Source: Oscillospiraceae bacterium (GTDB lineage Bacteria > Bacillota > Clostridia > Oscillospirales > Oscillospiraceae). From it: DNA of 64,000 nt. The notes under the pieces were generated by a model, which saw only the letters and a program-made list of their open reading frames with translations, had not been told where the DNA came from and ran no database searches. Made by a program: the position numbers and the translations under genes. The stretch covers positions 5,538-69,537 of the forward strand of contig JAHHSJ010000005.1 of NCBI GenBank assembly GCA_020025295.1, written 5' to 3'. Of the stretch, positions 1 to 64,000 are shown one piece after another (positions within the stretch are counted from its first letter, which is position 1; each line of letters starts with the position of its first letter).

Positions 1-1146
1 CATCAGCCGCACCCGAATCTGCTGCAGCTGCCGATTCCAGACCAGACAGAGCGTGGGGTCTTCTTCCTCCAGCTCCTTCAGCTTGGCAAAGGTGGTTTGA
101 GGGTCGCTGCCCTCGGGCAATAGAATTTGATAAGTCAGCACGCTTTCCAGTGTGGGCAACGGAGCGTCCGGCTGTATACCAAGCCCCTGCCCAGCAAAGG
201 TGCGGGTCAGGCCGGTCACGGCGCAGATACTTCCGGCTTCTGCCAAATCGCAGGTTTTGTATTTTTCACCGGAGTAGATGCGGATTTGGTCTGCTTTTTC
301 TGACCAGACCTCGCTCTCTTCCATGTCCGGCTTGCGGTTGGAAAGCATGGTTTTGGGTTTCAGGCTGCCGCCGGTAAGTTTCATCCAAGTCAGCCGATTG
401 CCCTGCCCATCCCGGGAGATTTTGTAGACCTGAGCGCCGAACTCTGAGGGGTACCGGGGCAGCAGGGTGTATTCGTCCAGTGCGTCCAGAAAGGCGTCAA
501 TACCCTCCAGCTTGAGGGCGGAGCCGAAGTAGCAGGGGAACAGCTGGCGGCGGTAGATGGCTTCCGCCACCGTGGGGGTGGTGAAGGAGCCTTGCTCCAG
601 ATATTCTGTCATCAGAGCTTCGGAGCAGGTGGCGATTTCCTCCAGTGTGTCAGCATCTCCGGAACCAAAGGCCACACAGCCCTCGTCCAGCTGGCTGCGC
701 AGCTGCTCCATCAGAGCCGCCCGGTTCGTGCCGGGGAGGTCCATCTTGTTGATAAAGAGGAAGGTGGGGATTTTGTGGTCCTTCAGCAGCCGCCACAGGG
801 TTTCCGTGTGGGCCTGCACTCCGTCGGTGCCGCTGATAACCAGAATGGCGTAATCCAGCACTTGCAGCGTGCGTTCCATTTCCGAGGAAAAATCCATATG
901 ACCGGGAGTGTCCATCAGCACCAGATTGCGGTGCTTGAGGGGGAGCACTGCCTGCTTGGAAAAGATGGTGATGCCTCGGTCCCGTTCGATGGAATCGGTG
1001 TCCAGAAAGGCATCCTTGTGATCCACACGCCCTATTTTTTTAATGGTGCCGCTGCGATACAGCATCCCCTCCGACAGGGAGGTTTTGCCGGCGTCCACAT
1101 GAGCCAGCAGCCCCACGCTCAGCGGTGTCGTTTGTTTGTCATTCAT
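1..1146 (-). CDS. TetM/TetO-family translational GTPase (EF-G paralogue), N-terminal 382 codons; the C-terminus lies beyond the left window edge
   Basis: My own minus-strand translation from the ATG at 1144-1146, with GGAGG about 7 nt upstream, gives MNDKQTTPLSVGLLAHVDAGKTSLSEGMLY...LMDTPGHMDF...FINKMD. These are the G1/G3/G4 motifs in Tet(M)/EF-G order. The frame is open to position 1. The gene is absent from the ORF track because it runs off the edge. Confidence 0.85.
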   Translation of the reverse strand, partial: MNDKQTTPLSVGLLAHVDAGKTSLSEGMLYRSGTIKKIGRVDHKDAFLDTDSIERDRGITIFSKQAVLPLKHRNLVLMDTPGHMDFSSEMERTLQVLDYAILVISGTDGVQAHTETLWRLLKDHKIPTFLFINKMDLPGTNRAALMEQLRSQLDEGCVAFGSGDADTLEEIATCSEALMTEYLEQGSFTTPTVAEAIYRRQLFPCYFGSALKLEGIDAFLDALDEYTLLPRYPSEFGAQVYKISRDGQGNRLTWMKLTGGSLKPKTMLSNRKPDMEESEVWSEKADQIRIYSGEKYKTCDLAEAGSICAVTGLTRTFAGQGLGIQPDAPLPTLESVLTYQILLPEGSDPQTTFAKLKELEEEDPTLCLVWNRQLQQIRVRLM

Positions 1147-1283
1147 AAAAAGGAGTGTCCTCCTGAAAGAAACTGATTTTCATCCAGTATAGCACACAAC
1201 CGGGGAAAAAGTCGATAACCGAGGGAAATCTGGCGCTGTGGAATACATAGGACAGGGGCAGGGAAGAAGGTAAATTCTCCGGA

Positions 1284-1311
1284 AAAAGAAAAAACCGCCC
1301 ACAGGGCGGCA
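1284..1311 (-). terminator. Intrinsic terminator (GC hairpin CCGCCC-ACAG-GGGCGG followed by a U-tract on the minus strand)
   Basis: The plus strand reads aaaaaaaaccgcccacagggcgg. Read on the minus strand this is a stem-loop followed by TTTTTT. Confidence 0.6.
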
Positions 1312-1326
1312 AACAGGATACAAATA

Positions 1327-1357
1327 ACCCCCATCCGATTCCTCTTCGGATGGGGGT
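1327..1357 (-). terminator. Stem-loop (12-bp stem ACCCCCATCCGA / TCGGATGGGGGT), terminator-like on the minus strand
   Basis: A perfect inverted repeat is seen in the sequence. On the minus strand it is followed by TTATTTG, which is a weak U-tract. Confidence 0.45.
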
Positions 1358-1431
1358 TACTGCTGTTCATTCTTGGTATCTAACATCAATTGTTTACCTC
1401 TCTTTCTACAGATTTGCAAACTCAGATCTCG

Positions 1432-1545
1432 CTAGCCACGATTCCTTCTTCGGTGCGCTCTGCATTCCCGATTGCGCTCCTTGCGTGTGCTGTACTCACA
1501 GCTGGGACGGTCATCGATTGGATGCGACATGGATTCGATTTGCAT
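1432..1545 (-). CDS. Possible small basic protein (37 aa, MQIESMSHPIDDRPSCEYSTRKERNRECRAHRRRNRG)
   Basis: The ATG is preceded by AAGGAG at 11 nt, and two terminators follow. The ORF is below the ORF-track size cut-off. I recognise no homology. Confidence 0.2.
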   Translation of the reverse strand: MQIESMSHPIDDRPSCEYSTRKERNRECRAHRRRNRG

Positions 1546-1732
1546 GAAGGTTTGAACTCCTTAGTACATTGGACTCATTCCTTTCTGTAACTGTATATTA
1601 GCACTATTGCAAAGAGATGTCAACTGATTTGTGAAAAAATTTGTGCAAAATAGGGATAACTTTCTCCTCTGCTTGCCTAATTTGAGGGGATGGCTATAAT
1701 ACAAGATAGAACACCGAGAAGGGGGGACGATT

Positions 1733-2428
1733 ATGGCAGAAACCTTGAATATGAATATTATCGCCCGGATCGACACGGACTTTCCCACCAAATTCGGCAT
1801 ACCACGCCAGAGCGGAGTGGTGGAGCAGTTAGAGGGCAGGATCGTGTTTGCGCCGGAGTATCGCAATCCGGATGCACTGCGGGGCATAGAAGGATTTTCT
1901 CATCTTTGGCTGGTGTGGCAGTTTTCGGAGGCGGTGCGGGAGCACTGGTCTCCTACGGTGCGGCCACCTCGCTTGGGAGGCAACACCCGGGTGGGCGTTT
2001 TTGCCACCCGATCTCCGTTCCGTCCCAATGCCATCGGTCTGAGTTGTGTAAAACTGGAGCGAGTGGACCTCCATACCCCGGACGGCCCTGTGCTGTATGT
2101 GTCCGGCGTGGATTTGATGGATAGTACGCCTATTTTGGACATCAAGCCCTACATCCCCTATGCGGACAGCCACCCGGAGGCTAAGGAAGGCTTCACCTCC
2201 CGAAACTGGGAGCGGGCGCTGAAGGTGGAGTTCCCGGAACCGTTTTTGGAGCAGATTCCGGAGAACAAGCGTGATGCGCTGATCGGCGTGCTGGAAAATG
2301 ACCCCCGCCCCTCCTACCAGAAGGACCCGGAGCGGGTCTACGGATTGCCCTTCGGCGGAGCAGAGGTGAAATTCACCGTGTCCGATGCCGATGGTGTGCT
2401 TACTGTGGTTGGCATAGAAATGGAATAA
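1733..2428 (+). CDS. trmO: tRNA (N6-threonylcarbamoyladenosine37-N6)-methyltransferase TrmO (YaeB/TsaA family)
   Basis: The 231-aa ORF contains FPTKFGIPRQSG...GFSHLWLVWQF...GVFATRSPFRPNAIGLS...GVDLMDSTPILDIKPY, the typical YaeB-like fold signature. AAGGGGGG precedes the ATG, and a TTGCCT-16-TATAAT promoter lies at 1673-1700. Confidence 0.85.
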   Translation: MAETLNMNIIARIDTDFPTKFGIPRQSGVVEQLEGRIVFAPEYRNPDALRGIEGFSHLWLVWQFSEAVREHWSPTVRPPRLGGNTRVGVFATRSPFRPNAIGLSCVKLERVDLHTPDGPVLYVSGVDLMDSTPILDIKPYIPYADSHPEAKEGFTSRNWERALKVEFPEPFLEQIPENKRDALIGVLENDPRPSYQKDPERVYGLPFGGAEVKFTVSDADGVLTVVGIEME

Positions 2429-2484
2429 AAAAGACCGGCTTTGAAGTTGCTTCAAAGCCGGTCTTTTGTTTCTTTGTAGAATGA

Positions 2485-3807
2485 TTAGTTGTCGTTCTGT
2501 GCTTCGTCTTTGGGCAGGATGGAGATGCGGGTTTCCTCCACACGGCGGTCACAGACCCGGAGCACTTCAATGTGCAGCCCGTCCACATCCACGGTGAACT
2601 GGGAGCCGTCTCTGGGGATTTCTTCGGTTTCACTGAGAATCAGACCGCTGAGAGTGTTGTAGTTTTCCCGTTCAGAAAGCACCACATCCAGCGCCTTTTC
2701 CACATCCTTCAGCTCAGCACGACCGCTGATGAGCCAAGTGCCGTCTCCGTTGGGGATGATGTAGTCTTCGCTTTCGTCGTACTCATCGTAGATGTTGCCC
2801 ACGATTTCTTCAATCAAATCTTCCAGAGTGATGATGCCCAGGAAGGCGCCGTATTCATCCGTGACCACGGCAAAGTGGATGCGCTCTTTTTGCATCCGGC
2901 GGAACAGATCGTCACAGATGACGGTGTCCGGCACATAGATGGGCTCCTTCAGAAGCTCCCGCACGGGAGTATCCTGATTGAGGAAGAAGTCCTTCACATA
3001 GAGCAGACCGATGATGTTGTCCGGATCGTTTTCGTAAACCGGGAAACGGGAGTATCCGGATTCCCGAATCAGCTCGGTAATTTTTTCCCGACTGTCCTGA
3101 ATATCAATGGTTTCCACATCCACCCGGTGGGTCATTACATCGTAGCCCTGAATGTTGTTGAACTCGAAGATGTTGTCGATCATCTCGCCCTCGGTGGATT
3201 CAATCAGGCCTTCCTCCTCGCTTTCGTCCAGCATCATACGGATCTCGTCCTCGGTGGCATTATCACTGATCTCCATGTTGCGGATGCCGAAGATACGCAG
3301 CAGCAGGGAAGAGCAGACGGTGGTCAGCCACAGCAGAGGCAGTAGCAGAAAGGTGAGCGCTTTGGCAGCGGGGATCACCAGATTTGCCACGGGAAAGGGC
3401 TTCTCCATTGCGATGCGCTTGGGGATCATAACGCCCAGACTGAGGGTGAAAAAGCAGAGAATCAGAGAAACCAGAATCAGGGCAATGGTGTTGAGAGGCT
3501 CAAGACCAAGGGAATGCAGCGCAGCGATGCCGGAGAGCTGTTTCACCAGCCGGGGCGCCAGATTGACCGCGGCAAAAGCGCCGGCCAGAAAGGCAGCAAA
3601 GAGGGAGAGCATCTCCACGGAGGACAGGAACCGGTCCGGTTCATCTGCCAGAGCAGACAGAGCGGCGGCGTGCTGATCGCCGTTCTCCGCGTCCGACTTG
3701 AGCTGGGCAGCGTTGAGGGACACCAGAGACTTTTCAGCGGCGGACAAAATAGCCGCAACGAGAATCAACAGGAACTGCAGGATTAGTTGCCATATGAGGG
3801 GGTTCAT
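2485..3807 (-). CDS. CNNM/CorC-HlyC family membrane protein (DUF21 + CBS pair + CorC_HlyC transporter-associated domain)
   Basis: The 440-aa ORF has N-terminal TM helices, a central CBS-type region and a C-terminal ...DGTWLISGRAELKDVEKAL... domain. A TTGAAA-17-TATAAT promoter lies upstream on the minus strand. Confidence 0.8.
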   Translation of the reverse strand: MNPLIWQLILQFLLILVAAILSAAEKSLVSLNAAQLKSDAENGDQHAAALSALADEPDRFLSSVEMLSLFAAFLAGAFAAVNLAPRLVKQLSGIAALHSLGLEPLNTIALILVSLILCFFTLSLGVMIPKRIAMEKPFPVANLVIPAAKALTFLLLPLLWLTTVCSSLLLRIFGIRNMEISDNATEDEIRMMLDESEEEGLIESTEGEMIDNIFEFNNIQGYDVMTHRVDVETIDIQDSREKITELIRESGYSRFPVYENDPDNIIGLLYVKDFFLNQDTPVRELLKEPIYVPDTVICDDLFRRMQKERIHFAVVTDEYGAFLGIITLEDLIEEIVGNIYDEYDESEDYIIPNGDGTWLISGRAELKDVEKALDVVLSERENYNTLSGLILSETEEIPRDGSQFTVDVDGLHIEVLRVCDRRVEETRISILPKDEAQNDN

Positions 3808-3941
3808 AGCTTTCAGACTCCTTTATAAATTGCTAAAAATTATACCACACTGCACCTGTGATTTCAACGAAATAGAAGCAATTTAGATCGCAAAAGCGAA
3901 GAAAAACAAAAACCGTCTGCCAAAAGCGGCAGACGGTGGTG

Positions 3942-4343
3942 TTACTGATCCGATTCGGAGGCGTGCTCCTGTAAATATCTCTTAAAGCACTGGAAGGTTT
4001 CTTCACTGATGTCATGTTCGATCTTGCAGGCGTCTGCCTGAGCAACGGCATCGCTGACGCCCAAGGAACGGAAGAACTTGGTGAGCAGGCAATGGCGCTG
4101 ATAGATGGTAGAGGCCAATTCGTAACCCTTTTCAGTGAAATCCAACAGACCGCTGGCATCGGTAGTAATCATACCGTTGTCACGCAGCTGCCCCATGGCC
4201 ACACTGACGCTGGGTTTACTGACATTGAGGTGATGGGCGACATCAATGGAACGACAGAAACCTTTCTCCTGACGAATCATGAGGATTGCTTCCAGATAAT
4301 CTTCGCCGGACTTATGGACAGCCAAATAAAGGCCCCCTTTCAT
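3942..4343 (-). CDS. DtxR/MntR-family metal-dependent transcriptional regulator
   Basis: I trimmed the ORF to the MKGGLYLAVHKSGEDYLEAILMIRQEKG... start. It shows the HTH and metal-site pattern of DtxR/MntR (SKPSVSVAM...HCLLTKFF). A terminator hairpin at 3911-3937 lies downstream. Confidence 0.75.
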   Translation of the reverse strand: MKGGLYLAVHKSGEDYLEAILMIRQEKGFCRSIDVAHHLNVSKPSVSVAMGQLRDNGMITTDASGLLDFTEKGYELASTIYQRHCLLTKFFRSLGVSDAVAQADACKIEHDISEETFQCFKRYLQEHASESDQ

Positions 4344-4456
4344 ACAAGATAAATTCAGTATATCATAGCACGGGAAAAGGGACAAGGGGAAAGTGAAAAT
4401 CTTGCCAAAAGTGCCCATGGATGGTAAAATATCAGCCGTGAAACGGGGGAAACCAT

Positions 4457-5017
4457 ATGAAGAAATTGGCAATTTTTGATTTGGACGGGACGCTTTTTGA
4501 TACGGTTCGGGTGAATTATCTGGCCTATCAGGAGGCGCTGCGTCCCTTTGGATATGAGATCAGCGAGGTATTTTTCCGCAGGGAGTGTTTCGGACATGAT
4601 TTCGGCACATTTGGTCCGTGGCTGGCTCCGGGTCTGAATGAAGCGGGACTGCGGCAGGTCCACGAGGCAAAGAAAGCGTGTTACCCGTCCTTCCTCGGAG
4701 AAGCGGTAAAGAACGAGCATCTGTTCTCCCTGCTCCATCGGATGCGGGAGGAATATCATACCGCATTGGTGACCGCTGGCTCCCGGGCCAACAGCAGTGC
4801 CATTCTGGAGCGGTTTGGTGAGCTGAATTCCTTTGATTTGATGCTGACCAGCGAGGATGTACCTCGGGCCAAGCCCGACCCAGTGGGCTTCCGGATGGCG
4901 ATGGAGCATTTTGGCGTGTCCCCGGAGGATACAATCATTTTTGAAGATTCGGATACCGGTATCGCAGCAGCCAAGGCCAGCAAAGCGCACCTGATGATTG
5001 TGGACGGATTCCATTGA
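4457..5017 (+). CDS. HAD-superfamily hydrolase (phosphatase / beta-phosphoglucomutase-like)
   Basis: MKKLAIFDLDGTLFDT is HAD motif I (DxDGT), and the C-terminal FEDSDTGIAAAKA is motif IV. Confidence 0.8.
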   Translation: MKKLAIFDLDGTLFDTVRVNYLAYQEALRPFGYEISEVFFRRECFGHDFGTFGPWLAPGLNEAGLRQVHEAKKACYPSFLGEAVKNEHLFSLLHRMREEYHTALVTAGSRANSSAILERFGELNSFDLMLTSEDVPRAKPDPVGFRMAMEHFGVSPEDTIIFEDSDTGIAAAKASKAHLMIVDGFH

Positions 5018-5071
5018 GAAAAGAAAAGCAGCGGCAGAGAGGTTCTCTGCCGCTGTGGTTGTCTTATTGAG

Positions 5072-5902
5072 TTATTGGGCAAGCTGTCCCAGAAATTCCT
5101 CAAAACAGATGCCGTCGGTGCGGGGAATGTCCAGCTCCATGGTGCGCTTCAGCGCATCGGCAATGAAGTTGGCGGCTTTGGTGACTGCATTGGGGAGGGT
5201 GGCGCCGTTGACCAGATCGGCAATGAGGATGGAGGAGAACACATCTCCGGTGCCGCTGCGGCAAAGGCCCACCTTGCGGACCTGAAGCAGCTGATGGACG
5301 CCGTTTCGCTCATAGATGTAGTTGCCCAGCGTGTCCCCGAAGTCCAGACCGGAGATGACCACCTGTTCCGGGCCCATGTCGGACAATTGCCGGCACATAT
5401 CCAGCAGGGTGTCCTCGTCGGTCACACTGCGGTAGGGGGTGTCGGTGAGCACACAGGCCTCCGTCAGGTTGGGGGTGAGGAGGTGGGCATGCTTCACCAG
5501 TCGCTTCATGCTCTGAGCCAGCTCCGTGGTGTAGGTGGGGTAAAGGGAACCATTGTCTCCCATCACCGGGTCCACCAGCACCAGATTGTCCCCGGTGCCG
5601 AAGCGCTGTAAAAACCGTTCGACGATTTCGATTTGCTCCACCGAACCGAGGAAGCCGGTGGCAATGCCTTCAAAGCGCAGCCCCAGATGCGCCCATTCGT
5701 CGGCATAGTGCTGCATGTGCTCCGTGCAGTCCGACCAGTAGAAACGGTCAAACCCGGTGTGGTTGGAGAAGATTGCAGTGGGCAGGGGACAGCACTGAAT
5801 CTTCATGGCGGAAATAATGGGCAGCGCCACGGCGATGGAGCATCGGCCGAAGCCGCAGAAGTCGTTGATAACGGCGATTTTCTTTTGATGGTTGTGATCC
5901 AT
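5072..5902 (-). CDS. pdxK: Pyridoxal/pyridoxamine kinase (ribokinase superfamily)
   Basis: The 276-aa ORF begins KKIAVINDFCGFGRCSIAVALPIISAMKIQCCPLPTAIFSNHTGF and contains ...GTGDVFSS, matching the PdxK/PdxY-type layout. Confidence 0.75.
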   Translation of the reverse strand: MDHNHQKKIAVINDFCGFGRCSIAVALPIISAMKIQCCPLPTAIFSNHTGFDRFYWSDCTEHMQHYADEWAHLGLRFEGIATGFLGSVEQIEIVERFLQRFGTGDNLVLVDPVMGDNGSLYPTYTTELAQSMKRLVKHAHLLTPNLTEACVLTDTPYRSVTDEDTLLDMCRQLSDMGPEQVVISGLDFGDTLGNYIYERNGVHQLLQVRKVGLCRSGTGDVFSSILIADLVNGATLPNAVTKAANFIADALKRTMELDIPRTDGICFEEFLGQLAQ

Positions 5903-6068
5903 AGTAAACCGGCTTTCTAAATAAGATCAGGAAACAAATTCACCCTGCTATGATACTCCGGAACGGCAAAAAGGGGAAGTGTCAATTTGGAAATAATGGA
6001 GGAGACCAGGTGGAACGATTGCAATTCAGGTGAAAATTTGATAGAGTAAACTGAGTTCTTAGGAGAGG

Positions 6069-8153
6069 TTGATTCATTTGGCGAAGAAAGAAAAAATCAA
6101 ACAGTTTTTGCCGGTTACACGGCAGGATATGCTGGACCGGGACTGGTACTGGTATGATTTTCTGATGATTACCGCAGATGCCTATGTGGATCACCCCTCA
6201 TTTGGTGCGTCCGTGATCTCCCGTACGCTGGAGGATGCCGGCTATCGTGTCTGCGTGCTGGCTCAGCCGAACTGGCGCACTACGGAGGATTTTATGCAGT
6301 TCGGCAAGCCCCGTCTGGGCGTGATGATTTCCGGCGGAAATCTGGACTCCATGGTGGCCCATTATACCAGTGCCAAAAAGCACCGCAGTGAGGACCTCTA
6401 TTCCCCCGGACGGCGGATGGGACTGCGCCCGGACCGAGCCACGGTGGTCTATTCCAATAAAGTTCGAGAGGCCTACGGAGACATTCCGATTGTCATCGGC
6501 GGTCTGGAGGCATCGCTGCGCCGGTTTGCCCACTACGACTATTGGGATGATAAGGTGCGCCGCAGCGTCATTTTTGACGCTCAGGCAGACCTGCTGATCT
6601 ACGGCATGGGCGAGTATGCCACACTGGAGATTGCCAAGGCCCTGAAGAAGGGCAAAAAGCCCTCCGAAATTACCGATGTGAAGGGTACCGCATTTGTGGC
6701 GAAGGGACCGGAGGAGTGCTGCTTCCCCTCTGTGGAGGTACCGGACTTCCAAACGGTCAAAACGGATAAAATGGCCTATGCCAAAGCCAATATGGTGGAG
6801 TATCAGGAGCATGACCCGGTGGTGGGCAAAGCGATTCTCCAGTGGCATGAGGATCGGCTGCTGGTGGTCAATCCTCCGGCGATGCCGCTCACGACCCCGG
6901 AGCTGGACCATGTGGCGGAGCTGCCCTATATGCGTCTGCCCCACCCCATGTATGATTCGATGGGCGGCGTGCCTGCCATTGAGGAGGTTCGCTTCTCTGT
7001 CACCCATAACCGGGGCTGTATCGGCGCCTGTTCCTTCTGCGCCATTGCCTTCCATCAGGGACGCATGATTACCTGCCGCAGTCAGGAGAGTGTCATCCGT
7101 GAGGTGGAGGAGCTGACCAAGCTGCCGGATTTCAAAGGCTATATCCACGATGTGGGCGGTCCCACGGCCAACTTCCGCCATCCCTCCTGCCAGAAGCAGC
7201 TCAAGTGCGGTATGTGCAAAAACCGCAACTGCCTTGCGCCGGAGCCTTGTCCCAATCTGGACGCCGACCATTCCGATTACCTCCGGCTGCTGCGTCGTCT
7301 GCGGAAAATCGACGGTGTGAAGAAGGTGTTCGTCCGTTCCGGTATCCGATTTGACTATATGCTGGAGGATAAGAACGACGATTTCTTCCGGGAGCTGGTG
7401 AAATACCATGTCAGCGGTCAGCTGAAGGTGGCCCCGGAGCATTGCATCGACTCCGTTCTGGACTATATGGGCAAGCCCCACATCGAGGTCTATGAGCGGT
7501 TCCAGAAAAAGTATCAGCAGCTGAATGAGAATGCGGGTAAGCAGCAGTTTTTGGTGCCTTACCTGATGAGCTCCCATCCCGGCTCCACGCTGGAGGATGC
7601 GGTGGCCTTGGCGGAGTACCTCAATAAGCTGCACCGCCAGCCGGAGCAGGTGCAGGACTTCTATCCTGTCCCGGGCACGCTGTCCACCTGCATGTACTAT
7701 ACCGGCATTGATCCCCGCACCATGAAACCGGTCTATGTGGCAAAGACGCCCCATGAGAAGGCACTGCAGCGGGCGCTGCTCCAGTGGAAACGCCCGGAAA
7801 AGCACGCCCTCGTGATGGAGGCGCTGAAAAAGGCCGGCCGCACCGATCTGATCGGCTACGGTCCGGAATGTTTGATTCGTCCCAAACCCGGACCGGCCCC
7901 TTGGGAAGTGGAACGGGAGGAGCGCCGCAAGGCCAAGGAAGAGGGCAGACCCTACCATTCCAAGACTAAGCGGGAAGGCTGGCACGGCAAGCCTTCTGAG
8001 CACCACGGGAAGTCCGGACACGGTTCGGGCAAGACGGAGGAGCGCCGGGGCAAATCGGACAGCCGCCGCAGCGGCGGTGACCGCCCCCAGAGCAAGCGCG
8101 CGGGAGAGCGCACTCGCAGCCATAGCTCCGGTCGGGGCAAGGGCAGACGCTGA
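6069..8153 (+). CDS. ygiQ: YgiQ-family radical SAM protein (UPF0313) with a basic low-complexity C-terminal tail
   Basis: The 694-aa ORF has the cluster motif GCIGACSFCAIAFHQG (CxxxCxxC) and YgiQ-type N- and C-terminal domains. Both start candidates are TTG, at 6069 and 6078. The AGGAGAGG at 6061-6068 fits the 6078 start better. Confidence 0.85.
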   Translation: MIHLAKKEKIKQFLPVTRQDMLDRDWYWYDFLMITADAYVDHPSFGASVISRTLEDAGYRVCVLAQPNWRTTEDFMQFGKPRLGVMISGGNLDSMVAHYTSAKKHRSEDLYSPGRRMGLRPDRATVVYSNKVREAYGDIPIVIGGLEASLRRFAHYDYWDDKVRRSVIFDAQADLLIYGMGEYATLEIAKALKKGKKPSEITDVKGTAFVAKGPEECCFPSVEVPDFQTVKTDKMAYAKANMVEYQEHDPVVGKAILQWHEDRLLVVNPPAMPLTTPELDHVAELPYMRLPHPMYDSMGGVPAIEEVRFSVTHNRGCIGACSFCAIAFHQGRMITCRSQESVIREVEELTKLPDFKGYIHDVGGPTANFRHPSCQKQLKCGMCKNRNCLAPEPCPNLDADHSDYLRLLRRLRKIDGVKKVFVRSGIRFDYMLEDKNDDFFRELVKYHVSGQLKVAPEHCIDSVLDYMGKPHIEVYERFQKKYQQLNENAGKQQFLVPYLMSSHPGSTLEDAVALAEYLNKLHRQPEQVQDFYPVPGTLSTCMYYTGIDPRTMKPVYVAKTPHEKALQRALLQWKRPEKHALVMEALKKAGRTDLIGYGPECLIRPKPGPAPWEVEREERRKAKEEGRPYHSKTKREGWHGKPSEHHGKSGHGSGKTEERRGKSDSRRSGGDRPQSKRAGERTRSHSSGRGKGRR

Positions 8154-8186
8154 CCCTTCCAAGCAGAATTTTACCATGAGAAACGG

Positions 8187-8229
8187 CACACCCGGAGACA
8201 TTTTATGTCTCCGGGTGTTTTGCTTTTTG
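8187..8229 (+). terminator. Intrinsic terminator after ygiQ
   Basis: The hairpin ACACCCGGAGACA-tttta-TGTCTCCGGGTGT is followed by a T-rich run. Confidence 0.8.
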
Positions 8230-8525
8230 AGGGCCATTACACAAATTCTGTCAGAAAGCTTGGCAAATTGGGAGAAAAATGTTATAATTAACTCAGTAAT
8301 TTGCGTTTGTCGACCGAAAACGCAGAAGGATGACTGGTAAATAATAGGAATTTACTTTACATAATACGGTAGTTCAGCAATACGGCACCTCACAAGAAGA
8401 AAAAGTACAGTATTTGGATTGCGTAGGAATTTGGGAATACCACTCGTTTGCGGGCAAATGAGCAGGATTCTGATGATAGATAGATTGTGATTGTTATGGT
8501 ATGGATGTAGAGAGGAGCACAAAAA

Positions 8526-9065
8526 ATGTTTCAAGTCGGAGAAACTGTCGTTTATGGAACTACCGGAGTATGTACGATTTCGTCCATTGGACCGCTGTCA
8601 ATGCACGGCGTTGATCGTCATCGCCTTTATTATACGCTGGAGCCGCTGCATCAGGAGGGTGCCGTCTATATTCCCGTGGAGGGAGAGCACCATAAGGCCA
8701 TGCGCTATCCGTTGACGCAGGAGGAGGCGGAGCAGTTTGTGCTGCGGTTGTCCGAGATTCCTGCCTGTGATATTGAGGGACTGAACTTTAAGCAGCGCAC
8801 GGATGCGTTTACCAATGCTCTGCAGCAGACGGACTGCGAGGAGCTGCTGGGTGTCATCAAGGCGGTGGCAAAGAAAAAGCGCTTCCGCCGGGAGAAGCAG
8901 CAGTATAATGTGGACTATAACTTCTATAAAAAGGCCATGAAGCTCCTGTGCATGGAGCTTGGCTATGTGCTGCATAAGTCGGAGGACTCCGTGCGCAAGC
9001 TGATTGAGGCGTGCTTGAACCAGACCGCAGAGGCGGAGAAGAAAACAGAACCGGTGGAGGAATAA
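8526..9065 (+). CDS. CarD/CdnL-family RNA-polymerase-binding transcriptional regulator-like protein
   Basis: The N-terminal MFQVGETVVYGTTGVCTISSIG...YYTLEPL matches the CarD_CdnL_TRCF domain pattern. Confidence 0.7.
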   Translation: MFQVGETVVYGTTGVCTISSIGPLSMHGVDRHRLYYTLEPLHQEGAVYIPVEGEHHKAMRYPLTQEEAEQFVLRLSEIPACDIEGLNFKQRTDAFTNALQQTDCEELLGVIKAVAKKKRFRREKQQYNVDYNFYKKAMKLLCMELGYVLHKSEDSVRKLIEACLNQTAEAEKKTEPVEE

Positions 9066-9110
9066 AGTTCCCCAAGGGCTGTGGAAAACCGGACAGTAAA
9101 ATTAAAATCA

Positions 9111-9157
9111 AACCCCGAAGGGCATCCGCAGATGCGCTTCGGGGTTGTTTGTTTTTG
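9111..9157. terminator. Bidirectional terminator between the carD-like gene (+) and the MFS gene (-)
   Basis: The hairpin AACCCCGAAG...CTTCGGGGTT has A-runs upstream and T-runs downstream. Confidence 0.7.
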
Positions 9158-10378
9158 TTATGCCTCGTAAATGGCGTGAATTTCTTTTCTTCTCCGCCAA
9201 ATCGTTCCCCAGCATGCGGCCAAGGTGAGGAAAGCACATACGCTCATGCAGATTCGGTAATCCATCAGCTCGCCGAGGAAGCCCACAAGGAGGGACAGCA
9301 CGCTGCTGGCAGCCAGGATTGCCACCCCTTCAAAGGAATTGATGCGGGCACGGTATTCGTCCGGGATGTACTTCTGTACTGCTGCCTGCCGCATCGTGGC
9401 GCTGTTGACGCCCAGAAAACCCACAATGCCCCGGTTGACCAGCATCAGGGGATAGGGCAGCCACAGAAGGAGCATATCCATCGTTTCGTAGAGTTGATAG
9501 ACGAGAAAGGAAAAGCCGAACTTTTTCTTCTTCTCGAGCTTCAGATGGTAGCTGAACAGGCCGCCCAGAGAACGGCCCAGAAATTCCGCCACGGAGAAGA
9601 AGGCGTACATCACGCTGGTCAGACCCGGCATGGTGCTGAAAAACGCCACCATCAGCGGCCCATAGCCCTGTGCCATGCCGTTGGAGATGCCCATGTAGGC
9701 GTAAATGCCCTGCAAGCCCTTTTCCCGGCGGAGATAGGCAAACCCGGCCTTGAAATCCTGAAGCCAAAGGGAAAAGGTGTATTTTTCCCCGTCCAGCTTG
9801 CGGTGCTCCTCCAGCGTGATGTGGTTTTCAATAAAAGCCGCCAGAATGGACAGCACACCCTGTCCAATGAGAATCCACGCCACGCCGATGGTGTTCATCA
9901 GCAGAGCCGCCACCGGCATCATCACCAGATTCAGTACCGGGTAGAGGGTGGCAGAGAAGGAGTAACCCTTCTCCTCCATTCCTTTGGGGATCAGATTGGG
10001 GTAAATGCTGTTGTAGGCCAGACTGTCAAAGCTGTTCAGGCAGGCCAGCAGCAGGGAAAACCCCAGATAGCCCAAGTAGTTGAAGGGCTGATAAAGCAGG
10101 TAAAGGCCGGCAGCGCCGAAAAAAATGCCGTTGATGAAGTCACCGGCCACCAGAAAGGGTTTTCGGGGAAAGCGATCCATCCAAGGGGCAAGAAAGGTGG
10201 GAATCAGAAATCCGGGGATGACCCGAATGGCGATTACCAATGCCGATGCCAGCGTGCTTTGTGTTTTTACAAACACCAAGAAGGAAAGGGCAAAGCTGCC
10301 GGCAATGCCACCGATGGCGCCCAGCGCTGTGGCGGTCATCAATAAGGTGTAGTTTCTGGTCCAAAGCGTTTTCTTCAT
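9158..10378 (-). CDS. MFS transporter
   Basis: This is a 12-TM-type hydrophobic protein. I trimmed the start to MKKTLWTRNYTLL (ATG at 10376-10378), which has GGAGGG upstream. Confidence 0.75.
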   Translation of the reverse strand: MKKTLWTRNYTLLMTATALGAIGGIAGSFALSFLVFVKTQSTLASALVIAIRVIPGFLIPTFLAPWMDRFPRKPFLVAGDFINGIFFGAAGLYLLYQPFNYLGYLGFSLLLACLNSFDSLAYNSIYPNLIPKGMEEKGYSFSATLYPVLNLVMMPVAALLMNTIGVAWILIGQGVLSILAAFIENHITLEEHRKLDGEKYTFSLWLQDFKAGFAYLRREKGLQGIYAYMGISNGMAQGYGPLMVAFFSTMPGLTSVMYAFFSVAEFLGRSLGGLFSYHLKLEKKKKFGFSFLVYQLYETMDMLLLWLPYPLMLVNRGIVGFLGVNSATMRQAAVQKYIPDEYRARINSFEGVAILAASSVLSLLVGFLGELMDYRICMSVCAFLTLAACWGTIWRRRKEIHAIYEA

Positions 10379-10470
10379 TCTAAATCCCTCCATGTCTTTA
10401 TTGTAGCATCTGCTTAAATGGAGAACAATAGGACATATCTGGGACAATTTTTGAAAAATATTCGCTTTAA

Positions 10471-11607
10471 TCAGGATAAATGCTTACATCCGGGAAATTC
10501 CAGCAAAAGAGCGGCTGCCTGCTTATATTGGCGGTGATGCTCGTACCATTCCAGCATCCAAGGCATATGAAACAGGCAGAACCCCACCGGTTCATATTTG
10601 CGGCACAGGGCGAAGGTGGTTTGCAGGGAGGTGCCGTAGGTGTCGGAGTCCAGATAATCGGGGGTGGTGAGGCGCAGCCGCACCGTGCGGCACAGTTCCC
10701 GTTCCAGTCCCTCCGGGGAGTGGTCCGGCAGAGTGTCCGCTCGGTCCAGAGCCGCAAGAGCCTCTTCAGTGCGCCCCAGTTTCTCACAGCAGATGGCCAG
10801 CTTGTGAAGGGTCAGGCGTGCGTTGGACTCCTTTTGGGTTTCAAAGTAGCCCATGGCCTGCTCATACCGCCCGGCCTCAATGCAGGTGGCGGCGATGTTG
10901 TAGTTGATGGACTCCAAATCATCTTCATTCCCCAGCGCCCGAGCCAGCCGACGGGCGATGGTGTAGTGGCGCTCCATGGCGTCTAAATCCAGCAGGTTGG
11001 AGTAGCAGCAGCCCAGAATGATCCGAGCCTTCAGCATGATTTGGGGACGGCCTTCCTCCGCTCCTAGGGTGCAGGTTCGCTGCATCAGTTCCACCGCCTG
11101 AGCGGTGTCGCCTCGCTTGTAACAGGCGGAGCCGGCCCGCATACAGGTGTATCCGCAGGGATACAGGGAGATGGCTTCCTCCTGCCGTTCCTGCAAAATC
11201 CGCTGGAGTGCCAGCTGCTTGGGAGACATCAGTGGCTCCAGCTCACGGTCAAGGGGAGCGCCGCAGGTCATGATGCGGGAAATCAGCAGCACATCCAGCC
11301 CCCATGGGCTGTTTTCAAGCTTGCTCCATGCCTCGCTCTGCATCAAAGCGAGCACCTGATCCTGCTCGTCGGAGAACAGCAGCTCGTAGGCGGATGCAAT
11401 CGGTTCTCCGCTGCACCCGTCCTCTGCGTCCACCCATGGCAGCCCCAGCCGTTCAAACAGCAGATGCACCACTTCTTCTGAGGGGGAAGCCTTGCCCTGT
11501 TCAATTTTTGAGAGGTAGGAGGGGGTGCAGATGCCTTTACACAGACCTTCCTGACTCCAATCCCGTTCTAAGCGGGTCTTGCGGATCAAATAAGAGGCGT
11601 AATCCAT
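10471..11607 (-). CDS. XRE-family HTH + TPR-repeat transcriptional regulator (RNPP/Rgg-like architecture)
   Basis: The N-terminal IRKTRLERDWSQEGLCKGICTPSYLSKIEQGK is an XRE helix-turn-helix. It is followed by about 300 aa of helical TPR-like repeats. Confidence 0.7.
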   Translation of the reverse strand: MDYASYLIRKTRLERDWSQEGLCKGICTPSYLSKIEQGKASPSEEVVHLLFERLGLPWVDAEDGCSGEPIASAYELLFSDEQDQVLALMQSEAWSKLENSPWGLDVLLISRIMTCGAPLDRELEPLMSPKQLALQRILQERQEEAISLYPCGYTCMRAGSACYKRGDTAQAVELMQRTCTLGAEEGRPQIMLKARIILGCCYSNLLDLDAMERHYTIARRLARALGNEDDLESINYNIAATCIEAGRYEQAMGYFETQKESNARLTLHKLAICCEKLGRTEEALAALDRADTLPDHSPEGLERELCRTVRLRLTTPDYLDSDTYGTSLQTTFALCRKYEPVGFCLFHMPWMLEWYEHHRQYKQAAALLLEFPGCKHLS

Positions 11608-11869
11608 AGTGGTTCTCTCCCTGCGGCTGCATAGAATTTTGGGAAGCTGCCCCAGAGGGCAGCGCTTAGGTTTTCTCTGATTATAGCATAGACAGGACGG
11701 AAAAGGGAGCGGCAGAGGGGGGGAAATACCGTAGTTTTTCCGGATCTGTGCCGGAACTACTTCCCAAATAGAAGGGAATTGGATATAATAAAACCGTATG
11801 CGAGTAATTGGAACCCCAATAGAGCAGAAGCGGCCCTTCTGCCCGGGAGAAATGACTGAGGCTGGGAAA

Positions 11870-12544
11870 ATGATTTATTTATTGGAAGATGACGACAGCA
11901 TCCGCAAGCTGGTGATCTACGGTCTGGAAAGTCAGGGCTATGAGGGAAAGGGCTTCAGCACCCCCTCAGAATTCTGGAAGGCCATGGGTCAGGAGCTGCC
12001 GGAGTTGGTGCTGCTGGATATTATGCTGCCGGAAGAGGATGGCTTTTCCGTGCTGCGGAAGCTGCGTACCTCCGGGGAAACCCGGGATTTGCCGGTGATT
12101 ATGCTTACGGCGAAGAATACGGAGTATGACCGGGTGATTGGTCTGGACAACGGAGCGGATGACTTTGTGTCCAAGCCCTTTGGAATGCTGGAGCTGGTGG
12201 CTCGGGTGCGTGCGGTGCTCCGCCGGGGCAAACAGCGGCCGCCGGAGACGGAGTATCGGCTCGGTAAGCTCTATGTATCCCCCAAACGCCATGTGGTGCA
12301 GGTGGACGGAGAAGATGTGGTGCTCACCAACAAGGAATTTGAAATTCTCTGCCTGCTGCTGGAAAATACCGGCACGGTGCTGACCCGGAATGTGTTGATG
12401 GACCGGGTGTGGGGCTGCGAATTTGAACGGGAGAACCGCACGCTGGATGTACATATCCGAACTCTCCGTGCCAAGCTGGGAGATGTGGGTAACTGCATCG
12501 AAACCGTCCGGGGCGTGGGCTACAAGATTGTGAACGGGCAGTGA
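11870..12544 (+). CDS. OmpR/PhoB-family response regulator
   Basis: I trimmed the start to MIYLLEDDDSIRKL. The receiver domain (LLDIMLP, MLTAK) is followed by a winged-helix output domain (RTLDVHIRTLRAKL...VRGVGYK). Confidence 0.85.
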   Translation: MIYLLEDDDSIRKLVIYGLESQGYEGKGFSTPSEFWKAMGQELPELVLLDIMLPEEDGFSVLRKLRTSGETRDLPVIMLTAKNTEYDRVIGLDNGADDFVSKPFGMLELVARVRAVLRRGKQRPPETEYRLGKLYVSPKRHVVQVDGEDVVLTNKEFEILCLLLENTGTVLTRNVLMDRVWGCEFERENRTLDVHIRTLRAKLGDVGNCIETVRGVGYKIVNGQ

Positions 12545-12545
12545 T

Positions 12546-14210
12546 ATGAGAAAGAAAATCGTACAGTACTATGTGCTGGTGTGCGGTCTGGTCATGCTGC
12601 TGTCCTTCGGACTCTTTTTGACGGCAACCTATCAGTATGTGCAGATCGAGAGTATGCAGCACCTACAATCGGAAATGGGGTGCATTGCCGAGGGGGTCCG
12701 GCTCAACGGGGAGGAGTACTTCCGGCAGCTGGAAACCGAGGATCGGGTGACATGGGTCGGTGCCGACGGCACCCTGCTCTATGACAGTGCCCCGAAGGGA
12801 GCACGGGAGGACAACCTGCTGGAACAGGAGGAAATCCGGGATGCACTTCAGAATGGGACCGGCAAAAGTACCCGGCATTCGGATGTGTTTCCTCAGTACG
12901 ACATCTTCTACGCCCTGCGTCAGCCGGACGGTTCCGTGCTTCGGGTGTCCTGTGCGCAGGATTCCATGGTGTCCGTCATGCTTATCATGAGTTCACCGCT
13001 TTTGGGCATCCTGCTTTTGGTGCTGGTTTTGTGCTCCTTCTTTGCCTACCGTCTGGCACGGCAGATCGTGCTGCCCATCAACCAGATTGACTTGGACTAT
13101 CCCAATGTGGACGCCACCTATCGGGAGCTGACGCCGCTGGTGTCGAAAATCCAGCAGCAGAACCGGACGATTGCCCATCAGATGGACGAGCTGAGCCGAA
13201 AGCGCCGGGAATTTGCCGCCATCACGGAAGGCATGACCGAGGGCTTTTTGCTGTTGGACCGGCATACCAATATTCTCTCCGGCAACCGAAGTGCTCTGGC
13301 ACTGCTGGAGCAGGGCTCCGGGCAGAAAATCGAAAATCTGCGCCGAGACGGCTGCGTGCCTCAGGTGCGGGAGACTGTGGAGTTGGCGATTGCCGGCAAG
13401 CGGTCGGAGTTTGTCATCGAGGTGGAGGATCACTCCTGGCAGGTCATTGCCAACCCGGTGGTGTCCCACGGGCAGGTGCATGGTGTGGTGGTTCTGGTCA
13501 TGGATGTGACGGAACGGGAACAGCGAGATCAGCTGCGCCGGGAATTCTCCGCCAATGTGTCCCACGAGTTAAAAACGCCCCTGACCTCCATTTCCGGCTT
13601 CGCGGAGCTGATTAAAGAGGGCTTGGTGCCTCCGGATAAGATGCAGGAGTTTGCCGGAGATATTTACCGGGAATCCCAGCGCCTGATGGATCTGGTCAAT
13701 GACATTCTGCGGCTCAGCCAGCTGGATGAGCAGGGAAGTATGCCCAGTGCGGCTTCCGTGGATCTGTATGCCTTGGCTCGCCGGGTGCTGAGCCGACTTG
13801 CGCCGGTGGCGGAGGAAGGCGAAGTCACCCTGTCTCTGGAGGGCGAGCCCCATACCGTTTGGGGTGTTGAGCCGATTTTGGATGAAATGGTGTATAATCT
13901 CTGCGAGAACGCCATCAAGTATAACCACCGTCCCGGTCGGGTGGATGTGCAGGTGCGTAAGACCGGGGACGAAGTGGTGCTGAAGGTGAAGGACACCGGC
14001 ATTGGCATCCCGGCCAAAGATCAGCCTCGGGTGTTCGAGCGGTTCTTCCGTGTGGATAAAAGCCATAGCAAGGCAGTGGGCGGCACCGGTCTGGGTCTGT
14101 CCATTGTGAAGCACGGCGCTCAGTATCACAATGCAAGGGTGAAGCTGGACAGCCGACTGGGAGAGGGAACGACCATCACCCTCTATTTCCCACCGGATAA
14201 GAGCAAATAA
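12546..14210 (+). CDS. Sensor histidine kinase (PhoR-like: TM-sensor-TM, PAS, HisKA, HATPase_c)
   Basis: The H-box FSANVSHELKTPLTSI and the N/G boxes (NAIKYN, DTGIGI, GGTGLGLSI) are present. The start lies 1 nt after the response-regulator stop. Confidence 0.85.
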   Translation: MRKKIVQYYVLVCGLVMLLSFGLFLTATYQYVQIESMQHLQSEMGCIAEGVRLNGEEYFRQLETEDRVTWVGADGTLLYDSAPKGAREDNLLEQEEIRDALQNGTGKSTRHSDVFPQYDIFYALRQPDGSVLRVSCAQDSMVSVMLIMSSPLLGILLLVLVLCSFFAYRLARQIVLPINQIDLDYPNVDATYRELTPLVSKIQQQNRTIAHQMDELSRKRREFAAITEGMTEGFLLLDRHTNILSGNRSALALLEQGSGQKIENLRRDGCVPQVRETVELAIAGKRSEFVIEVEDHSWQVIANPVVSHGQVHGVVVLVMDVTEREQRDQLRREFSANVSHELKTPLTSISGFAELIKEGLVPPDKMQEFAGDIYRESQRLMDLVNDILRLSQLDEQGSMPSAASVDLYALARRVLSRLAPVAEEGEVTLSLEGEPHTVWGVEPILDEMVYNLCENAIKYNHRPGRVDVQVRKTGDEVVLKVKDTGIGIPAKDQPRVFERFFRVDKSHSKAVGGTGLGLSIVKHGAQYHNARVKLDSRLGEGTTITLYFPPDKSK

Positions 14211-14414
14211 AGAAAACAAAGCACGGTCTGTGGAACCAATCCGTTCCGCAGGCCGTGCTTTTTGTGCTGAGCATAGGCAGATTTCGTGTATTTTCTCGGA
14301 TTTAACCTAAATTTAACCTGAGTTTGGTTTTGAATTTAAGATAGGGGCGGTATAGTAAACGAGTAAATTGTCGGTGCTTGTTCCGGCGACAAATTGAAAA
14401 AAGGGAGATCAAAA

Positions 14415-16163
14415 ATGGATCTGTTCGATGTATTGGGCCTGATTGGAGGCCTGAGCCTATTTTTGTTCGGTATGAATATCATGGGAGCGGCGCTGGAAAA
14501 GCGAGCCGGCAGCGGTTTGAAAACCCTGCTCAGCAAGCTGACCACCAGCCGCATGACCGGCTTCCTGACGGGTCTGGGCGTCACTGCGGTGATCCAGTCC
14601 TCTTCTGCCACTACCGTCATGGTGGTCGGCTTTGTTAACTCCGGCCTGATGACCTTGGGACAGGCCATCAATGTGATTATGGGCGCCAATGTGGGTACCA
14701 CGGTCACCGCTTGGATTCTCAGCTTGTCCGGCATCGAGGGCGACAGCTTCTTCCTGGAGCTGCTGAAGCCCACCTCCTTTACTCCTGTGCTGGCGCTCAT
14801 CGGCGTCATCCTCTTCATGTTCTGCAAGTCCAACAAGAAGAAGGACACCGGCACCATTTTGCTGGGCTTTGCAACGCTGATGTACGGAATGGAAGCCATG
14901 TCCGGCGCCGTCAGCGGTCTGCGGGATGTGCCTGAGTTCCAGAACATCCTCACCATGTTCTCCAACCCCGTTCTGGGTGTGCTGGCAGGCGCACTGCTGA
15001 CCGGCATTATTCAGTCCTCTTCCGCCTCTGTGGGCATTTTGCAGGCGCTGGCATCTACCGGTCAGGTTACCGTCGGAAGTGCTATCCCGATCATTATGGG
15101 CCAGAATATCGGCACCTGTGTCACCGCCATGCTCTCCTCTGTGGGTGCCAATAAGAACGCCCGCCGTGCAGCAGTGGTACACCTGAGCTTCAATATCATC
15201 GGCACGACGGTGTGGCTGACGGTGTTCTGCATCGTGAATGCTTTGATGGACTTCTCCTTTGTGCATCTGGCGGCAAACCAGTTCAGCATTGCTGTGATTC
15301 ATACCGTGTTCAATGTGCTCTGCACCCTGCTGATGCTGCCTATGGTGAAGGTGCTGGAGCGGCTGGCCTGCCGCATCGTCCCCGACACCAAGACCGTAGA
15401 GGACGAAACCGAGCTGGACGAGCGTCTGATGACCACTCCCACCATCGCCATCGACCAGTGCCGTGTGGTGGCCGGCGAGATGGCTGTGGGCGCACAGAAG
15501 GCTCTGGGTACCGCAGTTTCCCTGCTGACCCAGTACGATAACAAGACTGCCGATCAGGTCCGTGAGCTGGAAGGCGAAGGCGACCACTTTGAGGATATGC
15601 TGGGCACCTATCTGGTGCGCCTGAGCGCCCACGATATGAACGCCCATGACAGTGCCGAATCCGCCAAGCTGCTCCATGCCATCGGTGATCTGGAGCGTAT
15701 CTCCGACCATGCGGTGAACATTATGGGATCTGCCGTTGAGATGCACGAGAAAAAGATTGTTTTCTCCGAGGAGGCCAACCGGGAACTGAGCGTGATCGTG
15801 GCTGCGGTCAGCGAGTGCGTGGAGCTTGCCATCAGTGCCTTTGTCCATGAGGATCTGGAGTTTGCCCGTGAGGTGGAGCCTCTGGAGCAGGTCATCGATG
15901 CATTGAAGAGCCAGCTGCGCTCCCGTCATGTGCTGCGTCTTCAGCGGGGCGAATGTTCCATTGAGGCCGGCTTTATCCTCTCTGATCTGCTGACCAGTTT
16001 GGAGCGTGTCAGCGATCATTGCTCCAACATTGCGGGCTGTGTTATCGAGATGACCCATGCAAGTTTGGACCTGCACGAGTACCTCCACGGCGTGCGTGGA
16101 GAGGACCCGCTGTACATAGATCGGTACGATGCTTACGCCAAAAAATATGCGCTTATGAATTGA
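14415..16163 (+). CDS. Na/Pi cotransporter family protein (NptA/YjbB-like) with C-terminal PhoU-like repeats
   Basis: MDLFDVLGLIGGLSLFLFGMNIMG together with the repeated QSSSA(T/S) motifs are typical of the Na_Pi_cotrans family. I trimmed the start to the ATG at 14415, which has GGGAG upstream. Confidence 0.8.
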   Translation: MDLFDVLGLIGGLSLFLFGMNIMGAALEKRAGSGLKTLLSKLTTSRMTGFLTGLGVTAVIQSSSATTVMVVGFVNSGLMTLGQAINVIMGANVGTTVTAWILSLSGIEGDSFFLELLKPTSFTPVLALIGVILFMFCKSNKKKDTGTILLGFATLMYGMEAMSGAVSGLRDVPEFQNILTMFSNPVLGVLAGALLTGIIQSSSASVGILQALASTGQVTVGSAIPIIMGQNIGTCVTAMLSSVGANKNARRAAVVHLSFNIIGTTVWLTVFCIVNALMDFSFVHLAANQFSIAVIHTVFNVLCTLLMLPMVKVLERLACRIVPDTKTVEDETELDERLMTTPTIAIDQCRVVAGEMAVGAQKALGTAVSLLTQYDNKTADQVRELEGEGDHFEDMLGTYLVRLSAHDMNAHDSAESAKLLHAIGDLERISDHAVNIMGSAVEMHEKKIVFSEEANRELSVIVAAVSECVELAISAFVHEDLEFAREVEPLEQVIDALKSQLRSRHVLRLQRGECSIEAGFILSDLLTSLERVSDHCSNIAGCVIEMTHASLDLHEYLHGVRGEDPLYIDRYDAYAKKYALMN

Positions 16164-16173
16164 AAAATTCCCG

Positions 16174-16202
16174 TTGACCTGTAAGGGCAAACTGTGTATA
16201 TT
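16174..16202 (+). promoter_or_regulatory. Sigma-70-type promoter for the dfx-rubredoxin pair (TTGACC-17-TATATT with an upstream TG)
   Basis: The hexamers and spacing are read directly from the sequence, about 57 nt upstream of the dfx ATG. Confidence 0.5.
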
Positions 16203-16258
16203 ATACCTGTGAGGCATGAAGCTCCACATACAAACCGGTCAATAGGAGGGTGAGCTGA

Positions 16259-16633
16259 ATGAAGTTTTATATCTGCGATCATTGCGGTAACATCATTACA
16301 TATGTGACGAATCGGGGCGTTCCGGTTATGTGCTGCGGTCAGAAAATGACGGAGTTGATTCCGAATACATCTGACGGCGCTGCGGAAAAGCATGTTCCTG
16401 TCATCACTGTGGCTGGCAATCTGGTGAAGGTTGCTGTCGGCTCGGTGGAGCATCCTATGGTGGATGCACACTTTATTGAGTGGATTGTGCTGGAAACCAA
16501 AGAGGGGTCCCAGCGCAAGGAGCTGAAACCCGGAGATAAGCCTGCGGTGGAGTTTATGCTCTGTGACGGTGACGAGGTTGTCGCCGCCTATGCATACTGC
16601 AATCTGCATGGTCTGTGGAAAGGAACGATTTAA
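16259..16633 (+). CDS. dfx: Desulfoferrodoxin (class I superoxide reductase)
   Basis: The N-terminal desulforedoxin-type CDHCGN...CCGQ is followed by a neelaredoxin domain (EKHVPV...HPM...YCNLHGLW). Confidence 0.9.
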
Positions 16634-16635
16634 TT

Positions 16636-16791
16636 ATGAAGTACATTTGCGACGTCTGCGGTTACGAGTACGACGAAGAGCTGGGCGATCTGGATAACGG
16701 CATCGAGCCCGGTACCGCTTGGGAAGATGTCCCTGAGGATTATCTGTGCCCCCTGTGCGGTGTTGGCAAGGATATGTTCGTCGAAGCATAA
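16636..16791 (+). CDS. Rubredoxin (51 aa)
   Basis: My own translation gives [51 protein letters not shown], with two CxxCG knuckles. It is not in the ORF track because it is shorter than 60 aa. Confidence 0.9.
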
Positions 16792-16800
16792 CAAAACATC

Positions 16801-16832
16801 AAAAGCGCCGACTGTGAGTCGGCGCTTTTTTT
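16801..16832 (+). terminator. Intrinsic terminator after rubredoxin
   Basis: The hairpin AAAAGCGCCGAC-tgtga-GTCGGCGC is followed by TTTTTTT. Confidence 0.85.
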
Positions 16833-16922
16833 ATGCCCCAATGGGAAGAATCGGAGAAAAGAAGCCCCGGATCAGAGATCCGGGGCTTTGTTGGGACAAT
16901 GTAACTCCAGCGTCAGGATGGA

Positions 16923-18140
16923 TTAGAAATCAACCTCAGTGTCGTAGTAGCAGCACTTCAGCAGCTTCTCCATCTCCTCCTGAGAGGGCTGACGGGGGTT
17001 GGAACCGGTGCAGGCATCGGCGATGGCGTTCTTGGCGATCTCAGGCAGACGCTCCAGGAACACATCCTCAGGCACGAAGCCCTGCTCGGTGGGATAGCTG
17101 TCGGTGCCGTAGTTCTTGATGCAGTGAGGAATGTTCAGCTGATCGTTCATGCCGCGCAGGAACTTAATCAGAGCAGCGACCTTCTCGTCGTCGTTAGCGC
17201 CGGTCAGGCCCATGTAGTCAGCAATGACGCCATAGCGAGCCTTAGCGGTGGGATCCTTGGCGTTGAAGGCGATGACCTTGGGCAGGTACATAGCGTTAGC
17301 AGCACCATGGATGATGTGAGCGCCGTAATCAGCGAAAGCAGCGCCAGTCTTATGAGCCATGGAGTGGACGATACCCAGCAGAGCGTTGGAGAAAGCCATG
17401 CCGGCCAGGCACTGTGCATTGTGCATGGAGTCACGCTTGGCCATATCGCCATTGTAAGAGGGGATCAGATCGGTCTGGATCATCTTGATAGCCCAGATGG
17501 CCAGAGGATCGGTGTAATCGCAGTTAGCGGTGGACACATAAGCCTCGATCGCATGGGTCATAGCGTCCATACCGGTGTGAGCGACCAGCTTCTGGGGCAT
17601 GGTCTCAGCCAGATCGGGATCCACGATAGCGACATCGGGAGTGATCTCGAAGTCAGCGATGGGATACTTGATGCCCTTGGAGTAGTCGGTGATGATGGAG
17701 AAAGCGGTCACCTCAGTAGCGGTGCCGGAAGTGGAGGAGATAGCGCAGAAGTGAGCCTTCTTACGCAGAGCAGGGATACCGAAGACCTTGCACATATCCT
17801 CGAAGGTAATCTCGGGATACTCGTACTTGATCCACATAGCCTTAGCAGCATCGATGGGAGAGCCGCCGCCCATAGCAACGATCCAGTCGGGCTCGAAGTC
17901 CAGCATAGCCTGAGCGCCGCGCATAACGGTCTCAACGCTGGGATCGGACTCAATGCCCTCGAACAGCTGAACTTCCATACCGGCTTCCTTCAGGTACTCG
18001 ACAGCGCGATCGAGGAAACCGAATCTCTTCATGGAGCCGCCGCCAACGCAAACCATTGCCTTCTTGCCGGTGAAGCTCTTCAGAGCCTCCAGAGAGCCCT
18101 TACCATGATACAGGTCACGGGGGAGAGTAAATCTAGCCAT
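16923..18140 (-). CDS. Iron-containing (group III) alcohol dehydrogenase
   Basis: I trimmed the start to MARFTLPRDLYHGKGSLEAL, which has GGAGGT upstream. The Fe-ADH signatures GGGSPIDAAKA and the AHTGMDAMTHAIEAY...H motifs are present. Confidence 0.85.
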   Translation of the reverse strand: MARFTLPRDLYHGKGSLEALKSFTGKKAMVCVGGGSMKRFGFLDRAVEYLKEAGMEVQLFEGIESDPSVETVMRGAQAMLDFEPDWIVAMGGGSPIDAAKAMWIKYEYPEITFEDMCKVFGIPALRKKAHFCAISSTSGTATEVTAFSIITDYSKGIKYPIADFEITPDVAIVDPDLAETMPQKLVAHTGMDAMTHAIEAYVSTANCDYTDPLAIWAIKMIQTDLIPSYNGDMAKRDSMHNAQCLAGMAFSNALLGIVHSMAHKTGAAFADYGAHIIHGAANAMYLPKVIAFNAKDPTAKARYGVIADYMGLTGANDDEKVAALIKFLRGMNDQLNIPHCIKNYGTDSYPTEQGFVPEDVFLERLPEIAKNAIADACTGSNPRQPSQEEMEKLLKCCYYDTEVDF

Positions 18141-18195
18141 AAAAAAACCTCCAACGAACGATTGATAATTGTGGGGCCATATTGCCCCGTACATG

Positions 18196-18213
18196 TGTTA
18201 TTTTATTAACAAA
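18196..18213 (-). promoter_or_regulatory. Candidate Rex-type operator (imperfect inverted repeat TTGTTAAT-aaa-ATAACAC read on the minus strand)
   Basis: The site lies about 55 nt upstream of the ADH start. It resembles the clostridial Rex consensus TTGTTAA-N4-TTAACAA with 2 mismatches in one half-site. This is a by-eye match only. Confidence 0.3.
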
Positions 18214-18263
18214 CAGAGGAAATGTCAAGACGGCAAAGGTACTTATTTTCCGTGTCCGGTGTA

Positions 18264-18308
18264 CAAAAAAACGATCGTTCTGTCCGGATAAAGTCTGGAC
18301 AGAACGAT
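18264..18308 (-). terminator. Intrinsic terminator after dus (minus strand)
   Basis: The hairpin ATCGTTCTGTCC...GGACAGAACGAT is followed by a U-tract on the minus strand. Confidence 0.75.
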
Positions 18309-18413
18309 ATAAATGACAGAAATGTTTTGAAAATGACAGAAAAACATGAAATTCGAACAAAATAGTGTGTCTAATTCGATAGTGAGGAGAAACACGCAAA
18401 AGTGTCCGTATCC

Positions 18414-19361
18414 TCACTTTTCCGGGCAGAAGGCGGTGTCCGGGATCAGATCCTCGTTGCGGAACAGGGCGTTGACGGTGGATTGATATTCCGAAAGGTG
18501 CCGGGTCTTGCGAATGATCTTCTGATAGCCCTGATAGTTGGTAAACATCTGAATCAGGTAGGTCCAAACCCCCTTCATCTTGCACAGCGTGGGGCCGTCC
18601 CCAAACATGATCTGCTGATAGCCCTCAAACAGCTCTCCGTGGAACTCCTCCAGCGTGTGCTTGTCGGGGGTGCCGCCCATGAGCCACGGGTTGCACAGCA
18701 ATCCCCGGCCCAGCATGACGGTTTCCAGCTTGGGGCAGGCGTTCTGTGCCGCTTGCAGCTGCTCCTTGGAGAAGAGGTCGCCGTTGTAGGTCACCGGGAA
18801 GGGGGCACGCTCCATGGCGAGGAGAAATGCGTCCCACCGGGGGGTGTTTTTGTAGTAGTCCTTTTGAATCCGGGGATGCACGATCAGTTCTGTGCAGGGG
18901 TATCTGCAAAACAGTTCCAGAAGCCGGGGCCATTCCTCTTCACTGTAACGGCCAATCCGGGTCTTGATGGAGATACGAAGGGGACTTTGCTCAAAAATCT
19001 CGTCCAGAAAGCGCTCCAGCTCCTCTGGCTGACTGAGAAATCCGGAGCCTTTGTTCTTGGCTGCCACGGTTCCGGAGGGACAGCCCAGATTGAGGTTCAC
19101 CTCGGTGTAGCCCAGCTCTGCCAAGTCCCGGCAGGTGGTGAGAAAGTAATCCGCCCGGTTGGTGAGAATCTGGGGAATGAGGTTCTGGCCCTGATTGTGT
19201 TCCGGCAGCACATCGTTGCGCTCCCGATGATTGAGCCCCTTGTTCATGTTGGGGGCGATAAAAGGGGTGAAATATTTGTCCGCCGGGGTAAAGTGCCTGT
19301 GGTAGGCACTGCGGTAAAGATAAGTGGTGACCCCTTCCATGGGAGCTAATTCAAACTGCAC
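18414..19361 (-). CDS. tRNA-dihydrouridine synthase (Dus family, TIM barrel)
   Basis: The ELAPMEGVTT motif at the N-terminus and the length of 315 aa fit the Dus family. The start codon is GTG at 19361, with GAAAGG upstream. Confidence 0.8.
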   Translation of the reverse strand: MQFELAPMEGVTTYLYRSAYHRHFTPADKYFTPFIAPNMNKGLNHRERNDVLPEHNQGQNLIPQILTNRADYFLTTCRDLAELGYTEVNLNLGCPSGTVAAKNKGSGFLSQPEELERFLDEIFEQSPLRISIKTRIGRYSEEEWPRLLELFCRYPCTELIVHPRIQKDYYKNTPRWDAFLLAMERAPFPVTYNGDLFSKEQLQAAQNACPKLETVMLGRGLLCNPWLMGGTPDKHTLEEFHGELFEGYQQIMFGDGPTLCKMKGVWTYLIQMFTNYQGYQKIIRKTRHLSEYQSTVNALFRNEDLIPDTAFCPEK

Positions 19362-19458
19362 AGAAAAATCCCGCCTTTCGTGGAAATTATTGTAACACGG
19401 ATGTCTTGAGAAAACAAGAAAACTGCCGTATAGTTAGACGGTTGGGAGTGAAGAGAAG

Positions 19459-19821
19459 ATGAAATATGTGAAACAGCTGATGATTATTTTGCTGGTCAGC
19501 CTCCTTGGAGAGCTGCTCTATGCCTATATCCCCCTGCCCATTCCGGCCAGTATCTACGGTCTGGTGTTGATGCTGGTGGGGCTTTGTACCGGTGTCATTC
19601 GTCTGGCTTCCGTGCAGGAAACGGCAAAATTTCTGGTCAGCATCATGCAGGTGATGTTCATTCCGGCCGCTGTGGGTCTGCTGAATGCATGGGATGTGCT
19701 GCGTCCTATCCTGCTGCCGGTGACCATCATTATGGTGGTCAGCACGGTTCTGGTCATGGTGGCCTCCGGTGAGGTGGCCCAGTGGGTGCAGAAGCGAGAG
19801 GGAAAGGCGGAGCAGCGATGA
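19459..19821 (+). CDS. lrgA: CidA/LrgA family holin-like protein
   Basis: This 120-aa, 4-TM protein lies directly upstream of, and overlaps, an LrgB-type gene. Confidence 0.8.
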   Translation: MKYVKQLMIILLVSLLGELLYAYIPLPIPASIYGLVLMLVGLCTGVIRLASVQETAKFLVSIMQVMFIPAAVGLLNAWDVLRPILLPVTIIMVVSTVLVMVASGEVAQWVQKREGKAEQR

Positions 19822-20510
19822 AGGAAGTTTTGGTGCAGTCCGCCTATTTCGGCGTGGTGTTGAGCCTGTTGGCCTTTTATGTCGGCTGCTGGGCCAAGAA
19901 AAAGCTGAAAAAAGAGTTTGTAAACCCCCTTCTCATCAGCGTAGTTCTGGTGATCGGGGTTTTGGTGTTGTTTAATATTTCCTATGAATCCTACGAAACA
20001 AGCGCCAAGTACCTGAGTTATTTGCTGACCCCTACCACGGTCTGTCTGGCGGTGCCGCTCTATGAGCAGCTGTCCCAGCTGAAACGGCATTGGAAGGCTA
20101 TTTTTGCCGGAATCTTTGCCGGAGCCCTGACCAGTCTGGCGAGCGTGCTGGCTATGTCCGTCCTGTTCGGTCTGACTCATCAGCAGTATGTCACCCTTCT
20201 GCCCAAGTCCGTCACCACAGCCATCGGCATTGGCGTGGTGGAGGAGTTAGGCGGTGTGGTCAGCATTACCGCCACGGTGATCGTCATTACCGGCGTGCTG
20301 GGCAATATGATCGGAGAGAGTGTGCTCCGGCGCTTCCATATCACCGAGCCGGTGGCCAAAGGCGTAGCAATGGGCACTTCCGCTCATGCGGTTGGAACGG
20401 CAAAAGCCATTGAGATGGGCGAGGTGGAAGGAGCCATGAGCGGCCTTTCCATTGCGGTGTCCGGTCTGCTCACCGCCATCGGAGCATCTATGTTCGCTAT
20501 GTTCTGGTAA
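19818..20510 (+). CDS. lrgB: LrgB family protein
   Basis: I trimmed the start to MKEVLVQSAYFG, which forms an ATGA overlap with the lrgA stop. It is a polytopic membrane protein with the PKSVTTAIGIG...MGTSAHAVGTA motifs. Confidence 0.8.
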   Translation: MKEVLVQSAYFGVVLSLLAFYVGCWAKKKLKKEFVNPLLISVVLVIGVLVLFNISYESYETSAKYLSYLLTPTTVCLAVPLYEQLSQLKRHWKAIFAGIFAGALTSLASVLAMSVLFGLTHQQYVTLLPKSVTTAIGIGVVEELGGVVSITATVIVITGVLGNMIGESVLRRFHITEPVAKGVAMGTSAHAVGTAKAIEMGEVEGAMSGLSIAVSGLLTAIGASMFAMFW

Positions 20511-20581
20511 CGAAAACGAAACACGCCATGAAATCGGAAGCTCCGATTTCATGGCGTGTTTTTTTGCTTTTTGCTGAAAAA

Positions 20582-21490
20582 TCAGGTGGAAGTGGGGTCC
20601 AGAGCATCCCGAAGAGCGTCGCCAATGAAGTTGATGGCAACGACCAGCAGGATGATGACCAGTCCGGGGGGAACCCAGAGCCAAGGCTTTCCGGTGAGGA
20701 TGGACAGGTTCTCCGCACCGTTGAGCATGTTGCCCAGAGAAGGGGTGGGAAGCTGAATGCCCATGCCAAGGAAGCTGAGGGCGGCCTCGTCCAGAATGCT
20801 GAGGGCCACCACGCTGGTGGCGTATACCAGAACCGGAGCAATGGTGTTGGGGAGAATGTCGCTGAAGAGGAGATAGCGTCGGGGCATACCGCTGAGCTGA
20901 CTGCTCTTCACGAAGTTGGACTCTCGCAGGGACAGCACATTTCCTCGCACCAGACGGGCAACACCGGGCCAGTCCACCAGACCCAGAATAAAGATGATGG
21001 TCCACAGTCCGGGCTCAAAGATGGAGGCGGCCACCAGAACCAGAAGCACATAGGGGAAGCTCATGATGGCGTCAGTAATACGCATGATAATCATGTCCAC
21101 CACGCCGCCGAAGAAGCCGCTGATCAGGCCCAGAACCACGCCCACGACCGTGGAAACGCCGGCGGCCATAATGCCCACCAGCAGGCTGATCCGAGTGCCG
21201 TGGAGCAAACGACTCAGCTGATCGCGTCCGATCTGATCGGTGCCCAGCCAGTGCTTGATGGAGGGAGCCTGAGAAAAGGTGCCCACGGTTTCGGCCGGGT
21301 CGTAGGGGTAGAAGAAGGGGACCACCACGGCAATCAGCACAAGGACGGCAAGCAGAATACAGCTGACCATCGCCAGCTTGTGGCGCTTGAATCGACGGCG
21401 GATGGTTTGCAGATAGGTTTCACTTTCCTGAGGGGAGAGGACCACTTTTTCCTTGCTGATCTGCTCTTTCATATACTGTTTTCGGTTCAT
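20582..21490 (-). CDS. Peptide ABC transporter permease (OppC/DppC-like)
   Basis: This 302-aa 6-TM BPD_transp_1-type permease is the last gene of the operon. Confidence 0.8.
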   Translation of the reverse strand: MNRKQYMKEQISKEKVVLSPQESETYLQTIRRRFKRHKLAMVSCILLAVLVLIAVVVPFFYPYDPAETVGTFSQAPSIKHWLGTDQIGRDQLSRLLHGTRISLLVGIMAAGVSTVVGVVLGLISGFFGGVVDMIIMRITDAIMSFPYVLLVLVAASIFEPGLWTIIFILGLVDWPGVARLVRGNVLSLRESNFVKSSQLSGMPRRYLLFSDILPNTIAPVLVYATSVVALSILDEAALSFLGMGIQLPTPSLGNMLNGAENLSILTGKPWLWVPPGLVIILLVVAINFIGDALRDALDPTST

Positions 21491-22449
21491 GCGCGCGCCT
21501 CCTTCTGGAAGGAGATGGTGGGATCAACCACGGCATAGAGAATGTCGGTGATCAGATTTCCCACAAGCACCACCACGGCAGTGAACAGGCACACGCCCAT
21601 AATAACGGGGTAGTCACGGCTGGTGATGGCGTTCATGGTCATCAGGCCCAGTCCGGGCCAGGAAAAGACCTGCTCTACGACCACAGCACCGCCGAACAGC
21701 ATGGGAATCTCCATGCCGATGACGGTGATGACCGTGAGCATGGCGTTGCGAAGGGCGTGCTTGTAGATGACTCGGTTGCGACCGATGCCTTTGGCACGGG
21801 CGGTGCGGAGGTAATCCTGCTGGAGGATGCCCAGCACGGCGGAGCGGAAATAGCGGATGTTGGTGCCGGCCAGACCGAAGGACAGCACGAGGGTGGGCAT
21901 AATCATGTGTTTCACCACATCCCAGAAGCCGCCGCCCACACCCAGCGTGGTCATGCCGGAGGAGGGCAGCCAGCCCAGCCGCACGGTGAACAGGTAGATG
22001 AGCAGCAGACCCAGAAAGAAGCTGGGAACGCTGGAACCCAGAAAGGAGAGGGACACCACGGTGTAATCGCCCTTGGAGTAGGCGTGGGTGGCGGAGAAAA
22101 TGCCGCCCAGCAGGCTGAAAATCAGGCTCAGCACCAGAGCCGCACCCATCAGCAGCAGGGTGGGGCCGAGATGAGCGCCGATCATGGTGGAAACGGGCTG
22201 GAAGGTGGAGTAACTGACGCCCAGATCCCCCTGAAGCAGACCGAACAGCCAGATAAAGTACTGAACAAAGGCAGGCTTGTCCAAGCCCCAGTTAATGGCA
22301 CGCTGTGCCAGAGCCGCTTCGGAAACACGGGCGCCGCCCATCATTTCCAGCGGGTTGCCGGACAGGCTCATCAGGGCAAAATCAATGACCGTGATGAGCA
22401 GCAGCACGGGAATGGCGATGAGAATACGCTTTGCGATGTATTTTGCCAA
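21487..22449 (-). CDS. Peptide ABC transporter permease (OppB/DppB-like)
   Basis: The 320-aa ORF begins MAKYIAKRILIAIPVLLLITVIDFAL, a typical OppB N-terminus. Its stop overlaps the start of the next gene. Confidence 0.8.
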   Translation of the reverse strand: MAKYIAKRILIAIPVLLLITVIDFALMSLSGNPLEMMGGARVSEAALAQRAINWGLDKPAFVQYFIWLFGLLQGDLGVSYSTFQPVSTMIGAHLGPTLLLMGAALVLSLIFSLLGGIFSATHAYSKGDYTVVSLSFLGSSVPSFFLGLLLIYLFTVRLGWLPSSGMTTLGVGGGFWDVVKHMIMPTLVLSFGLAGTNIRYFRSAVLGILQQDYLRTARAKGIGRNRVIYKHALRNAMLTVITVIGMEIPMLFGGAVVVEQVFSWPGLGLMTMNAITSRDYPVIMGVCLFTAVVVLVGNLITDILYAVVDPTISFQKEARA

Positions 22450-23445
22450 TTAGTTCGCCTCCTTTTCTGCTCGGCGGCAGGTGGTCAGGTGATTGCTGCC
22501 TTCAAAGAGGGGACGAAGTTCCCCGGTGTAGTGATTGCATTCCTCGGTGGCAAAGGGACACCGGGGCAGGAAACGGCAGCCCTTGGGGGCGTCCACCGGA
22601 GAGATGGCTTCACTCCGGAGGGTGATGCCATCGTTGCCCCGCACCGCAGGATCCGGGGTGGGCACTGCGTCACAAAGGGCCCGGGTGTAGGGATGCACCG
22701 GGTTGCGGAACAGCTCCTTTGCATCGGCAATTTCAATGATCTGCCCCAGATACATCACCGCAATCCGCTGGCTCACATAGTTGACTGCACCCAAACCATG
22801 ACCGATAAAGAGATAGGTGAGCCCCAGTTCCTGCTGAAGAGAGCGGAACAGGTTCAGAATTTGCGCCTGAATAGACACATCCAGAGCGCTGACCGGCTCG
22901 TCGCAGACGATCAGCTTGGGATGGAGGGACAGTGCCTTCGCAATGGCGATGCGCTGCCGCTGTCCGCCGGAGAATTCGTGGGGATAGCGGTTCTTTGCGC
23001 TTTTGGGCATGCCCACCATGTCCAGCAGCCGGTCTACCTCGGCCTCTGCCGTGGAGCGGGTGGCAAGACCGTGATAGATCATGGGGTCAGACAGAATCTG
23101 AAAGATATGTTTTTGAGGGTTCAGGGAAGAATAGCTGTCCTGAAAGACCATCTGAAGGTCGGTTCGCACCTGCTTCAGCTCCTCGTTGGAAGCGGTGGTC
23201 AGCTCAAGCCCTTTGTAGCGAATGGAGCCGGAGGTGGGCTTTTCCAGCCGGACGATCTGGCGTCCGATGGTGCTTTTGCCGCAGCCGGATTCACCCACCA
23301 GACCCAGAGTGGTGCCTTCCTCAATGGAGAAGCTCACATCGTCCACGGCGTGGACATGACCGGTGACCCGGGACAGAAATCCTCCCTTGATGGGGTAATG
23401 AACGCAGAGGCGTTCGACCTGTAAGATAGGAGTGTGTTCGCTCAT
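22450..23445 (-). CDS. Peptide ABC transporter ATP-binding protein (OppF/DppF-like)
   Basis: Walker [10 protein letters not shown], the signature FSGGQRQR and the C-terminal oligopeptide-type Cys-rich extension are present. Confidence 0.85.
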
Positions 23446-24425
23446 TTCTCAACCTCCTTTGCCCGATGGCAGCGCACAAAGTGCCCGGGGCCGTGTTCCA
23501 AGGTTTCCTGCGTCTGCTCACATTCGGCAGTAGCGTAGGGGCAGCGGGAACGGAAGCGGCAGCCCTGCATATTCTGATAACGCTCCGGCACGGTGTCCCG
23601 GATGGATTCCAGTACCCGGTCGTCGGAGTCAGAAATGCTGGGCACACTCTTGAGCAGCATCTGGGTGTAGGGGTGGGCAGGATGGTGGAACAGCTCCATC
23701 ACCGGGGCCTCTTCTACCACCTGACCGGCATACATGACCAGCACCTGATCGGCCATCTGAGCCACCAGACCCATGTCGTGGGTGATGAGGATGATGCTCA
23801 TGCCGTTTTCCTTTTGAAGCTGCTGCAGCAGCTTCATGATCTGCTTCTGGATGGTTACATCCAGCGCGGTGGTGGGTTCATCGGCAATCAGCAGCTTGGG
23901 GTCACAGCTGAGGGCCATAGCGATCATCACACGCTGCCGCTGTCCGCCGGACAGAGTGTGGGGGTAGCTTCGGAAAGTGTTTTCCGGGTCCGGCAGTCCT
24001 ACTTTTTCCAACAGGGACAAGGCACGCTGCTTGGCGCTCTTTTTATCCAAAGACAGATGAATCCGGATGGACTCCATCAGCTGATTTCCGATGGTAAACA
24101 CCGGGTTCAGACTGGTCAGTGCGTCTTGAAAGATCATAGAAATTTCGCTGCCCCGGATGCGGTCCAGCTGCTTTTCCGACAGATTGGTGATGGGTTTGCC
24201 ATCGAAGATAATTTCACCGCTGCTGATGCGTCCGTTTCGGCTCAGCAGCCCCATCACAGAAAGGCAAGTTACACTCTTACCGCAGCCGGACTCACCGACG
24301 ATACAGAGAGTCTGTCCGGGGTAGGCATTGAAGCTGACATCATCCACCACGGTGCCTGCACTGAAGTCACTGGTAAAGACGGTGTTCATGTGTTGAACGG
24401 AAAGAATAGGTTCCAAAGCGATCAC
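23442..24425 (-). CDS. Peptide ABC transporter ATP-binding protein (OppD/DppD-like)
   Basis: Walker A GESGCGKS, the signature LSGGQRQR and Walker B LLIADEPT are present. Confidence 0.85.
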
Positions 24426-24568
24426 TTCCTTCGTACAAAAGAGTAAAAAGACATCAATCTTTCCTCAATTCAAGCCGACGGATTGAGTTGAGGAAAAACC
24501 AAGGTATTGCTTGGAAAAGAGCGGTACGCCGATTTTTCGGCGTACCGCTCGCAGCGGTTTTGCGTGGA

Positions 24569-26182
24569 TTAGTTGGCAAGGGTCCATTCGTGGATGTTGT
24601 TGATGGAACCGTACATGGTGGGATGAGCGCCTTCCAGACGGTTGTTCTCTGCACCCAGAGGACCGTTGATGTAGAGGTCAATCATGGGGACGCTCTGCTG
24701 CACATAGGTGTCCACATGGAGCAGCGCCTCGGCATAGACCTCGGAATCGTTGGTGCTCCAAAGCACATCCAGCTGCTCAGCTACCGTGTCCGTCAGGTTG
24801 TGGCACCAGCTGTCCAGAACGAACTTCACATCCCAAGAGGGGTCCACCGGGGGATAGGTGTACTGCAAAGCCACCATAGCGGCGTCATCCTTGCCGGCCA
24901 GACCCATCAGGGTGTCCAGATCGACGGTCTTGATGTCCACCTGAATGCCCACGGAACTCCAAGCCTGCTGTGCCAGCTGAAGCGCCAGCGCCAGCTGAGC
25001 GTCACCGCTGTTGGCGTAGAGAGTGTAGGTGGTTTTGGGGTTCCAGCCCTCTTCTGTGGCCTTGGCCACCAGAGCCTTTGCACCTTCCACATCGTAGGCG
25101 GTGGGAGTCAGGTCCTTCCAGTAGGGACCGTCGGGCACAGCAAAGCCGTCAGCGTAAGTTCCGTTGCCGCCCAGCAGGCCGGTGACCAGCTGATCTCGAT
25201 TCAGAGCCAGCAGCATGGCACGGCGAATGTTTTCGTTGTCAACGATATTGGTGTTGAAGAAGATGTTTTCCACGGAGTAAGCGGTACCGTGCTCGCTGGT
25301 CACATTTTTGAGAGACTTGATGTTGTCATAGTCCTCGATTTCGATGGTGCCCAGCAGGGGAGGGACGAGGTCGATTTCACCGGACTGCAGCCCGGCGTAC
25401 AAGCCTGCACCGTCCACAATCTTGATGTTGGCGTTGGGGATGTTGACCGGGCCACGCCAGTAGGCGTCGTTGGCGGTGTAGGTCACATAGTGGTTGCTGT
25501 TGAAGCTGGTGGCCTTGTAGGGGCCGCTGACCACATCGGGGTGCGTGAACCAGTCGTAGGCGGCAAGCTCATTCTCCGGCACATCAGCCAGCACATGGGC
25601 AGGCATGGGAGCGATGAACTGAGCGTAGCCGTTGAGGAAGCTCACCAGGTTGATTTCGTTTTTGAAGGTGAAAGTGACGGTCTTTTCGTCCACCGCCTTC
25701 ACGCCTTCCAGCGTGGTAGCGCCCTCAGGGAGGTAACCGCTTTCATCGTCGGTGCCCACCAGAGCGTGGAGCATCATAGCGGGATTAGCAATCACGGGGG
25801 AGGCAAGACGAGTCATGGTAAAGACGACATCGTCAGCAGTAATGGGAGTGCCGTCGCTCCAAGTGGCGTCATCATTGATGTGGACGGTGTAAGTGAGATT
25901 GTCGTCCGTCGTGATGGAGTCAGCCAGCATATATTCAAACTCAGCGTTGGAGTCCAGAGCCACCAAAGGCAGGAACTGGAGGCTGATGGCGTAATAATCG
26001 GAGAGGACGCCGCTGATCAGAACCGGATTCAGAGAACCGATGCTGGCAGTACAGCCGATGTTGACTGCGTTCTTCGACGAGGAAGAAGTGCTCTGCGTCG
26101 GATCAGAACCGCAGGAAACCAAAGACAAGGTCAGCAACAGGGCCAGCATAAGAGCGGACAGGCGGCAAAAAATTTTTTTCAT
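24569..26182 (-). CDS. ABC transporter substrate-binding lipoprotein, family 5 (OppA/DppA-like)
   Basis: The signal peptide has a lipobox (LTLSLVSCGS). The 537-aa SBP_bac_5-like body has AAGGGAG upstream of its start. Confidence 0.8.
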   Translation of the reverse strand: MKKIFCRLSALMLALLLTLSLVSCGSDPTQSTSSSSKNAVNIGCTASIGSLNPVLISGVLSDYYAISLQFLPLVALDSNAEFEYMLADSITTDDNLTYTVHINDDATWSDGTPITADDVVFTMTRLASPVIANPAMMLHALVGTDDESGYLPEGATTLEGVKAVDEKTVTFTFKNEINLVSFLNGYAQFIAPMPAHVLADVPENELAAYDWFTHPDVVSGPYKATSFNSNHYVTYTANDAYWRGPVNIPNANIKIVDGAGLYAGLQSGEIDLVPPLLGTIEIEDYDNIKSLKNVTSEHGTAYSVENIFFNTNIVDNENIRRAMLLALNRDQLVTGLLGGNGTYADGFAVPDGPYWKDLTPTAYDVEGAKALVAKATEEGWNPKTTYTLYANSGDAQLALALQLAQQAWSSVGIQVDIKTVDLDTLMGLAGKDDAAMVALQYTYPPVDPSWDVKFVLDSWCHNLTDTVAEQLDVLWSTNDSEVYAEALLHVDTYVQQSVPMIDLYINGPLGAENNRLEGAHPTMYGSINNIHEWTLAN

Positions 26183-26375
26183 GGATCAAGCTCCCTTCTT
26201 AAGGTAAAATTGTGCAATTTATCGCAAACTACACCAGCTACATTATAAAGGAAAAACACAGAAGAAGTCCAGCTTTTTTTCCTTGGATAAGAATGTGAAA
26301 AGCGAGGAAGGAACAAAAAAGTCGGGCGCCCATAAGCGGACGCCCAACGGGGATCAAACAGAACCGGAACAGCGG

Positions 26376-26765
26376 TCAGGACAGCTTCTTTGCGTCGGTT
26401 TTGGACTGGAATTTCTCGCCATCCACCAGAAAACGCTCGTGGGTGCCCTTACCGATGAGTCCTGCCTCGTCGTAAACGGCAGCAGAGAAGACCAGTCGGC
26501 GGCGATCCACTTCTACCAGAGCGGTTTTTGCGGTAACCTTCATACCCACCGGAGTGGCGGCCAAATGCTGGATGTTGAGGCTGGTTCCGACGGTGGTCTG
26601 CCCCTCTTCCAGTTCAGAGGCAATGCTCATCAGGGCCGTTTTTTCGATGAGAGCGATCATAGCAGGAGTGGCAAACACATCCAGAGAGCCGCTGCCCATG
26701 GTTTTAGCGGTGTTGGTCTGATCTACCACCACGGTCTGTTCGCCCAGAATACCGGTGTTCAACAT
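26376..26765 (-). CDS. Hotdog-fold thioesterase family protein (FlK-like)
   Basis: The 129-aa ORF contains TAKTMGSGSLDVFATPAMIALIE...GTSLNIQHLAATP, the pattern of the small thioesterase family. GGAGG lies upstream and a terminator at 26322-26355 lies downstream. Confidence 0.65.
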   Translation of the reverse strand: MLNTGILGEQTVVVDQTNTAKTMGSGSLDVFATPAMIALIEKTALMSIASELEEGQTTVGTSLNIQHLAATPVGMKVTAKTALVEVDRRRLVFSAAVYDEAGLIGKGTHERFLVDGEKFQSKTDAKKLS

Positions 26766-26887
26766 AATTGGAGGACCTCCTCTAAATTTCAGTTGGCTTC
26801 ATGATAACACAGGGAAGGCGATGATTCAAACAAACCGGGGCAAACATGGGGAAAATTCCGATTCGAAGGGAAATTTAAGCGAAAGAA

Positions 26888-26916
26888 TTGCCAAGCGGAG
26901 GAATGTGTGGTACAAT
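26888..26916 (+). promoter_or_regulatory. Sigma-70-type promoter upstream of tRNA-Leu (TTGCCA-17-TACAAT)
   Basis: The hexamers and spacing are read from the sequence, about 70 nt upstream of the mature tRNA 5' end. Confidence 0.45.
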
Positions 26917-26984
26917 CTCGACAGTTCAAAGGGAGAGTTGCGCTCCCTTTTTGACTTTGCCAGAGGCAAGTAAACGGAATGTAT

Positions 26985-27069
26985 GCGGGTATGATGAAAT
27001 TGGTAAACATGCTGGATTTAGGTTCCAGTGCCGCAAGGCTTGTGGGTTCGAGTCCCACTACCCGTACCA
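26985..27069 (+). tRNA. tRNA-Leu (anticodon UAG), type II with a long variable arm and an encoded CCA
   Basis: I folded this by hand. The acceptor is GCGGGTA/TACCCGT (G1-U72 wobble), the anticodon stem is CTGGA/TCCAG with loop TTTAGGT, the variable stem is GCC-GCAA-GGC, the T-arm is GTGGG-TTCGAGT-CCCAC, and the 3' end is A-CCA. Confidence 0.9.
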
Positions 27070-27075
27070 AAATAA

Positions 27076-27104
27076 ACGGGCACGACTCACATCGTGCCCG
27101 TTTT
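27076..27104 (+). terminator. Intrinsic terminator after tRNA-Leu
   Basis: The hairpin ACGGGCACGA-ctcaca-TCGTGCCCGT is followed by TTTT. Confidence 0.75.
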
Positions 27105-27190
27105 GTCATGCTTTGGTGATACCAAGAGCGAACGCCAGTAAAAGAACACCCCCACAGCATCTGCTGTGGGGGTGTGTTCGTTTTTCAGAG

Positions 27191-28213
27191 TTAAACTTCT
27201 GCCAGCCAAAGCTTTTTGGGAGCAAATTTTACCGTATATGCTCCGTCAGTGTCCATGCACTGCTCCGAATAAGCAGTTACCGTTTCAGAACCCATTTGCT
27301 CCTCTGCGCCCTTGCACGGAATGCCCTTGGCAGGAAGAGCAACGGGGATCACATCAACCAGTTTGCCCTCAAAATAGATGCTTGCGTCCAGCATGCCGTC
27401 AACCGCCCAAGAGACCGAGTCAGGAATGCCATCCGCATCTGCTTTGAAGTGGTTGCAAATGGAAACATTCAGTACCAGACTCTTTTGATTGTCTGCTTTT
27501 TGTACCGCTGCGTCCAATTCCAACGCATCGAACAAAACCTCCGTAGGTACCGTTTCCAGCACCAGTTTGTCCTTGGATTCCTTGATCTGCTGTTCGCAGT
27601 CGGCGATGGAATCCCGGGTATGACCGATTTGTTCGGTCAGATCTCTTGCCCACTGCTCCAGCTGTTCTGTGTGGGACTGAGCCCCGGTTTGGTTTTGTGC
27701 AACAATCTGCTCGTTTTCCCGCATAACATCTACTGTCGTGCCCACACCGGCCGATCTGCCGACCAAGCCATTGGCAACTACGCCCACGATGGCCTTCTGG
27801 TTTTTAAGGGCCACCTGAGGAGGTGCTGAGGTTCTCGAGTGCTTACCAAGATTCGTTTTTTCCTGCTCAAGCCGGTGCAGTTCGTCTTCCAGAATCGACT
27901 TTTCTTCTTCCAGCATCCGTGTGCGCTTCTGAATGCCCTGCAAATCAGCAAGCTGACGATAGAACTGCATGACACGGGCGTGCATTGGGTCAAATGCTCC
28001 TGCCTGCGTTCCGCATGACTCAGAAGTGTCCAGTCCTGCCGCACGATTGAATTTAACGGCGAAGCCCAGCACAACGATTCCGCCAATGAAACAGAGAATT
28101 GGCAGGATGCGGTGATCTCCAAGGATAAGAGTCAAAATTCCAGCCAAAACAGCAAGCAAACCGATGATAAAAAGGATTGCAGCTGTTTTCTTGCTTTCCC
28201 GTTTGTCGTACAT
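27191..28213 (-). CDS. Hypothetical membrane-anchored coiled-coil protein (340 aa)
   Basis: GGGAGG lies 7 nt upstream of the ATG. The protein has two N-terminal TM helices, a heptad-rich region (LEEEKSILEDELHRLEQEKTNL, QLEQWARDLTEQ...) and a C-terminal domain that looks beta-rich. I recognise no family. Confidence 0.6.
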   Translation of the reverse strand: MYDKRESKKTAAILFIIGLLAVLAGILTLILGDHRILPILCFIGGIVVLGFAVKFNRAAGLDTSESCGTQAGAFDPMHARVMQFYRQLADLQGIQKRTRMLEEEKSILEDELHRLEQEKTNLGKHSRTSAPPQVALKNQKAIVGVVANGLVGRSAGVGTTVDVMRENEQIVAQNQTGAQSHTEQLEQWARDLTEQIGHTRDSIADCEQQIKESKDKLVLETVPTEVLFDALELDAAVQKADNQKSLVLNVSICNHFKADADGIPDSVSWAVDGMLDASIYFEGKLVDVIPVALPAKGIPCKGAEEQMGSETVTAYSEQCMDTDGAYTVKFAPKKLWLAEV

Positions 28214-28480
28214 AAGATTGCCTCCCTTTCTTGTTTGACAATGTAAGTCTGTAACGAGTGTTGCTTGGACTGAAAACGGACTTGATTAGATTGTAAAATA
28301 TTCGCCTATGTAATTGAACCGAGTATACATCAACGGTCAATCGTTTGCAAGCTATTTCGTACTCCTAATGTTTAAATTTTCCATTTGCCGTGGAAGCGCT
28401 TTGCTGCACCTATGACCGCACCTGATTTCCTCGCTGGAAAGGGGTAAGATTTCTACTGCGGAGTCACACGAACATAAAAC

Positions 28481-28520
28481 AAAAAGCACCGAAACGGCAC
28501 TGCCGTTTCGGTGCTTTTTT
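28481..28520. terminator. Terminator with A- and T-tracts on either side, downstream of the P-type ATPase stop (minus strand) and upstream of the start of the 27191-28213 gene
   Basis: The sequence is AAAAAGCACCGAAACGGCA-c-TGCCGTTTCGGTGCTTTTTT. Confidence 0.8.
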
Positions 28521-28524
28521 ACTG

Positions 28525-30627
28525 TTACAGTTCGTTCTCACTGGGAAGTTCGTGGCTTGGCAGAGCTGTCATGCTGTGCAGGCTGATGCCCAGCGTGGAC
28601 AGATTATGCAGCGTTGCCGAGGTGGCAGGCATAAGCACACCGGTAGCACCCAGCAGGATGAGCATGCTGTTGAAGCCCAGAATGAACCGATAGTTGGCAT
28701 GGATGCGCTTCATCAGTTCCGTGGAAATCTGACGCAGACGAACCAGCTCCCAGAGGTTTTCACCGGCAATGGTGATGTCCGCAATTTCCTGAGCGATGGC
28801 GGCACCGTCGCTGATTGCGATGCCCACATCGGACTCAGACAGGGCGGGGGAGTCGTTGATGCCGTCGCCCACCATGATGACGGTGTGACCGGCATTGCGG
28901 AGAGATGCCACATAGTTGGCCTTGTCCTCCGGCAGCACTTCAGCGTCAAACGCATCCACACCGACCTGAGCGGCAATGGCCTCGGCGGTGCGCTGGCTGT
29001 CGCCGGTCAGCATGACAGTTTTCTCAATGCCCAGCTTCCGCAGGGTGTGCAGCACAGCGGCAGCCTCTGCCCGGAGGGGATCCACGATGCAGATGACTGC
29101 GGCCAGCTTGCGGTCGATGGCCAGATACAGGTGGGAGTACTCAGCCGGAAGCGCATCGAACTTGTCCTGTTCGTCCTCAGGAATCACGCACTGCTCGTCC
29201 TCAAAGACAAAGTGTGCGCTGCCGATGAGCACCTTCAAATCGCCCACCTTGCTTGCAATGCCGTGCGCTACGATATACTCCACCTTGGAGTGGTACTCCT
29301 CGTGCTTCAGATCCCGCTGCTTGGCTTCCTCCACTACGGCGTTGGCCATGGAGTGGGGGAAGTGCTCCTCCAGACAGGCGGCCAGCCGCAGCATTTCAGC
29401 TTCCTCGTATCCGCAGAAGGGGATCACGGCAGCCACCTTGGGGCAGGCATGCGTCAGGGTGCCGGTCTTATCAAAGACAATGGTGTCCGCCTTAGCGATG
29501 GTTTCCAGGAACTTGCCGCCCTTGACGGTGATGTGCTCCTTACCGGCTTCCCGCATGGCAGAGAGCACCGCCAGAGGCATCGCCAGTTTCAGCGCACAGG
29601 AGAAGTCCACCATCAGCACCGACAGGGCACGGGTGACATTTCGGGTGAGCAGGAAGCTGAGCAGGCTGCCGGCAAATGTGTAGGGCACCAGCTTGTCCGC
29701 CAGATTGGATGCTTTGTTCTCGGAGGCAGACTTCATCTGCTCCGACTGCTCAATCATGGTGATGATCTGGTCGTAGCGGCTCTGGCCGGAGGCCTGATTC
29801 ACGGCAATGACACATTCACCTTCCTCGACGATGGTACCGGCATACACCGGGCTGTCCAGCCGCTTCTCGATGGGGACAGATTCGCCGGTGAGGGAAGCCT
29901 GATTCACCATGGCCTCGCCTTCGATGACTACGCCGTCCACAGGGATGATACCACCCACACGGAGCACCACCTGATCGCCGGGCTGCACCTGAGAAATGGG
30001 CACCAAAGCCTCACCCTCCGGAGTGCGGAGCCAGACCCGGTCCACATTCAGGGACATACACTGAGCCAAATCCTGAATGGACTTCTTCCGGGTCCACTCC
30101 TCCAGCAGCTCGCCCAGCTCCAGCAGGAACATCACCGACCCTGCGGTGGCAAAGTCTCGGCGCACGATGGAAATGCCGATAGAGATAGCGTCCAGCAGTT
30201 CTACCTTCATCTTGCGTTTTCGCAGACAACGCAGTCCATGGCGCAGGAAGGGAACTGCGTGCCAAAGTACACGGGCAATGCGCAGGGGAGCGGGGAAGAA
30301 CAGGGTGCTGGTGGCTTTGAGCGCCACCTTGGCAATCAGCTTTTCCTGAAACTCACGATTGAGCTTCCGGCTGCTGTGGGTCGGAGGCGTGACCGTTTTT
30401 TCAGCCAGCTCCCAAGAGAAGGTGCGCACGGCGTTCAGAATCTGTTCCCGATCGCCCTGATACTGCACTACAACGCAGCGGGTGCGCTCATGCACCGTGA
30501 CCCGAAGCACGCCGGCGGTTTTCTGAAACCAGGTTTCCAGCAGATCCGCCTGCTTCAGGCTCATTTGCGCTTGAACAAAGCGAAAGCGGATGCGTCCCCG
30601 GCTTTCATGTTCAATGATTGCATTCAT
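28525..30627 (-). CDS. P1B-type (heavy-metal) P-type ATPase with a non-canonical FSC(A) membrane motif in place of CPC
   Basis: I trimmed the start to MNAIIEHESRG, which has GGAGG upstream. TGES, DKTGTLT and GDGINDSPAL are present. At the position of CPC in CopA-type pumps the sequence reads VDFSCALKLAMP. The N-terminal ferredoxin-like domain has no CxxC. Confidence 0.85.
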   Translation of the reverse strand: MNAIIEHESRGRIRFRFVQAQMSLKQADLLETWFQKTAGVLRVTVHERTRCVVVQYQGDREQILNAVRTFSWELAEKTVTPPTHSSRKLNREFQEKLIAKVALKATSTLFFPAPLRIARVLWHAVPFLRHGLRCLRKRKMKVELLDAISIGISIVRRDFATAGSVMFLLELGELLEEWTRKKSIQDLAQCMSLNVDRVWLRTPEGEALVPISQVQPGDQVVLRVGGIIPVDGVVIEGEAMVNQASLTGESVPIEKRLDSPVYAGTIVEEGECVIAVNQASGQSRYDQIITMIEQSEQMKSASENKASNLADKLVPYTFAGSLLSFLLTRNVTRALSVLMVDFSCALKLAMPLAVLSAMREAGKEHITVKGGKFLETIAKADTIVFDKTGTLTHACPKVAAVIPFCGYEEAEMLRLAACLEEHFPHSMANAVVEEAKQRDLKHEEYHSKVEYIVAHGIASKVGDLKVLIGSAHFVFEDEQCVIPEDEQDKFDALPAEYSHLYLAIDRKLAAVICIVDPLRAEAAAVLHTLRKLGIEKTVMLTGDSQRTAEAIAAQVGVDAFDAEVLPEDKANYVASLRNAGHTVIMVGDGINDSPALSESDVGIAISDGAAIAQEIADITIAGENLWELVRLRQISTELMKRIHANYRFILGFNSMLILLGATGVLMPATSATLHNLSTLGISLHSMTALPSHELPSENEL

Positions 30628-30641
30628 ATAGAACCTCCATA

Positions 30642-30668
30642 GAAAAAGGAGTCGCAAAAGCGACTCCT
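30642..30668 (-). terminator. Intra-operon stem-loop with a U-tract between the small ORFs and the ATPase gene (attenuator-like)
   Basis: The minus strand reads GGAGTCGC-tttt-GCGACTCC followed by TTTTT, 15 nt before the ATPase RBS. Confidence 0.5.
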
Positions 30669-30683
30669 TTTACTGCCAGTTAT

Positions 30684-30965
30684 TTATGCTTCCTCACAGT
30701 TGCAGTCGCAAACCTGAGCAGCCTCTTTCTCAGCTGCTTCCTTAGCTGTGCGCTCTTCGTTCAGGTCCTTTGCAGCAGCGAGGATATCGCCGGCGTTCTC
30801 CTGAACGGTGGTCACGGTCTCCATCACAGAATCCTTCATCCGCAGGCCGGCGGCAGTGACATGGGTGTAAAGCTTCTTGGCATCCTTGCTGGTGAGCAGC
30901 TTAATACCGGCAGAACCAAACAAAGTACCGCCCACAAAGCAGGCCAATTTCATGTATTTACTCAT
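30684..30965 (-). CDS. Small hypothetical protein (about 93 aa) with an N-terminal hydrophobic helix and the C-terminal Cys cluster CDCNCEEA
   Basis: This ORF is in the track as 30684..30974. The ATG at 30965 has better spacing to AAAGGA. The sequence is MSKYMKLACFVGGTLFGSAGIKLL...EKEAAQVCDCNCEEA. Confidence 0.6.
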   Translation of the reverse strand: MSKYMKLACFVGGTLFGSAGIKLLTSKDAKKLYTHVTAAGLRMKDSVMETVTTVQENAGDILAAAKDLNEERTAKEAAEKEAAQVCDCNCEEA

Positions 30966-31004
30966 AACAAACATTCCTTTCTTCAGATGATAGTTTCGAT
31001 GATG

Positions 31005-31085
31005 TTATTTATGCTTGTATCCAGTGATCATTACCATAATCATACAAATTACGGCGCCCCACGCCCAAAAACGATGCTGCTTCAT
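31005..31085 (-). CDS. Possible 26-aa single-TM micro-protein (MKQHRFWAWGAVICMIMVMITGYKHK)
   Basis: GGAGGA lies 7 nt upstream of the ATG, and the ORF is the first in the transcription unit, downstream of an extended -10 promoter. It is below the ORF-track cut-off. Confidence 0.4.
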   Translation of the reverse strand: MKQHRFWAWGAVICMIMVMITGYKHK

Positions 31086-31134
31086 GGCAATTCCTCCTTT
31101 TGGATTCAATCATTCAATCTTTTTCGACTTTTTT

Positions 31135-31164
31135 ATTATAGCACAATGCTTTCCGGTTAGACAA
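31135..31164 (-). promoter_or_regulatory. Extended -10 promoter for the micro-ORF/ATPase unit (TTGTCT-18-TGcTATAAT on the minus strand)
   Basis: Read from the sequence: ...ttgtctaaccggaaagcattgtgctataat... Confidence 0.5.
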
Positions 31165-31741
31165 TCATAATAAAGAGTGATTTTCCCAAAATTCACAGAA
31201 GATTAAAAATCTTAATCATCAAAGGCCCAATGAGCCACAGCGCTTGTTTCTGCGCCGGAACAGGGTAGCAGGCTGCACGGAGAAAATGAGAGAGATTTAT
31301 ATAATTAAATGTATCGGAGCAGGCGAAAAATCAAAAAAGATTGGGACAGGGTGAAAAATGTCAGTATTTTGGACAAAAATGCAGTTTGAGGGCGGAAAAA
31401 CGGAAATTTGCCCGGGTTGAAGCAGAACCGAGCCGGGGAGAGTGTTTTATCCTTCGAATCCGTTCTAATTTGCAAAACAAAAAATTTCCAATTTTCTGAG
31501 AAAAAATCTAAGAGGAACCTGCAAAAAAGATCAGAATTGAACCTTTTGTATAGAAAATGCACTTTGAAATCAGAACCGTTTGATGGAGAAAAATCGAAAA
31601 AACGGGGCCCAAAAACGGGATGGCCCAAAAGCACGGGTGCCAAAAAAGTCAAGCTTTCAATTGTAAATTTTTTTAGACGCATACCGTTATATTCATGAAA
31701 AATAGAGTTGATTCGCAAATCTTTGTTGAAAATTGACGGTG

Positions 31742-31769
31742 TTGACAAAGGGGGCGAAGGGAGTATAAT
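31742..31769 (+). promoter_or_regulatory. Near-consensus sigma-70 promoter of the atp operon (TTGACA-16-TATAAT)
   Basis: The hexamers lie at 31742-31747 and 31764-31769. AAGGAGGG and the atpB ATG follow about 30 nt downstream. Confidence 0.7.
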
Positions 31770-31802
31770 ATTTTCGTTTTAAATATGTAAGGAGGGTTAT
31801 AA

Positions 31803-32609
31803 ATGGGGAAACGAAGCCTCAAGATTTTTATCAGTGTCATGTCCATTATCATGGTACTGCTGCTGATCGGAATCTTTCTGATCGGTGGAAGCCCCGCAGG
31901 TGAGTCTGTCAGTGGAGTGATGCGCGACTGCGTGCTTCATGAGCATGACAGGATCAACCTCTTCGGGGGGATGCAGGTGAATCCGGGTGCGATTTCGGCG
32001 TTTACCGTCACCGGAATGGTGCTGATTTTTGCGCTGATCGTACGAATTTTTGTAATTCCCAAATTCAAACTTGTACCTGGAAAGTTCCAGATGGTGCTGG
32101 AGCAGGCCGTCGGATTCTTTGATAATCTGGCAAAGACCAACAGCCCGGGGAGAAATTCGTTCCTGGGCGCCTATGTGTTTGCGGCCGGTGTGTACATCTT
32201 CCTCAGCACGCTGTTTGAGCTGCTGGGCCTTCAGGCGGTGACTGCACAGGGACATCCCGTCACCTTGCCTGCACCGCTTTCGGACATCAACGCCGCAATT
32301 GCTATGGGCTGCCTGTCCTATCTGGTGATTCTGTCCGGCGGTATCCTGTCCAACGGCATCAAGGGTGTGGGAAAGACGCTGAAGGAGTTCTCTCTGCCCA
32401 TCTCCATGAGCTTCCGTCTGTTCGGCGGTCTGCTGAGCGGCGCTCTGGTGAGTGAGCTGGTCTACTACTATGTCCAGCTGAGTTTTGTGCTGCCGGTCCT
32501 TGTGGGCGTCATGTTCACGCTGCTGCATGCATTGATTCAGACCTATGTTCTTACCCTGCTGACCTCTCTGTTCTACGGAGAAGTGTCGGAAAAGAAAAAG
32601 GCAGAGTAA
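31803..32609 (+). CDS. atpB: F0F1 ATP synthase subunit a
   Basis: This polytopic 268-aa protein carries the conserved Arg helix (ISMSFRLFGGLLSG). It is the first gene of the atp cluster. Confidence 0.85.
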   Translation: MGKRSLKIFISVMSIIMVLLLIGIFLIGGSPAGESVSGVMRDCVLHEHDRINLFGGMQVNPGAISAFTVTGMVLIFALIVRIFVIPKFKLVPGKFQMVLEQAVGFFDNLAKTNSPGRNSFLGAYVFAAGVYIFLSTLFELLGLQAVTAQGHPVTLPAPLSDINAAIAMGCLSYLVILSGGILSNGIKGVGKTLKEFSLPISMSFRLFGGLLSGALVSELVYYYVQLSFVLPVLVGVMFTLLHALIQTYVLTLLTSLFYGEVSEKKKAE

Positions 32610-32641
32610 GAATACACTAAAATAATAAGGAGAAATTTGCT

Positions 32642-33031
32642 ATGAATAAGATGCTGAAAAGAATTATGGTTAGCCTTTTGGTTGTAATTTTGGTTTGTGC
32701 AACTGCAATCCCCGTGTTCGCAGTGGGCGGCGCTGATGATGCCAAGAAGGATCAGGCTGTCACCACCGCAGCGGAGACCGAGACGGAAGAGACTGCTGAG
32801 GACAACAGCATTGGCGCCAAGGCCATCGGTGCCGCTATTGCTGTGGGTCTGGCCGCTGCTGCCGGTGCAATCGGCATGGGCATGGCAGTCGGTAAGGCTA
32901 CGGAAGGTATTTCCCGTCAGCCTGAGGCAGAAGGCAAGATCAGAACCACCCTTATGCTGGGTCTGGTGTTTATCGAAACGGCAATCATCTATGCCCTGAT
33001 CATTGCTATCCTGGTCATCTTTGTGTTGTAA
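32642..33031 (+). CDS. atpE: F0F1 ATP synthase subunit c with a ~55-aa N-terminal extension (signal-peptide-like helix + acidic linker)
   Basis: The C-terminal 75 aa form a canonical c hairpin (GAIGMGMAVGKATEGISRQPEAEG...GLVFIETAIIYALI). The N-terminus is MNKMLKRIMVSLLVVILVCATAIPVFAVGGADDAKKDQAVTTAAETETEETAEDNS. Confidence 0.85.
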   Translation: MNKMLKRIMVSLLVVILVCATAIPVFAVGGADDAKKDQAVTTAAETETEETAEDNSIGAKAIGAAIAVGLAAAAGAIGMGMAVGKATEGISRQPEAEGKIRTTLMLGLVFIETAIIYALIIAILVIFVL

Positions 33032-33048
33032 GACGGAGTGAATGAGTT

Positions 33049-33537
33049 ATGCCATTAAATATTGATTGGCAGCAGATTTTGCTGCATTTGTTTAACTTTG
33101 CTCTTCTGTTTACCATCCTGTATGTGCTGCTCTATAAGCCGGTGAAGAAGTTCATGGACCAGAGAAGCAATTACTATAAGGAACTGGACGAGAAGGCGAA
33201 GAAGAGCGTGGAAGACGGCGCTGCCGCTCAGGCACAGTATCAGCAGCAGCTGGATACGGCCAAGGATGAGATCGACGCCATGCGTGCCAAGGCCAGCAAG
33301 GAAGCCAGCCAGCTGAGCGAGACCATCATTGCTGAGGCAAAGGAAGAGGCCTCTCATATCATCGCAGACGCAAAGACCGAGGCCAACCGTGAGCGTAAGC
33401 GCATTTTGGCCGGTGCCGGGGAAGAGATTTCTCAGATCGTGACCGACGCCGCTGCAAAGCTGGTGTTCCCGGATGCGGACAGCGCCTATGAGGACTTCTT
33501 GACCGCAGTTGAAGGAAGTGAGCAGGATGAGCGATAA
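33049..33537 (+). CDS. atpF: F0F1 ATP synthase subunit b
   Basis: The 162-aa ORF has one N-terminal TM helix followed by a long charged helix (KELDEKAKKSVEDGAAAQAQYQQQLDTAKDEIDAMRAKA). Confidence 0.85.
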   Translation: MPLNIDWQQILLHLFNFALLFTILYVLLYKPVKKFMDQRSNYYKELDEKAKKSVEDGAAAQAQYQQQLDTAKDEIDAMRAKASKEASQLSETIIAEAKEEASHIIADAKTEANRERKRILAGAGEEISQIVTDAAAKLVFPDADSAYEDFLTAVEGSEQDER

Positions 33538-35263
33538 AAGACCGATGCAGGCCTTTCTGGTTTCGGCTAAGGCTCCTTCTGCCGAGCATGAAGCTCGGTT
33601 CCTGACCTTCCTGACTAAGAAGTACGGAGAGGGCATTGAGCTGGTCTGGAAGAAGGACGAAACCGTGAAGAACGGCTTCCGTCTGGAAGTCGGAAGCGAG
33701 ATTTACGACTGGAGTGCTCAGGGCCGCTTTGCTCAGTTCAAGAATGCACTGGGCAGCATCAAGGCCGAGAACGATGTGATTCCCCTGCTGAAGGAGAAGG
33801 TCGGCAATTGGGTGCCGGAGGCATACGCCGAAGAGCGAGGCATCGTGCAGTCCGTCGGTGACGGTATTGCCACGGTGTCCGGTCTGGAGCACGCCACCTA
33901 CGGCGAAGTGCTGCTGTTTTCCGGCGGAATTCGCGGCATGGTGCAGGAACTGGACGAGAACGGCGTGGGCTGCATCCTGTTCGGTGATGACGAGCAGATC
34001 AGCGCCGGCAGCATTGTCTGCAGAAGCGGAAAGCCGGCCGGTATTCCGGTGGGCCATGGTATGCTGGGCCGTATTGTCAACGCACTGGGCGCACCTATTG
34101 ACGGCAAGGGTGACATCGAGGAAGAGGCCTTCTACCCGGTGGAAAAGCCCGCTCCGGGCATCATTGACCGCCAGCCGGTCAATGCTCCTCTGGAGACCGG
34201 CATTCTGGCCATTGACTCCATGTTCCCGATTGGCCGGGGCCAGCGTGAGCTGATTATCGGCGACCGCCAGACCGGCAAGACCGCCATTGCCATTGATACC
34301 ATCATCAACCAGAAGGGCAAGGATGTCATCTGCATCTATGTGGCCATCGGCCAGAAGGCCAGCAGCATTGCCCAGCTGGCGCAGAACCTGAAAAAGCACG
34401 GCGCTATGGATTACACCATCATCGTGAATGCCAGCGCCAGTGAGCCGGCCCCCTATTTGTATGTGGCGCCTTACGCCGGCTGTGCCATCGGTGAGTACTT
34501 CATGGAGCAGGGCAAGGATGTGCTGATCGTCTACGACGACCTTTCCAAGCACGCCGTGGCCTATCGTACCCTGAGCCTGCTGCTGGAGCGTTCTCCCGGT
34601 CGTGAAGCCTATCCCGGCGATGTGTTCTATCTGCATTCCCGTCTGCTGGAGCGTTCTGCTCACCTGAGCGACGCCAAGGGCGGCGGCAGCATGACCGCTC
34701 TGCCGATTGCAGAGACCCAGTCCGGCGATGTGTCCGCTTATATTCCCACCAATATCATCTCCATTACCGACGGCCAGATTTTCCTGGAAAGCGACCTGTT
34801 CTATTCCGGTCAGCGTCCCGCCGTGAATGTGGGCCTGTCCGTGTCCCGTGTGGGCTCTGCGGCACAGTACCCGGCCGTGAAGAAGGCCTCCGGCGCACTC
34901 CGTCTGAGTCTGGCCCAGTACCGTGAGATGGAAGTCTTTACCCAGTTTGCCAGCGATCTGGACGCCGCTACCAAGCGGCAGCTGAAGTTCGGCACCGAGC
35001 TGATGACCATTCTGCGTCAGAAGCAGTTCAGCCCCTTCAAGATGCACGAGCAGGTGATTTTGCTGGTGGCTGCGCTGAACAATGCATTCCAGAATGTGGA
35101 GCTGGACTCCGTCCTGTCCACATCCAAGGATATGCTGGCGTATTTCAATACCAACTACGCTTCTCTTTGCAAGGATCTGGAAACCAGTGGTGACCTGACC
35201 GACGAGAACAAAGAGAAGATCATTGAAATTGCACGGGAATTCACGCAAAAAGCCGGGTGGTGA
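33527..35263 (+). CDS. atpA: F0F1 ATP synthase subunit alpha carrying an in-frame N-terminal delta (OSCP) C-terminal-domain-like segment
   Basis: Residues of about 1-75 (AFLVSAKAPSAEHEARFLTFLTKKYGEGIELVWKKDETVKNGFRLEVGSEIYDWSAQGRFAQFKNAL) fit the delta C-terminal pattern. The rest is a normal alpha subunit (Walker A GDRQTGKT). There is no stop codon between the two parts. The ATG at 33527 has GAAGGAAG upstream. Confidence 0.85.
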   Translation: MSDKRPMQAFLVSAKAPSAEHEARFLTFLTKKYGEGIELVWKKDETVKNGFRLEVGSEIYDWSAQGRFAQFKNALGSIKAENDVIPLLKEKVGNWVPEAYAEERGIVQSVGDGIATVSGLEHATYGEVLLFSGGIRGMVQELDENGVGCILFGDDEQISAGSIVCRSGKPAGIPVGHGMLGRIVNALGAPIDGKGDIEEEAFYPVEKPAPGIIDRQPVNAPLETGILAIDSMFPIGRGQRELIIGDRQTGKTAIAIDTIINQKGKDVICIYVAIGQKASSIAQLAQNLKKHGAMDYTIIVNASASEPAPYLYVAPYAGCAIGEYFMEQGKDVLIVYDDLSKHAVAYRTLSLLLERSPGREAYPGDVFYLHSRLLERSAHLSDAKGGGSMTALPIAETQSGDVSAYIPTNIISITDGQIFLESDLFYSGQRPAVNVGLSVSRVGSAAQYPAVKKASGALRLSLAQYREMEVFTQFASDLDAATKRQLKFGTELMTILRQKQFSPFKMHEQVILLVAALNNAFQNVELDSVLSTSKDMLAYFNTNYASLCKDLETSGDLTDENKEKIIEIAREFTQKAGW

Positions 35264-35268
35264 TTTGT

Positions 35269-36174
35269 ATGCCCAGTACAAAAGAAATCAAAAACCGTAT
35301 CAAAAGCGTTCAGGATACCCAGAAGATCACCGGCGCCATGCACCTGATTGCAGCCACCAAGCTGCAGCGAGCCAAGGCGGAGTTTGATAAGACCAGACCG
35401 TATTTTGATGCGGTCAAGGGTGAGATCAAGCGTATTTTCCGTACGGATGAGGACATTGACAGCCGTTACTTCTATCCTGTGACCGGCGAGCATGACTTTG
35501 AAGGCGCATACGGCTATCTGGTCATTACCGCAGATAAGGGACTTGCCGGCGCTTATAACTTGAATGTGATTAAGCAGGCTCTTGCCATGATGAGCGCCCA
35601 CGACAATAATAAGCTTTATGTGGTGGGAGAGTATGGCAGACAGTATTTCGCCACCCATAAAATTCCCATCGAGAAGAGCTTTCTCTATACGGCACAGAAT
35701 CCGACGATGCACCGTGCCAGAGAGATGAGCTCCATTCTGGTGGACGCATTCAATAAGGGCGAGCTGAAAAAAATCTTTGTCATTTATACCGATTTCCATT
35801 CCGGACTGAATGACGAAGCCTGTACTACCCGACTGCTGCCCTTTCACCGGGCCAACTTTACCACTCCGGCGCAGGAAAAAAGCATTGATGTTCCCTTTGA
35901 GTTTGAGCCGTCCATGGAGCAGGTGCTGGACAATATTATTCCCAGCTACATCACCGGCTTCATTTACAGCGCCCTTGTGTCCGGCTTCTGCAGCGAGCAG
36001 AGTGCCCGCATGACGGCCATGGACAGCGCAAATACCAATGCGGAAAAGCTGCTGGACGGTCTGGGAAGACAGTACAATCACATCCGACAGAGTGATATTA
36101 CCCGTGAGATTACGGAAATCGCGTCCGGCTCACGGAGCCTGAAACGAAACGCGGAAAAACATAGGAAGGAGTAA
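35269..36174 (+). CDS. atpG: F0F1 ATP synthase subunit gamma
   Basis: The ORF runs from MPSTKEIKNRIKSVQDTQKITGAMHLIAATKLQRA to ...ITREITEI. Confidence 0.9.
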   Translation: MPSTKEIKNRIKSVQDTQKITGAMHLIAATKLQRAKAEFDKTRPYFDAVKGEIKRIFRTDEDIDSRYFYPVTGEHDFEGAYGYLVITADKGLAGAYNLNVIKQALAMMSAHDNNKLYVVGEYGRQYFATHKIPIEKSFLYTAQNPTMHRAREMSSILVDAFNKGELKKIFVIYTDFHSGLNDEACTTRLLPFHRANFTTPAQEKSIDVPFEFEPSMEQVLDNIIPSYITGFIYSALVSGFCSEQSARMTAMDSANTNAEKLLDGLGRQYNHIRQSDITREITEIASGSRSLKRNAEKHRKE

Positions 36175-37580
<1,406 letters not shown>

Positions 37581-37581
<1 letters not shown>

Positions 37582-37991
37582 TGAAAACCTTTGAGCTGTG
37601 TATTCTGGCTGCGGATAAGCCCTTCTTTCAGGGTAAGTGTGAGTCCATCGTTCTGCCTACGACTCAGGGCGAGTATGGAATTCTGGCCTCTCACCGCAAC
37701 ACGGTCGCCGCAGTTGTGCCCGGAATGCTGCGCTATTGCACCGCCGACGGCGAACAGTACATCGCCAGCGTGTCCGAGGGTATTGTGAAGATCGAGAACG
37801 GGGATGTGCTGGTTTTGGTGGATACCATCGAGCGCCCCGAGGAGATCGACGCCAACGCAGAGCGTGAGCAGATCGAGCGGGCGAAAGAGGAGCTGCTGCA
37901 AAAGCAAAGTATTGCAGATTACCACGCTACCTGTGCCCGTATGGCAAGATCCCTTGCCCGACTCAAAACGAAAAGCTATAAGCATTTCTGA
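37581..37991 (+). CDS. atpC: F0F1 ATP synthase subunit epsilon
   Basis: The 136-aa ORF has a beta-sandwich plus helical-hairpin pattern. Its start overlaps the atpD stop by 1 nt. Confidence 0.85.
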
Positions 37992-38006
37992 TCGCATCTT
38001 ATATTT

Positions 38007-38070
38007 TGGGGTGCGGACCGCTTCGGAGCGGCTGAATAAGCTCCGGAGGTGGTCCGTACCCCTTTTTTGT
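38007..38070 (+). terminator. Intrinsic terminator after the atp operon
   Basis: The long hairpin GGGGTGCGGACC...GGTCCGTACCCC is followed by TTTTTT. Confidence 0.75.
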
Positions 38071-38223
38071 TTTGTTTTCTCGGGTGTGACAGCTGACTGC
38101 GGACGCCGCAGGCTTTTTCCTGTGGATTTGCTTGAAAAGTGCCGACAGTAAGGTGCTTCGGAGCGCAGAGATTTGTCGGTTCAGACTAAATGAGAGGAAA
38201 GGAAGAAAATACAGGAAAAACAC

Positions 38224-38252
38224 TTGCAATGCGACAGGAAAGAGACTATATT
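38224..38252 (+). promoter_or_regulatory. Sigma-70-type promoter of the lic-like operon (TTGCAA-17-TATATT)
   Basis: The hexamers are read from the sequence, about 40 nt upstream of the first ATG. Confidence 0.5.
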
Positions 38253-38289
38253 ATAGTCTGTGTTCACGATAAATGAAAAGGTGATGTAT

Positions 38290-40074
38290 ATGAACATTCA
38301 AGAAATGGATCTTGTGAAAATTCTGCTGCGGGAGCCCTATCAGAACCAGCGGGTGCTGGCAGAGCAGTCCGGCTACTCGCTGGGAGCGGTCAACCGCAGC
38401 ATTAAATCCCTGCAGGAGCAGGGGCTGATGGATGAAGAGAAAGCCCTGACGGCGAAGGCATATGAGCTGCTGAAGGAAAATGCCCCTCGGCGGGCAATCA
38501 TTCTGGCAGCCGGCTTTGGTATGCGAATGATTCCGATCAATGTGGAAACCCCAAAGGCATTGCTGCGTGTGAAGGGAGAAACCCTCATCGAGCGGCTGAT
38601 CTGCCAGCTGCATGAAGTGGGCATCCGGGAGATATATGTGGTTGTTGGTTTCATGAAGGAGAGTTTTGAATATCTGATTGACGAATACGATGTTAATCTG
38701 GTGGTCAATGCGGACTATGCCGAATCCAACAATCTGCTTTCCCTGAATCTGGTCCGGGACAAGCTGACCAATGCCTACATTCTGCCCTGTGATGTTTGGT
38801 GCCGCACCAACCCCTTCCAGACGCAGGAACTGTATTCTTGGTACATGGTTGAGGACATGGAGGATGAGCACAGCTCCGTCCGGGTCAACCGTAAGCAGGA
38901 ACTGGTTGTGACGGATCGACATCAGAAGGGCAATCAGATGGTGGGCATCAGCTACATCAACAAGGAGTATGCTCCGGTGCTGGCCAAGCGTCTGGAGGAA
39001 ATGAGCGAGGACCGCACTTGCAGTCAGAGCTTCTGGGAGGAGGCTCTGTATCGAAACGGCAAGATGACGGTTTGGGCCAAGGTAGCGGCAGCTCAGGATG
39101 TGGTGGAAATCAACACCTATGAACAGCTTCGTGAGTTTGACAGTGGTGCGGAACAGCTGAAGAATGAGGCAATTTCCACCATCGCCCATGCGCTCAATGT
39201 GGACAGCTCTGAAATTAAGAAAATTACAGTGCTGAAGAAAGGCATGACCAACCGATCCTTCCTGTTTTCCTGCAAGGGTCAGAAGTACATCATGCGTGTC
39301 CCCGGTGAGGGCACCGATCAGCTGATCGACCGTCGGCAGGAAGCTGCGGTCTATCAGGTCATTCGGGATAAAAAGCTCTGCGATGACATTGTGTATATCA
39401 ACCCGGACAATGGATTTAAAATCACCAAATATCTCCCCGATGTCCGGGTCTGTGACGCCTATCAGGAAGCAGATGTGGAAAAAACCATGGCTGTGCTGCG
39501 TGGATTCCATCAGCAGGGCATCGTGGTGGATCATGAGTTTGACCTGTGGGGAAAACTGGAGTTTTATGAAACGCTCTGGGAGGGTAAGCCCTCTGCCTAT
39601 CGGGACTATCTCAAGACCAAGGAGAATGTGTACTCTCTGCGCCCCTATGTTGAGGCTCATGTGGAGAAAAAGGTACTGACCCATATCGACGCTGTGCCGG
39701 ATAATTTCCTGTTCTATCAGAATGAACAGGGAGAGGAAGAAATCCGCCTGATCGACTGGGAGTACGCCGGTATGCAGGACCCTCATGTGGACATTGCCAT
39801 GTATGCCATCTATGCCCTTTATAACAAAGAGGAAGTCGATCATCTGATTGATGTCTACTTTGAGCATCATTGCACGATGGAAACCCGCATTAAGATCTAT
39901 TGCTATGTGGCAATCTGCGGACTGCTGTGGAGCAACTGGTGCGAATATAAGCGAGAGCTGGGCGTGGGCTTTGGCGAATACAGTCTCCGCCAGTACCGCT
40001 ATGCCAAGGAATTCTATCGCTATGCGACAGAGGGTATGAAACATTTGGGTTTGGAGGAAAGCCAGCATGAGTAA
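38290..40074 (+). CDS. Triple-domain protein: N-terminal winged-helix HTH + LicC-like nucleotidyltransferase + LicA-like choline/aminoalcohol kinase
   Basis: MNIQEMDLVKILLREPYQNQRVLAEQSGYSLGAVNRSIKSL is the HTH. AIILAAGFGMRMIPINVETPKALL is the G-x-G-x-R nucleotidyltransferase motif. The C-terminal HIDAVPDNFLF (Brenner motif) and LIDWEYAGMQDPHVDIA form the choline-kinase motif. The 657-aa antisense ORF (38251..40224) is rejected. Confidence 0.8.
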   Translation: MNIQEMDLVKILLREPYQNQRVLAEQSGYSLGAVNRSIKSLQEQGLMDEEKALTAKAYELLKENAPRRAIILAAGFGMRMIPINVETPKALLRVKGETLIERLICQLHEVGIREIYVVVGFMKESFEYLIDEYDVNLVVNADYAESNNLLSLNLVRDKLTNAYILPCDVWCRTNPFQTQELYSWYMVEDMEDEHSSVRVNRKQELVVTDRHQKGNQMVGISYINKEYAPVLAKRLEEMSEDRTCSQSFWEEALYRNGKMTVWAKVAAAQDVVEINTYEQLREFDSGAEQLKNEAISTIAHALNVDSSEIKKITVLKKGMTNRSFLFSCKGQKYIMRVPGEGTDQLIDRRQEAAVYQVIRDKKLCDDIVYINPDNGFKITKYLPDVRVCDAYQEADVEKTMAVLRGFHQQGIVVDHEFDLWGKLEFYETLWEGKPSAYRDYLKTKENVYSLRPYVEAHVEKKVLTHIDAVPDNFLFYQNEQGEEEIRLIDWEYAGMQDPHVDIAMYAIYALYNKEEVDHLIDVYFEHHCTMETRIKIYCYVAICGLLWSNWCEYKRELGVGFGEYSLRQYRYAKEFYRYATEGMKHLGLEESQHE

Positions 40075-40804
40075 GAGCAATCGGGTAGAACGAGCGATCA
40101 TTATGGCCGCCGGAAAGGGAAAGCGGATGCAGCCGGTGACTTTGACGACCCCCAAGCCTTTGGTCAAGGTGAATGGGGTTCGCATGATCGACACCGTGAT
40201 TGATGCACTCCATACCAACGGCATTCATGAAATTTACATTGTGGTTGGCTATCTGAAGGAGCAGTTCACTGTGCTGCAGGAGAAGTACACCGGCATTACG
40301 CTGATTGAAAATCCGTATTACGATACCTGCAATAATATTTCTTCGCTGTATGTGGCCAGAGATCACATTTGCAATACCATTATTCTGGACGGAGATCAGA
40401 TCATTTATCATCCGGAAATTCTGACTCCGGACTTCACTCGTTCCGGTTATAACTGCATTTGGACGGATGAGGAAACCGATGAATGGCTGCTGAATGTGGA
40501 AGATGACATTGTCACCGCCTGCAGCCGTACCGGCGGAGCCGGTGGCTGGCAGCTGTTCAGCGTGTCCAGATGGAATGAAGCGGACGGCAAAAAGCTCAAG
40601 CGCCATCTGGAACTGGAGTTTGATGAGAAGCAGAATCGTCAAATCTATTGGGATGATGTGGCACTCTTCTGCCATCCCGAGGAATACCAGTTGGGTGTGC
40701 GGCAAATGTATGCCGGCGATATTCTCGAAATTGACAATCTGGACGAGCTGATTGCATTGGACCCCAGCTATGCCCGGTTTGGCAGTAAGGAGGAAACAAA
40801 ATGA
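40067..40804 (+). CDS. Second LicC-like nucleotidyltransferase (CTP:phosphocholine cytidylyltransferase family)
   Basis: ERAIIMAAGKGKRMQPVTLTTPKPLVKV matches the family motif, and the length is 245 aa. It overlaps the upstream gene by 8 nt. Confidence 0.75.
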   Translation: MSKSNRVERAIIMAAGKGKRMQPVTLTTPKPLVKVNGVRMIDTVIDALHTNGIHEIYIVVGYLKEQFTVLQEKYTGITLIENPYYDTCNNISSLYVARDHICNTIILDGDQIIYHPEILTPDFTRSGYNCIWTDEETDEWLLNVEDDIVTACSRTGGAGGWQLFSVSRWNEADGKKLKRHLELEFDEKQNRQIYWDDVALFCHPEEYQLGVRQMYAGDILEIDNLDELIALDPSYARFGSKEETK

Positions 40805-42348
40805 AAGAAAAGAATAAAATGACTGCGGACACGGGAAAACGGGTGGATTGGCTCATCACGCTGCTGCCGCTGGCTATCATTGTTGCGCTTTGCGTGGTGT
40901 TTATGGCAGCTCCGGAGCAGTCCAATCTGGTTCTGAGCAAGATCCGCTTCTTTTTCGGTGATACCTTTGGCACCTACTATCTGGTGATTGGCCTCGGTAT
41001 CTTCCTGGTGTCCCTGTTCATTGCCTGCTCCAAGTACGGCAATATTGTTTTGGGCGCACCCGATGAGAAACCCAAGTATTCGTTCTTTGCATGGGGCTCC
41101 ATGATGTTCACCTGCGGTCTGGCGGCGGACATCCTGTTCTACTCGTTTTCTGAGTGGTTTATGTACGCCAATGACCCCCATATTGCAGAGCTGGGCTCGG
41201 TGCAGGATTGGGCAGGCGTGTTCCCTGTGTTCCATTGGAGCCTTGTGCCTTGGGGCTTTTATCTGGTTCTGGCGGCAGCCTTTGGCTTTATGCTCCATGT
41301 CAGACAGCGTGAGCGTCAGAAGTTCTCTGAGGCCTGCCGCCCGGTTCTGGGCAAGCACACCGATGGCTGGGCCGGCCGCATCATCGACCTGCTGGCTGTC
41401 TTTGCCCTGATTGCCGGTACGGCAACCACCTTCAGCGTGGCCACCCCCCTGATGACCATGATTATCAATTCTCTGTTCCATGTGGAATTGAACCGCACTG
41501 CGGTGACCATCATCATTCTGATTATTACCTGCGTCATCTACACTTACTCTCTGCTCCACGGCTTTAAGGGGATCAGCTGGCTGGCAAAGGTCTGCATTTA
41601 CCTGTTCTTTGGCCTTTTGGTGTATGTGCTGCTGTTCTGCGGACAGACCAGATACATTGTGGAGACCGGTTTCTCCTCCATCGGAAGAATGGTGCAGAAC
41701 TTCTTTGAGCTTGCCACCTATACCGATCCCGGCAGAACCAGCTTCTTCCCCCAGAACTGGACCATTTACTACTGGGCCTATTGGATGGTCTGGTGCGTGG
41801 CAGCTCCCTTCTTCATCGGCAGCATTTCCAGAGGCCGGACCATTCGTCAGACCATTCTAGGCGGCTATGTCTTTGGCGTTGGCTCTACGATTTCCAGTTT
41901 TGTCATTTTGGGCAACTACTCCATGGGCATGGAGATGTCCGGAGCCACCCACCTGCTGGAGCAGTTCCAGCAGACCGGTGACACCTATCAGCTGATTACC
42001 TCCATTATTGACACCATGCCGCTGGCACCGGTGGTTTTGGCGGTGGTTCTCATCACTATGATTGCCTTCTACGCCACCTCCTTTGATTCCATTGCACTGA
42101 CGGCATCCTGTTACAGCTACCATCGGCTGAAGTCGGATGAGCAGCCCAACAAGCTGATCCAGCTGATGTGGTGCATCCTTCTGATTTTGCTGCCCATTGC
42201 ACTGATCTTCGCAGACAGCTCCATGAGCAATTTGCAGTCGGTCAGTATTGTGGCCGCATTCCCCATCGGTGCGGTGATGGTGCTGATTGTCTGGAGTTTC
42301 CTGAGAGACGCGAAAAAGTATATGAAGGAGAGCGGCAAGGCCTCCTGA
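40801..42348 (+). CDS. BCCT-family (betaine/carnitine/choline) transporter
   Basis: The 515-aa 12-TM protein contains GNIVLGAPDEKPKYSFFAWGSMMFTCGLAADILFYS and WTIYYWAYWMVWCVAAPFFIGSISRGRTIRQ, the BCCT signature region. Confidence 0.85.
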   Translation: MKEKNKMTADTGKRVDWLITLLPLAIIVALCVVFMAAPEQSNLVLSKIRFFFGDTFGTYYLVIGLGIFLVSLFIACSKYGNIVLGAPDEKPKYSFFAWGSMMFTCGLAADILFYSFSEWFMYANDPHIAELGSVQDWAGVFPVFHWSLVPWGFYLVLAAAFGFMLHVRQRERQKFSEACRPVLGKHTDGWAGRIIDLLAVFALIAGTATTFSVATPLMTMIINSLFHVELNRTAVTIIILIITCVIYTYSLLHGFKGISWLAKVCIYLFFGLLVYVLLFCGQTRYIVETGFSSIGRMVQNFFELATYTDPGRTSFFPQNWTIYYWAYWMVWCVAAPFFIGSISRGRTIRQTILGGYVFGVGSTISSFVILGNYSMGMEMSGATHLLEQFQQTGDTYQLITSIIDTMPLAPVVLAVVLITMIAFYATSFDSIALTASCYSYHRLKSDEQPNKLIQLMWCILLILLPIALIFADSSMSNLQSVSIVAAFPIGAVMVLIVWSFLRDAKKYMKESGKAS

Positions 42349-42367
42349 TTTCTCTGTGGATAAACTG

Positions 42368-42406
42368 AACCCGGACCTCTGTTAATTCTGGCAGAGGTCC
42401 GGGTTT
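42368..42406 (+). terminator. Intrinsic terminator after the BCCT gene
   Basis: The hairpin AACCCGGACCTCTG...CAGAGGTCCGGGTT is followed by TT. Confidence 0.75.
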
Positions 42407-42424
42407 TCCATATGCGGAGCGAAC

Positions 42425-42460
42425 AAAACCCCCGGTTCTGTGTAAGAACCGGGGATTTTG
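42425..42460. terminator. Second hairpin with A/T tracts on both sides; serves as the terminator of the minus-strand ilvE operon
   Basis: The sequence is AAAACCCCCGGTTCT-gtgta-AGAACCGGGGATTTT. Confidence 0.75.
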
Positions 42461-42481
42461 TTGGAAGGAAGTGTTTGTGAA

Positions 42482-43570
42482 TCAGAAGCCAAGGGGATAA
42501 GTCCAGCCCATGGTGTCCTCCACCGTGCCGGTCTGCATACCATAGATATTGTCGTAGAGCTTTTGTGCGACCGGGCCAACCTTGCCGTCGGCCACCTGCA
42601 CATCCGTGCCCTTGACACAGAGCCAGCCAATGGGAGAAATCACAGCGGCGGTGCCGGAGGCGAAGATTTCCTTCAGAGAGCCGTCTTTGGTGGCAGCTAC
42701 CACCTCGTCGATGGACAGTTTGCGCTCGGAAACCTTGACGCCCCATTTCTTCAGCAGCTGAATGACGGAGTTTCGGGTGATGCCGGGGAGGATGGTGCCG
42801 CTGTCCAGAGGTGCGGTGATGACCTCATCACCGATCATGAAGAAGGCGTTGGAGGTGCCGATCTCTTCCACATACTTGTGTTCTTCGGCGTCCAGCCAAA
42901 GGACGTCCTTGCAGTTATACTTGATGGCGTCCTGAGAGGCACGCATACCGCCGCCGTAGTTGCCGCCCACCTTGGCATAGCCGGTGCCGCCCTTGGCAGC
43001 ACGGATGTATTTGTCCTGCACATAGATGCGGGTGGTGCTGAGTCCGCCGTCGTTGGCGGCATAGTAAGAGCCGGTGGGGCTGAGGATAATCATGAATTTG
43101 TAGTGCTTGGCGGGCAGTACGGAGAAGGAAACCTCGTCGCCGAAGAGGAAGGGGCGGATGTAAAGCGCCGTGCCGGGGGCGTGGGGAATCCAGTCCTTGT
43201 CGGCTTCAATGACCGCTTTCAGTCCGGCCAGAAACAGGTCGCCGGGAACCTCCGGCATACACATACGCTCACAGGTGTTCTTCATGCGGGCGATGTTCAT
43301 GTCCGGGCGGAACAGCTGCACGCTGCCGTCGGGACGGCGATAGGCTTTCATGCCCTCAAACATCATCTGAGCGTAGTGCAGCACAGCGGAGGCAGGCTCG
43401 ATGAGGAAGGGCGCATGAGGCACCACACGGGGCGAGTGCCAGCCCTGCCCCTCGTCATATTCCATGACGAACATATGGTCGGTGAAGTATTTGGCAAACC
43501 CCAGCTGAGATTCGTCGGCAGGACGGGGCTTGGGGTTGGTGGTTCTGGTTACCGGGATTTCGTAAGTCAT
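42482..43570 (-). CDS. ilvE: Branched-chain amino acid aminotransferase (fold type IV, ~362 aa form)
   Basis: I trimmed the start to MTYEIPVTRTTNPKPRP...FTDHMFVMEYDEGQGWH. The pattern is typical of IlvE/YbgE-type BCAT (GGTGYAKVGGNY...). It is the last gene of the operon. Confidence 0.85.
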   Translation of the reverse strand: MTYEIPVTRTTNPKPRPADESQLGFAKYFTDHMFVMEYDEGQGWHSPRVVPHAPFLIEPASAVLHYAQMMFEGMKAYRRPDGSVQLFRPDMNIARMKNTCERMCMPEVPGDLFLAGLKAVIEADKDWIPHAPGTALYIRPFLFGDEVSFSVLPAKHYKFMIILSPTGSYYAANDGGLSTTRIYVQDKYIRAAKGGTGYAKVGGNYGGGMRASQDAIKYNCKDVLWLDAEEHKYVEEIGTSNAFFMIGDEVITAPLDSGTILPGITRNSVIQLLKKWGVKVSERKLSIDEVVAATKDGSLKEIFASGTAAVISPIGWLCVKGTDVQVADGKVGPVAQKLYDNIYGMQTGTVEDTMGWTYPLGF

Positions 43571-43589
43571 AGGAGGTCCTTCTTTCTCG

Positions 43590-44375
43590 TTAAATATGGT
43601 ACAGTTCCGGTCGTCTGTCCCGGAACACAGGAATCGTGTTTCGTATTTTGTTGAGGGTGTCCATGCTGCATTCACCCATCAGGATTTCTTCCTGCGTTCC
43701 GGCGAGAGCGATGGTTTCGCCCCAAGGGTCAATCACGGCGGAGCTGCCGCCGTATACCGTATCTCCGGCGGTGCCGCAGGAGTTGCAGCAGACCACAAAC
43801 ATCTGGTTTTCAATGGCTCTGGCGGTGGTCAGCGTTCTCAGATGGGCCGTCCGCACGCCGGGCCACTGAGAAACCACAAAGAGCAGATCCAAACCCGGCA
43901 CCGTCAGGCTTCGGGTCAGCTCGGGAAAGCGGAGGTCGTAGCAGATGATCAGACCGCAGTCCACACCGTCCAGCTGGAATCGACACAGGTGATCGCCGGG
44001 GGTGTAGCTGAGGTGCTCACCCATAGGGGAGAAGAGGTGGGTTTTGTCATAGGAGGTAATGCAGACGCCGGTGCGGTCAAACACCATGGCGGTGTTGTAT
44101 ATGTTGTCGTTTCGCTGGTTGGATACGCTGCCGGCGACGATGTTCACGCCGTATTTGGCGGCAAGTCCTCCGATTTTCTCTTTTACCCGGGCTCCATCCT
44201 CGTCGCAGAGTGCGGCGAGGTTTTCTTTTGGGAAAAAGCCGGTGTTCCAAGTTTCCGGAAGCACCAGCACATCCGGCTGTGCTGCCATGGCCTGTTCGAT
44301 CAGCTCTGCCGCATGGGTGAAGTTTTCGTTGGGACAGCCCAGCTTCATATCCATTTGCAGACAGGCGATTTTCAT
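43590..44375 (-). CDS. Carbon-nitrogen hydrolase family protein (nitrilase superfamily, omega-amidase/Nit-like)
   Basis: MKIACLQMD...LVLPETWNTGF holds the catalytic Glu region, and ...GLIICYDLRFPEL holds the catalytic Cys. Its ATG overlaps the upstream stop (ATGA). Confidence 0.8.
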   Translation of the reverse strand: MKIACLQMDMKLGCPNENFTHAAELIEQAMAAQPDVLVLPETWNTGFFPKENLAALCDEDGARVKEKIGGLAAKYGVNIVAGSVSNQRNDNIYNTAMVFDRTGVCITSYDKTHLFSPMGEHLSYTPGDHLCRFQLDGVDCGLIICYDLRFPELTRSLTVPGLDLLFVVSQWPGVRTAHLRTLTTARAIENQMFVVCCNSCGTAGDTVYGGSSAVIDPWGETIALAGTQEEILMGECSMDTLNKIRNTIPVFRDRRPELYHI

Positions 44376-44911
44376 GGCTGATAGTCCTTTCCCAGCAGCA
44401 GAGCCTTCATATTCAGCTCCAGCAGAGCGGCCTTGGTGGGGGGGACCAGCTTTTGCACCACCGCTTCCGTGCCCTCAAAGGAAAGCTCCGGGTGGTTTTC
44501 CAGCACATGCCCCATGAGAATCATGTTTGCCAGTGTGGCAAGGCCGTGCTCCTTTGCCATCTGGGTGGCGGGGATGGAGAATACCTCCACATCCTTCCGA
44601 TTCACTGGTTCGGTTACCAGAGAGGAGTCCACATAGATTTGACCGCCGGGAGCAACCGTACTTCCGTACTTTTGCAGGGAAGGGAGGTTCATGGCAATCA
44701 GTACATCCGGAGTAGTGATGATGGGAGAGCCGATGGGCTGCTCGGAGAGGATGATATTGCAGTTTGCTGTGCCGCCTCGCATTTCCGGACCGTAGGAGGG
44801 GAGCCAAGATACCTGCAAGTCGTCCATCAACCCCTTGTTAGCCAGAAACTTGCCGGAAAACAGAACGCCCTGTCCGCCAAAGCCTGCAATGAGGATTTGT
44901 GTGGTTTTCAT
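44372..44911 (-). CDS. 2-oxoacid:ferredoxin oxidoreductase subunit gamma
   Basis: [24 protein letters not shown] is typical of the POR/KOR/VOR gamma subunit. It forms an ATGA overlap with the beta-subunit stop. Confidence 0.85.
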
Positions 44912-45669
44912 TTGCACGCCACCTCCTGTTCTGCGGAACGATCCTTGTAAACACCAAGGGGATAGTAGGGGAGCATATCACTTTCCACCCATTCCAGTGC
45001 CTGCTGGGGAGACATACCCCAGTTGGTGGGACAGGCGGAAACCACCTCGACCAGAGAGAAGCCCTTGCCGTCGATCTGGTTCAGGAAGGCCTTCTGAATG
45101 ACCTGCTTGGCGTGTTTTACATTCTTTACATTGTTCACAGCCACCCGGGCGACAAACTCCGGGCCTTCCAGAGTGGACAGCATCTCGCAGACCTTGATGG
45201 GCCAGCCGCAGTGGTTCACATCACGGCCGTAGGGGCTGGTCTGGGTCACCTGACCGGGCAGAGAGGTGGGAGCCATCTGACCGCCGGTCATGCCGTAAAT
45301 GGCGTTGTTGACGAAGATGACGGTGATATTTTCGTTGCGAGCGGCGCTGTGGACGGTTTCCGCCATGCCGATGGAGGCTAAATCGCCGTCGCCCTGATAG
45401 GTAAACACCACATTTTCCGGACGGCAGCGCTTGATGCCGGTGGCGACCGCCGGAGCACGGCCGTGGGGAGTTTCAATCATGTCACAGGCGAAGTAATCGT
45501 AAGCCATAACCGCACAGCCGACCGGAGCCACACCGATGGTCTTGCCCTCAATGCCCAAGGTGTCCATGGCCTCGGCAACCAGACGGTGGATGATGCCGTG
45601 GGGACAGCCTGGGCAGTAGTGCAGCGGCACATCCAAGAGGGCGTGGGGTCGATCAAATACAACGGCCAT
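44908..45669 (-). CDS. 2-oxoacid:ferredoxin oxidoreductase subunit beta (TPP-binding)
   Basis: I trimmed the start to [25 protein letters not shown]. The GDGD...NN TPP motif ([14 protein letters not shown]...[15 protein letters not shown]) is present. Confidence 0.85.
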
Positions 45670-45671
45670 AA

Positions 45672-46742
45672 TCAGAATTCTCCTTTCTGGGCACGGCGGA
45701 TGGATTCCAGCACCTGATCCGGGCTGGGGATCATGCCGCCGCATCGGTTGCAGAGGGCAACCGGCTTTTTGCACTGGGTGGCAAGGCGGATGTCCTCGAT
45801 CATCTGCCCCATGCTGAGTTCCACGGAGAGGAACCCCTTCACCTTGTCTGCCGCAGCCAGCAGGGGTTTGGTGGGGAAGGGCCACAGGGTGATGGGTCGG
45901 ATCAATCCCACCTTAATGCCTTCTTCCCGGGCGGCGACGATGGCGTTCTTTGCCACACGGGCGGCGATGCCGAAGGCTACTACGCAGAGCTCTGCGTCCT
46001 CCATCTGGTATTCCTCCCACATGGTTTCGTTTTCCTCAACCTGCTTGTAGCGCTCATAACGCTGGAAGTTCTTCTGTTCCAGCTCTGCGGGGCTGAGGTA
46101 CAGGGAGTTGACCACATGGTGTTCCCGTTTGCCTTCGGTGCCGGTGAGTTCCCAAGGTTTATCATAGGTTTCGATTTCCACATCTTCAAAGGAGATAGGC
46201 TCCATCATCTGACCAATGGTGCCGTCGGCCAGAATCATGGCGGTCATGCGGTATTTGTCCGCCAGATTGAACCCCTTGACCGTCAGGCTTGCCATCTCCT
46301 GCACCGAGGCCGGCGCCAGCACGATCATCCGGTAGTCGCCGTGACCGCCGCCCTTGGTGGCTTGAAAGTAATCGGACTGGGAGGGCTGGATGCCGCCCAG
46401 ACCGGGACCGCCTCGCTGGACATTGACCACAAAGGCAGGAACATCGGAACCGGCGATGTAGCTCAGTCCCTCGGTTTTCAGGGAGATGCCGGGGCTGGAA
46501 GAGGAGGTCATCGCCCGCATGCCGGCGGAAGATGCGCCGTAGACCATGTTGATGGATGCGATCTCACTCTCTGCCTGTAAAAAGACGCCGCCGATCTTGG
46601 GCATTTTCTTTGCCATGTAGGCGGCAATTTCTGTCTGGGGGGTGATGGGATAGCCGAAGTAGTGGCGGCAGCCGGCCCGGATGGCGGCTTCTGCAATGGC
46701 TTCGTTGCCCTTCATCAATACTCGTTCTGCCATGGGAGCCAC
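45672..46742 (-). CDS. 2-oxoacid:ferredoxin oxidoreductase subunit alpha
   Basis: [33 protein letters not shown] is typical of the alpha subunit. The start is either GTG at 46742 or ATG at 46733. Confidence 0.85.
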
Positions 46743-46743
46743 C

Positions 46744-46950
46744 TTACCTTTCTACCTTGATGATACAGTCGGGACACATGGTTGCGCAGAAGGCGCAGCC
46801 GATGCACTGTTCCGGAGCGGTCATCACCGCCGGGGAATAGCCTTTGGCGTTGATTTTGCCGTTGGCAATCGCAAGAATGCCCTTGGGGCAGGCGTTGACG
46901 CACAGCCCGCAGCCCTTACATTGATCTTCTCGAAATGTTACTTTAGCCAT
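46744..46950 (-). CDS. 2-oxoacid:ferredoxin oxidoreductase subunit delta (2x[4Fe-4S] ferredoxin)
   Basis: The 68-aa ORF has two CxxCxxCxxxCP motifs (CKGCGLCVNACP and CIGCAFCATMCP). Confidence 0.85.
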   Translation of the reverse strand: MAKVTFREDQCKGCGLCVNACPKGILAIANGKINAKGYSPAVMTAPEQCIGCAFCATMCPDCIIKVER

Positions 46951-46971
46951 TTGAGTTCCTCCTTCGGCTGG

Positions 46972-47676
46972 TTATCCCCACAGAGGCCGATTTTGCGGCT
47001 TCTGTTCCGGTAAGTCAAAGTATTTTGCCTGCAAATGAAGCGGCAGTAGATTGGGCAGAACGCCCTTCAAGTCCTCAGCCACATCCGATCGCACCGTGTG
47101 CAAAAACACGGGGAGGTGACTGCGCTCGGACAGTGCGTGGATGAAATCCAGAGAGTCCAGCACCGTCTGGGGAGTGGTTTCGCTGCCCAGATTGGAGTTG
47201 TTTACAATATCAGTGAATTTCAGACCGCAGGCCGTTTCAATTTCTTCCATGACCTCCAGTGCATCCTCCGGCGTCCGGGTCAACGGGCGGTAGCAGTTGG
47301 CTACAAAGACCATGCGGTAGTTGTTTTCTTCTAAGATGAAGGGGGTGTAGCGCCCCAGCGCATAGGCCCCACGATCGTCGCCGCCGATGTCCATGATGCC
47401 CCAAGTGTTCCGGTCCTCTACCAGACGGTAGGCTTCCGCCGGCAGAGCGGGTAAATCCACATTGGAGTTGGCAAACTGGGGCGAAATCAGGTCTACACCG
47501 GCCTGTGCCAGCGTGTCGGCACTGTCTTTTGTGCGGAAATAGGGGTTCACAATGTCCAGATCTGCGATGCAGACATTCTTACCCAGCTCCGCCAGATGCA
47601 GGGCGTAGTTGACGGCAATATTGGTTTTTCCGGAGCCGTAGTGCCCTGCAAAGAGGGTCAGTCGTTTGTGTTCCAT
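46972..47676 (-). CDS. P-loop NTPase of the MinD/ParA/CooC-like (SIMIBI) type, function unknown
   Basis: The deviant Walker A FAGHYGSGKTNIAVNYA and DLDIVNPYF are present in a 234-aa ORF. GGAGGAAAC lies upstream. Confidence 0.65.
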   Translation of the reverse strand: MEHKRLTLFAGHYGSGKTNIAVNYALHLAELGKNVCIADLDIVNPYFRTKDSADTLAQAGVDLISPQFANSNVDLPALPAEAYRLVEDRNTWGIMDIGGDDRGAYALGRYTPFILEENNYRMVFVANCYRPLTRTPEDALEVMEEIETACGLKFTDIVNNSNLGSETTPQTVLDSLDFIHALSERSHLPVFLHTVRSDVAEDLKGVLPNLLPLHLQAKYFDLPEQKPQNRPLWG

Positions 47677-47693
47677 GTCGTTTCCTCCGGCGC

Positions 47694-49961
47694 TTACAGC
47701 TGATTGCGGATGATCTTTCCGCTGATGGTCTTAGGCAGGCTGTCCCGGAACTCCACGATTCTGGGGTACTTGTAGGGAGCCGTGTGCTGCTTGACATAGG
47801 TCTGGATTTCCTTCTTGAGCTCCTCCGAAGGCTGCTTGCCTTCCACCAGCACGATGCTGGCTTTCACGACCTGTCCTCGTACCTCATCCGGAGCGGCAGA
47901 TACGCCGCATTCCAGCACATAGGGCAGCTCCATGATGGTGCTTTCGATCTCAAAGGGCCCGATGCGGTAGCCGGAGGACTTGATTACATCGTCCGCACGG
48001 CTGACATACCAGTAGTAGCCATCCTCATCCCGCCAAGCCAAATCGCCGGTGTGATACAGGCCGTCGTGCCAGACGGCACGGGTCTTTTCCGGGTCCTGAT
48101 AGTAACCCAAAAACACGCCGCAGGAAGGTTCGCCGTCGGTGTGGATGACGATTTCGCCGTTGACGCCGTCGGGGACGGTGTTTCCGTCGGCATCCACCAG
48201 ATCGATGCCGTAGCCGGGGATGGGCTTGCCCATAGCGCCGGGCTTGAGCATCATGCCGCGCAGGCTGGCGATGCCGAGGGTCATCTCGGTCTGACCGAAG
48301 CCCTGCGCGATCTGCAATCCGGTGGCCTTCTCGAACTGATAGAATACCTCCGGATTGAGAGCCTCGCCGGCGGTGGTGGCGTGCTGGATGGAGGAGAGAT
48401 CGTAGTGGCTCAGATCCTGCTTGATGAGCATGCGGTACATGGTGGGGGGCGCACAGAAGGAAGTGATGTGATACTTGGCAAACATGGGGAGAATCTTCTC
48501 TGCGTCGAAGCGGTCGAAGTCGTAGGTGAATACGGCGCTCTCGCACAGCCACTGACCGTAAAGCTTGCCCCACAGGGCTTTGCCCCAGCCGGTTTCGGAG
48601 ATAGTGAAGTGCAGTCCGTCCCGGTCCGCCATCTGCCAGTACTTGGCGGTGACGAAGTGGCCCAGAGCGTACTTGTAGGAGTGCATGGCGATTTTGGGAT
48701 AGCCGGTGGTGCCGGAGGTGAAGAACATCAGCATCGGGTCGTTGCCACAGGGAGCATCCTCGGTCCGGAGATAACGGCGGCTGAACAGGCTGTACTCTTC
48801 ATCGTAGTTGTGCCAGCCCGCTCGGGAACCGCCCACCAGAATCTTGGTCATGGGGGGGCCCACCTGCTGCTCTGCCAGTTCCGCCTGATGGGCGGTGTCA
48901 CCGTCGGCGGTGCAAAGGATAGCGCTGACGCCGGCCGATTGAAAACGGTAGGTGAAGTCGTGTTCCACCAGCTGATTGGTGGCGGGGATGGCGATGGCAC
49001 CCAGCTTGTGCAGACCAAGGATGGCGAACCAGAACTGATAGTGCCGCTTGAGTACCAGCATCACCCGGTCGCCTCGTTTGATGCCGAGGGACTTGAAGTA
49101 GTTTGCGCTCTGGGAGGAGGCGTCCTTCATGTCCTTGAAGGTGAAACGGCGCTCAGTCAAGTCGTTTGCCACATAGAGCATGGCCAATTTGTCCGGCTCT
49201 CTCCGGGCAATGGCGTCCACCGTGTCAAAGGCGAAGTTGTAGGAGTTTTCGTCCTCAAAGTGCAGTCTCTTCAGCATGCCGTTCTCGTCCTCCTCCGGGT
49301 GGACGAACTTCTGGCACAGCAGCGGCTTACCGGACTTGTTGAAGCGGCTCTGACCGATGTAGAGCGGCTGGTCGGTGGTCTCGCTGACCATGATGATGGA
49401 AACGAATACGCAGTCCCGACCGTCGATGGCGATCATGCCGTGGGGGGTGGAGGACTTGTAGAAGATGCTGTCGCCTTCTCGCAGGACTTCCTCGTGCTCG
49501 CCCACCCGGACTCGGAGGGAGCCTTTCAGTACCAGGTTGAATTCCTGTCCGGCGTGGGTGGTGGTGTGGATGGGCTGATTCTGGAGTTCATCGGAGTATT
49601 CGTAGGTGACCCAGTAGGGGGTAGCCAGCTTCTTGCGGAAGAGAGGGGCCATGTCCTGAACGGTGATGCCGTCTTCGCTGGCGGTGACCAGACCCTTGCC
49701 CTTTCTCGTCACGGTGTAGCCGGTCAGCTTGGCACTGTGTCCTTCCAGCAAATCGGTGATTTCCAAACCGAACACTTTGGCACACTTGTGCATAAAGGTG
49801 AAGGGCAAGTCCGTAGTGCCGGATTCATACTGCCGGTACTGCTCTTCGGTATTTTCAGTCAGCTCTGCCATTTTCCGGATGCTGTAACCTAGAATGTCAC
49901 GCATCTCCCGGATTCGAAGGGCAATCTCCATCAACTGATTGGTCGTAGACTGTTTACTCAT
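47694..49961 (-). CDS. Fusion protein: XRE-type HTH + cupin domain + AMP-forming acyl-CoA synthetase (ANL superfamily)
   Basis: The N-terminal IREMRDILGYSIRKMAELTENTEEQYRQYESG is the HTH, and HAGQEFNLVLKGSLRVRVGEHEEVLREGDSIFY...PHG is the cupin. The ANL motifs FFTSGTTGYPK, GFGQTE, GDLAWRDEDGYYWYVSRADDVIKSSGYRIGPFEIE and PKTISGKIIR follow. Confidence 0.85.
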   Translation of the reverse strand: MSKQSTTNQLMEIALRIREMRDILGYSIRKMAELTENTEEQYRQYESGTTDLPFTFMHKCAKVFGLEITDLLEGHSAKLTGYTVTRKGKGLVTASEDGITVQDMAPLFRKKLATPYWVTYEYSDELQNQPIHTTTHAGQEFNLVLKGSLRVRVGEHEEVLREGDSIFYKSSTPHGMIAIDGRDCVFVSIIMVSETTDQPLYIGQSRFNKSGKPLLCQKFVHPEEDENGMLKRLHFEDENSYNFAFDTVDAIARREPDKLAMLYVANDLTERRFTFKDMKDASSQSANYFKSLGIKRGDRVMLVLKRHYQFWFAILGLHKLGAIAIPATNQLVEHDFTYRFQSAGVSAILCTADGDTAHQAELAEQQVGPPMTKILVGGSRAGWHNYDEEYSLFSRRYLRTEDAPCGNDPMLMFFTSGTTGYPKIAMHSYKYALGHFVTAKYWQMADRDGLHFTISETGWGKALWGKLYGQWLCESAVFTYDFDRFDAEKILPMFAKYHITSFCAPPTMYRMLIKQDLSHYDLSSIQHATTAGEALNPEVFYQFEKATGLQIAQGFGQTEMTLGIASLRGMMLKPGAMGKPIPGYGIDLVDADGNTVPDGVNGEIVIHTDGEPSCGVFLGYYQDPEKTRAVWHDGLYHTGDLAWRDEDGYYWYVSRADDVIKSSGYRIGPFEIESTIMELPYVLECGVSAAPDEVRGQVVKASIVLVEGKQPSEELKKEIQTYVKQHTAPYKYPRIVEFRDSLPKTISGKIIRNQL

Positions 49962-49984
49962 GGCAGTTTCATCCTTTCTGTGAC

Positions 49985-50245
49985 AATAAAAAAACTCGTC
50001 TCAAGATTAAATCTTGAGACGAGTTAAAATTCACCCGCGGTACCACTCAATTTGCGGCCTAGGCCGCCACTTCAGACTCCAACAAGCCCTATCCCTTAAC
50101 GCGGGCAGACGGGAGGAGTCTACTGGGGCAAACCGTTCGGTCCTCCGGCTCAGAAGTGATAGGTACTTGGAAGGGGAAAACATCGGCTCACACCACCCGC
50201 CGACTCTCTGAAGCTTTCGCAATTCCGACCGTCTTCATCAACGCC
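49985..50245 (-). promoter_or_regulatory. T-box riboswitch leader (Stem I with K-turn, AGAGA bulge, T-box sequence, terminator/antiterminator)
   Basis: The minus strand reads ...GGCGUUGAUGAAG...AGAGAGUCGG...CUUCUGAGCC...AAAUUGAGUGGUACCGCGGGUGAA. A 14-bp terminator hairpin (AACUCGUCUCAAGAU-uuaa-AUCUUGAGACGAGU) and UUUUUUU follow, 25 nt before the start codon. Confidence 0.85.
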
Positions 50246-50274
50246 TTTTTGTTATCTCGGTAATGATTGTGACA

Positions 50275-50303
50275 ACTTTACCACTTGCAAAAAAGCTTGT
50301 CAA
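50275..50303 (-). promoter_or_regulatory. Sigma-70-type promoter driving the T-box leader (TTGACA-17-TAAAGT on the minus strand)
   Basis: The hexamers lie at 50298-50303 and 50275-50280 in plus-strand coordinates. Confidence 0.6.
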
Positions 50304-50778
50304 GCGTTTTTTGCAGAGAATTTTTTCGACATCGGACGGGCTGAATTTCCGAAAAGAGAACAATTGTTGCCCTGAATGGACAGAAGAATTTTTCTCCAAT
50401 TTTGTGCAAGATGGTATAAAAATAACGAAAAATAAAAAGATTTACAACCGAAAAGTGACGCTGTTGGCGCCGCTGATTTTTTCAAAATTTGACGCCGGCT
50501 GCGGGTCAGACTGGTACGAAGTGCGAAATAAAATTTATTCATATTTCGAACTATCTTCTTCCCAGACGATGAGCTGAGTGCCCAGCGGATCGGCTGATTC
50601 TTCCGAAACAGAACCCTCTGCCGTGGAGCAGGAGCAATCAAATTCGCACACATCCTGTTCCTCTGACACCGGGCGAAAGGAGATAGCGATAAGCACCGGG
50701 ACAGGTGCCGTGGACGGAAATCAGCGCCTTTGCCATGCAGAGCGAAGCGGTATCTCCCATGATAGCGAGCCTCCGTGG

Positions 50779-51507
50779 CTATGCTGTGTCATCGTGAATC
50801 TGACCAATCAGAAGAAAACGCCCGTTCGTTGAGGCATCGGAGCAGGTGGAAAGCGTGATATAGTGCGCCTTCGGATCGGGAGCAACAGGGCGAACCAGCA
50901 GAGCGTGCTGGTTCACATAGTCCAGATACGCCGGATTTTCCTCTGGTTCTGTACTAAACAGAGTCGGATCATAGGCGTCTGCTTCCAAAAAGGCAAAGAA
51001 CTCAATGGTGTGCCAACTGCCGCTGTGGAATAAGCTTCCCTCAGTGTGGGTGTTGAAAAAATCTGGGCTGCTGAACCGTTCCAAGTCGCTGAACATGCCG
51101 CCTGTTTGCAGGTGATGCCCATAGAGGATGCTGTTCCCGTCGGAGAAGTTGGGGGCATTTCGAGCGTCCAGAAAGATGCTGCCGGACAGGGAGAACTGCC
51201 CGTTCACATCGGTGTTGACATATTTTGTGTTAGTTTCCGCTTGAACCAGAGGGGTGTCGATGTGGGTTCCATCCACCGTCAGCCAGCCGAACACCTCCGG
51301 GTTGCTTGCCTGTAAATCGGCGAAGGATTGGACCGAGTCCGGCTGAGGACGGTAGGACTGGAACACCGTCCCGTCCGCCTGTCGGCAAATCTGGGCGGAA
51401 TCCCATAGCCCATACGCTCCGTACAGCAGCAAGAGCAGAAAAAAGGCTGCAATCAGCCGCTGAAGCAGAGCGTCTGCCCGTCGGAGGAGAATGCAGCCGA
51501 ACCTCAT
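50779..51507 (-). CDS. srtB: Class B sortase
   Basis: The ORF has an N-terminal TM helix, then NPEVFGWLTVDGTHIDTPLVQ, SGSIFLDARN, ILYGHHLQTGGMFSDL and the catalytic TLSTC. Its ATG overlaps the pilin stop (ATGA). Confidence 0.85.
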   Translation of the reverse strand: MRFGCILLRRADALLQRLIAAFFLLLLLYGAYGLWDSAQICRQADGTVFQSYRPQPDSVQSFADLQASNPEVFGWLTVDGTHIDTPLVQAETNTKYVNTDVNGQFSLSGSIFLDARNAPNFSDGNSILYGHHLQTGGMFSDLERFSSPDFFNTHTEGSLFHSGSWHTIEFFAFLEADAYDPTLFSTEPEENPAYLDYVNQHALLVRPVAPDPKAHYITLSTCSDASTNGRFLLIGQIHDDTA

Positions 51508-52586
51508 TCACGATGAACGGAGTCTCTGCGTTTCAGCACCAACAGAAGAGTGAATGCGGCTGCGGCAGCAGCAATCAACAGGAAGAAGGGAAGCTCGTTG
51601 GTGTCGACGCCGGTGATGGGAATATCCTGATAGATGTTGACGAAAGCGGCCTTGTTGTCCTCTTCTCCCACCAGATTGTCGGTGGCGTCCGGGGAGAGGG
51701 AGGTCATGGCTTCGTCATCCATTGTGGCGTACTTGGTTTGGAACACCTGCCCGTTCTCTGTAACGGTAACGCTGGGAATATACCCATCCTTGGCTGCAAG
51801 CTCCGTGACGACATAGCGGGTGCCGGCAGGCAAATCGTCAAAGTTCAGTTTCTGCCCGTCATACAAAGTGAAGGCGACTTCCTGACCCACAGGGCAGCGG
51901 ACTTCCACGCCGTCAGGGCCATCTGTGTGACCGATAAACTCGGTTTCGCAGGAGGTGGCAGGAGCGTTGAATTTGATGACGAAATCAAAGGAGTGCTGTT
52001 TGTTTGCCAGGTCGCCCACGGTTTCCTTGGAAATTTCCAATTGGGCCGGCTTGGAAAAGATGTTGGTAAACCGGATTTCAGACTGTTTGACGAAATCCTT
52101 TTCCGCAGTGATGGTCTGGATATAAACAGAGCCATCATACTTGTTCGCCACATACACCCGGAGCGTGTAGACATCCTCGGAGTAAGCCATGGTGCCCTCA
52201 CCGGAGTAGGTGTTGGCAATCTCTTTCAGGGTGTACTCATAGAGTCCGGCGTGGGTGAAGGGAGCGAATACGATGGGGGAGGATTGGGTAATTCGAATCA
52301 GACCGGTTTCATCCTGCGTGTAGTCCGAACTGTCTCTGGCAGGATAGGTGATAGGGGCAATGGTTGCCTCGGGAGCGTCGCTAGTGACAGGGGTCAGCTC
52401 AAACTGAAAGGTGACGCAGGGGACGGAAATCCCCTCCGCCAGAACCAGTTCCTTGGTGACAACTGCACATGCGTCCCATGGTTCGGTCCCGGTCCCGATG
52501 GTGGGTACTTCGGCAGCAGAAGCCGGGCTGCCCAGAGCCAACACCATCGCAAGGGCAAGGAAAAGTGCGTGAAGCTTTTTCTTCAT
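51504..52586 (-). CDS. Cell-wall-sorted two-domain pilin-like protein (Spy0128/FctA-like isopeptide fold) with an IPITG sorting signal
   Basis: The signal peptide is MKKKLHALFLALAMVLALGSPASA. The pattern Lys...YxYxhxE...FxN recurs (VVTKEL / YEYTLKEI / IRFTNIF, then EISKET / YVVTELA / AAFVNIY). The C-terminal IPITG is followed by a hydrophobic helix and KRRD. Confidence 0.75.
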   Translation of the reverse strand: MKKKLHALFLALAMVLALGSPASAAEVPTIGTGTEPWDACAVVTKELVLAEGISVPCVTFQFELTPVTSDAPEATIAPITYPARDSSDYTQDETGLIRITQSSPIVFAPFTHAGLYEYTLKEIANTYSGEGTMAYSEDVYTLRVYVANKYDGSVYIQTITAEKDFVKQSEIRFTNIFSKPAQLEISKETVGDLANKQHSFDFVIKFNAPATSCETEFIGHTDGPDGVEVRCPVGQEVAFTLYDGQKLNFDDLPAGTRYVVTELAAKDGYIPSVTVTENGQVFQTKYATMDDEAMTSLSPDATDNLVGEEDNKAAFVNIYQDIPITGVDTNELPFFLLIAAAAAAFTLLLVLKRRDSVHRE

Positions 52587-52648
52587 AAAAAGAGTCCTTT
52601 CTGAAATCTTTTGTTCCCTTTGTGGGGGAAAGGAAGTGAAATCAAATC

Positions 52649-53179
52649 TCAGAACCCTCTGCGGCGGAGAAGGGTGATGACCAGCCCTTTGATCTCCTCT
52701 GCAGATACGGTACCGTAACTGCGGCTGTCTTTGGATTGAGGACGGTTATCGCTCAGAACAAAGAATTCCCCCGGCGGCACTGTGACAGGGAAGGAGCTGC
52801 CCTCTGTGTAGGGCAGCGTTTCCGTGGAAATGTCCGGCTCTTGCTGCAAGTAACCGTTGATTTGCAGACCGGCTTCCGTCAGGTCAACCACATCACCTCC
52901 CATAGCTACAATTCTTTGGATTTGGAGTTCCCCGTCCTTCTCCAGCACCACCACATCCCGGGGGCGGTATTCTTGCTGAAGGCGATAGTAAAAGACCAGA
53001 TCGCCGTCCTTGCAGGCCGGATGCATTCTGCTGTCGCTGCAACGGAAAAGGCCAAAGACAAACAGAAACATTCCGGCGATAAATAGAACAAAAATGGCAG
53101 CTTTCAGGAGAAAAAATCGCAGTTCGTGTTGGAAAGAACGCGTTTCTGCCGGAGTGCAGACAAAACCGGATTCAGACAT
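52649..53179 (-). CDS. Signal peptidase I (S26) paralogue lacking the catalytic Lys, with the catalytic Ser position uncertain; SipA/LepA-like pilus-assembly factor candidate
   Basis: I trimmed the start to MSESGF (AAGGGGA upstream). There is one TM helix. Box B reads SDSRMHPA, with Arg directly before the conserved Met-x-Pro where Ser is expected. Box D reads IQRIVAMGGD, with Gln in place of the catalytic Lys. Box E, SDNRPQSKDSRSYG, is retained. Confidence 0.7.
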   Translation of the reverse strand: MSESGFVCTPAETRSFQHELRFFLLKAAIFVLFIAGMFLFVFGLFRCSDSRMHPACKDGDLVFYYRLQQEYRPRDVVVLEKDGELQIQRIVAMGGDVVDLTEAGLQINGYLQQEPDISTETLPYTEGSSFPVTVPPGEFFVLSDNRPQSKDSRSYGTVSAEEIKGLVITLLRRRGF

Positions 53180-53609
53180 GGCAGCATCCCCTTGTTCCAT
53201 CCTGTACAGCAAACGGTGACACAGCGGAAATTTCCTTCCTAGCGCGTTCTCTGTGGCTAGGACGGGAAATTGCGGCTGAATACACAGGAAACATCGCTGT
53301 CGAAGGCAAAACGGCCGATTTTTGAAGTTGTTTTGCTGCTCGTGCATCCTTCATTTGCTCACAGTCCTTTCCATCCATGAAAAACACCGCAGTTCTGCGT
53401 CCGGGTACATGGGAGAAACGGTTTGATTGCTCCTTCTACCCGGATAATCTCATTGTATGAAGGATGGGTGAGCGTTGGACCGGACAGAGAGCGCAAAAAA
53501 GCAGCCGATCGTGAGATAGGCTGCTTGCTGCATTCGAAGAACGGTTTATGGGACATTCGGGGTGGTACTATAAGACTATCATAGGAAAGAAGAATGGGAG
53601 GTTTTCAGT

Positions 53610-54422
53610 ATGAACATGGAAGAGAAGGCAAAAAAGGCTCTCGGGAAGAACCTTCAAACGCCGAACAGCGGAAAAAAGAAACCGGGGGAATTTCATCCCT
53701 CGGTGGTGGAAATCCGCTTTCTCTCCAGCGGATTGACGCTGCCCTATTACAGTGATAATTTCGATCTGCAGGAGGGCGATATGGTCTATGTAGATGGAAA
53801 AATGGAGGGCAGACAAGGCGAAGTCGTGCGGGTCAGCCATAATTTCAAAATCGATCTGGATAACTACCACCGGGTGGTAGAAAAGCTGAATACCGAGGTA
53901 CATGGAACCTTTTACAGTGCCAAACACCACTTTTTCACGCTGGATCAGGATGCCATCCCGGTGGAACAGGTGCGCCCGTGGCTGATTGCCCCGAAGAAGA
54001 GTGTGGGCGGCTTGGTGATCGGCTGGGACGATTCCGGTTTTCCGCTGGACGATCTGGAACAGATGGATGTTTCGCCCCAGATTGCAGACCGGGGTGTGGA
54101 GTATTACCTCCATCATCAGGTGCTTTACCTGAATGTCAGCGGTACCAAGGGCTATGCCATCGTCCGAGGCAATCAGGCAGACCCCTATGAGGTGGAATTC
54201 TGCTATCAGGATGGGGAAATCAGCCGATTGACCTGCAACTGCTACTGCACCGACCATTGTAAGCACATGGTGGCAGTGATGCTGCAGCTGCGGGAAATGC
54301 TGGCAGTGATGCAGCAGCAAAATGAAAGCATTGCTCCCCTAAATAGCGACTTTTCCGCCATCTTGAAGGAAATTCTTACCTTCTATGCGGATTTGAAGCG
54401 GCGCCCCTCGTTCCGGCTGTAA
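53610..54422 (+). CDS. SWIM zinc-finger domain protein
   Basis: The C-terminal LTCNCYCTDHCKHMVAV is the CxCxnCxH SWIM motif. GGGAGG lies upstream. Confidence 0.7.
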   Translation: MNMEEKAKKALGKNLQTPNSGKKKPGEFHPSVVEIRFLSSGLTLPYYSDNFDLQEGDMVYVDGKMEGRQGEVVRVSHNFKIDLDNYHRVVEKLNTEVHGTFYSAKHHFFTLDQDAIPVEQVRPWLIAPKKSVGGLVIGWDDSGFPLDDLEQMDVSPQIADRGVEYYLHHQVLYLNVSGTKGYAIVRGNQADPYEVEFCYQDGEISRLTCNCYCTDHCKHMVAVMLQLREMLAVMQQQNESIAPLNSDFSAILKEILTFYADLKRRPSFRL

Positions 54423-54866
54423 TTACGGCTTGTTTGTCTGCTCCACCAGAGAACGGATGAGGTCCTCGTCTGCATGGTGATACAGCACCCCGTTCCACTT
54501 GAGGTTGGGGCCTTTTCCACACAGCCGCATACAGCCGACCTGTCGGACGGTGAAGCCCTCAGGAGAAGTGCCATAGGTGCGCTCCACAAAGGCGGCGAGT
54601 TTTGCACTTCGGGTACAGTTGGGGCCGCCGCACAGCTCCAGACAGTGGGAACCGGAGAGTCGCAGACGGGGAATACGGCGAATGATGGCGTTGAGAAAGG
54701 TTTCCTTGATGTCATATGCCTCAGCGATTTGAGGCAGGACCCAGAGGGGAATGCTGCCCTCGTGCTCGTCCTGCACTTCTTGCAGCAGCTGAATCAGAAC
54801 GGTTTGATTTTTGGGTGCGCCCTGTGACTTAAAGTGGGAGAGCGCTTCTTCCAGTGACCAAGACAT
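54423..54866 (-). CDS. Thioredoxin-like [2Fe-2S] ferredoxin domain protein (NuoE/HndA-like)
   Basis: I trimmed the start to MSWSLEEAL, with GGAGG 8 nt upstream. The Cys pattern CLELCGGPNC...GCMRLCGKGP is present. Confidence 0.7.
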   Translation of the reverse strand: MSWSLEEALSHFKSQGAPKNQTVLIQLLQEVQDEHEGSIPLWVLPQIAEAYDIKETFLNAIIRRIPRLRLSGSHCLELCGGPNCTRSAKLAAFVERTYGTSPEGFTVRQVGCMRLCGKGPNLKWNGVLYHHADEDLIRSLVEQTNKP

Positions 54867-55000
54867 GACCGGAACCTCCATGGCTGTTTTTTGTATGATA
54901 ACAGCTGGACCTGTTTTTGTCCAGTTCGGTTTGCAATCGGAGCCGTTCTGTGCCATAATACACGAATGTGGAAAAATGATTGCAGGGAGGAGGAACGCCA

Positions 55001-56068
55001 ATGGAACAGGAAGAACGGCTGCAGCGAGCTACCGTGCCGCTGCTGGCGTGGTATCAGGAAAATGCCCGGGTGCTGCCGTGGCGCAGTCAGCCGGAGCCCT
55101 ATCGAGTCTGGGTGTCGGAGATCATGCTCCAGCAGACCCGTGTGGCGGCGGTGATCGGCTACTTTGAACGATTTATGTCAACCCTCCCTGCGGTTTCTGA
55201 TTTGGCTCAGGTGCCGGAGGATGAGCTGATGAAGCTCTGGCAGGGACTGGGCTATTATAACCGTGCCCGTAACCTGCAAAAGGCGGCACGCCAGATCATG
55301 GAAGAGCACGGCGGTGAATTCCCCCAGACTTATGAAGAAATTCACGCCTTGGCCGGAATTGGAGATTATACCGCCGGTGCTATTGCGTCCATTGCGTTCG
55401 GTATTCCCGTCCCTGCGGTGGATGGCAATGTGCTTCGGGTGGTCGCCCGAATTCTGGGGGATGAGCGTGATATCTCCCTGCAAAGCACCAAGGACGCCGT
55501 CCGGGAGCTGCTGCTGCAGGTCATTCCCAAGGAGTTCCCCGGAAACTTTAATCAGGCGATGATGGAGTTGGGCGCCACGGTGTGTCTGCCCAACGGAGCC
55601 CCCTTGTGCGACGGGTGCCCGGTGCGGGAATACTGCATTGCCTGTGCGGAGGAACGAACCGACGATCTGCCTCGGAAAGCACCGAAAAAGGGACGAAAGC
55701 TGGAAAACCGTGTGGTTTACCTGCTGTTTCATCAGGGAAAAGTGGCACTGAGGAAACGCCCCAAGAAGGGCTTGCTGGCAGGATTGTGGGAATATCCCAA
55801 TGCGGAAACGGCGGAAGAAGATCCCTTGTCCGGTTGGAAACTCTCTGGAACAGAGCTGGAACGGGGCCTTCGCGGCAAGCATATCTTCAGTCATATTGAA
55901 TGGCATATGGAGGCTGTGGCGCTGGAAACAGAGTCAGATGCCTTGCCAGATGGCTGGGTGTGGGCCGGAAAGCTGGAACTGGATCAGATCTATGCGGTGC
56001 CTAATGCCTTCCGCTTTGTACAGCCGCTGGTGGAGCGGTATTTGGAGAAATGGGAGGGAATCCGATGA
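55001..56068 (+). CDS. mutY: A/G-specific adenine DNA glycosylase
   Basis: LLAWYQENARVLPWR...PYRVWVSEIMLQQTRV, HhH-GPD, the Fe-S loop CLPNGAPLCDGCPVREYC and a C-terminal NUDIX-like domain are present. I trimmed the start to MEQEE (GGAGGAGG upstream). Confidence 0.9.
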   Translation: MEQEERLQRATVPLLAWYQENARVLPWRSQPEPYRVWVSEIMLQQTRVAAVIGYFERFMSTLPAVSDLAQVPEDELMKLWQGLGYYNRARNLQKAARQIMEEHGGEFPQTYEEIHALAGIGDYTAGAIASIAFGIPVPAVDGNVLRVVARILGDERDISLQSTKDAVRELLLQVIPKEFPGNFNQAMMELGATVCLPNGAPLCDGCPVREYCIACAEERTDDLPRKAPKKGRKLENRVVYLLFHQGKVALRKRPKKGLLAGLWEYPNAETAEEDPLSGWKLSGTELERGLRGKHIFSHIEWHMEAVALETESDALPDGWVWAGKLELDQIYAVPNAFRFVQPLVERYLEKWEGIR

Positions 56069-56952
56069 TTTGTACTTTGTGCCCCAGAAACTGTGGGGCA
56101 GAGCGGACGGAAACCGCAGGAAACGGCTTTTGCGGTATGCCGTCTGTGCCGGTTCTGGCTCGAGCTGCTCTCCATATGTGGGAAGAACCGCCGATCTCCG
56201 GCAGCCGTGGTTCCGGCACGATTTTCTTTTCCGGATGCAGTCTGCGGTGTGCGTTCTGCCAAAATGAGCAAATCAGCCGGTATTATTATGGTAAATCAAT
56301 CACCATGGAGCGCTTGCGTGAAATCTGTCAGGAACTGATTGCGCAGGGAGCCCACAATATCAACTTTGTCAATCCCACCCACTATGCCCATGTGATTGCG
56401 GAGCTGCTGGAGAAACCGCTGGGCGTGCCCACGGTGTTCAATACCGGCGGCTATGATAAGATTGAGACCCTCCAAAGGCTGGAGGGTAAAGTGGACATTT
56501 ACCTGCCCGATTTGAAGTATGTGGAAAGCGATACCGCCCAGCGTTATTCCAGAGCGGCAGACTACCCCCAGCGGGCAAAAGCAGCCATTCTGGAGATGTT
56601 CCGTCAGACCGGACCCTGCCAGTTTGACGCAGACGGTATGCTGCAAAAGGGTGTCATTATCCGCCATCTGGTGCTGCCGGGACAGCTGGAAGCAGCCAAG
56701 CAGGTGATGGATTGGGTGAAGGATACCTTTGCCCCCGGCGAGGTGCTGTTTTCCCTCATGAGCCAGTATATCCCTTACGGTCACGCATCGGACTACCCGG
56801 AAATTAACCGCCCTCTCCGCAAGAGTGAGGCCAGAAAGGCCAATGAGTATATGGATCTGATCGGCTTGGACGGCTTTACGCAGGAGCCTGCCTCCGCATC
56901 GGAGCAGTTCATTCCGCCCTTTGATCTCACGGGTGTGGAAAAGAAGGCATAA
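56065..56952 (+). CDS. Radical SAM protein (PflX-like activase family)
   Basis: MICTLCPRNCGAERT... is followed by FFSGCSLRCAFCQN (CxxxCxxC). It forms an ATGA overlap with the mutY stop. Confidence 0.8.
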   Translation: MICTLCPRNCGAERTETAGNGFCGMPSVPVLARAALHMWEEPPISGSRGSGTIFFSGCSLRCAFCQNEQISRYYYGKSITMERLREICQELIAQGAHNINFVNPTHYAHVIAELLEKPLGVPTVFNTGGYDKIETLQRLEGKVDIYLPDLKYVESDTAQRYSRAADYPQRAKAAILEMFRQTGPCQFDADGMLQKGVIIRHLVLPGQLEAAKQVMDWVKDTFAPGEVLFSLMSQYIPYGHASDYPEINRPLRKSEARKANEYMDLIGLDGFTQEPASASEQFIPPFDLTGVEKKA

Positions 56953-56985
56953 GGCGGCACAGTAAAAGCGAATCTCAGAAACATA

Positions 56986-57021
56986 AAACGGAGTGTATCG
57001 GTCGTTGATACACTCCGTTTT
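56986..57021 (+). terminator. Intrinsic terminator after the radical SAM gene
   Basis: The sequence is AAAACGGAGTGTATC-ggtcgtt-GATACACTCCGTTTTT. Confidence 0.8.
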
Positions 57022-57029
57022 TGCGTTGC

Positions 57030-57215
57030 GGAGATAAATTCACCAGCTCTTCGACCAGACGCCGAAGCTTGCTGGTTTCAACAGATGGTCTGTCTCTGTT
57101 TTTCTTGACGATGTCAATGACCTCGCCCAATTCTCCAATCATCCGGAGAACTTTGTTCTTGCTGTTCTCGGGGCAAATGGGTTCCCACTTGTCCTTTAAA
57201 TTCAAATGCTTATAG
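57030..57215 (-). pseudogene. Possible remnant of a MazG-like nucleotide pyrophosphohydrolase gene
   Basis: The minus-strand frame reads KDKWEPICPENSKNKVLRMIGELGEVIDIVKK...LRRLVEELVNL, resembling the first EExxE helix pair of small MazG proteins. It lacks a credible start and runs into the terminator hairpin. Confidence 0.25.
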
Positions 57216-57236
57216 CACAAAGAGGGAAGATAGATC

Positions 57237-57270
57237 AAAAAAAGAGCCTGTCCAACGGACAGGCTCTTTT
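57237..57270 (-). terminator. Intrinsic terminator after rpsR (minus strand)
   Basis: The hairpin AGAGCCTGTCC-gttg-GGACAGGCTCT is followed by TTTTTTT on the minus strand. Confidence 0.8.
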
Positions 57271-57281
57271 GAGACTTGCAA

Positions 57282-57515
57282 TTAGTCAACCACGTAGGGC
57301 AGCAGAGCAATCTGACGAGCACGCTTGATAGCGGTGGTCAGCTCACGCTGATGCATAGCGCAGGTGCCGGTGGTACGGCGAGGCAGGATCTTACCACGCT
57401 CGGAAATGTAACGGCGCAGCTTGTTGGTATCCTTGTAATCAATGCTCTGAACCTTATCGACACAGAAAACGCAAACTTTTCTACGCTTGCGAGCACGAGT
57501 ACGATCAAAAGCCAT
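57282..57515 (-). CDS. rpsR: 30S ribosomal protein S18
   Basis: The sequence is [58 protein letters not shown] trimmed the start to the ATG with GGAGG upstream. Confidence 0.95.
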
Positions 57516-57572
57516 AATGAAACCTCCTATCATCGAGTTGTTTTAGAAAAATACGCCGGGGCGTATCTGAAA

Positions 57573-58034
57573 TCAGAACGGCAGTTCACCGTCGTCATCG
57601 CTCAGCTCAGCGAAGTCGCTGGCCGGAGCGGAACCAAAGCCCTGGTTCGCAGGGGGAGCGTAACTGGGAGCAGAAGCAGGGGCATAGCCACCGGCGGCAT
57701 TGTCGCTCTGCTGACGGGAGTCGGCAAAGTAGACATTGTCTGCGACGATCTCAGCGCTGCGGCGCTTATTACCGTCACGATCCTGCCAGTCACGCATCTG
57801 CAGCCGGCCTTCCACAACAGCCATGCGGCCCTTCTGGAAGTACTTGGACACGAACTCACCGGTCTGGCGCCAAGCGACAACATCAATGAAGTCGGTGGTG
57901 CGCTGACCGCTGGTCTTGTCGCGGAAGTCCCGCTCCACAGCAAGGGAGAAGGAAGCAACCGCGGTGCCGGTGCCGGTGTGACGCAGTTCGGGGTCACGCA
58001 CAAGGCGACCCATCAGAATAACACGATTCAGCAT
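57573..58034 (-). CDS. ssb: Single-stranded DNA-binding protein
   Basis: The MLNRVILMGRLVRDPELR OB-fold is followed by a Gly/Pro/Ala-rich linker and the acidic tip DDDGELPF. Confidence 0.95.
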   Translation of the reverse strand: MLNRVILMGRLVRDPELRHTGTGTAVASFSLAVERDFRDKTSGQRTTDFIDVVAWRQTGEFVSKYFQKGRMAVVEGRLQMRDWQDRDGNKRRSAEIVADNVYFADSRQQSDNAAGGYAPASAPSYAPPANQGFGSAPASDFAELSDDDGELPF

Positions 58035-58047
58035 AGGAATTCGCTCC

Positions 58048-58347
58048 TTACTGCTCGTCCTTGCAGACGACCAGGGAACGGATCACGCCCTCAGTGATGT
58101 TGGCAACACGCTCAACCTCAGCGGGCAGACCGGGAACGGAGTTAAAGCTGTACAGCACATAGTAACCCTCGGCGATGTGGTTGATCTCGTACGCCAGACG
58201 ACGAGTGCCCCATTCATCAACCTCGGCCAGAGTGCCGTTCTCCTCGATCAGAGTCTTGAACTTCTCCACGGTCTTGGCGATGGCCTCCTCACCCAGAGCG
58301 GGGTTGATGACCAGCATAGCCTCATAATTTGCATTGACCTTAGCCAT
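58048..58347 (-). CDS. rpsF: 30S ribosomal protein S6
   Basis: The sequence is MAKVNANYEAMLVINPALGEE...WGTRRLAYEI. I trimmed the start to the ATG with AAGGAGGTG upstream. Confidence 0.95.
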   Translation of the reverse strand: MAKVNANYEAMLVINPALGEEAIAKTVEKFKTLIEENGTLAEVDEWGTRRLAYEINHIAEGYYVLYSFNSVPGLPAEVERVANITEGVIRSLVVCKDEQ

Positions 58348-58534
58348 TGATTTGCACCTCCTTATGGACAAATGGCCTCCATCCTTGTGATGGAAGCAAG
58401 GAAAAATTTCTGCAAGTGCGCCTATCATTGCACACTAGCTCATCTATAATAGCAGATATGAGAAAAAAGTCAAGGATTTTCCTGAAATATTTCAAAAAAC
58501 CGCCTGATCCGAAGAAACAGGCGGTTTTGAAGTG

Positions 58535-59056
58535 TTATGAAATTCGATCCAGACGATTAGGGGCGACCAGCTCCCGGAAATACGAGATGCGGGGCAGCAT
58601 CTGAATCAGCAGCAGACCCAGCGTGTAGCAGGCCAGCAGCTCACCGAGGCCGACGGTTGCGGCGTTGTAGAGCATCGCCGTGGGGAAGGCAGAGGTGAAG
58701 CCGGTTTCCAGCCATGCGATTTCAGCGCCGATAATGACCATGTTGCAGATCACCGGGGGCAGCGGAGCCAGCCACTTGTTTTTGAGCTTGCTGGTCCAGA
58801 TGGCGGCCAGCAGGGTAGCCAGTGTACCCACCAGCCAGTCAATGGCATAGGGGGAGCCTGCCAGGTTTGCGATAAAGCAGCCCACGGCCAGACCGGGAAT
58901 GGTCTCCGGCAGGAAGAAGGGCAGAACGGTCATGGCTTCGGAGAAGCGGATCTGCAGGGGGCCGTAAGAAGCGAAGGGAAGGGCGAGGGTCAGGAGCGCA
59001 TACAGCGCACCAATCACGCCTCCAACACACAGACGGCGGGTAGTAGTTTTTCTCAT
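58535..59056 (-). CDS. queT: QueT family queuosine-precursor transporter (ECF S-component-like, COG4708)
   Basis: The 173-aa ORF has 5 TM helices, RRLCVGGVIGALYALLTLALPFASYGPLQIRFSEAMTVLPFF and PGLAVGCFIANL. Confidence 0.75.
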   Translation of the reverse strand: MRKTTTRRLCVGGVIGALYALLTLALPFASYGPLQIRFSEAMTVLPFFLPETIPGLAVGCFIANLAGSPYAIDWLVGTLATLLAAIWTSKLKNKWLAPLPPVICNMVIIGAEIAWLETGFTSAFPTAMLYNAATVGLGELLACYTLGLLLIQMLPRISYFRELVAPNRLDRIS

Positions 59057-59165
59057 ATTCAGTTACCTCCATTTTATATTTAGAGTACGGATGAGAAGGC
59101 CGTACAGCGGCACAGTGTGCCGGTTGGACCGGGTGTGGAGAACCGGTCGAGGGGTATCCTAACAT
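59057..59165 (-). promoter_or_regulatory. Structured 5' leader of queT; candidate preQ1-class riboswitch (class not assignable by eye)
   Basis: Three consecutive hairpins lie on the minus strand: GACCGG...CCGGUC at 59127-59148, CGGCAC-ACU-GUGCCG at 59108-59122 and GUACGG-CCUUCUCAU-CCGUAC at 59085-59105. The loop of the last one (CCUUC) can pair with the SD GGAGG at 59067-59071. Confidence 0.4.
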
Positions 59166-59257
59166 AAAAAGCGAAAAAACGCAATCATTTCAAAGAATTT
59201 GCGGAAGATTGTTTCCTGTGATAAAATAGCGGTACCAAAGGGAAAGGTTCTGATGGG

Positions 59258-60079
59258 ATGCTGAATCGAGCGATCATGGTGACGGAGGAATCCCTCCGCC
59301 CTTACTTGAATACCCGTGTGGTGGGCAGTAAACTGATTTTCCGAGAAGAAACCGGTTCCACCAACGACGATTTGAAACGGCTGGCGCAGGAAGGGGCAGC
59401 GGACGGTACCGTGGAGATAGCGGAGCAGCAGACTTCCGGTCGGGGACGGCTGGGGCGTTCCTTCCAGTCTCCGGCGCAGAAAGGACTGTATCTTTCGGTG
59501 CTGCTGCGCCCCCAAATCAAGGCAGAGCAGGCCATCAACTTCACCGCCGTGGCAGCAACCGCCATGTGCGATGCGCTGGAGCAGGCGGTGGGTGTCCGTC
59601 CGGGCATCAAATGGACCAACGATCTGCTGATGGGTGACCGGAAAATCTGCGGTATCCTGACGGAGCTGGGTGCAGACTATCAGACCGGCATGGTGGACTA
59701 CATCGTGCTGGGTATCGGACTCAATGTGAATGAGTGCGAGGACGAATTTGCCCCGGAGCTTCGCTCGATTGCCGGCAGCATCGCTATGGCTACCGGACGG
59801 CAATGGGACCGTGCCCCCATTCTGGCTGCGGTGCTGAACGCCTTGGATCGGGTGTATGCCGATTGGCAGGAGGGCCGCTGGAGTGTCGATCGCTATCGTG
59901 CAGACTGCACCACCATCGGAAAGCCGGTGCGAGTCATTCGGGGCGATGAGGTCAAAAATGCGGTGGCTGAGGCGGTGGACGATGCATTTGCTCTGGTGGT
60001 GCGATATGAGGACGGCACACGGGAGCACGTGTTTACCGGCGAAGTGACCGTCCGAGGTCAGGACGGTTACGCAAAATAA
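59258..60079 (+). CDS. birA: Biotin--[acetyl-CoA-carboxylase] ligase (class I, no N-terminal HTH)
   Basis: EETGSTNDDLK...QTSGRGRLGRSF (the GRGRxGR motif)...KWTNDLL..RKICGILTE is present in a 273-aa ORF. Confidence 0.85.
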   Translation: MLNRAIMVTEESLRPYLNTRVVGSKLIFREETGSTNDDLKRLAQEGAADGTVEIAEQQTSGRGRLGRSFQSPAQKGLYLSVLLRPQIKAEQAINFTAVAATAMCDALEQAVGVRPGIKWTNDLLMGDRKICGILTELGADYQTGMVDYIVLGIGLNVNECEDEFAPELRSIAGSIAMATGRQWDRAPILAAVLNALDRVYADWQEGRWSVDRYRADCTTIGKPVRVIRGDEVKNAVAEAVDDAFALVVRYEDGTREHVFTGEVTVRGQDGYAK

Positions 60080-60116
60080 TTTAATCAAGTTTACATAATC
60101 AATCTGAGAACGAGGA

Positions 60117-60650
60117 GTGAGTTCCGTGGAAGAACTGTATGAGAGCGGCTATCAGTATTTCAGAACATTTTTAGAACCGGGGGAACAGATTCTGTGGCAG
60201 GGTCAGCCCGGTCCGGGCAAGCGGAGAAACTCGAAAGCCGTGCCCGTGCTGTTCAGCGTTCTGTGGTTGGGCTTTTCCCTGTTTTGGGAGGTGCTGGCGG
60301 TGAAAAGCCAGCAGATTGTGATGATTTTGTTCGGCCTTCCCTTTATTTTGGTGGGTCTCCATATCACCTTCGGCAATGCCGTAAAGCAGTCCCGACTGAA
60401 AGGAAAGGAGTTCTATGCGGTGACGGACCGGCGTCTGCTGATCCGGGAAGGCGACGATGTGCAAATGTACACTCCGGAGATGCTGCCGCCTATGATGATC
60501 CACCGGAACAAAAACGGCACCAGTACGATTTCCTTTACCAGAAGTTTCTATGCCAATGGCAAGTATTACAGTGAAGGCTGCACTTTGGAAAATCTGACGG
60601 ATGTCGCTCAGGCTCAGAGTGCTCTGAACCGGATGCTGGCGGAGAAATAA
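60117..60650 (+). CDS. Hypothetical membrane protein (two central TM helices flanked by soluble segments)
   Basis: The 177-aa ORF has a GTG start. I recognise no motif. Confidence 0.5.
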   Translation: MSSVEELYESGYQYFRTFLEPGEQILWQGQPGPGKRRNSKAVPVLFSVLWLGFSLFWEVLAVKSQQIVMILFGLPFILVGLHITFGNAVKQSRLKGKEFYAVTDRRLLIREGDDVQMYTPEMLPPMMIHRNKNGTSTISFTRSFYANGKYYSEGCTLENLTDVAQAQSALNRMLAEK

Positions 60651-60717
60651 GACAAATGGAAAAATATAAGCGGGAGAGCAAGGTTGATTGCTCTCCCGCT
60701 TTTTGCGTAATTGTGGT

Positions 60718-61380
60718 TTATTCGTCTCGTTTTCGGGCCAGTGTGACGCAGACCACCTCGCCGCACCCGGCGGTTTTCAGTGTTCTGGCGCATTCGGACA
60801 GAGTGGAGCCGGTGGTCACGATGTCGTCGACCAGCAGAATGCGCTTACCCTTGATTGCAGCCTTGGGCAGCACGGTGTAAGCATCCAAAAGAATGGCGGC
60901 ACGAACTGCCTTGTCTCCGCCGGAGCGGGAAAGGGGCTTTCGGTGAGCTTTTCGCAGGGTTGGAACCAGCGGCAGACCAAGCTTCCGGGCAATCTCCTGC
61001 GCCAGCAGCTCCGATTGGTCATAGTTTCGTTTCCAGCGCCGCAGGCGGCTGATGGGACACCAAGTGACCAGATCGAAGTCCGGCGACCGTTCCCGAAGCA
61101 GATAATCTGCCATCCATGGGCCGTAGTGCTTGGCATAGTGGCTAAAACCGCTGAATTTGTAGCGCAGAAAGGAAGCTCGCAGCGGCTCCTCGTAGTAAAA
61201 GGGCGCATAACAGGCCTCGAAAAAGTCACCGTGTACCGGAGTGTGAACGGTCACATAGGGCAGCTTTCTGGCACAGTCCGGGCAGATAAAATCGGATAAT
61301 CCGATTATTTTACGACAGATGATACATCTGGAGGGGAAGAGAAGCTGACCGAAGGTAGGCAGCTGTCGTTTGCGATCCAT
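60718..61380 (-). CDS. comFC: ComF family protein (phosphoribosyltransferase domain, ComFC-like)
   Basis: The N-terminal zinc-ribbon cysteines (CIICRK...CPDC) and the PRT motif ILLVDDIVTTGSTL are present. Confidence 0.8.
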   Translation of the reverse strand: MDRKRQLPTFGQLLFPSRCIICRKIIGLSDFICPDCARKLPYVTVHTPVHGDFFEACYAPFYYEEPLRASFLRYKFSGFSHYAKHYGPWMADYLLRERSPDFDLVTWCPISRLRRWKRNYDQSELLAQEIARKLGLPLVPTLRKAHRKPLSRSGGDKAVRAAILLDAYTVLPKAAIKGKRILLVDDIVTTGSTLSECARTLKTAGCGEVVCVTLARKRDE

Positions 61381-61432
61381 AGTCTGTTCACCTCATGATT
61401 GATGAGATGATTATACCGAAAACCGGGGGAAT

Positions 61433-62797
61433 TTACAACGCCAGCGTACCGTTTTCGTCCTCCAGCAGAATGAGAATCTTCTGTTCTGCACCGGTTTCCC
61501 CGTTGATGCAGACCACATAATGCTGGCCGTTGTCTGCCTCGCAGATATACTCCCAGCACAGCACCTCGTATTCGCCGTCGGTGGGAATCCACGCCAGCTG
61601 CTCCTTGAGAATGGTCAGACGAGGGGACACCTTGGTTTTCGCCTCCTCGGAGGAAATGGCAGGAGGGTCGGCAGAACGCTCATGATGGTTGGAAAGGTAG
61701 GAGGTGGATTCAAAGGCCACAATGCCGCCGTTGTCCAGCGCAATGGTGATGCTGCAAAGGTCGGGATAGCAGAGAACATCTCCCTGCCGATGGGCAAAGT
61801 TGATGGTCAACCGTCCGCTGTGGTCATAGTAGTAGGTGGGCTCCATGGTTTCATAGCCATTGCGTTCCAGAAAGGCGCCGGCAATGGCGATGGCTTCCTC
61901 TTCAGAGATGGTAGGGGAGCCGACAGGACGGGAGTTGGTGATGCCCATGACCAGGCCGCCCGCCTTGGTGACAATGCAGTTCAGTTCGCCGCCGTCCACT
62001 GCGGCAGACAGGGCATAAGCGGGAATTTCGCCCTCAATGGCGTGTTCCACCTGAAACAGATCTTCTCGAAGCTCCAGACAGGCAGCGGCGGAGGCAATGG
62101 CCTGCTGTTCGGTCACCTCTGGAAGCGGTTCCAGCACCTTGGGCTGGCTGCTGGCCAGATGGTCAGAGAAGGGGCCGTCGTAGGTCATGGTGGGCACATC
62201 CGGGAAGTGGTTTTCCACCAGCTCAAAGTCGCTGCCGGCGATTTCGGTGTCCCCTTCGGTAAGCTGACTCATGCGCTGCTTTACCTCTTCTACACTGTGC
62301 AGGGACATACTGCCGTCATTGAGCTGAGTTTCCAGTTCTTCCAGCTGCTGGGAAAGCTGGGAGGACACCAGAGAGAGGGAGTTGAGGTTGTCCATTTCCT
62401 CTTCGCTGAGTCCGCCGTTGGCGGCTGCCGCACGGGACAGAGCCGAGGAATAATCCCCCACCTTGGAGAGGAAGGAGGCGGTCTGCTCCAATTCAATGTT
62501 GGCGTAGGGAAGGGCAGCCATGGCCTGCTGAGCGGTGGCGGCTTCCGATTGGATTTCTGCGCTGAACTGGGCAATCATAGCCGGGGAAGTGACATACAGC
62601 TCCTTCTGCATGGCGGAGTCAATGCGGTTCACGCTGGTCACCACCTGAGAGAAGGCACGGAGATAGTCGGCAGCGATGGCCCGTTCATAGGCTGCCGCCT
62701 TGGATTGCATCCGCAGCAGACCGCCCAGCAGGACGATCAGGGCGGCGCCGACATAGGAATAAATGCGGATCATGGTCCGCTGAGATAGCTTGTGCAT
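61433..62797 (-). CDS. ypeB: Germination protein YpeB-like (N-terminal TM helix, YpeB region, PepSY repeats)
   Basis: The 454-aa ORF has SKVGDYSSALSR and C-terminal PepSY-like repeats, giving the overall layout of YpeB. Confidence 0.65.
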   Translation of the reverse strand: MHKLSQRTMIRIYSYVGAALIVLLGGLLRMQSKAAAYERAIAADYLRAFSQVVTSVNRIDSAMQKELYVTSPAMIAQFSAEIQSEAATAQQAMAALPYANIELEQTASFLSKVGDYSSALSRAAAANGGLSEEEMDNLNSLSLVSSQLSQQLEELETQLNDGSMSLHSVEEVKQRMSQLTEGDTEIAGSDFELVENHFPDVPTMTYDGPFSDHLASSQPKVLEPLPEVTEQQAIASAAACLELREDLFQVEHAIEGEIPAYALSAAVDGGELNCIVTKAGGLVMGITNSRPVGSPTISEEEAIAIAGAFLERNGYETMEPTYYYDHSGRLTINFAHRQGDVLCYPDLCSITIALDNGGIVAFESTSYLSNHHERSADPPAISSEEAKTKVSPRLTILKEQLAWIPTDGEYEVLCWEYICEADNGQHYVVCINGETGAEQKILILLEDENGTLAL

Positions 62798-62909
62798 AAA
62801 GTCAGCCCCTTTGCAGTGTTAAAAATAGTTTGCTAAGGAAAGGTTGCGCAAAGAGCGTGAAAATATCAACAAGCAGGGCTGATAAATTTTACCATTGGGG
62901 AGAAAATGC

Positions 62910-62952
62910 AAAAAAACACCGCTCAGAGCCTGAGCGGTGTTTTGGGTTTTTT
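62910..62952 (-). terminator. Intrinsic terminator after gltX (minus strand)
   Basis: The hairpin ACACCGCTCAG-gctc-TGAGCGGTGT is followed by TTTTTTT on the minus strand. Confidence 0.8.
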
Positions 62953-62954
62953 GT

Positions 62955-64000
62955 TTAGTTCAGCTTTTCCAGACCCACACGCAGTCTGCGCAGGCACTCG
63001 TCCTTGCCCAGAATGTGGCAGATTTCAACGGCGCCGCCGGGAGTGACTGCCTTGCCGGCAGCGGCAATACGCACCGGCCACATGACCTTGGCGTTCTTGC
63101 ACTCCAGCTCTTCAGCGGTAGCAATGAGGGTGTCGTGAATGGCATCGACAGTCCAGTCGGCAATGGCTTCAAACTTGGGGATGATGACATTCAGCATGTC
63201 CCGGCTGCTCTCAGCGGAGGACTTGGACTTCTTGTGGGTAAACAGAGCCACATCGTAGTCGGGGAGAGCATCGAAGAAGTCCACCTTCTCGGGGATTTCG
63301 GTGAGCGCCTCGGTGCGCTGCTGCAGCAGGGCGGCAATCTCAGCCACATTTGCGTTGGGATTCTTGACGCTCTGGCGGATATAAGGCTCTGCCACAGCGG
63401 TGAATTCCTCAGGAGTCATGTTGCGGAGATAGCTGGAGTTGAAGTACTTCATCTTATCCATGCTGAAGGCAGAGGGGCTCTTGGAAATGCCGCCGATGTC
63501 GAATGCGGCGATCAGCTCCGGCATGGTGAAGAACTCCTGCTCGGCAATGTCGCCCTTGGGGCTCCAACCCAGCAGAGTGACATAGTTGACGATGGCGGGG
63601 GAGATGAAGCCCATCTTCATCAGATCCTCATAGGAGGGGTCGCCGTGGCGCTTGGACATCTTGCGGACGATGTTGTGCTCCTCGCCGGTGACCTCGTCCA
63701 CTTCCTTGGCGTCGATCATGACGCTGGAGCAGTGGACATAGGTGGGAATCTCCCAGCCAAAGGCCTCGTACAGCAGGTTGTACTTGGGGGAGGAGGAGAG
63801 ATATTCGCTGCCGCGGACCACGTGGGTAATGCCCATCAGGTGGTCGTCGATGACATTGGCGAAGTTATAGGTGGGCAGACCGTCGGATTTGAGCAGGATC
63901 TGATCTTCCAGATCTGCGTTGTCCACGGTAATCTCGCCGTACACGGAGTCGACAAAGGTGGTCGTGCCCTCAGGAATCTTCTGACGGATGACATAGGGCT
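62955..64000 (-). CDS. gltX: Glutamate--tRNA ligase, C-terminal ~348 codons; the N-terminus lies beyond the right window edge
   Basis: YNFANVIDDHLMGITHVVRGSEYLSSSPKYNLLYEAFGW and the KMSKRHG (KMSKS) motif are present. The frame stays open upstream of the listed Met to position 64000. Confidence 0.9.
   Translation of the reverse strand, partial: PYVIRQKIPEGTTTFVDSVYGEITVDNADLEDQILLKSDGLPTYNFANVIDDHLMGITHVVRGSEYLSSSPKYNLLYEAFGWEIPTYVHCSSVMIDAKEVDEVTGEEHNIVRKMSKRHGDPSYEDLMKMGFISPAIVNYVTLLGWSPKGDIAEQEFFTMPELIAAFDIGGISKSPSAFSMDKMKYFNSSYLRNMTPEEFTAVAEPYIRQSVKNPNANVAEIAALLQQRTEALTEIPEKVDFFDALPDYDVALFTHKKSKSSAESSRDMLNVIIPKFEAIADWTVDAIHDTLIATAEELECKNAKVMWPVRIAAAGKAVTPGGAVEICHILGKDECLRRLRVGLEKLN

Follow-up and report, generated by a model that had tools for sequence, protein, structure and literature searches.

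Ferrosomes, bacterial organelles recognised only recently, matter for the ability of C. difficile to withstand iron withholding by the host. In this species, the ferrosome operon is fezXAB, FezA and FezB are both required for ferrosomes, and the two proteins give ferrosome foci in E. coli (Pi et al., Nature 2023, as relayed in passages of PMC11533511, PMC11651100 and bioRxiv 10.1101/2025.09.22.677801). The C. difficile fez genes are induced by low iron and also in a fur mutant (PMC6311696). The fez clusters of Desulfovibrio magneticus, Shewanella putrefaciens and Rhodopseudomonas palustris contain 3–6 genes (Grant, Komeili et al., bioRxiv 10.1101/2020.01.10.902569), including one for FezC, which has an HMA domain and two transmembrane helices (DUF4405-like). 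FezB is defined by a D[Y/F]SCA motif, an HNxxT motif and an N-terminus that is rich in Arg and has no known metal-binding domain (bioRxiv 10.1101/2020.01.10.902569), and a fez cluster by this pump together with at least one small protein bearing a hydrophobic GxxxG region. Another described system is the PacL1-CtpC 'effluxosome' of M. tuberculosis, in which PacL1 is a DUF1490 protein, a stated relative of DUF6110 (bioRxiv 10.1101/2021.10.01.462712; PMC13460109), and has a C-terminal motif that is a proven zinc binder (bioRxiv 10.1101/2021.10.01.462712). DUF6110 has been tied in the literature to PacL/DUF1490 and to P1B6 pumps.

A locus of a gut Oscillospiraceae bacterium, lying on the minus strand of the window (the whole stretch of DNA analysed, 64,000 nt), is probably a ferrosome (fez) operon and thus a member of a known module; on the sequence comparisons described here, we put the probability of this reading at about 0.8. 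All the elements listed in the preliminary description, i.e. a promoter, a micro-ORF, a Cys-tailed protein of ~93 aa, a GC hairpin and an ATPase, were found again when the sequence was re-read. A single putative promoter (31135–31164; TTGTCT-18 nt-TGnTATAAT with an extended -10, 10/12 matches plus the TG in a consensus scan) would serve three genes, encoding a 26-aa peptide, a FezA-type protein and FezB, and the operon ends at a strong predicted intrinsic terminator (28481–28519, minus strand) with an 18-bp stem followed by a T-run (terminator scan, z = -7.9). Rfam gave no relevant match within window positions 26000–34000. Like the C. difficile fez operon, as the passages cited above describe it, the operon of this anaerobic gut Firmicute combines a small membrane protein with a P1B-6 ATPase. 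The clusters of D. magneticus, S. putrefaciens and R. palustris have the pump motifs D[Y/F]SCA and HNxxT, an N-terminus rich in Arg and a partner bearing a hydrophobic GxxxG helix in common with this locus (bioRxiv 10.1101/2020.01.10.902569), but their additional genes, such as that for FezC, are absent here. The less-described parts of this known module are only the 26-residue peptide, the Cys-rich tail of FezA and a hairpin resembling a leaky terminator.

The pump gene (28525–30627, minus strand) encodes 700 aa, with GGAGG at 30638–30634, an ATG at 30627 and its stop at 28525; the TTG at 30657 proposed by the ORF lister lies within the hairpin and was rejected as a start. The protein matches TIGR01525 with 489 bits and has a complete P-type catalytic core (TGES at residue 247, DKTGT at 386 and GDGIND at 587). 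Its TM4 carries DFSCA (residues 341–345; 29607–29593), a form of D[Y/F]SCA, and TM6, the last transmembrane helix, carries HNLST (residue 674; 28608–28594), a form of HNxxT, with the spacing N-x20-HN as against the N-x18-HN given in PMC13460109. The N-terminus is R-rich (RGRIRFR, residues 10–16; 30600–30580), with only a sub-threshold HMA_2 match and no CxxC within the first 250 residues. These positions bear out the earlier observation of F-S-C in place of C-P-C in a pump with full P-type motifs and an N-terminus devoid of CxxC, but the accompanying suggestion that the pump falls in an SCA-type subgroup of unknown substrate fails on a condition that the description itself had set, as the three signatures group it with the characterised P1B-6/FezB pumps. 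Judged by these signatures, the pump is no orphan but belongs with FezB, the P1B-6 ferrosome iron pump. No other member of the genome's P1B set is of SCA type; the set includes two CPC pumps, for Cu and for Zn/Cd, that carry CxxC domains. Relatives at 75–99% identity are annotated merely as 'heavy metal translocating P-type ATPase'; an SCA-motif pump with a small membrane protein encoded upstream ought to be read as fezAB.

The small protein encoded upstream (30684–30965, minus strand) matches PF19605 (DUF6110) with 108 bits, against a gathering cut-off of 26 (E = 2e-31). Its start was placed by the ORF lister at 30974 (96 aa), but Shine-Dalgarno spacing and comparison with relatives favour the ATG at 30965, which gives 93 aa, in agreement with the length first proposed; it ends in QVCDCNCEEA, with the stop at 30686–30684. 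The protein begins with a GxxxG helix (GTLFG), continues as a long helix rich in Glu and Ala and ends in an acidic tail, and its gene lies 56 nt upstream of the pump, so that pump and small GxxxG protein together correspond to a fez cluster as defined above. In the genomes searched, a D[YF]SCA pump lies directly downstream of the DUF6110 gene at 39/40 loci (relatives, 11/11; class level, 28/29). An AlphaFold2 model of low confidence (pLDDT 60) has helices at 2–24 and 27–87 and an unstructured tail; this architecture is compatible with that of a PacL-type protein, and the CxCxC tail offers putative ligands unlike the His/Asp of PacL1. Many relatives match both Pfam families, DUF6110 and DUF1490. 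The PDB holds no solved P1B-6 pump and no solved DUF6110 protein. The proposed equivalence of DUF6110 to the characterised C. difficile FezA rests on common architecture and the P1B6 linkage in the literature; when low-GC FezA sequences were used as queries, the homology search led to Peptoniphilaceae and Clostridium but not to C. difficile. The GxxxG helix would anchor FezA in the membrane, with the Glu/Ala-rich helix and the acidic, Cys-rich tail on the cytoplasmic side, and by analogy with known ferrosome systems FezA would be an abundant scaffold needed for vesicle formation.

The C-terminal peptide of this FezA-like protein, AAQVCDCNCEEA, includes the C-D-C-N-C cluster (codons 30696–30710, minus strand), by which it appears to differ from C. 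difficile FezA. Comparison across clusters showed VCDC[NST]CEE or expanded CxC repeats in 32/120 of the closest 90%-identity clusters, and acidic, Cys-free tails beyond these. In a set of 148 representatives at 50% identity few have such a tail, and relatives in Anaerococcus and Clostridium have separate CxC tails of independent origin. Among the sequences compared, the CDCNC tail is confined to a single clade of about 30 close clusters. The CxC tails occupy the place that the metal-binding motif has in mycobacterial PacL1, which makes a chaperone-like role a fair analogy for the tail: it may bind metal and feed or buffer the pump, as the PacL1 motif does for CtpC. The earlier proposal of a dedicated metallochaperone holds to this extent for the tail; the protein as a whole is first of all a predicted membrane scaffold of the FezA/PacL type and not a ferredoxin-fold chaperone. 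Taken by itself, a Cys-rich tail points to thiophilic metals (Zn, Cd, Cu) no less than to Fe(II), which counts against the ferrosome reading.

Other clostridial fez operons show a link to iron that favours the ferrosome reading, as they open with a gene for a PF12669 FeoB-associated Cys-rich membrane protein, which is membrane-anchored and short, with a CxC/CxxC cluster. This protein resembles the Cys tail in these respects and may supply the same chemistry, although it is a separate gene and family and is absent from the operon described here. That the Oscillospiraceae bacterium pumps iron and forms organelles is inferred by analogy with D. magneticus, S. putrefaciens and C. difficile: cytoplasmic Fe(II) would be moved by FezB into small membrane-bound vesicles and stored there as an iron-phosphate mineral. 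The C. difficile fez genes respond to iron and Fur, whereas no 7-1-7 Fur box with up to 3 mismatches was found near the fez promoter here. Fur-like matches with up to 4 mismatches occur in 18/60 upstream regions across relatives, about 10 being expected, and this enrichment is too weak to sustain a claim of Fur control. A DtxR-like palindrome, RGTTAGC-N4-GCTAACY, is present in some relatives but absent from the operon in the window.

The intercistronic hairpin (30643–30667, minus strand) reads GGAGTCGC-TTTT-GCGACTCC at 30667–30648, followed by T5 at 30647–30643, and folds with z = -5.1, none of 200 shuffles giving an equally good fold. Eight GC-rich pairs (12 counting A-U pairs), a loop of 4 and the U5 give it the form of an intrinsic terminator, a GC-rich stem-loop with a U-tract. 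The generic terminator scan did not include it among its listed terminators, which may be a consequence of the A/T extension of the stem using up the T-run. Among relatives with a fezA-fezB spacer of at least 25 nt, 16/20 have a hairpin and T tail between the two genes (15/400 shuffles), with stem sequences that are unrelated from one relative to another. Such recurrence fits a partial terminator, and as the spacer is too short to hold a promoter upstream of the pump RBS, the hairpin, if a terminator, is necessarily leaky. A putative partial stop at this point would cause the peptide and FezA to outnumber the FezB pump. The preliminary description had cast the hairpin as a setter of the ratio of small protein to pump, and its recurrence at the same place with different sequences lends support to this role, with the hairpin as a candidate terminator. 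It is possible, but unlikely, that the structure is instead a 3' stabiliser left by RNase cleavage, or a translational modulator of fezB; either would likewise yield more FezA than FezB and select for structure without sequence conservation, and the U-tract is short and interrupted (UUUUUCUAU), but a pure stabiliser would not need the T-rich tail that lies 3' of the stem in the same 16/20 relatives, and the pump RBS lies outside the stem.

The first gene of the operon (31005–31085, minus strand) consists of 26 codons, from an ATG at 31085, preceded by GGAGGA and a 6-nt gap, to a TAA at 31007–31005, and encodes the single-helix membrane peptide MKQHRFWAWGAVICMIMVMITGYKHK. The peptide matches positions 1–25 of the 69 in the Pfam DUF6219 profile (27.5 bits, cut-off 27). 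That family is defined as proteins of ~65–70 aa with two repeats of an H-[KR]-[FY]-[WF]...TG[YH]K helix; the peptide has one such unit (26 aa) and not two, and true, two-repeat members were found at loci L021 and L022. The length is exactly 26 codons in 78/80 named species, and an SD-like motif precedes the gene at 73/79 loci. The search pattern itself fixed K2, H4, C14, T21 and G22; outside these residues, A8 (71/73), W9 (62/73), M17 (65/73) and K26 (64/73) are conserved. In an eight-locus alignment, third codon positions vary in 24/25 columns and second positions in 9/25, and L001 and L020 differ by 14 synonymous and 2 nonsynonymous changes. The substitutions are mostly synonymous, a pattern that marks the 26-aa ORF as a true gene. 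Both small ORFs are thus conserved beside orthologous pumps, and the peptide evolves in a coding manner, two points on which the preliminary description had made its proposal depend.

The FezB pump adjoins the peptide gene at 58/76 informative loci, three of the 58 having the permuted order fezA-fezB-peptide, and the peptide is probably a membrane partner of the pump. Small single-helix subunits are familiar from other P-type pumps: KdpF is one in KdpFABC, and sarcolipin and phospholamban are the same for SERCA. These are likewise membrane peptides of 26–31 residues that act on a P-type pump or are encoded with one, but they have no sequence similarity to the present peptide and serve as an analogy only. 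A generic small membrane peptide, or a leader ORF tuning downstream expression, is a distinctly less probable interpretation of the 26-aa ORF: related peptides do occur in non-fez contexts at 18/76 informative loci (e.g. 3' of MBL-fold genes), and the duplicated form, true DUF6219, adjoins rubredoxin, hemerythrin and peroxiredoxin genes, but the amino-acid sequence is kept, beyond the mere presence of an ORF, the linkage to the pump persists after the change in gene order, and the 11–30 nt that separate the peptide gene from fezA across loci hold no alternative hairpins. Two further ideas about the peptide were considered and not adopted. A read-through fusion with FezA was considered in view of the common frame here, with a lone TAA between the genes, but this frame is not conserved, since the frames split 25:15:14 across 54 loci. 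For a homology with the DUF4405/FezC membrane domain or with helix 1 of HyaC-type cytochrome b there is a weak NCBIfam match, and hhalign of the peptide profile against DUF4405 gave a short, weak match (33% probability over 14 columns).

It can be proposed, tentatively and with the odds against it, that in Oscillospiraceae/Lachnospiraceae these parts form a three-part machine, in which the 26-aa peptide of invariant length (conserved His4, Cys14, TGY) is a membrane subunit of FezB, a CxCxC tail gained by FezA in this clade hands Fe(II) to a pump without a metal-binding domain of its own, and a leaky terminator fixes the ratio of scaffold to pump. If so, DUF6110 proteins would be metallochaperone-scaffolds of the PacL type, against a published claim that they have no metal-binding motif. 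An efflux platform like PacL/CtpC, with DUF6110 as scaffold of the pump in the cytoplasmic membrane and not in an organelle, the Cys tail capturing Zn, Cd, Cu or Co and the pump exporting that metal from the cell, is improbable: the relationship of DUF6110 to PacL/DUF1490, the zinc-binding motif of PacL1 at the same C-terminal position as the Cys tail, the features common to CtpC and P1B-6 pumps and the fact that CxC clusters are typical soft-metal ligands all speak for it, but PacL1 has a His/Asp motif (DLHDHDH) that binds Zn and CtpC has CPC where this locus has a CDCNC tail and an SCA pump, all P1B-6 pumps tested so far build ferrosomes, the two CPC pumps of the genome already serve Cu and Zn/Cd, and most DUF6110 relatives have no Cys tail of any kind.

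In a ferrosome operon of this kind, the peptide, the Cys-rich tails and the internal terminator would offer handles on the iron supply of the pump and on organelle stoichiometry. The module is carried by abundant gut commensals (among them Flavonifractor, Intestinimonas, Anaerotruncus, Butyricicoccus, Blautia and Enterocloster), which suggests that ferrosome-type iron storage is common in the gut community.

The operon lies on the minus strand and contains all of the elements listed in the preliminary description: a promoter-like site (TTGTCT-18-TGnTATAAT, 31164–31135), a 26-codon ORF with GGAGGA ahead of it (31085–31005), a 93-aa ORF with the C-terminal end QVCDCNCEEA (30965–30684), a hairpin (30667–30643), a P-type ATPase gene of 700 codons with GGAGG before the ATG (30627–28525) and a strong terminator closing the unit (28519–28481). 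The ATPase is a heavy-metal P1B pump (TIGR01525, 489 bits), and a motif scan agrees with the initial reading of a complete P-type set (TGES, DKTGT, GDGIND), FSC in place of CPC and an N-terminus (RGRIRFR) without CxxC. Transmembrane helix 4 carries DFSCA and the last helix HNLST. FezB, the P1B-6 ATPase required for the formation of ferrosomes (iron stores bounded by lipid), is recognized by D[Y/F]SCA, HNxxT and an “R-rich” N-terminus with no known metal-binding domain (Grant, Komeili et al., bioRxiv 10.1101/2020.01.10.902569). This pump bears all three FezB signatures, and the initial view that the substrates of SCA pumps are unknown is out of date. It is the only SCA pump in its genome, which also encodes two CPC pumps of the ordinary type, with CxxC domains. 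The PDB holds no P1B-6 structure; the closest solved relatives are 7qbz, 3rfu and 4umv.

The 93-aa protein is a clear member of Pfam family DUF6110 (108 bits), and its N-terminal hydrophobic helix holds a GxxxG motif (GTLFG); a FezA-like GxxxG protein is encoded in nearly all fez clusters (Grant et al., bioRxiv 10.1101/2020.01.10.902569). DUF6110 is present in 11/61 related genomes and 33/400 genomes of the class, and the proposed co-occurrence of this small ORF with SCA-type pumps is borne out: a D[YF]SCA pump directly follows the DUF6110 gene in all 11 loci from relatives and in 28 of the 29 class-level loci examined. DUF1490, or PacL, which serves the mycobacterial pump CtpC as scaffold and chaperone, has DUF6110 as its firmicute relative, and the typical gene partners of DUF6110 are P1B6 pumps (Boudehen et al.). 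Many relatives match both Pfam families. An AF2 model of low confidence (pLDDT 60) predicts a helix at residues 2–24, a long helix at 27–87 and an unstructured end, a layout that, as modeled, is PacL-like. Judging from sequence, the PacL-CtpC system and the window locus appear to share an architecture, with a small scaffold bearing a metal motif at its C-terminus and, after it, a pump that lacks CxxC. However, the PacL-CtpC pump has CPC and its scaffold a His/Asp tail, whereas the window pump has SCA and its scaffold a Cys tail, so the window locus is not a member of the PacL-CtpC family. By every sequence-level criterion it is a predicted fezAB-type ferrosome module, and it should be filed with the known fezAB modules.

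At least two Cys residues are found in the tails of 32 of the 120 closest 90%-identity clusters of the 93-aa protein, mostly as VCDC[N/S/T]CEE and sometimes in expanded form (CDCDCECDC, CECECDCNC, CDCEEDCKECC); the tails of remoter DUF6110 relatives are purely acidic. CxC tails are rare among 148 representatives at 50% identity, and have arisen separately in Anaerococcus (VACECECGCEEE, VSCGCGCEEHEE) as well as in Clostridium-type relatives (KECECEEK); two further comparison loci, L078 and L100, also have them. The Cys motif lies at the extreme C-terminus, the position of the zinc-binding DLHDHDH of PacL1 (Boudehen et al.). The published statement that DUF6110 proteins have no metal-binding motif is therefore true of most members, but not of this clade, and we infer, by analogy with PacL1, that the Cys tail may bind metal.

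There is strong comparative evidence that the 26-aa ORF is a real gene, with the coding-type conservation on which the preliminary description had made it depend. Across eight loci of two families, 24/25 columns vary at the third codon position and 9/25 at the second, and the ORFs of L001 and L020, two related loci, differ by 14 synonymous and two nonsynonymous codons. A degenerate DNA pattern fixing nine residues, applied to one genome per species, gave at least 120 matching stretches, from which 80 loci were taken. These come from named gut Clostridia (Flavonifractor, Intestinimonas, Pseudoflavonifractor, Anaerotruncus colihominis, Butyricicoccus pullicaecorum, Agathobaculum, Enterocloster, Blautia and Eubacterium, among others), and 78 of the 80 listed are exactly 26 codons long, the stop codon having been left free in the pattern. 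Residues A8, W9, M17 and K26, outside the pattern, are also kept, and an SD-like motif lies upstream in 73/79 peptide loci. NCBI and JGI protein sets already include a few such peptides as unnamed entries. The ORF matches just the first 25 of the 69 positions of DUF6219, true members of which are tandem duplications of the 26-aa unit and are rare (2/399 genomes), with rubredoxin, hemerythrin and peroxiredoxin genes as neighbors. These proteins, of 70–80 aa, read MKAHKYWSVGALITMLGTFYTGYKK then SSHKYFALSSMLCMVMAIYTGHKM (L021, 1501–1713 (+); L022, 1480–1722 (-)), and their genes are flanked by a peroxiredoxin gene on one side and by hemerythrin-like or rubredoxin genes on the other. In one genome there are several copies, on short contigs.

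Gene order strongly suggests that the peptide is linked to the fez pump: among the listed matches, it adjoins fez genes in 58 of 76 informative loci. It lies directly upstream of fezA in 55 (the pump is seen in 49, five run off the end of the sequence and one has an unrecognized middle gene) and directly downstream of the pump in three. In this permuted order (L087, L129, L159) the peptide gene follows the pump by 3–57 nt; the full order fezA-fezB-peptide is found in L087 and L129, with DxSCA confirmed in both pumps. The remaining 18 loci have other contexts and are mostly of the WHKFFAW subtype, several of them after an MBL-fold (metallo-beta-lactamase-like) gene, directly so in L098, L104, L110 and L111, where fez genes are not nearby. 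In another clostridial clade (L065, L066, L068, L074, L075 and L078, upstream of fezA; L061, 907–1149), the first gene of the operon encodes a PF12669 “FeoB-associated Cys-rich membrane protein” (E = 6e-11 and 5e-13); a second peptide, ~40 aa long with a single TM helix, comes next, and then fezA and fezB, only 15–24 nt apart. The separate Cys-rich membrane peptide of this clade stands where the window operon has the 26-aa peptide and the FezA Cys tail.

The intercistronic hairpin described initially, GGAGTCGC-TTTT-GCGACTCC followed by T5, is present and unusually stable (z-score -5.1, 0/200 shuffles as good). GC-rich hairpins with T-runs, of unrelated stem sequence, stand between fezA and fezB in L011, L013–L015, L017, L020, L050–L052 and L057; in a second clade, the two genes are 3–24 nt apart with no hairpin. 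Both gene ends could be placed in 31 named loci, of which 20 have a spacer of 25 nt or more and 11 have abutting or overlapping genes. A hairpin with a T tail occurs in 16 of the 20 spacers, versus 15/400 shuffled controls, and the retention of structure at one position without sequence conservation argues for selection. The interval from the hairpin to the ribosome-binding site of the pump is too short to hold a promoter, so the pump can be made solely from transcripts extending beyond the hairpin. The most economical reading of the sequence is that the hairpin acts as a partial terminator, which would make scaffold and peptide more abundant than pump; a 3′ end stabilized by the hairpin after processing would give the same excess and fits these data as well.

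In C. difficile, where the operon is named fezXAB in secondary literature, low iron induces the two fez genes, as does mutation of fur (PMC6311696). A search of the promoter of the window operon found no Fur box, Fur-box enrichment across relatives is weak, and the genome has one Fur-family gene. In Ruminococcus/Eubacterium-type relatives, a recurrent palindrome, (A/G)GTTAGC-N4-GCTAAC(T/C), not present in the window, precedes the operon, 38–50 nt upstream of the peptide start in L136, L141, L146, L148 and L154 and further upstream in L095 and L145. Its half-sites recall DtxR/IdeR boxes, and in L131 a DtxR-family repressor gene (88–465) lies just upstream of the operon. A DtxR-family gene (Fe_dep_repress, 41 bits) is also found on the window contig at ~4161–4310 (minus), ~24 kb from the fez operon. 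The window itself has a perfect palindrome, GATTAA-GATTT-TTAATC (31201–31217, minus), ~40 nt ahead of the -35 hexamer, and a direct repeat in the 5′ leader, GATTGAAT-GATTGAAT (31104–31119, minus); no conserved counterpart of either was found in L017, the nearest relative. Beyond the strong terminator, the operon is neighbored by a gene for a membrane coiled-coil protein (27191–28213, minus), downstream of which lies a tRNA gene (26985–27066 (+), Rfam 57.7 bits).

Follow-up and report, generated by a model that had tools for sequence, protein, structure and literature searches.

Introduction

The ion-to-ATP ratio of an ATP synthase sets the lowest membrane potential that permits ATP synthesis and, to our knowledge, was believed before 2025 to vary with the size of the c-ring only. 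The N-terminal domain of subunit delta lies where the three-fold axis passes through the head, and it restricts the enzyme to a single stalk. Two enzymes now make the number of stalks and of a subunits a second variable of this ratio. One is an engineered FoF1 of Bacillus PS3 of the deltaDeltaN-alpha design (PDB 9JC1), which carries up to three stalks and up to three a subunits and has an H+/ATP ratio of 5.8 (Ueno et al., Nat Commun 2025; PMC12229609), and the other is the F1Fo of Chloroflexus aurantiacus, a natural enzyme with two stalks and two a subunits, the stalk number being determined there by a modified delta N-domain (PMC12002316). Ueno et al. also name natural delta-alpha fusions without the N-domain (Acidaminococcus fermentans; UniProt G4Q3K6 and A0A1I2C5T3), and they predict that such enzymes are “highly likely” to be multi-stalk (PMC12229609). 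The architecture considered here is not new, having been in print since 2025. Here we describe an atp operon from a gut Oscillospiraceae bacterium that, we are highly confident, encodes a natural fused stator element of the deltaDeltaN-alpha kind, and we consider how many stalks such an enzyme may carry.

The atp operon and the fused gene

The operon was found in a window of 64,000 nucleotides, the whole stretch of DNA that was analyzed, from a metagenome-assembled draft genome of 80 contigs. All of the features described below are on the + strand, and the genes follow the order a-c-b-[fused ORF]-gamma-beta-epsilon, as the original prediction had stated. The operon had also been read as lacking atpI, and the 96%-complete genome indeed gives no ATP-synt_I match above the cut-off of that model. 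A promoter-like site (31742-31769; TTGACA-16-TATAAT, 12/12) is followed by atpB (31803-32609), encoding Fo subunit a of 268 aa (Pfam ATP-synt_A, E 7e-18), with the conserved Arg present within the motif SFRLFGG. The next gene, atpE (32642-33031), encodes a subunit c of 129 aa, in which the two-helix hairpin (Pfam ATP-synt_C on residues 62-124) is preceded by an acidic, signal-peptide-like N-terminal extension of about 55 aa, and which, among PDB entries, resembles H+ c14/c15 rings most closely. The ion-site position of this subunit, occupied by Gln in H+ and Na+ rings, is occupied by Met, and Thr follows the carboxylate. Subunit b, encoded by atpF (33049-33537; Pfam ATP-synt_B on residues 10-138), is of normal length (162 aa), has no OSCP part and ends in a tail with the motif YEDFL, the general form of which, x[DE]xF[LIFM], is retained across all the architecture groups that we compared. 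The fused gene (33527-35263) encodes a protein of 578 aa and 62.8 kDa, and downstream of it are atpG for gamma (35269-36174; Pfam ATP-synt, E 4e-87; ATG start located), atpD for beta (36181-37581) and atpC for epsilon (37581-37991; Pfam ATP-synt_DE_N and ATP-synt_DE), with terminator-like hairpins 3' of the latter (38097-38125).

What had been read in the fused ORF from its letters, namely a start 11 nt inside atpF, a first stretch of about 75 residues resembling the delta C-domain, a normal alpha following it without a stop codon, and the absence of both the delta N-domain and a separate atpH, is borne out by profile and genome-wide searches. The ATG is at 33527, while the TAA of atpF ends at 33537, and the start context, GAAGGAAGTGAGCA(G/T)GATG, is common to this ORF and its close relatives L063 and L064. 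The delta/OSCP C-terminal domain, with its strand-helix-strand-strand-strand-helix order, occupies residues 7-75 (33545-33751), and these match Pfam OSCP (PF00213) at profile positions 103-172 of 172, with 32.6 bits (E 1.1e-7) when the 83-aa piece is searched alone and 28.1 bits for the whole fused protein, both above the gathering cut-off of 22.3 bits. Just 6 residues precede this match, and the N-terminal helical bundle of delta is absent. A linker and the retained N-terminal helix of alpha follow (residues 76-104; 33752-33838), with P86 and L87 invariant, and then the F1 alpha core (33839-35260), in which the beta-barrel, the nucleotide-binding domain and the C-terminal helical domain are all recognized (Pfam ATP-synt_ab_N, ATP-synt_ab and ATP-synt_ab_C). 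NCBIfam atpA (TIGR00962) matches residues 81-575 with 731.3 bits versus a cut-off of 484.45, and the Walker A sequence GDRQTGKT is found at residues 245-252. The frame is continuous throughout ORF 33527-35263, with neither a stop nor a frame change between the two parts, whose junction reads through the peptides LEVGSEIYDWSAQGR and AENDVIPLLK. When all six frames of the 1.98-Mb assembly (a 96%-complete draft) were searched with the OSCP profile at E<=10, the fused ORF was the sole match. It encodes the one alpha of the F-type ATP synthase and what appears to be its one delta-like part.

Two further placements of the missing part were considered. A delta N-domain hidden at the end of b was rejected on profile matches, and a b-delta fusion of the mycobacterial type was rejected on the features of b given above (162 aa, ATP-synt_B on residues 10-138, no OSCP part).

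Predicted structure

The N-terminal 108 aa were re-modeled by AF2 from 54 sequences. The model places strands at residues 8-13, 38-43, 52-55 and 58-61 and helices at residues 19-33 and 64-76 (pLDDT 77-89), confirming, at the level of prediction, the delta C-terminal fold of a four-stranded sheet and two helices, and it also contains the N-terminal helix of alpha (residues 84-94). When the extension was compared with the PDB by Foldseek, the top 44 matches were delta/OSCP or b-delta chains, with the exception of three chains of 9jc1, at rmsd 1.7-4.3 Å over 64-96 columns, save for one match (6tdu_AM, 18.6 Å). The second-best of them was 9itj_S, the delta of Chloroflexus aurantiacus. An AF2 model of the entire protein, built from 25 sequences, was of low quality (mean pLDDT 64, TM 0.45 to 9jc1) and was used solely for ranking matches, with the three 9jc1 chains coming out on top in this ranking.

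Conservation and evolution of the fusion

The delta-C extension is shared by 43 protein clusters (563-600 aa) collected from NCBI, ENA and Logan assemblies, and 228 species genomes, two of these being cultured isolates, encode a protein related to the N-terminal 108 aa. The same operon is present in the independent assemblies of L063 and L064, and the cultured Hominicoprocola fusiformis, with strains CLA-AA-H188 and CLA-AA-H269, has the same gene series, including the long c and a deltaC-alpha gene between b and gamma. Among the best 80 loci, 68 encode the delta-C motif and the Walker A of alpha 195-197 aa apart in a single reading frame, and the long c co-occurs with the delta(C)-alpha fusion in 70 of 79 related loci. 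The delta signature G-x5-G-x3-D-x-S-x2-GR, represented in the fused protein by G50, G56, D61, S63, G66 and R67, is invariant or nearly so. As the synonymous sites are saturated over nine genera (pS ~0.72), dN/dS at that depth was discarded, and two close relatives were used in its place, giving 0.05-0.09 for the extension versus 0.04-0.08 for the alpha core, values that are approximate given that dS remains large even here (0.6-2.6). Purifying selection thus acts on the extension.

As to the origin of this form, in the alpha tree the deltaC-alpha form (clade A) nests inside the full-length delta-alpha fusions, and a topology that sets the full-length fusions apart in a clade of their own is rejected (p 3e-59). 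The form arose in steps: a free delta became part of a full delta-alpha fusion, and the N-domain was lost afterwards. Since the clade descends from fusions that still carry the N-domain, the fusion itself needed no multiple stalks, and the subsequent loss could represent neutral decay after tethering. Delta without an N-domain originated at least three times in the family, whose N-domain-less forms also include free mini-delta genes and b-deltaC-alpha fusions. In a phylum-wide OSCP survey, the 150 strongest matches listed are all to free delta, and about 20 of the 331 genomes have weak matches only.

Stalk number and alternative explanations

The three copies of alpha in the F1 head would each bear a delta-C at the N terminus, followed by a normal alpha N-helix, and together these two elements would receive the C-terminal tails of a b2 dimer, by way of the canonical delta-b contact. 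Binding of the b2 tails by delta-C is putative, suggested by the conservation of the signature residues and of the YEDFL tail of b. The covalent link would take over the anchoring normally provided by the delta N-domain, a role already put forward for the fusion in the original prediction and a plausible one. The engineered PS3 enzyme, built to this design, does assemble and is functional (PMC12229609). The stoichiometry problem raised at the same time, of three delta-C domains per enzyme, is real; the same feature is already in print as one permitting up to three stalks. With the N-domain gone, the head becomes symmetric and could accept from one to three b2-a stators. The reading we favor, although we give it not quite an even chance, is that the enzyme in its usual state has at least two stalks and at least two a subunits. 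The number of ions moved per ATP would rise in proportion, which would suit ATP synthesis from the small gradients made by Rnf and a decarboxylase pump in this fermenter. The genome does encode RnfD, the OAD beta subunit and a membrane pyrophosphatase; it also encodes a V-type ATPase, which leaves the F-type enzyme with more than one possible physiological role.

A serious competitor, to which we assign a probability rather below even, is that the same fused protein serves in an enzyme of the usual kind, with a single stalk and a single a subunit, where one delta-C binds b2 and the other two are idle. The fusion would then merely replace the delta-N anchor, the tether having made the N-domain dispensable. 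The position of clade A within the full-length delta-alpha fusions fits this, as it implies that fusion came first and that the N-domain was lost later, as expected for a redundant part, and the engineered enzyme is slower than the wild type, a kinetic cost, while single-stalk particles are common in its cryo-EM (PMC12229609). Loss of the N-domain, however, needs no tether, as free, untethered delta-C-only genes exist in the same family. Moreover, the engineered enzyme assembled several stalks spontaneously, about two on average (PMC12229609), and nothing remains in F1 to exclude further stalks.

Cleavage of the protein after translation, within the linker (residues 76-83), would free a mini-delta of about 8 kDa. 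The free delta-C-only genes of the family lend this idea some appeal, and the linker is the least conserved and the least confidently modeled segment; we nevertheless consider it very unlikely, as no conserved cleavage motif was seen in this segment, as the fixed spacing of 195-197 aa between delta-C and Walker A in the 68 loci suggests that the uncut chain is structurally constrained, and as the engineered fusion functions uncleaved (PMC12229609).

The original prediction had also suggested that an unfused alpha might be made from an in-frame GTG (33776-33778, + strand), the codon for V84, giving long and short forms from one gene. With a long delta-C-alpha and a short plain alpha, there would be one delta-C per complex. 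The GTG is suitably placed, AAGG lies 11 nt upstream of it, and L064 and L038 also have a GTG. As a start, however, it is not conserved: of 73 fused relatives, only 7 have a start-capable codon at this position, while the homologous codon is ATC, GTC, ATT, ATA, GTT or GTA in the remaining 66, being GTC in both the close relative L063 and the cultured H. fusiformis. In 40 of the 73, not one start-capable codon is present from -12 to +6 codons around this position, and a Shine-Dalgarno-like word is found there in only 2. What the codon does specify is the first residue of the conserved motif [VI][IV]PL[LM]. The full-length delta-alpha fusions likewise lack a conserved internal start, and an internal promoter within the fused gene was rejected, since no promoter-like site was found near the GTG. 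This suggestion is not upheld, and we regard a second product as extremely improbable.

The last explanation, that atpH and atpA were joined by an assembly or sequencing error or are decaying as a pseudogene, draws on the draft, metagenome-assembled nature of the genome and is refuted as far as sequence can refute it, its probability being negligible, by the recurrence of the architecture across three sources, in 43 clusters, and across 228 species genomes, the agreement of two independent close assemblies, and dN/dS below 0.1.

Returning to the proposal of multiple stalks, its extension to the approximately 228 related species of gut and rumen Clostridia, that these also usually run two or three b2-a stators per c-ring, is offered tentatively and at somewhat less than an even chance. 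If true, the ions spent per ATP would be doubled or tripled, and these bacteria would possess a natural “low-gear” F-type ATP synthase capable of making ATP from the weak gradients that Rnf and decarboxylases provide in fermentation. The N-terminal extension of subunit c, specific to this clade, may be part of an adaptation to a multi-a Fo. Whatever the stalk number, many Clostridia of the gut and rumen share the engineered deltaDeltaN-alpha design, and, as the cultured H. fusiformis has the same operon, the question is directly testable.

Comparison with known systems

Of the systems with which this enzyme can be compared, the V/A-type ATPases, with two or three EG stalks, resemble the proposed arrangement in that the stalks attach to the head separately, leaving the three-fold axis free (PMC12002316), but their subunits are unrelated and they have a single a subunit. 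The N-ATPases, an alternate F1Fo, have no delta (PMC5706428) and a long b; the fused protein shares with them the lack of a free delta, and its extension shows weak similarity (E 0.011) to the long-b model TIGR03321, at the C-terminal end of that model. Identity with the N-ATPases was nevertheless rejected, as alpha scores 616.9 bits versus the TIGR03324 cut-off of 750.5, as b is of normal length (162 aa), and as the genes follow the F-type order a-c-b-alpha-gamma-beta-epsilon and not atpDCQRBEFAG. In the mycobacterial b-delta protein (PDB 7JG5), as here, delta is covalently tied to a neighboring stator subunit, and the delta-C fold matches, but there a full-length delta is carried on b, in one copy per enzyme, while here delta-C only is carried on alpha, which is present in three copies.

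The Chloroflexus aurantiacus enzyme is also a natural one of the F-type whose changed delta N-domain permits more than one stalk, and its delta-C, which docks on the alpha crown, has the same four-strand, two-helix fold. Its delta, however, is a free subunit of 157 aa, whose shortened N-domain dimerizes to give exactly two stalks, whereas the fused protein has delta-C covalently joined to alpha and a delta N-domain of no length at all, and assignment to the Chloroflexus two-stalk type was set aside on this ground.

The natural examples named by Ueno et al. are alike, by their published description, in being delta-alpha fusions without the N-domain; they come from Acidaminococcus and other species, while the present enzyme belongs to an Oscillospiraceae clade and is accompanied by a long c subunit. 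The engineered PS3 enzyme differs in being designed rather than natural, in the sequence of its delta-C (about 25% residue identity) and in the c subunit, that of the Oscillospiraceae operon having the long N-terminal extension; its stalk number and ion/ATP ratio have been measured. The two proteins are nevertheless close in their overall plan: the fused protein (578 aa) aligns over residues 16-567 with the engineered chain 9jc1_I (580 aa), which uses delta residues ~105-178, and in both a delta-C only is placed in frame before a complete alpha with its N-helix, with no separate delta.

Structure of the operon and of the fused protein

One F-type atp operon is present in the window, flanked by a perfect sigma-70-like promoter (31742-31769, +) and terminator-like hairpins (38097-38125, +). 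Gene calls and Pfam matches confirm the order a (31803-32609), c (32642-33031), b (33049-33537), fused ORF (33527-35263), gamma (35269-36174), beta (36181-37581) and epsilon (37581-37991), all on the forward strand, with the ATG of the 578-aa fused ORF located, as had been read, 11 nt inside the end of atpF. Residues 7-75 of its product, P0001, match the C-terminal part of the OSCP profile (Pfam; positions 103-172 of 172), the extension alone scoring 32.6 bits versus a cut-off of 22.3; three alpha domains follow (Pfam), and residues 81-575 match the NCBIfam atpA model with 731 bits. The b subunit is of normal length (162 aa), with no delta part, and it retains the C-terminal tail motif YEDFL, which occurs in every architecture group of the family. 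A six-frame search of the whole 1.98-Mb assembly (96% complete) revealed no second OSCP match, and nothing scored above the cut-off for atpI. From the domain, operon and genome-search results, therefore, the original prediction, of a delta-C-like segment preceding alpha, a missing delta N-domain and neither a separate atpH nor an atpI, was right in every particular as an observation. Every alpha from the fused gene carries delta-C, and the delta N-domain is absent.

The AF2 model of residues 1-108 (54 sequences) predicts a four-stranded sheet and two helices (pLDDT 77-89), followed by a helix (84-94) that corresponds to the alpha N-terminal helix. The top 44 PDB matches of this model, including Chloroflexus 9itj_S and PS3 6n2y_I, are all delta/OSCP or b-delta chains, except for three chains of an engineered delta-alpha fusion (9jc1), with rmsd of 1.7-4.3 Å over 64-96 columns for all but 6tdu_AM (18.6 Å). 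The delta signature residues G50, G56, D61, S63, G66 and R67 are invariant or nearly so.

The c subunit possesses an acidic, signal-peptide-like N-terminal extension of about 55 aa that travels with the delta-C-alpha clade (clade A). Long c is present in 70 of 79 loci of related species (L065-L144) and in every clade-A operon surveyed in the family, while c is 76-90 aa long, without the extension, where delta is free or fused to alpha at full length; as this linkage represents one lineage, it does not count as independent support for a functional connection. Met79 of c (32876-32884) aligns with the ion-site Gln of both H+ (Spirulina Q29) and Na+ rings, and the carboxylate Glu is followed by a Thr (FIETAIIY), a motif that does not reveal ion specificity. 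The genome further encodes RnfD on C5 and, on C1, V-type ATPase subunits A and B (~41-44 kb), a Na+-pump-type decarboxylase beta subunit (OAD beta; C1:84144-85328) and a membrane pyrophosphatase (C1:88677-90719).

Distribution and origin of the fusion

Searches of NCBI, ENA and Logan assemblies with residues 1-100 recovered 43 clusters of proteins, 563-600 aa long, that share an identical domain set. When one genome was scanned for each species, 228 species proved to encode a relative of the N-terminal 108 aa, mostly gut and rumen Clostridia known from metagenomes, along with two cultured strains of Hominicoprocola fusiformis. Two close relatives, L063 and L064, independently assembled, share both the operon and the start context GAAGGAAGTGAGCA(G/T)GATG. 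In comparisons with these two, dN/dS is 0.05-0.09 for the extension and 0.04-0.08 for the alpha core, ratios that are approximate because dS is high. Judging from such conservation, the fused gene is real and under selection.

Across 121 genomes from this family, OSCP matches represent multiple architectures: free delta (~180 aa); full delta-alpha fusions (full-length delta in ORFs of 664-706 aa), one from a genome of the same genus; the window type (delta-C only, ORFs of 583-612 aa); b-deltaC-alpha ORFs of 741-777 aa; free-standing mini-delta genes (~75-80 aa); and single cases of a b-deltaC fusion and of alpha with two tandem delta-C modules. The b-deltaC-alpha ORFs (L022, L043-L049) form a separate clade, opening with a membrane-anchored b-like part, and a second, free b gene is located upstream. 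The mini-delta genes (L052, L053, L055, L056; for example, MKRPVLTIAPSFDE...YDASFSSRL) encode delta-C only and sit between atpF and atpA, so the N-domain has been lost without a covalent tether in a third clade. In the family as a whole, an N-domain-less delta has arisen on at least three occasions.

Further variants are also apparent. L054 (G063:C1) encodes a 227-aa b ending in delta-C, along with a plain alpha. L020 (G120:C13) possesses a second b-like gene with a delta-C-like end immediately 5' of its delta-C-alpha gene. In L021 (G018:C17:38055-38537), the window's nearest neighbor in the alpha tree, the two tandem delta-C modules precede alpha in a 681-aa frame. In L025 (G022:C74) and L054, a single open frame of ~770 aa, uninterrupted by any stop, spans gamma and beta; if translated as one chain, it would link a subunit of the rotor to one of the stator. 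L019 (G017:C10), from a genome labeled as the same genus, has a different operon: it combines a 664-aa full-length delta-alpha fusion with a short c (84 aa) and a small atpI-like ORF, and its a subunit can hardly be aligned to that of the window. This suggests replacement of the whole atp operon within the genus.

A maximum-likelihood tree built from 48 alpha-core rows puts the window in a well-supported delta-C-alpha clade, itself nested in a well-supported group (98/97) otherwise made of full-length fusions; one step further out (99/98), another full-length fusion and a free-delta operon join. Architecture groups were fixed before the tree, and three topology tests were chosen after the first tree was seen. 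A single clade of all N-domain-less fusions was rejected (AU p 1e-79), as was a grouping of full-length fusions without delta-C forms (p 3e-59); a single N-domain loss inside the 98/97 group was not (p 0.18). The window's delta-C is detectably similar to that of full fusions, with which it shares a DWS motif, and shows no detectable similarity to free deltas of the family. The likely order of events is from free delta to full fusion, followed by loss of the N-domain.

Stalk number and products of the fused gene

The docking site for b2 would consist of delta-C and the alpha N-helix, the covalent tether would take over the anchoring role of the N-domain, and the symmetric F1 head may have room for one to three stators. 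More than one stalk is the preferred reading, at a little short of an even chance: the engineered enzyme discussed below assembled several stalks spontaneously, untethered mini-deltas and b-deltaC-alpha fusions are found among family members, and low-energy ion pumps (RnfD, OAD beta, membrane pyrophosphatase) are encoded in the genome. Against several stalks stand the kinetic cost seen in the engineered enzyme, descent from full fusions still bearing the N-domain and the V-type ATPase of this genome. One stalk only, with the other two delta-C domains idle, is somewhat less probable.

Cleavage of the fusion is very unlikely. Of the best 80 loci, 68 keep the delta-C motif and the alpha Walker A in a single frame, 195-197 aa apart, which, at the level of sequence, is a tight constraint on an intact chain. 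Even less probable is additional synthesis of plain alpha from GTG 33776, the second part of the original interpretation, whose first part, fusion with loss of the N-domain, stands. This GTG encodes V84, the opening residue of a conserved [VI][IV]PL[LM] motif, and the homologous codon in 73 fused relatives is ATC (38), GTC (11), ATT (9), GTG (only 7), ATA (4), GTT (2) or GTA (2); the close relative L063 and the cultured H. fusiformis both have GTC. No ATG, GTG or TTG occurs within -12 to +6 codons in 40 of the 73, a Shine-Dalgarno-like word is found in only 2, no conserved internal start was found in the full-length delta-alpha fusions of the family, and no promoter-like site near the junction. 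From the codon survey, the GTC codons and the lack of a nearby promoter, plain alpha is therefore not a conserved feature. An artefactual fusion is practically inconceivable, given the 43 clusters, the 228 species, the same operon in L063 and L064 and the low dN/dS.

Comparison with known systems

The architecture has already been described in print, and the window represents a further member. In the engineered Bacillus PS3 enzyme of Ueno et al. (PDB 9JC1; PMC12229609), delta residues 2-104 were removed and residues 105-178 joined to alpha; it forms up to three stalks, with one a subunit each, has an H+/ATP of 5.8 and makes ATP at low pmf, while being slower than the wild type (PMC12229609). 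P0001 aligns with its 580-aa fused chain over residues 16-567, and when the full P0001 model is compared with known structures, the three 9jc1 chains rank first. The Discussion of that paper points to natural N-domain-less fusions, in Acidaminococcus fermentans as well as in two UniProt entries, and predicts a multi-stalk enzyme in these natural fusions as 'highly likely' (PMC12229609); a literature search turned up nothing later on natural fusions of delta to alpha. A natural F1Fo with two stalks and two a subunits, from Chloroflexus aurantiacus, was solved in 2025; in it, a shortened N-domain of delta dimerises (PMC12002316). To these, the present analysis adds a stepwise origin, a fixed spacing, the linkage to long c (70 of 79 loci) and a cultured carrier.

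Follow-up and report, generated by a model that had tools for sequence, protein, structure and literature searches.

Among the Firmicutes, T-box leaders precede branched-chain amino acid genes such as ilv-leu of B. subtilis (with a Leu T-box), ileS and leuA of Geobacter (PMC2700814). The leader analysed here belongs to the same riboswitch class and would follow the same logic, in which the uncharged cognate tRNA, bound through a specifier and a UGGN bulge, blocks termination ahead of genes for amino acid supply. Known T-box cargo comprises the acetohydroxy-acid and threonine pathways, aminoacyl-tRNA synthetases and transporters, whereas here an acyl-CoA ligase, a ferredoxin-dependent oxidoreductase and an aminotransferase follow the leader.

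The pathway from 2-methylbutyrate to isoleucine has been known from biochemistry since the 1960s. Rumen bacteria and methanogens use the same chemistry as proposed here, in which the acid is converted to its acyl-CoA, carboxylated to the 2-oxoacid with reduced ferredoxin and CO2, and turned into the amino acid; methanogens draw on branched volatile fatty acids to make Ile and Leu (PMC10658910). There the route is known through labelling and growth requirements and the genes are scattered or only inferred, whereas the present locus, from gut Clostridia, would unite all steps in a single operon whose regulator is specific to one amino acid. No published description of a T-box-gated operon leading from branched fatty acids to amino acids was found: a literature search returned no paper joining a T-box with such salvage genes, and in two surveys of T-box regulons the words ferredoxin, oxidoreductase and acyl-CoA are absent from the main text.

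The window, i.e. the whole stretch of DNA analysed, comprises 64,000 nt of Oscillospiraceae bacterium (GCA_020025295.1, contig JAHHSJ010000005.1, positions 5,538-69,537 of the forward strand). Eight minus-strand ORFs run from 49961 down to 42482, tightly packed behind a T-box leader. We consider it probable that this operon makes isoleucine from the external fermentation acid 2-methylbutyrate and is switched on by a tRNA-Ile T-box. The features are as follows:

50286-50315, no strand assigned, perfect 9-nt inverted repeat TGCAAAAAA / TTTTTTGCA flanking the -35 hexamer
50275-50303, minus strand, sigma-70-type promoter: TTGACA at 50303-50298, 17-nt spacer, TG-extended -10 TAAAGT at 50280-50275
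50012-50250, minus strand, T-box leader (RF00230, cmscan)
49986-50025, minus strand, leader terminator: 15-bp stem (50025-49993), 3-nt loop, then a T-run
47694-49961, minus strand, gene 1, 755 aa, HTH-cupin-acyl-CoA synthetase fusion (Pfam HTH_19/HTH_3, Cupin_2, AMP-binding, AMP-binding_C)
46972-47676, minus strand, gene 2, 234 aa, SIMIBI-class P-loop NTPase (in Pfam, only weak matches to ParA/CbiA)
46744-46950, minus strand, gene 3, 68 aa, delta subunit, two-[4Fe-4S] ferredoxin-like (Pfam Fer4_7, Fer4)
45672-46742, minus strand, gene 4, 353-356 aa, alpha subunit (Pfam POR_N, PFOR_II)
44908-45669, minus strand, gene 5, 253 aa, beta subunit, thiamine diphosphate-binding, with the motif CPGCPHG (Pfam TPP_enzyme_C)
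44372-44917, minus strand, gene 6, 179-181 aa, gamma subunit (Pfam POR)
43590-44375, minus strand, gene 7, 261 aa, C-N hydrolase of the Nit2 / omega-amidase branch (Pfam CN_hydrolase)
42482-43570, minus strand, gene 8, 362 aa, IlvE (type II) (Pfam Aminotran_4)
42430-42454, no strand assigned, terminator hairpin CCCCGGTTCT..AGAACCGGGG, GC-rich, with T-rich tails on both strands
40801-42348, plus strand, BCCT transporter gene, convergent to the operon

From gene 1 to gene 8 the junctions measure 17, 21, 1-10 and 2 nt, followed by two ATGA overlaps and 19 nt; in the overlaps the ATG of gene 6 (44911) and the start of gene 7 each share bases with the preceding stop codon. The ORFs and junctions thus agree with the earlier note, which had described eight minus-strand genes with gaps of 0-21 nt and two such overlaps. 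No convincing internal terminator was detected on the minus strand of the operon, where three weak matches all fell within coding sequence. Judging from this layout, the eight genes are a single operon behind one promoter and a T-box; the compact junctions, single promoter and purely intragenic weak matches uphold the single transcription unit proposed before. The operon ends at the hairpin at 42454-42430, as does the BCCT transporter gene that converges on it, and the end of the unit had already been placed there (42425-42460).

The promoter matches 10 of 12 consensus positions and was the best promoter-like site of the region. It had been reported as TTGACA-17-TAAAGT, to which the TG extension of the -10 element can now be added. 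About 45 related species share a TTGAC -35 and a TG-extended -10 at this place before their Ile T-box. The HTH module of gene 1 might use the inverted repeat around the -35 hexamer as its operator, a possibility offered as a lead only; similar 8-9-nt repeats were seen in three related loci (L012, L014 and L061), with no general conservation among the others.

The leader matched RF00230 over its complete length (model positions 1-219) with 100.9 bits (E = 4.3e-21), just 8 bits above the Rfam gathering score of 93 bits. The specifier AUC (Ile), followed by A, was located at 50160-50158 in the register set by the cmscan alignment, and the T-box sequence AAATTGAGTGGTACCGCG at 50053-50036 with its UGGU bulge at 50045-50042. 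In the same alignment the 5' arm of the terminator, CTCGTCTCA, doubles as the 3' arm of the antiterminator. For the 3' part of the leader a folding energy of -35.6 kcal/mol was computed (z = -4.85), a value that no sequence among 200 shuffles reached. The T-box of the earlier note is therefore borne out by a full-length covariance-model match above threshold and by intact specifier, bulge, terminator and antiterminator. The accompanying idea of branched-chain amino acid control is narrowed to Ile, the AUC specifier being for Ile only. Whereas this architecture is visible in the sequence, a response to tRNA-Ile is inferred from the mode of action of the T-box family.

Gene 1 had been annotated as an acyl-CoA synthetase, which is correct for its AMP-forming synthetase domain (residues ~240-755); the N-terminal XRE-type HTH (~16-74) and cupin (~134-189) had been overlooked. 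This HTH-cupin module may provide a second, ligand-dependent control. The best PDB match was 3ETC, Macs of M. acetivorans (623 bits, 52.7% identity over 514 aligned residues), and the best NCBIfam model was MbcS (423 bits, well under the cut-off of 850). Macs and MbcS are the closest characterised relatives and both prefer 2-methylbutyrate: Macs favours this acid (PMC10455477), and MbcS acts selectively on 2-methylbutyrate and isobutyrate and performs poorly with isovalerate (PMC10026030). The pocket of gene 1 is Macs-type, with the alternative Trp (W442, Macs W259) and a Gly replacing the Acs Trp (G556 at the position of Acs W414); G460 occupies the position of Acs V310. Unlike both relatives, gene 1 carries the additional N-terminal module of ~235 residues and belongs to a family split into two paralog clades, one paired with Ile and the other with Val T-boxes, and in contrast to MbcS, whose equivalog cut-off it does not reach, it sits in an amino acid operon and not in lipid primer supply. 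From these likenesses gene 1 is predicted to activate 2-methylbutyrate to its CoA ester.

Genes 3 to 6 were assigned by Pfam as delta, alpha, beta and gamma subunits, in accordance with the four-subunit, VOR/KOR-like 2-oxoacid:ferredoxin oxidoreductase previously proposed. The alpha subunit, gene 4 (start GTG at 46742 or ATG at 46733), passed the NCBIfam VorB subfamily model NF005507 (548.7 bits, cut-off 399), and the OorA and KorA models scored far under their own cut-offs. The family name VorB presumably derives from the anabolic VorABC of Methanothermobacter. Only the alpha subunit passed a VOR-named model; beta, gamma and delta reached no NCBIfam cut-off, the best models being OorB for gene 5 and OorD for gene 3. 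Based on the family label and the gene context, we infer that the enzyme acts on branched-chain substrates. Gene 8 passed the IlvE equivalog cut-offs of NF009897 (451 bits, cut-off 307) and TIGR01123 (366 bits, cut-off 250), which together with the CN_hydrolase domain of gene 7 confirms the last two genes as named before.

For comparison, 80 related species or loci (Faecousia, Oscillospiraceae, Acutalibacteraceae) were used, and a tree of 98 synthetase homologues was divided into two paralog clades, A (the type of the window) and B. An Ile T-box with ATC at the same register preceded all 46 clade A genes having upstream sequence, and a Val T-box (GTC, GTA or GTG) preceded 33 of the 35 clade B genes with a T-box directly upstream; in L050 the synthetase behind an Ile T-box is of clade B. 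In three loci with upstream sequence no T-box was detected before the clade B gene. The position of Acs V310 is Gly in 46/47 clade A and Ala in 52/52 clade B sequences, which suggests that the larger pocket of clade A pairs with the larger acid. The leader of L026 shares 76-80% identity with the Ile-type leaders found in sister species and yet carries GTC before a clade B gene; from this comparison its specifier is read as having switched from ATC to GTC following loss of the clade A gene. In 58 of 63 informative loci the oxidoreductase is followed by an amination gene, namely IlvE in 33 and a Leu/Phe/Trp-type amino-acid dehydrogenase in 26, with both in one locus. For related species we propose that the clade B paralog behind its Val T-box would feed isobutyrate to the same oxidoreductase and so yield valine. 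The terminator of the Val T-box stands upstream of both the oxidoreductase and the amination gene in 24 related species, so that Ile starvation alone would not obviously induce them there. Leu T-boxes adjoining these loci drive a leuA-like gene, which places Leu outside this route. Of the Val, Leu and Ile synthesis proposed earlier, Ile is thus retained here and Val elsewhere, through a separate paralog with its own T-box, and Leu is dropped.

In the proposed mechanism transcription would start from the promoter at 50303-50275 and, with charged tRNA-Ile (anticodon GAU), stop at the leader terminator. Uncharged tRNA-Ile would pair with the AUC specifier and, through its 3' end, with the UGGU bulge, stabilising the antiterminator so that the polymerase reads through into the eight genes. 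Gene 1 would then convert 2-methylbutyrate to 2-methylbutyryl-CoA, using ATP and releasing AMP, the oxidoreductase would carboxylate this reductively with reduced ferredoxin and CO2 to 3-methyl-2-oxopentanoate, and IlvE would transaminate the product to L-isoleucine; all three enzyme steps are deduced from gene assignments. Every gene element of the activation, carboxylation and amination suggested in the earlier note is present, and the specifier tracks the synthetase paralog. T-boxes switch genes on in response to a shortage of the amino acid, and the ligase, being AMP-forming, is committed to acid activation; for both reasons the biosynthetic direction is favoured. This direction, also preferred before, gains independent support from the match of specifier and paralog, the frequent amination gene, the switch in L026 and the kinship of the synthetase with Macs and MbcS. 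Such a route, leading from branched fatty acids to Ile and Val under tRNA control, would give the pathway its genes and regulator.

Both 2-oxoacid:ferredoxin oxidoreductases and IlvE are reversible enzymes, which leaves room for a role in lipid primer supply. The synthetase would scavenge 2-methylbutyrate as 2-methylbutyryl-CoA for anteiso fatty acids, IlvE and the oxidoreductase would run oxidatively, Bkd-like, from isoleucine to the same CoA ester, and the Ile T-box would switch to scavenging when isoleucine, the normal primer source, is scarce. MbcS, the best model for gene 1, has its demonstrated role in S. aureus in supplying primers for branched-chain fatty acids (PMC10026030). We nevertheless regard this as unlikely, as inducing an isoleucine-consuming pair during isoleucine starvation would be counter-productive, an amination enzyme is nearly always kept (as an NH3-dependent dehydrogenase in 26 loci), the loci examined showed neither fabH nor lipid genes, and Ile and Val T-boxes placed separately on the corresponding paralogs suit amino acid demand better than lipid demand. 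Gut Clostridia also use 2-oxoacid:ferredoxin oxidoreductases oxidatively, yielding branched short-chain fatty acids, and the operon might likewise degrade isoleucine for energy through IlvE, oxidoreductase and acyl-CoA, with 2-methylbutyrate excreted. Uncharged tRNA-Ile would be the wrong signal for catabolism, for which an ATP-conserving ADP-forming synthetase or a phosphotransacylase-kinase pair would be expected instead of an AMP-forming enzyme, and such a fermentative direction appears very improbable.

The nearest solved structures of the alpha subunit (1YD7, 8YS5 and 6N2N) are of the 2-oxoglutarate or generic 2-keto acid type and the best beta and delta models, although sub-cut-off, are of the Oor series, as would be expected if the oxidoreductase used 2-oxoglutarate or pyruvate and the operon had another isoleucine-linked role, e.g. 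the supply of glutamate as amino donor. Against this stand the VorB assignment of the alpha subunit over OorA/KorA, the fixed partnership with a Macs/MbcS-type ligase and IlvE or a Leu/Phe/Trp-type dehydrogenase, and T-boxes with Ile and Val specifiers over 80 species, which make it distinctly unlikely. A decayed leader with constitutive expression of the operon would fit the narrow excess over the gathering score and the several orthologous leaders scoring below it; it is extremely improbable given that every defining element is intact, that the ATC specifier keeps its register in 46/46 species though the flanking loops vary, and that in L026 the codon changed while the structure was retained.

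The gene left unnamed in the earlier note, gene 2, is the P-loop NTPase. Its AlphaFold2 model (pLDDT 81.4, pTM 0.82) was placed by Foldseek nearest to SRP GTPases, ATPase-type HypB and MinD/ParF (TM-scores 0.45-0.6). A homologue lies upstream of vorD in 76/80 related loci, the other four being cut at or near vorD. With lower confidence, gene 2 may help to assemble or activate the oxidoreductase as a maturation or accessory factor.

Omega-amidases hydrolyse 2-oxoglutaramate and so render glutamine-dependent transamination irreversible. Gene 7 resembles such glutamine transaminase/omega-amidase systems (Nit2/YafV/MtnU) in its nearest named relatives, with PDB matches to 3P8K, then mouse Nit2 (2W1V) and yeast YLR351C (1F89), and a YafV-type amidohydrolase as best NCBIfam model (137 bits, below the cut-off of 249), and it lies directly upstream of an aminotransferase gene. 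It differs in that it passes no equivalog cut-off and is missing from most orthologous operons, and in that IlvE, an aminotransferase of class IV, normally has glutamate as its donor. Gene 7 probably clears an amide by-product of transamination, a role assigned with lower confidence; if glutamine were the amino donor, this by-product could be 2-oxoglutaramate, whose removal would pull the reaction forward. Only 11 of the 80 related loci contain a homologue, nine of them together with IlvE; in L037 it is followed by a dehydrogenase with IlvE not detected, and in L047 neither was detected, a pattern which weakens the proposed link with the transaminase. In L070 the gene 7 homologue and the aminotransferase gene have moved within the operon and stay paired.

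Eight open reading frames were found on the minus strand of the window, from 49961 down to 42482. They are listed here with the promoter that precedes them.

Promoter and genes of the operon, in window positions
50303-50275, minus strand, promoter TTGACA-17-TAAAGT with a TG extended -10 (sequence and simple pattern scan)
47694-49961, minus strand, gene 1, 755 aa, XRE-type HTH, cupin and AMP-binding ligase in a single open reading frame (Pfam, NCBIfam)
46972-47676, minus strand, gene 2, 234 aa, P-loop protein with weak ParA/CbiA matches only (Pfam, NCBIfam)
44372-46950, minus strand, genes 3-6, 68, 356, 253 and 181 aa, delta, alpha, beta and gamma subunits of a 2-oxoacid:ferredoxin oxidoreductase
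43590-44375, minus strand, gene 7, 261 aa, C-N hydrolase
42482-43570, minus strand, gene 8, 362 aa, IlvE

The seven gene junctions measured, in order, 17, 21, 1-10 and 2 nt, two ATGA overlaps and 19 nt. A terminal hairpin at 42454-42430 closes the operon and has a T-rich tail on each strand. The pattern scan found no credible internal terminator on the operon strand, and counts of internal promoters and terminators were not meaningfully above those in shuffled sequence. The earlier note had described eight coding sequences behind one promoter and a T-box, ending at a hairpin, and the open reading frames, junctions, Rfam hit and pattern scan bore this out as written. Upstream on the same strand lie genes for a sortase, an FctA/SpaA-type pilin and a signal peptidase (50779-53347, minus strand), separated from the operon by a gap of ~470 nt that contains the promoter. 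Downstream and convergent is a BCCT transporter gene (40801-42348, plus strand), and further away a V/A-type ATPase catalytic subunit is encoded (36181-37581, plus strand); none of these has an evident link to the operon. The sole tRNA gene in the window (26985-27066, plus strand, 82 nt) has a long variable arm and is not a tRNA-Ile.

The leader was evaluated by Rfam scores and the conserved specifier register, which were taken as sufficient. The covariance-model hit on which the earlier note had made its hypothesis depend was obtained: RF00230 matched 50250-50012 (minus strand) over the full model (positions 1-219 of 219) with 100.9 bits (gathering score 93; E = 4.3e-21), the only T-box leader in the whole window by Rfam scan. 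The cmscan alignment puts the codon AUC, with an A after it, at the specifier (50160-50157); a codon and a following purine are expected in Stem I of a T-box, and the window leader is therefore predicted to read tRNA-Ile. The T-box sequence is AAATTGAGTGGTACCGCG and contains the UGGU bulge. A 15-bp terminator stem (50025-49993) is followed by a T-run (terminator region 50025-49986), and its 5' arm is also the 3' arm of the antiterminator, so that the two structures compete. Folding of the 3' leader portion gave -35.6 kcal/mol, a z-score of -4.85 relative to shuffled sequences. Judged by its sequence, this is an ordinary T-box, with every defining feature that sequence can test in place.

The catalytic part of gene 1 carries AMP-binding (213 bits) and AMP-binding_C (71 bits) domains in Pfam, and its homologues are likewise about 755 aa long with the same domains. 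This length prompted consideration of an ADP-forming acyl-CoA synthetase, which was rejected: the HTH-cupin module accounts for the additional residues, and the catalytic part is of the AMP-forming type. The closest NCBIfam model is the Staphylococcus aureus methylbutyryl-CoA synthetase MbcS, at 423.5 bits against an equivalog cut-off of 850, and by this score gene 1 is not an MbcS equivalog. The closest solved structure is 3ETC, Macs of M. acetivorans (623 bits, runner-up 337; 52.7% identity over 514 aligned residues). Macs prefers 2-methylbutyrate and has an alternative pocket tryptophan, W259, with glycine at the position of the pocket tryptophan of acetyl-CoA synthetase (PMC10455477), and MbcS selectively activates 2-methylbutyrate and isobutyrate, isovalerate and butyrate being poor substrates (PMC10026030). 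In the alignments W442 of gene 1 corresponds to W259 of Macs, and G556, A531 and G460 correspond to W414, V386 and V310 of Escherichia coli Acs; because of these correspondences the predicted acyl pocket of gene 1 is of Macs type. Gene 1 shares both catalytic domains and the predicted pocket with MbcS/Macs-type synthetases but falls below the MbcS cut-off. Its predicted preference for 2-methylbutyrate or isobutyrate gains indirect support from the link between T-box specifier and synthetase clade described below.

Genes 3-6 hold the full oxidoreductase domain set in Pfam (delta Fer4; alpha POR_N and PFOR_II; beta TPP_enzyme_C; gamma POR). The enzyme is a candidate 2-oxoisovalerate:ferredoxin oxidoreductase (VOR): its alpha subunit scores above the cut-off of the VorB subfamily in NCBIfam (548.7 against 399), while no specific NCBIfam model is passed by beta, gamma or delta. 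The solved alpha subunits nearest to gene 4 are of 2-oxoglutarate or generic 2-keto acid type. Gene 8 passes two NCBIfam IlvE equivalog cut-offs (NF009897, 451 bits against 307; TIGR01123, 366 bits against 250).

For gene 2, an AlphaFold2 model (pLDDT 81, pTM 0.82) matched SRP GTPases, ATPase-type HypB and MinD/ParF with TM-scores of 0.45-0.6 only, and on this model the protein is a predicted SIMIBI-class NTPase. Sequence and fold searches for a specific function reached only that class, with no close family or fold match. A homologue precedes vorD in 76 of 80 related loci, the other four being cut at or near vorD, and gene 2 may be an accessory factor specific to the oxidoreductase.

Gene 7 is a CN_hydrolase in Pfam (170 bits). 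Its nearest named relatives are those of the omega-amidase (Nit2/YafV) group, with PDB matches in the order 3P8K, mouse Nit2 and yeast YLR351C, but it passes no NCBIfam equivalog cut-off (YafV-type amidohydrolase model 137 bits against 249; deaminated-glutathione amidase model 124 bits against 355). Hydrolysis of 2-oxoglutaramate or a similar transaminase by-product is conceivable, though we regard it as somewhat doubtful. A connection to transamination is weakened because the C-N hydrolase occurs in only 11 of 80 related loci and because in one of these (L037) a dehydrogenase follows it, with no IlvE detected.

For comparison, one genome per GTDB species was scanned with the alpha subunit, giving 80 loci (numbered with the prefix L) with alpha subunits 76-90% identical; as the loci were picked by alpha-subunit similarity, they sample one lineage and not bacteria at large. 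The eight proteins were mapped by tblastn and the leader by nhmmer. All belong to uncultured gut bacteria of humans, mice, chickens and ruminants, namely Faecousia, Oscillospiraceae, Acutalibacteraceae and related Clostridia. The core order of synthetase, P-loop protein, delta, alpha, beta and gamma was kept in every sufficiently long locus. An Rfam scan of seven related loci placed T-boxes above the gathering score in six; several orthologous leaders score below it, yet are clear homologues of the window leader.

In a neighbour-joining tree, 98 full-length synthetase homologues split into two clades. All clade A genes with upstream sequence, the clade of gene 1, had ATC at the T-box specifier register (46/46), and clade B genes with a T-box directly upstream had GTC, GTA or GTG in 33 of 35 cases, one being ambiguous (L016) and one ATC (L050). 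The catalytic domains of the two clades share 75% consensus identity. Within them, three positions show fixed differences from clade A to B: G460 to A (46/47 against 52/52), A432 to P and, inside the FGQTE motif, T558 to S. The corresponding segments of Acs and Macs make up the acyl pocket; by inference from the alignment, glycine versus alanine at the position of Acs V310 would fit a C5 versus a C4 acid. With a consensus identity of only 41-45%, the HTH-cupin region contains most of the fixed differences.

Two T-boxes in series, Ile then Val, each with a promoter, were found in 24 loci (for example L004, 3879-12358). The Val T-boxes have their own promoter, TTGAC(A)-about 17 nt-TGnTATGAT, beginning just past the clade A stop codon. 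In these 24 species the genes for the oxidoreductase and for amination come after the second (Val) T-box terminator, and a shortage of isoleucine by itself would induce the clade A ligase but not obviously the remaining pathway. Thirteen loci had clade A followed directly by clade B without a second T-box. In two loci, L026 and L050, the clade A gene was lost. Their leaders are 75-82% identical to each other and to the Ile-type leaders of sister species, but no more than 46-49% identical to those Val-type leaders that were compared. Following the loss of the clade A gene, the specifier of L026 has switched to GTC from the ATC seen in its sisters, and L050, with the same deletion, keeps ATC.

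Leaders in the specifier-switch comparison, in locus positions
L026, 1261-1508, leader with GTC, 76-80% identical to the sisters
L043, 4156-4412, sister leader
L050, 6336-6585, sister leader with the same deletion
L061, 4028-4290, sister leader

The position after gamma was occupied by IlvE in 33 loci (three sequence types) and by a protein of the Glu/Leu/Phe/Val-dehydrogenase family of about 360 aa in 26, with both in one locus; an amination gene was present in 58 of 63 informative loci. The dehydrogenase stands in the place of IlvE as the last gene in L004 (12339-13421, plus strand) and 25 other loci. Its closest NCBIfam model, ScyB (365 bits against a cut-off of 600), lies on the branch of Leu/Phe/Trp dehydrogenases. 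The proposed pathway predicts just such a swap of unrelated enzymes at the amination step.

Taken as a whole, we consider it probable that the window operon makes isoleucine from 2-methylbutyrate and is switched on by a T-box reading tRNA-Ile. By the mode of action of T-boxes, uncharged tRNA-Ile(GAU) would bind the AUC specifier and the UGGU bulge, giving read-through. From homology and context, gene 1 would then convert 2-methylbutyrate to its CoA ester, the delta-alpha-beta-gamma enzyme would reductively carboxylate the ester with reduced ferredoxin, and IlvE would transaminate the resulting oxoacid. The biosynthetic direction is favoured because control is of the starvation type and the ligase is AMP-forming.

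The same T-box logic and ligase type contradict a fermentative direction, which we hold to be very improbable. A leader that had lost its function is harder still to credit, given that its elements are intact and that 46 species share the specifier. Were the oxidoreductase to act on substrates other than branched-chain ones, neither the VorB-model score of its alpha subunit nor its fixed gene partners would be expected, and this too is improbable, if slightly less so. The operon might instead supply primers for lipids; this is unlikely, as it is hard to square with induction of the oxidoreductase and of IlvE or the dehydrogenase during isoleucine starvation.

The N-terminal module of gene 1 consists of HTH_3/HTH_19 and Cupin_2 domains (Pfam). 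Stand-alone proteins of ~185 aa align with residues 8-190 (31-42% identity, E about 1e-23 to 1e-39), and relatives of the module are few (69 clusters at E <= 1e-30 among 1.84 billion representatives). The module has the domains of PuuR-like XRE-HTH and cupin regulators, and stand-alone homologues as well, but falls below the PuuR equivalog cut-off (27.6 bits against 211) and is a predicted DNA-binder only. A PDB search with it gave weak or spurious matches only, the most relevant being HppE epoxidase (E = 0.005). The -35 hexamer is bracketed by a 9-nt perfect inverted repeat, TGCAAAAAA / TTTTTTGCA (window 50286-50315), which could be an operator for the module. An operator conserved between species was considered and rejected, since the repeat as such showed no conservation across the other species and the excess of inverted repeats over shuffles was small and confounded by A- and T-tracts; the repeat remains a lead only.

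It is a tentative and rather unlikely proposal that, through the fused module, the synthetase is its own transcription factor, sensing a ligand and acting at an operator around the -35 box, with dual-signal expression and duplicable Ile and Val cassettes. Candidate ligands would be the branched acid, its CoA or AMP ester, or the amino-acid product. Expression would then combine a protein sensor of precursor availability, acting at initiation, with a tRNA sensor of amino-acid lack, acting at elongation. If true, paralog pairs whose T-box and ligand module are tuned to Ile or Val would form a modular, duplicable 'sensor plus enzyme' cassette.

Decades of labelling work in rumen and gut anaerobes have established that branched-chain amino acids are made from branched short-chain fatty acids. 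To our knowledge, that pathway has had neither a defined gene set nor a regulator in bacteria. Reductive carboxylation is long-known chemistry of rumen organisms and methanogens (PMC2812497; PMC10658910); the window operon is predicted to share this chemistry and differs in uniting all steps under T-box control. The main texts of the T-box surveys of Wels 2008 and Sun 2013 make no mention of these enzymes. The assembly in one operon, the T-box control, the matching of Ile and Val specifiers to synthetase paralogs and the HTH-cupin fusion all appear to be undescribed in the searchable literature.

As predicted here, the operon supplies a gene set and a regulator for the old pathway and would add a ferredoxin-dependent, CO2-fixing salvage pathway to the cargoes known for T-box riboswitches. 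The specifier serves as a built-in annotation, naming the amino acid served by each synthetase paralog. The preferred substrate is predicted to be 2-methylbutyrate for clade A (Gly460) and isobutyrate for clade B (Ala460). The CoA esters of both acids should be accepted by the oxidoreductase, and no leucine should come from this route. The operon occurs in at least 80 species and therefore bears on cross-feeding of isobutyrate and 2-methylbutyrate; it also bears on a possible requirement of these organisms for volatile fatty acids when grown in culture, and on metabolic models that now treat the two acids as end products only. Entirely by comparative inference, the old pathway would become genetically tractable in abundant uncultured gut bacteria.

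Many of the operons are adjoined by a T-box with a Leu specifier (CTG, CTC or CTT), for example in L023 (6287-2087, minus strand) and also in L011, L014, L018, L020, L041, L043, L044, L048, L050, L061, L063, L067, L079 and others. Its cargo is a divergent leuA-like gene (HMGL-like and LeuA_dimer domains, below all LeuA cut-offs), followed with an ATGA overlap by an 838-aa fusion of a xylose-isomerase-like TIM barrel and an acyl-CoA ligase. A third, Leu-specific synthetase of the gene 1 family was considered and rejected, as the Leu T-boxes drive the leuA-like gene and this unrelated fusion.

Extra genes were seen in two further loci. In L042 (6872-9756 and 12355-13101), a member of the sub-lineage having the same C-N hydrolase and IlvE type as the window, the inserted genes encode two GNAT acetyltransferases, a hexapeptide (maltose-type) acetyltransferase, an AlkZ-related protein and a PNP_UDP_1 phosphorylase-family protein. 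In L066 (10889-13532), gamma is followed by a sodium:solute symporter of the SSF family, which includes E. coli ActP, and a PALP-fold pyridoxal-phosphate enzyme; the symporter is a candidate uptake system for branched acids.
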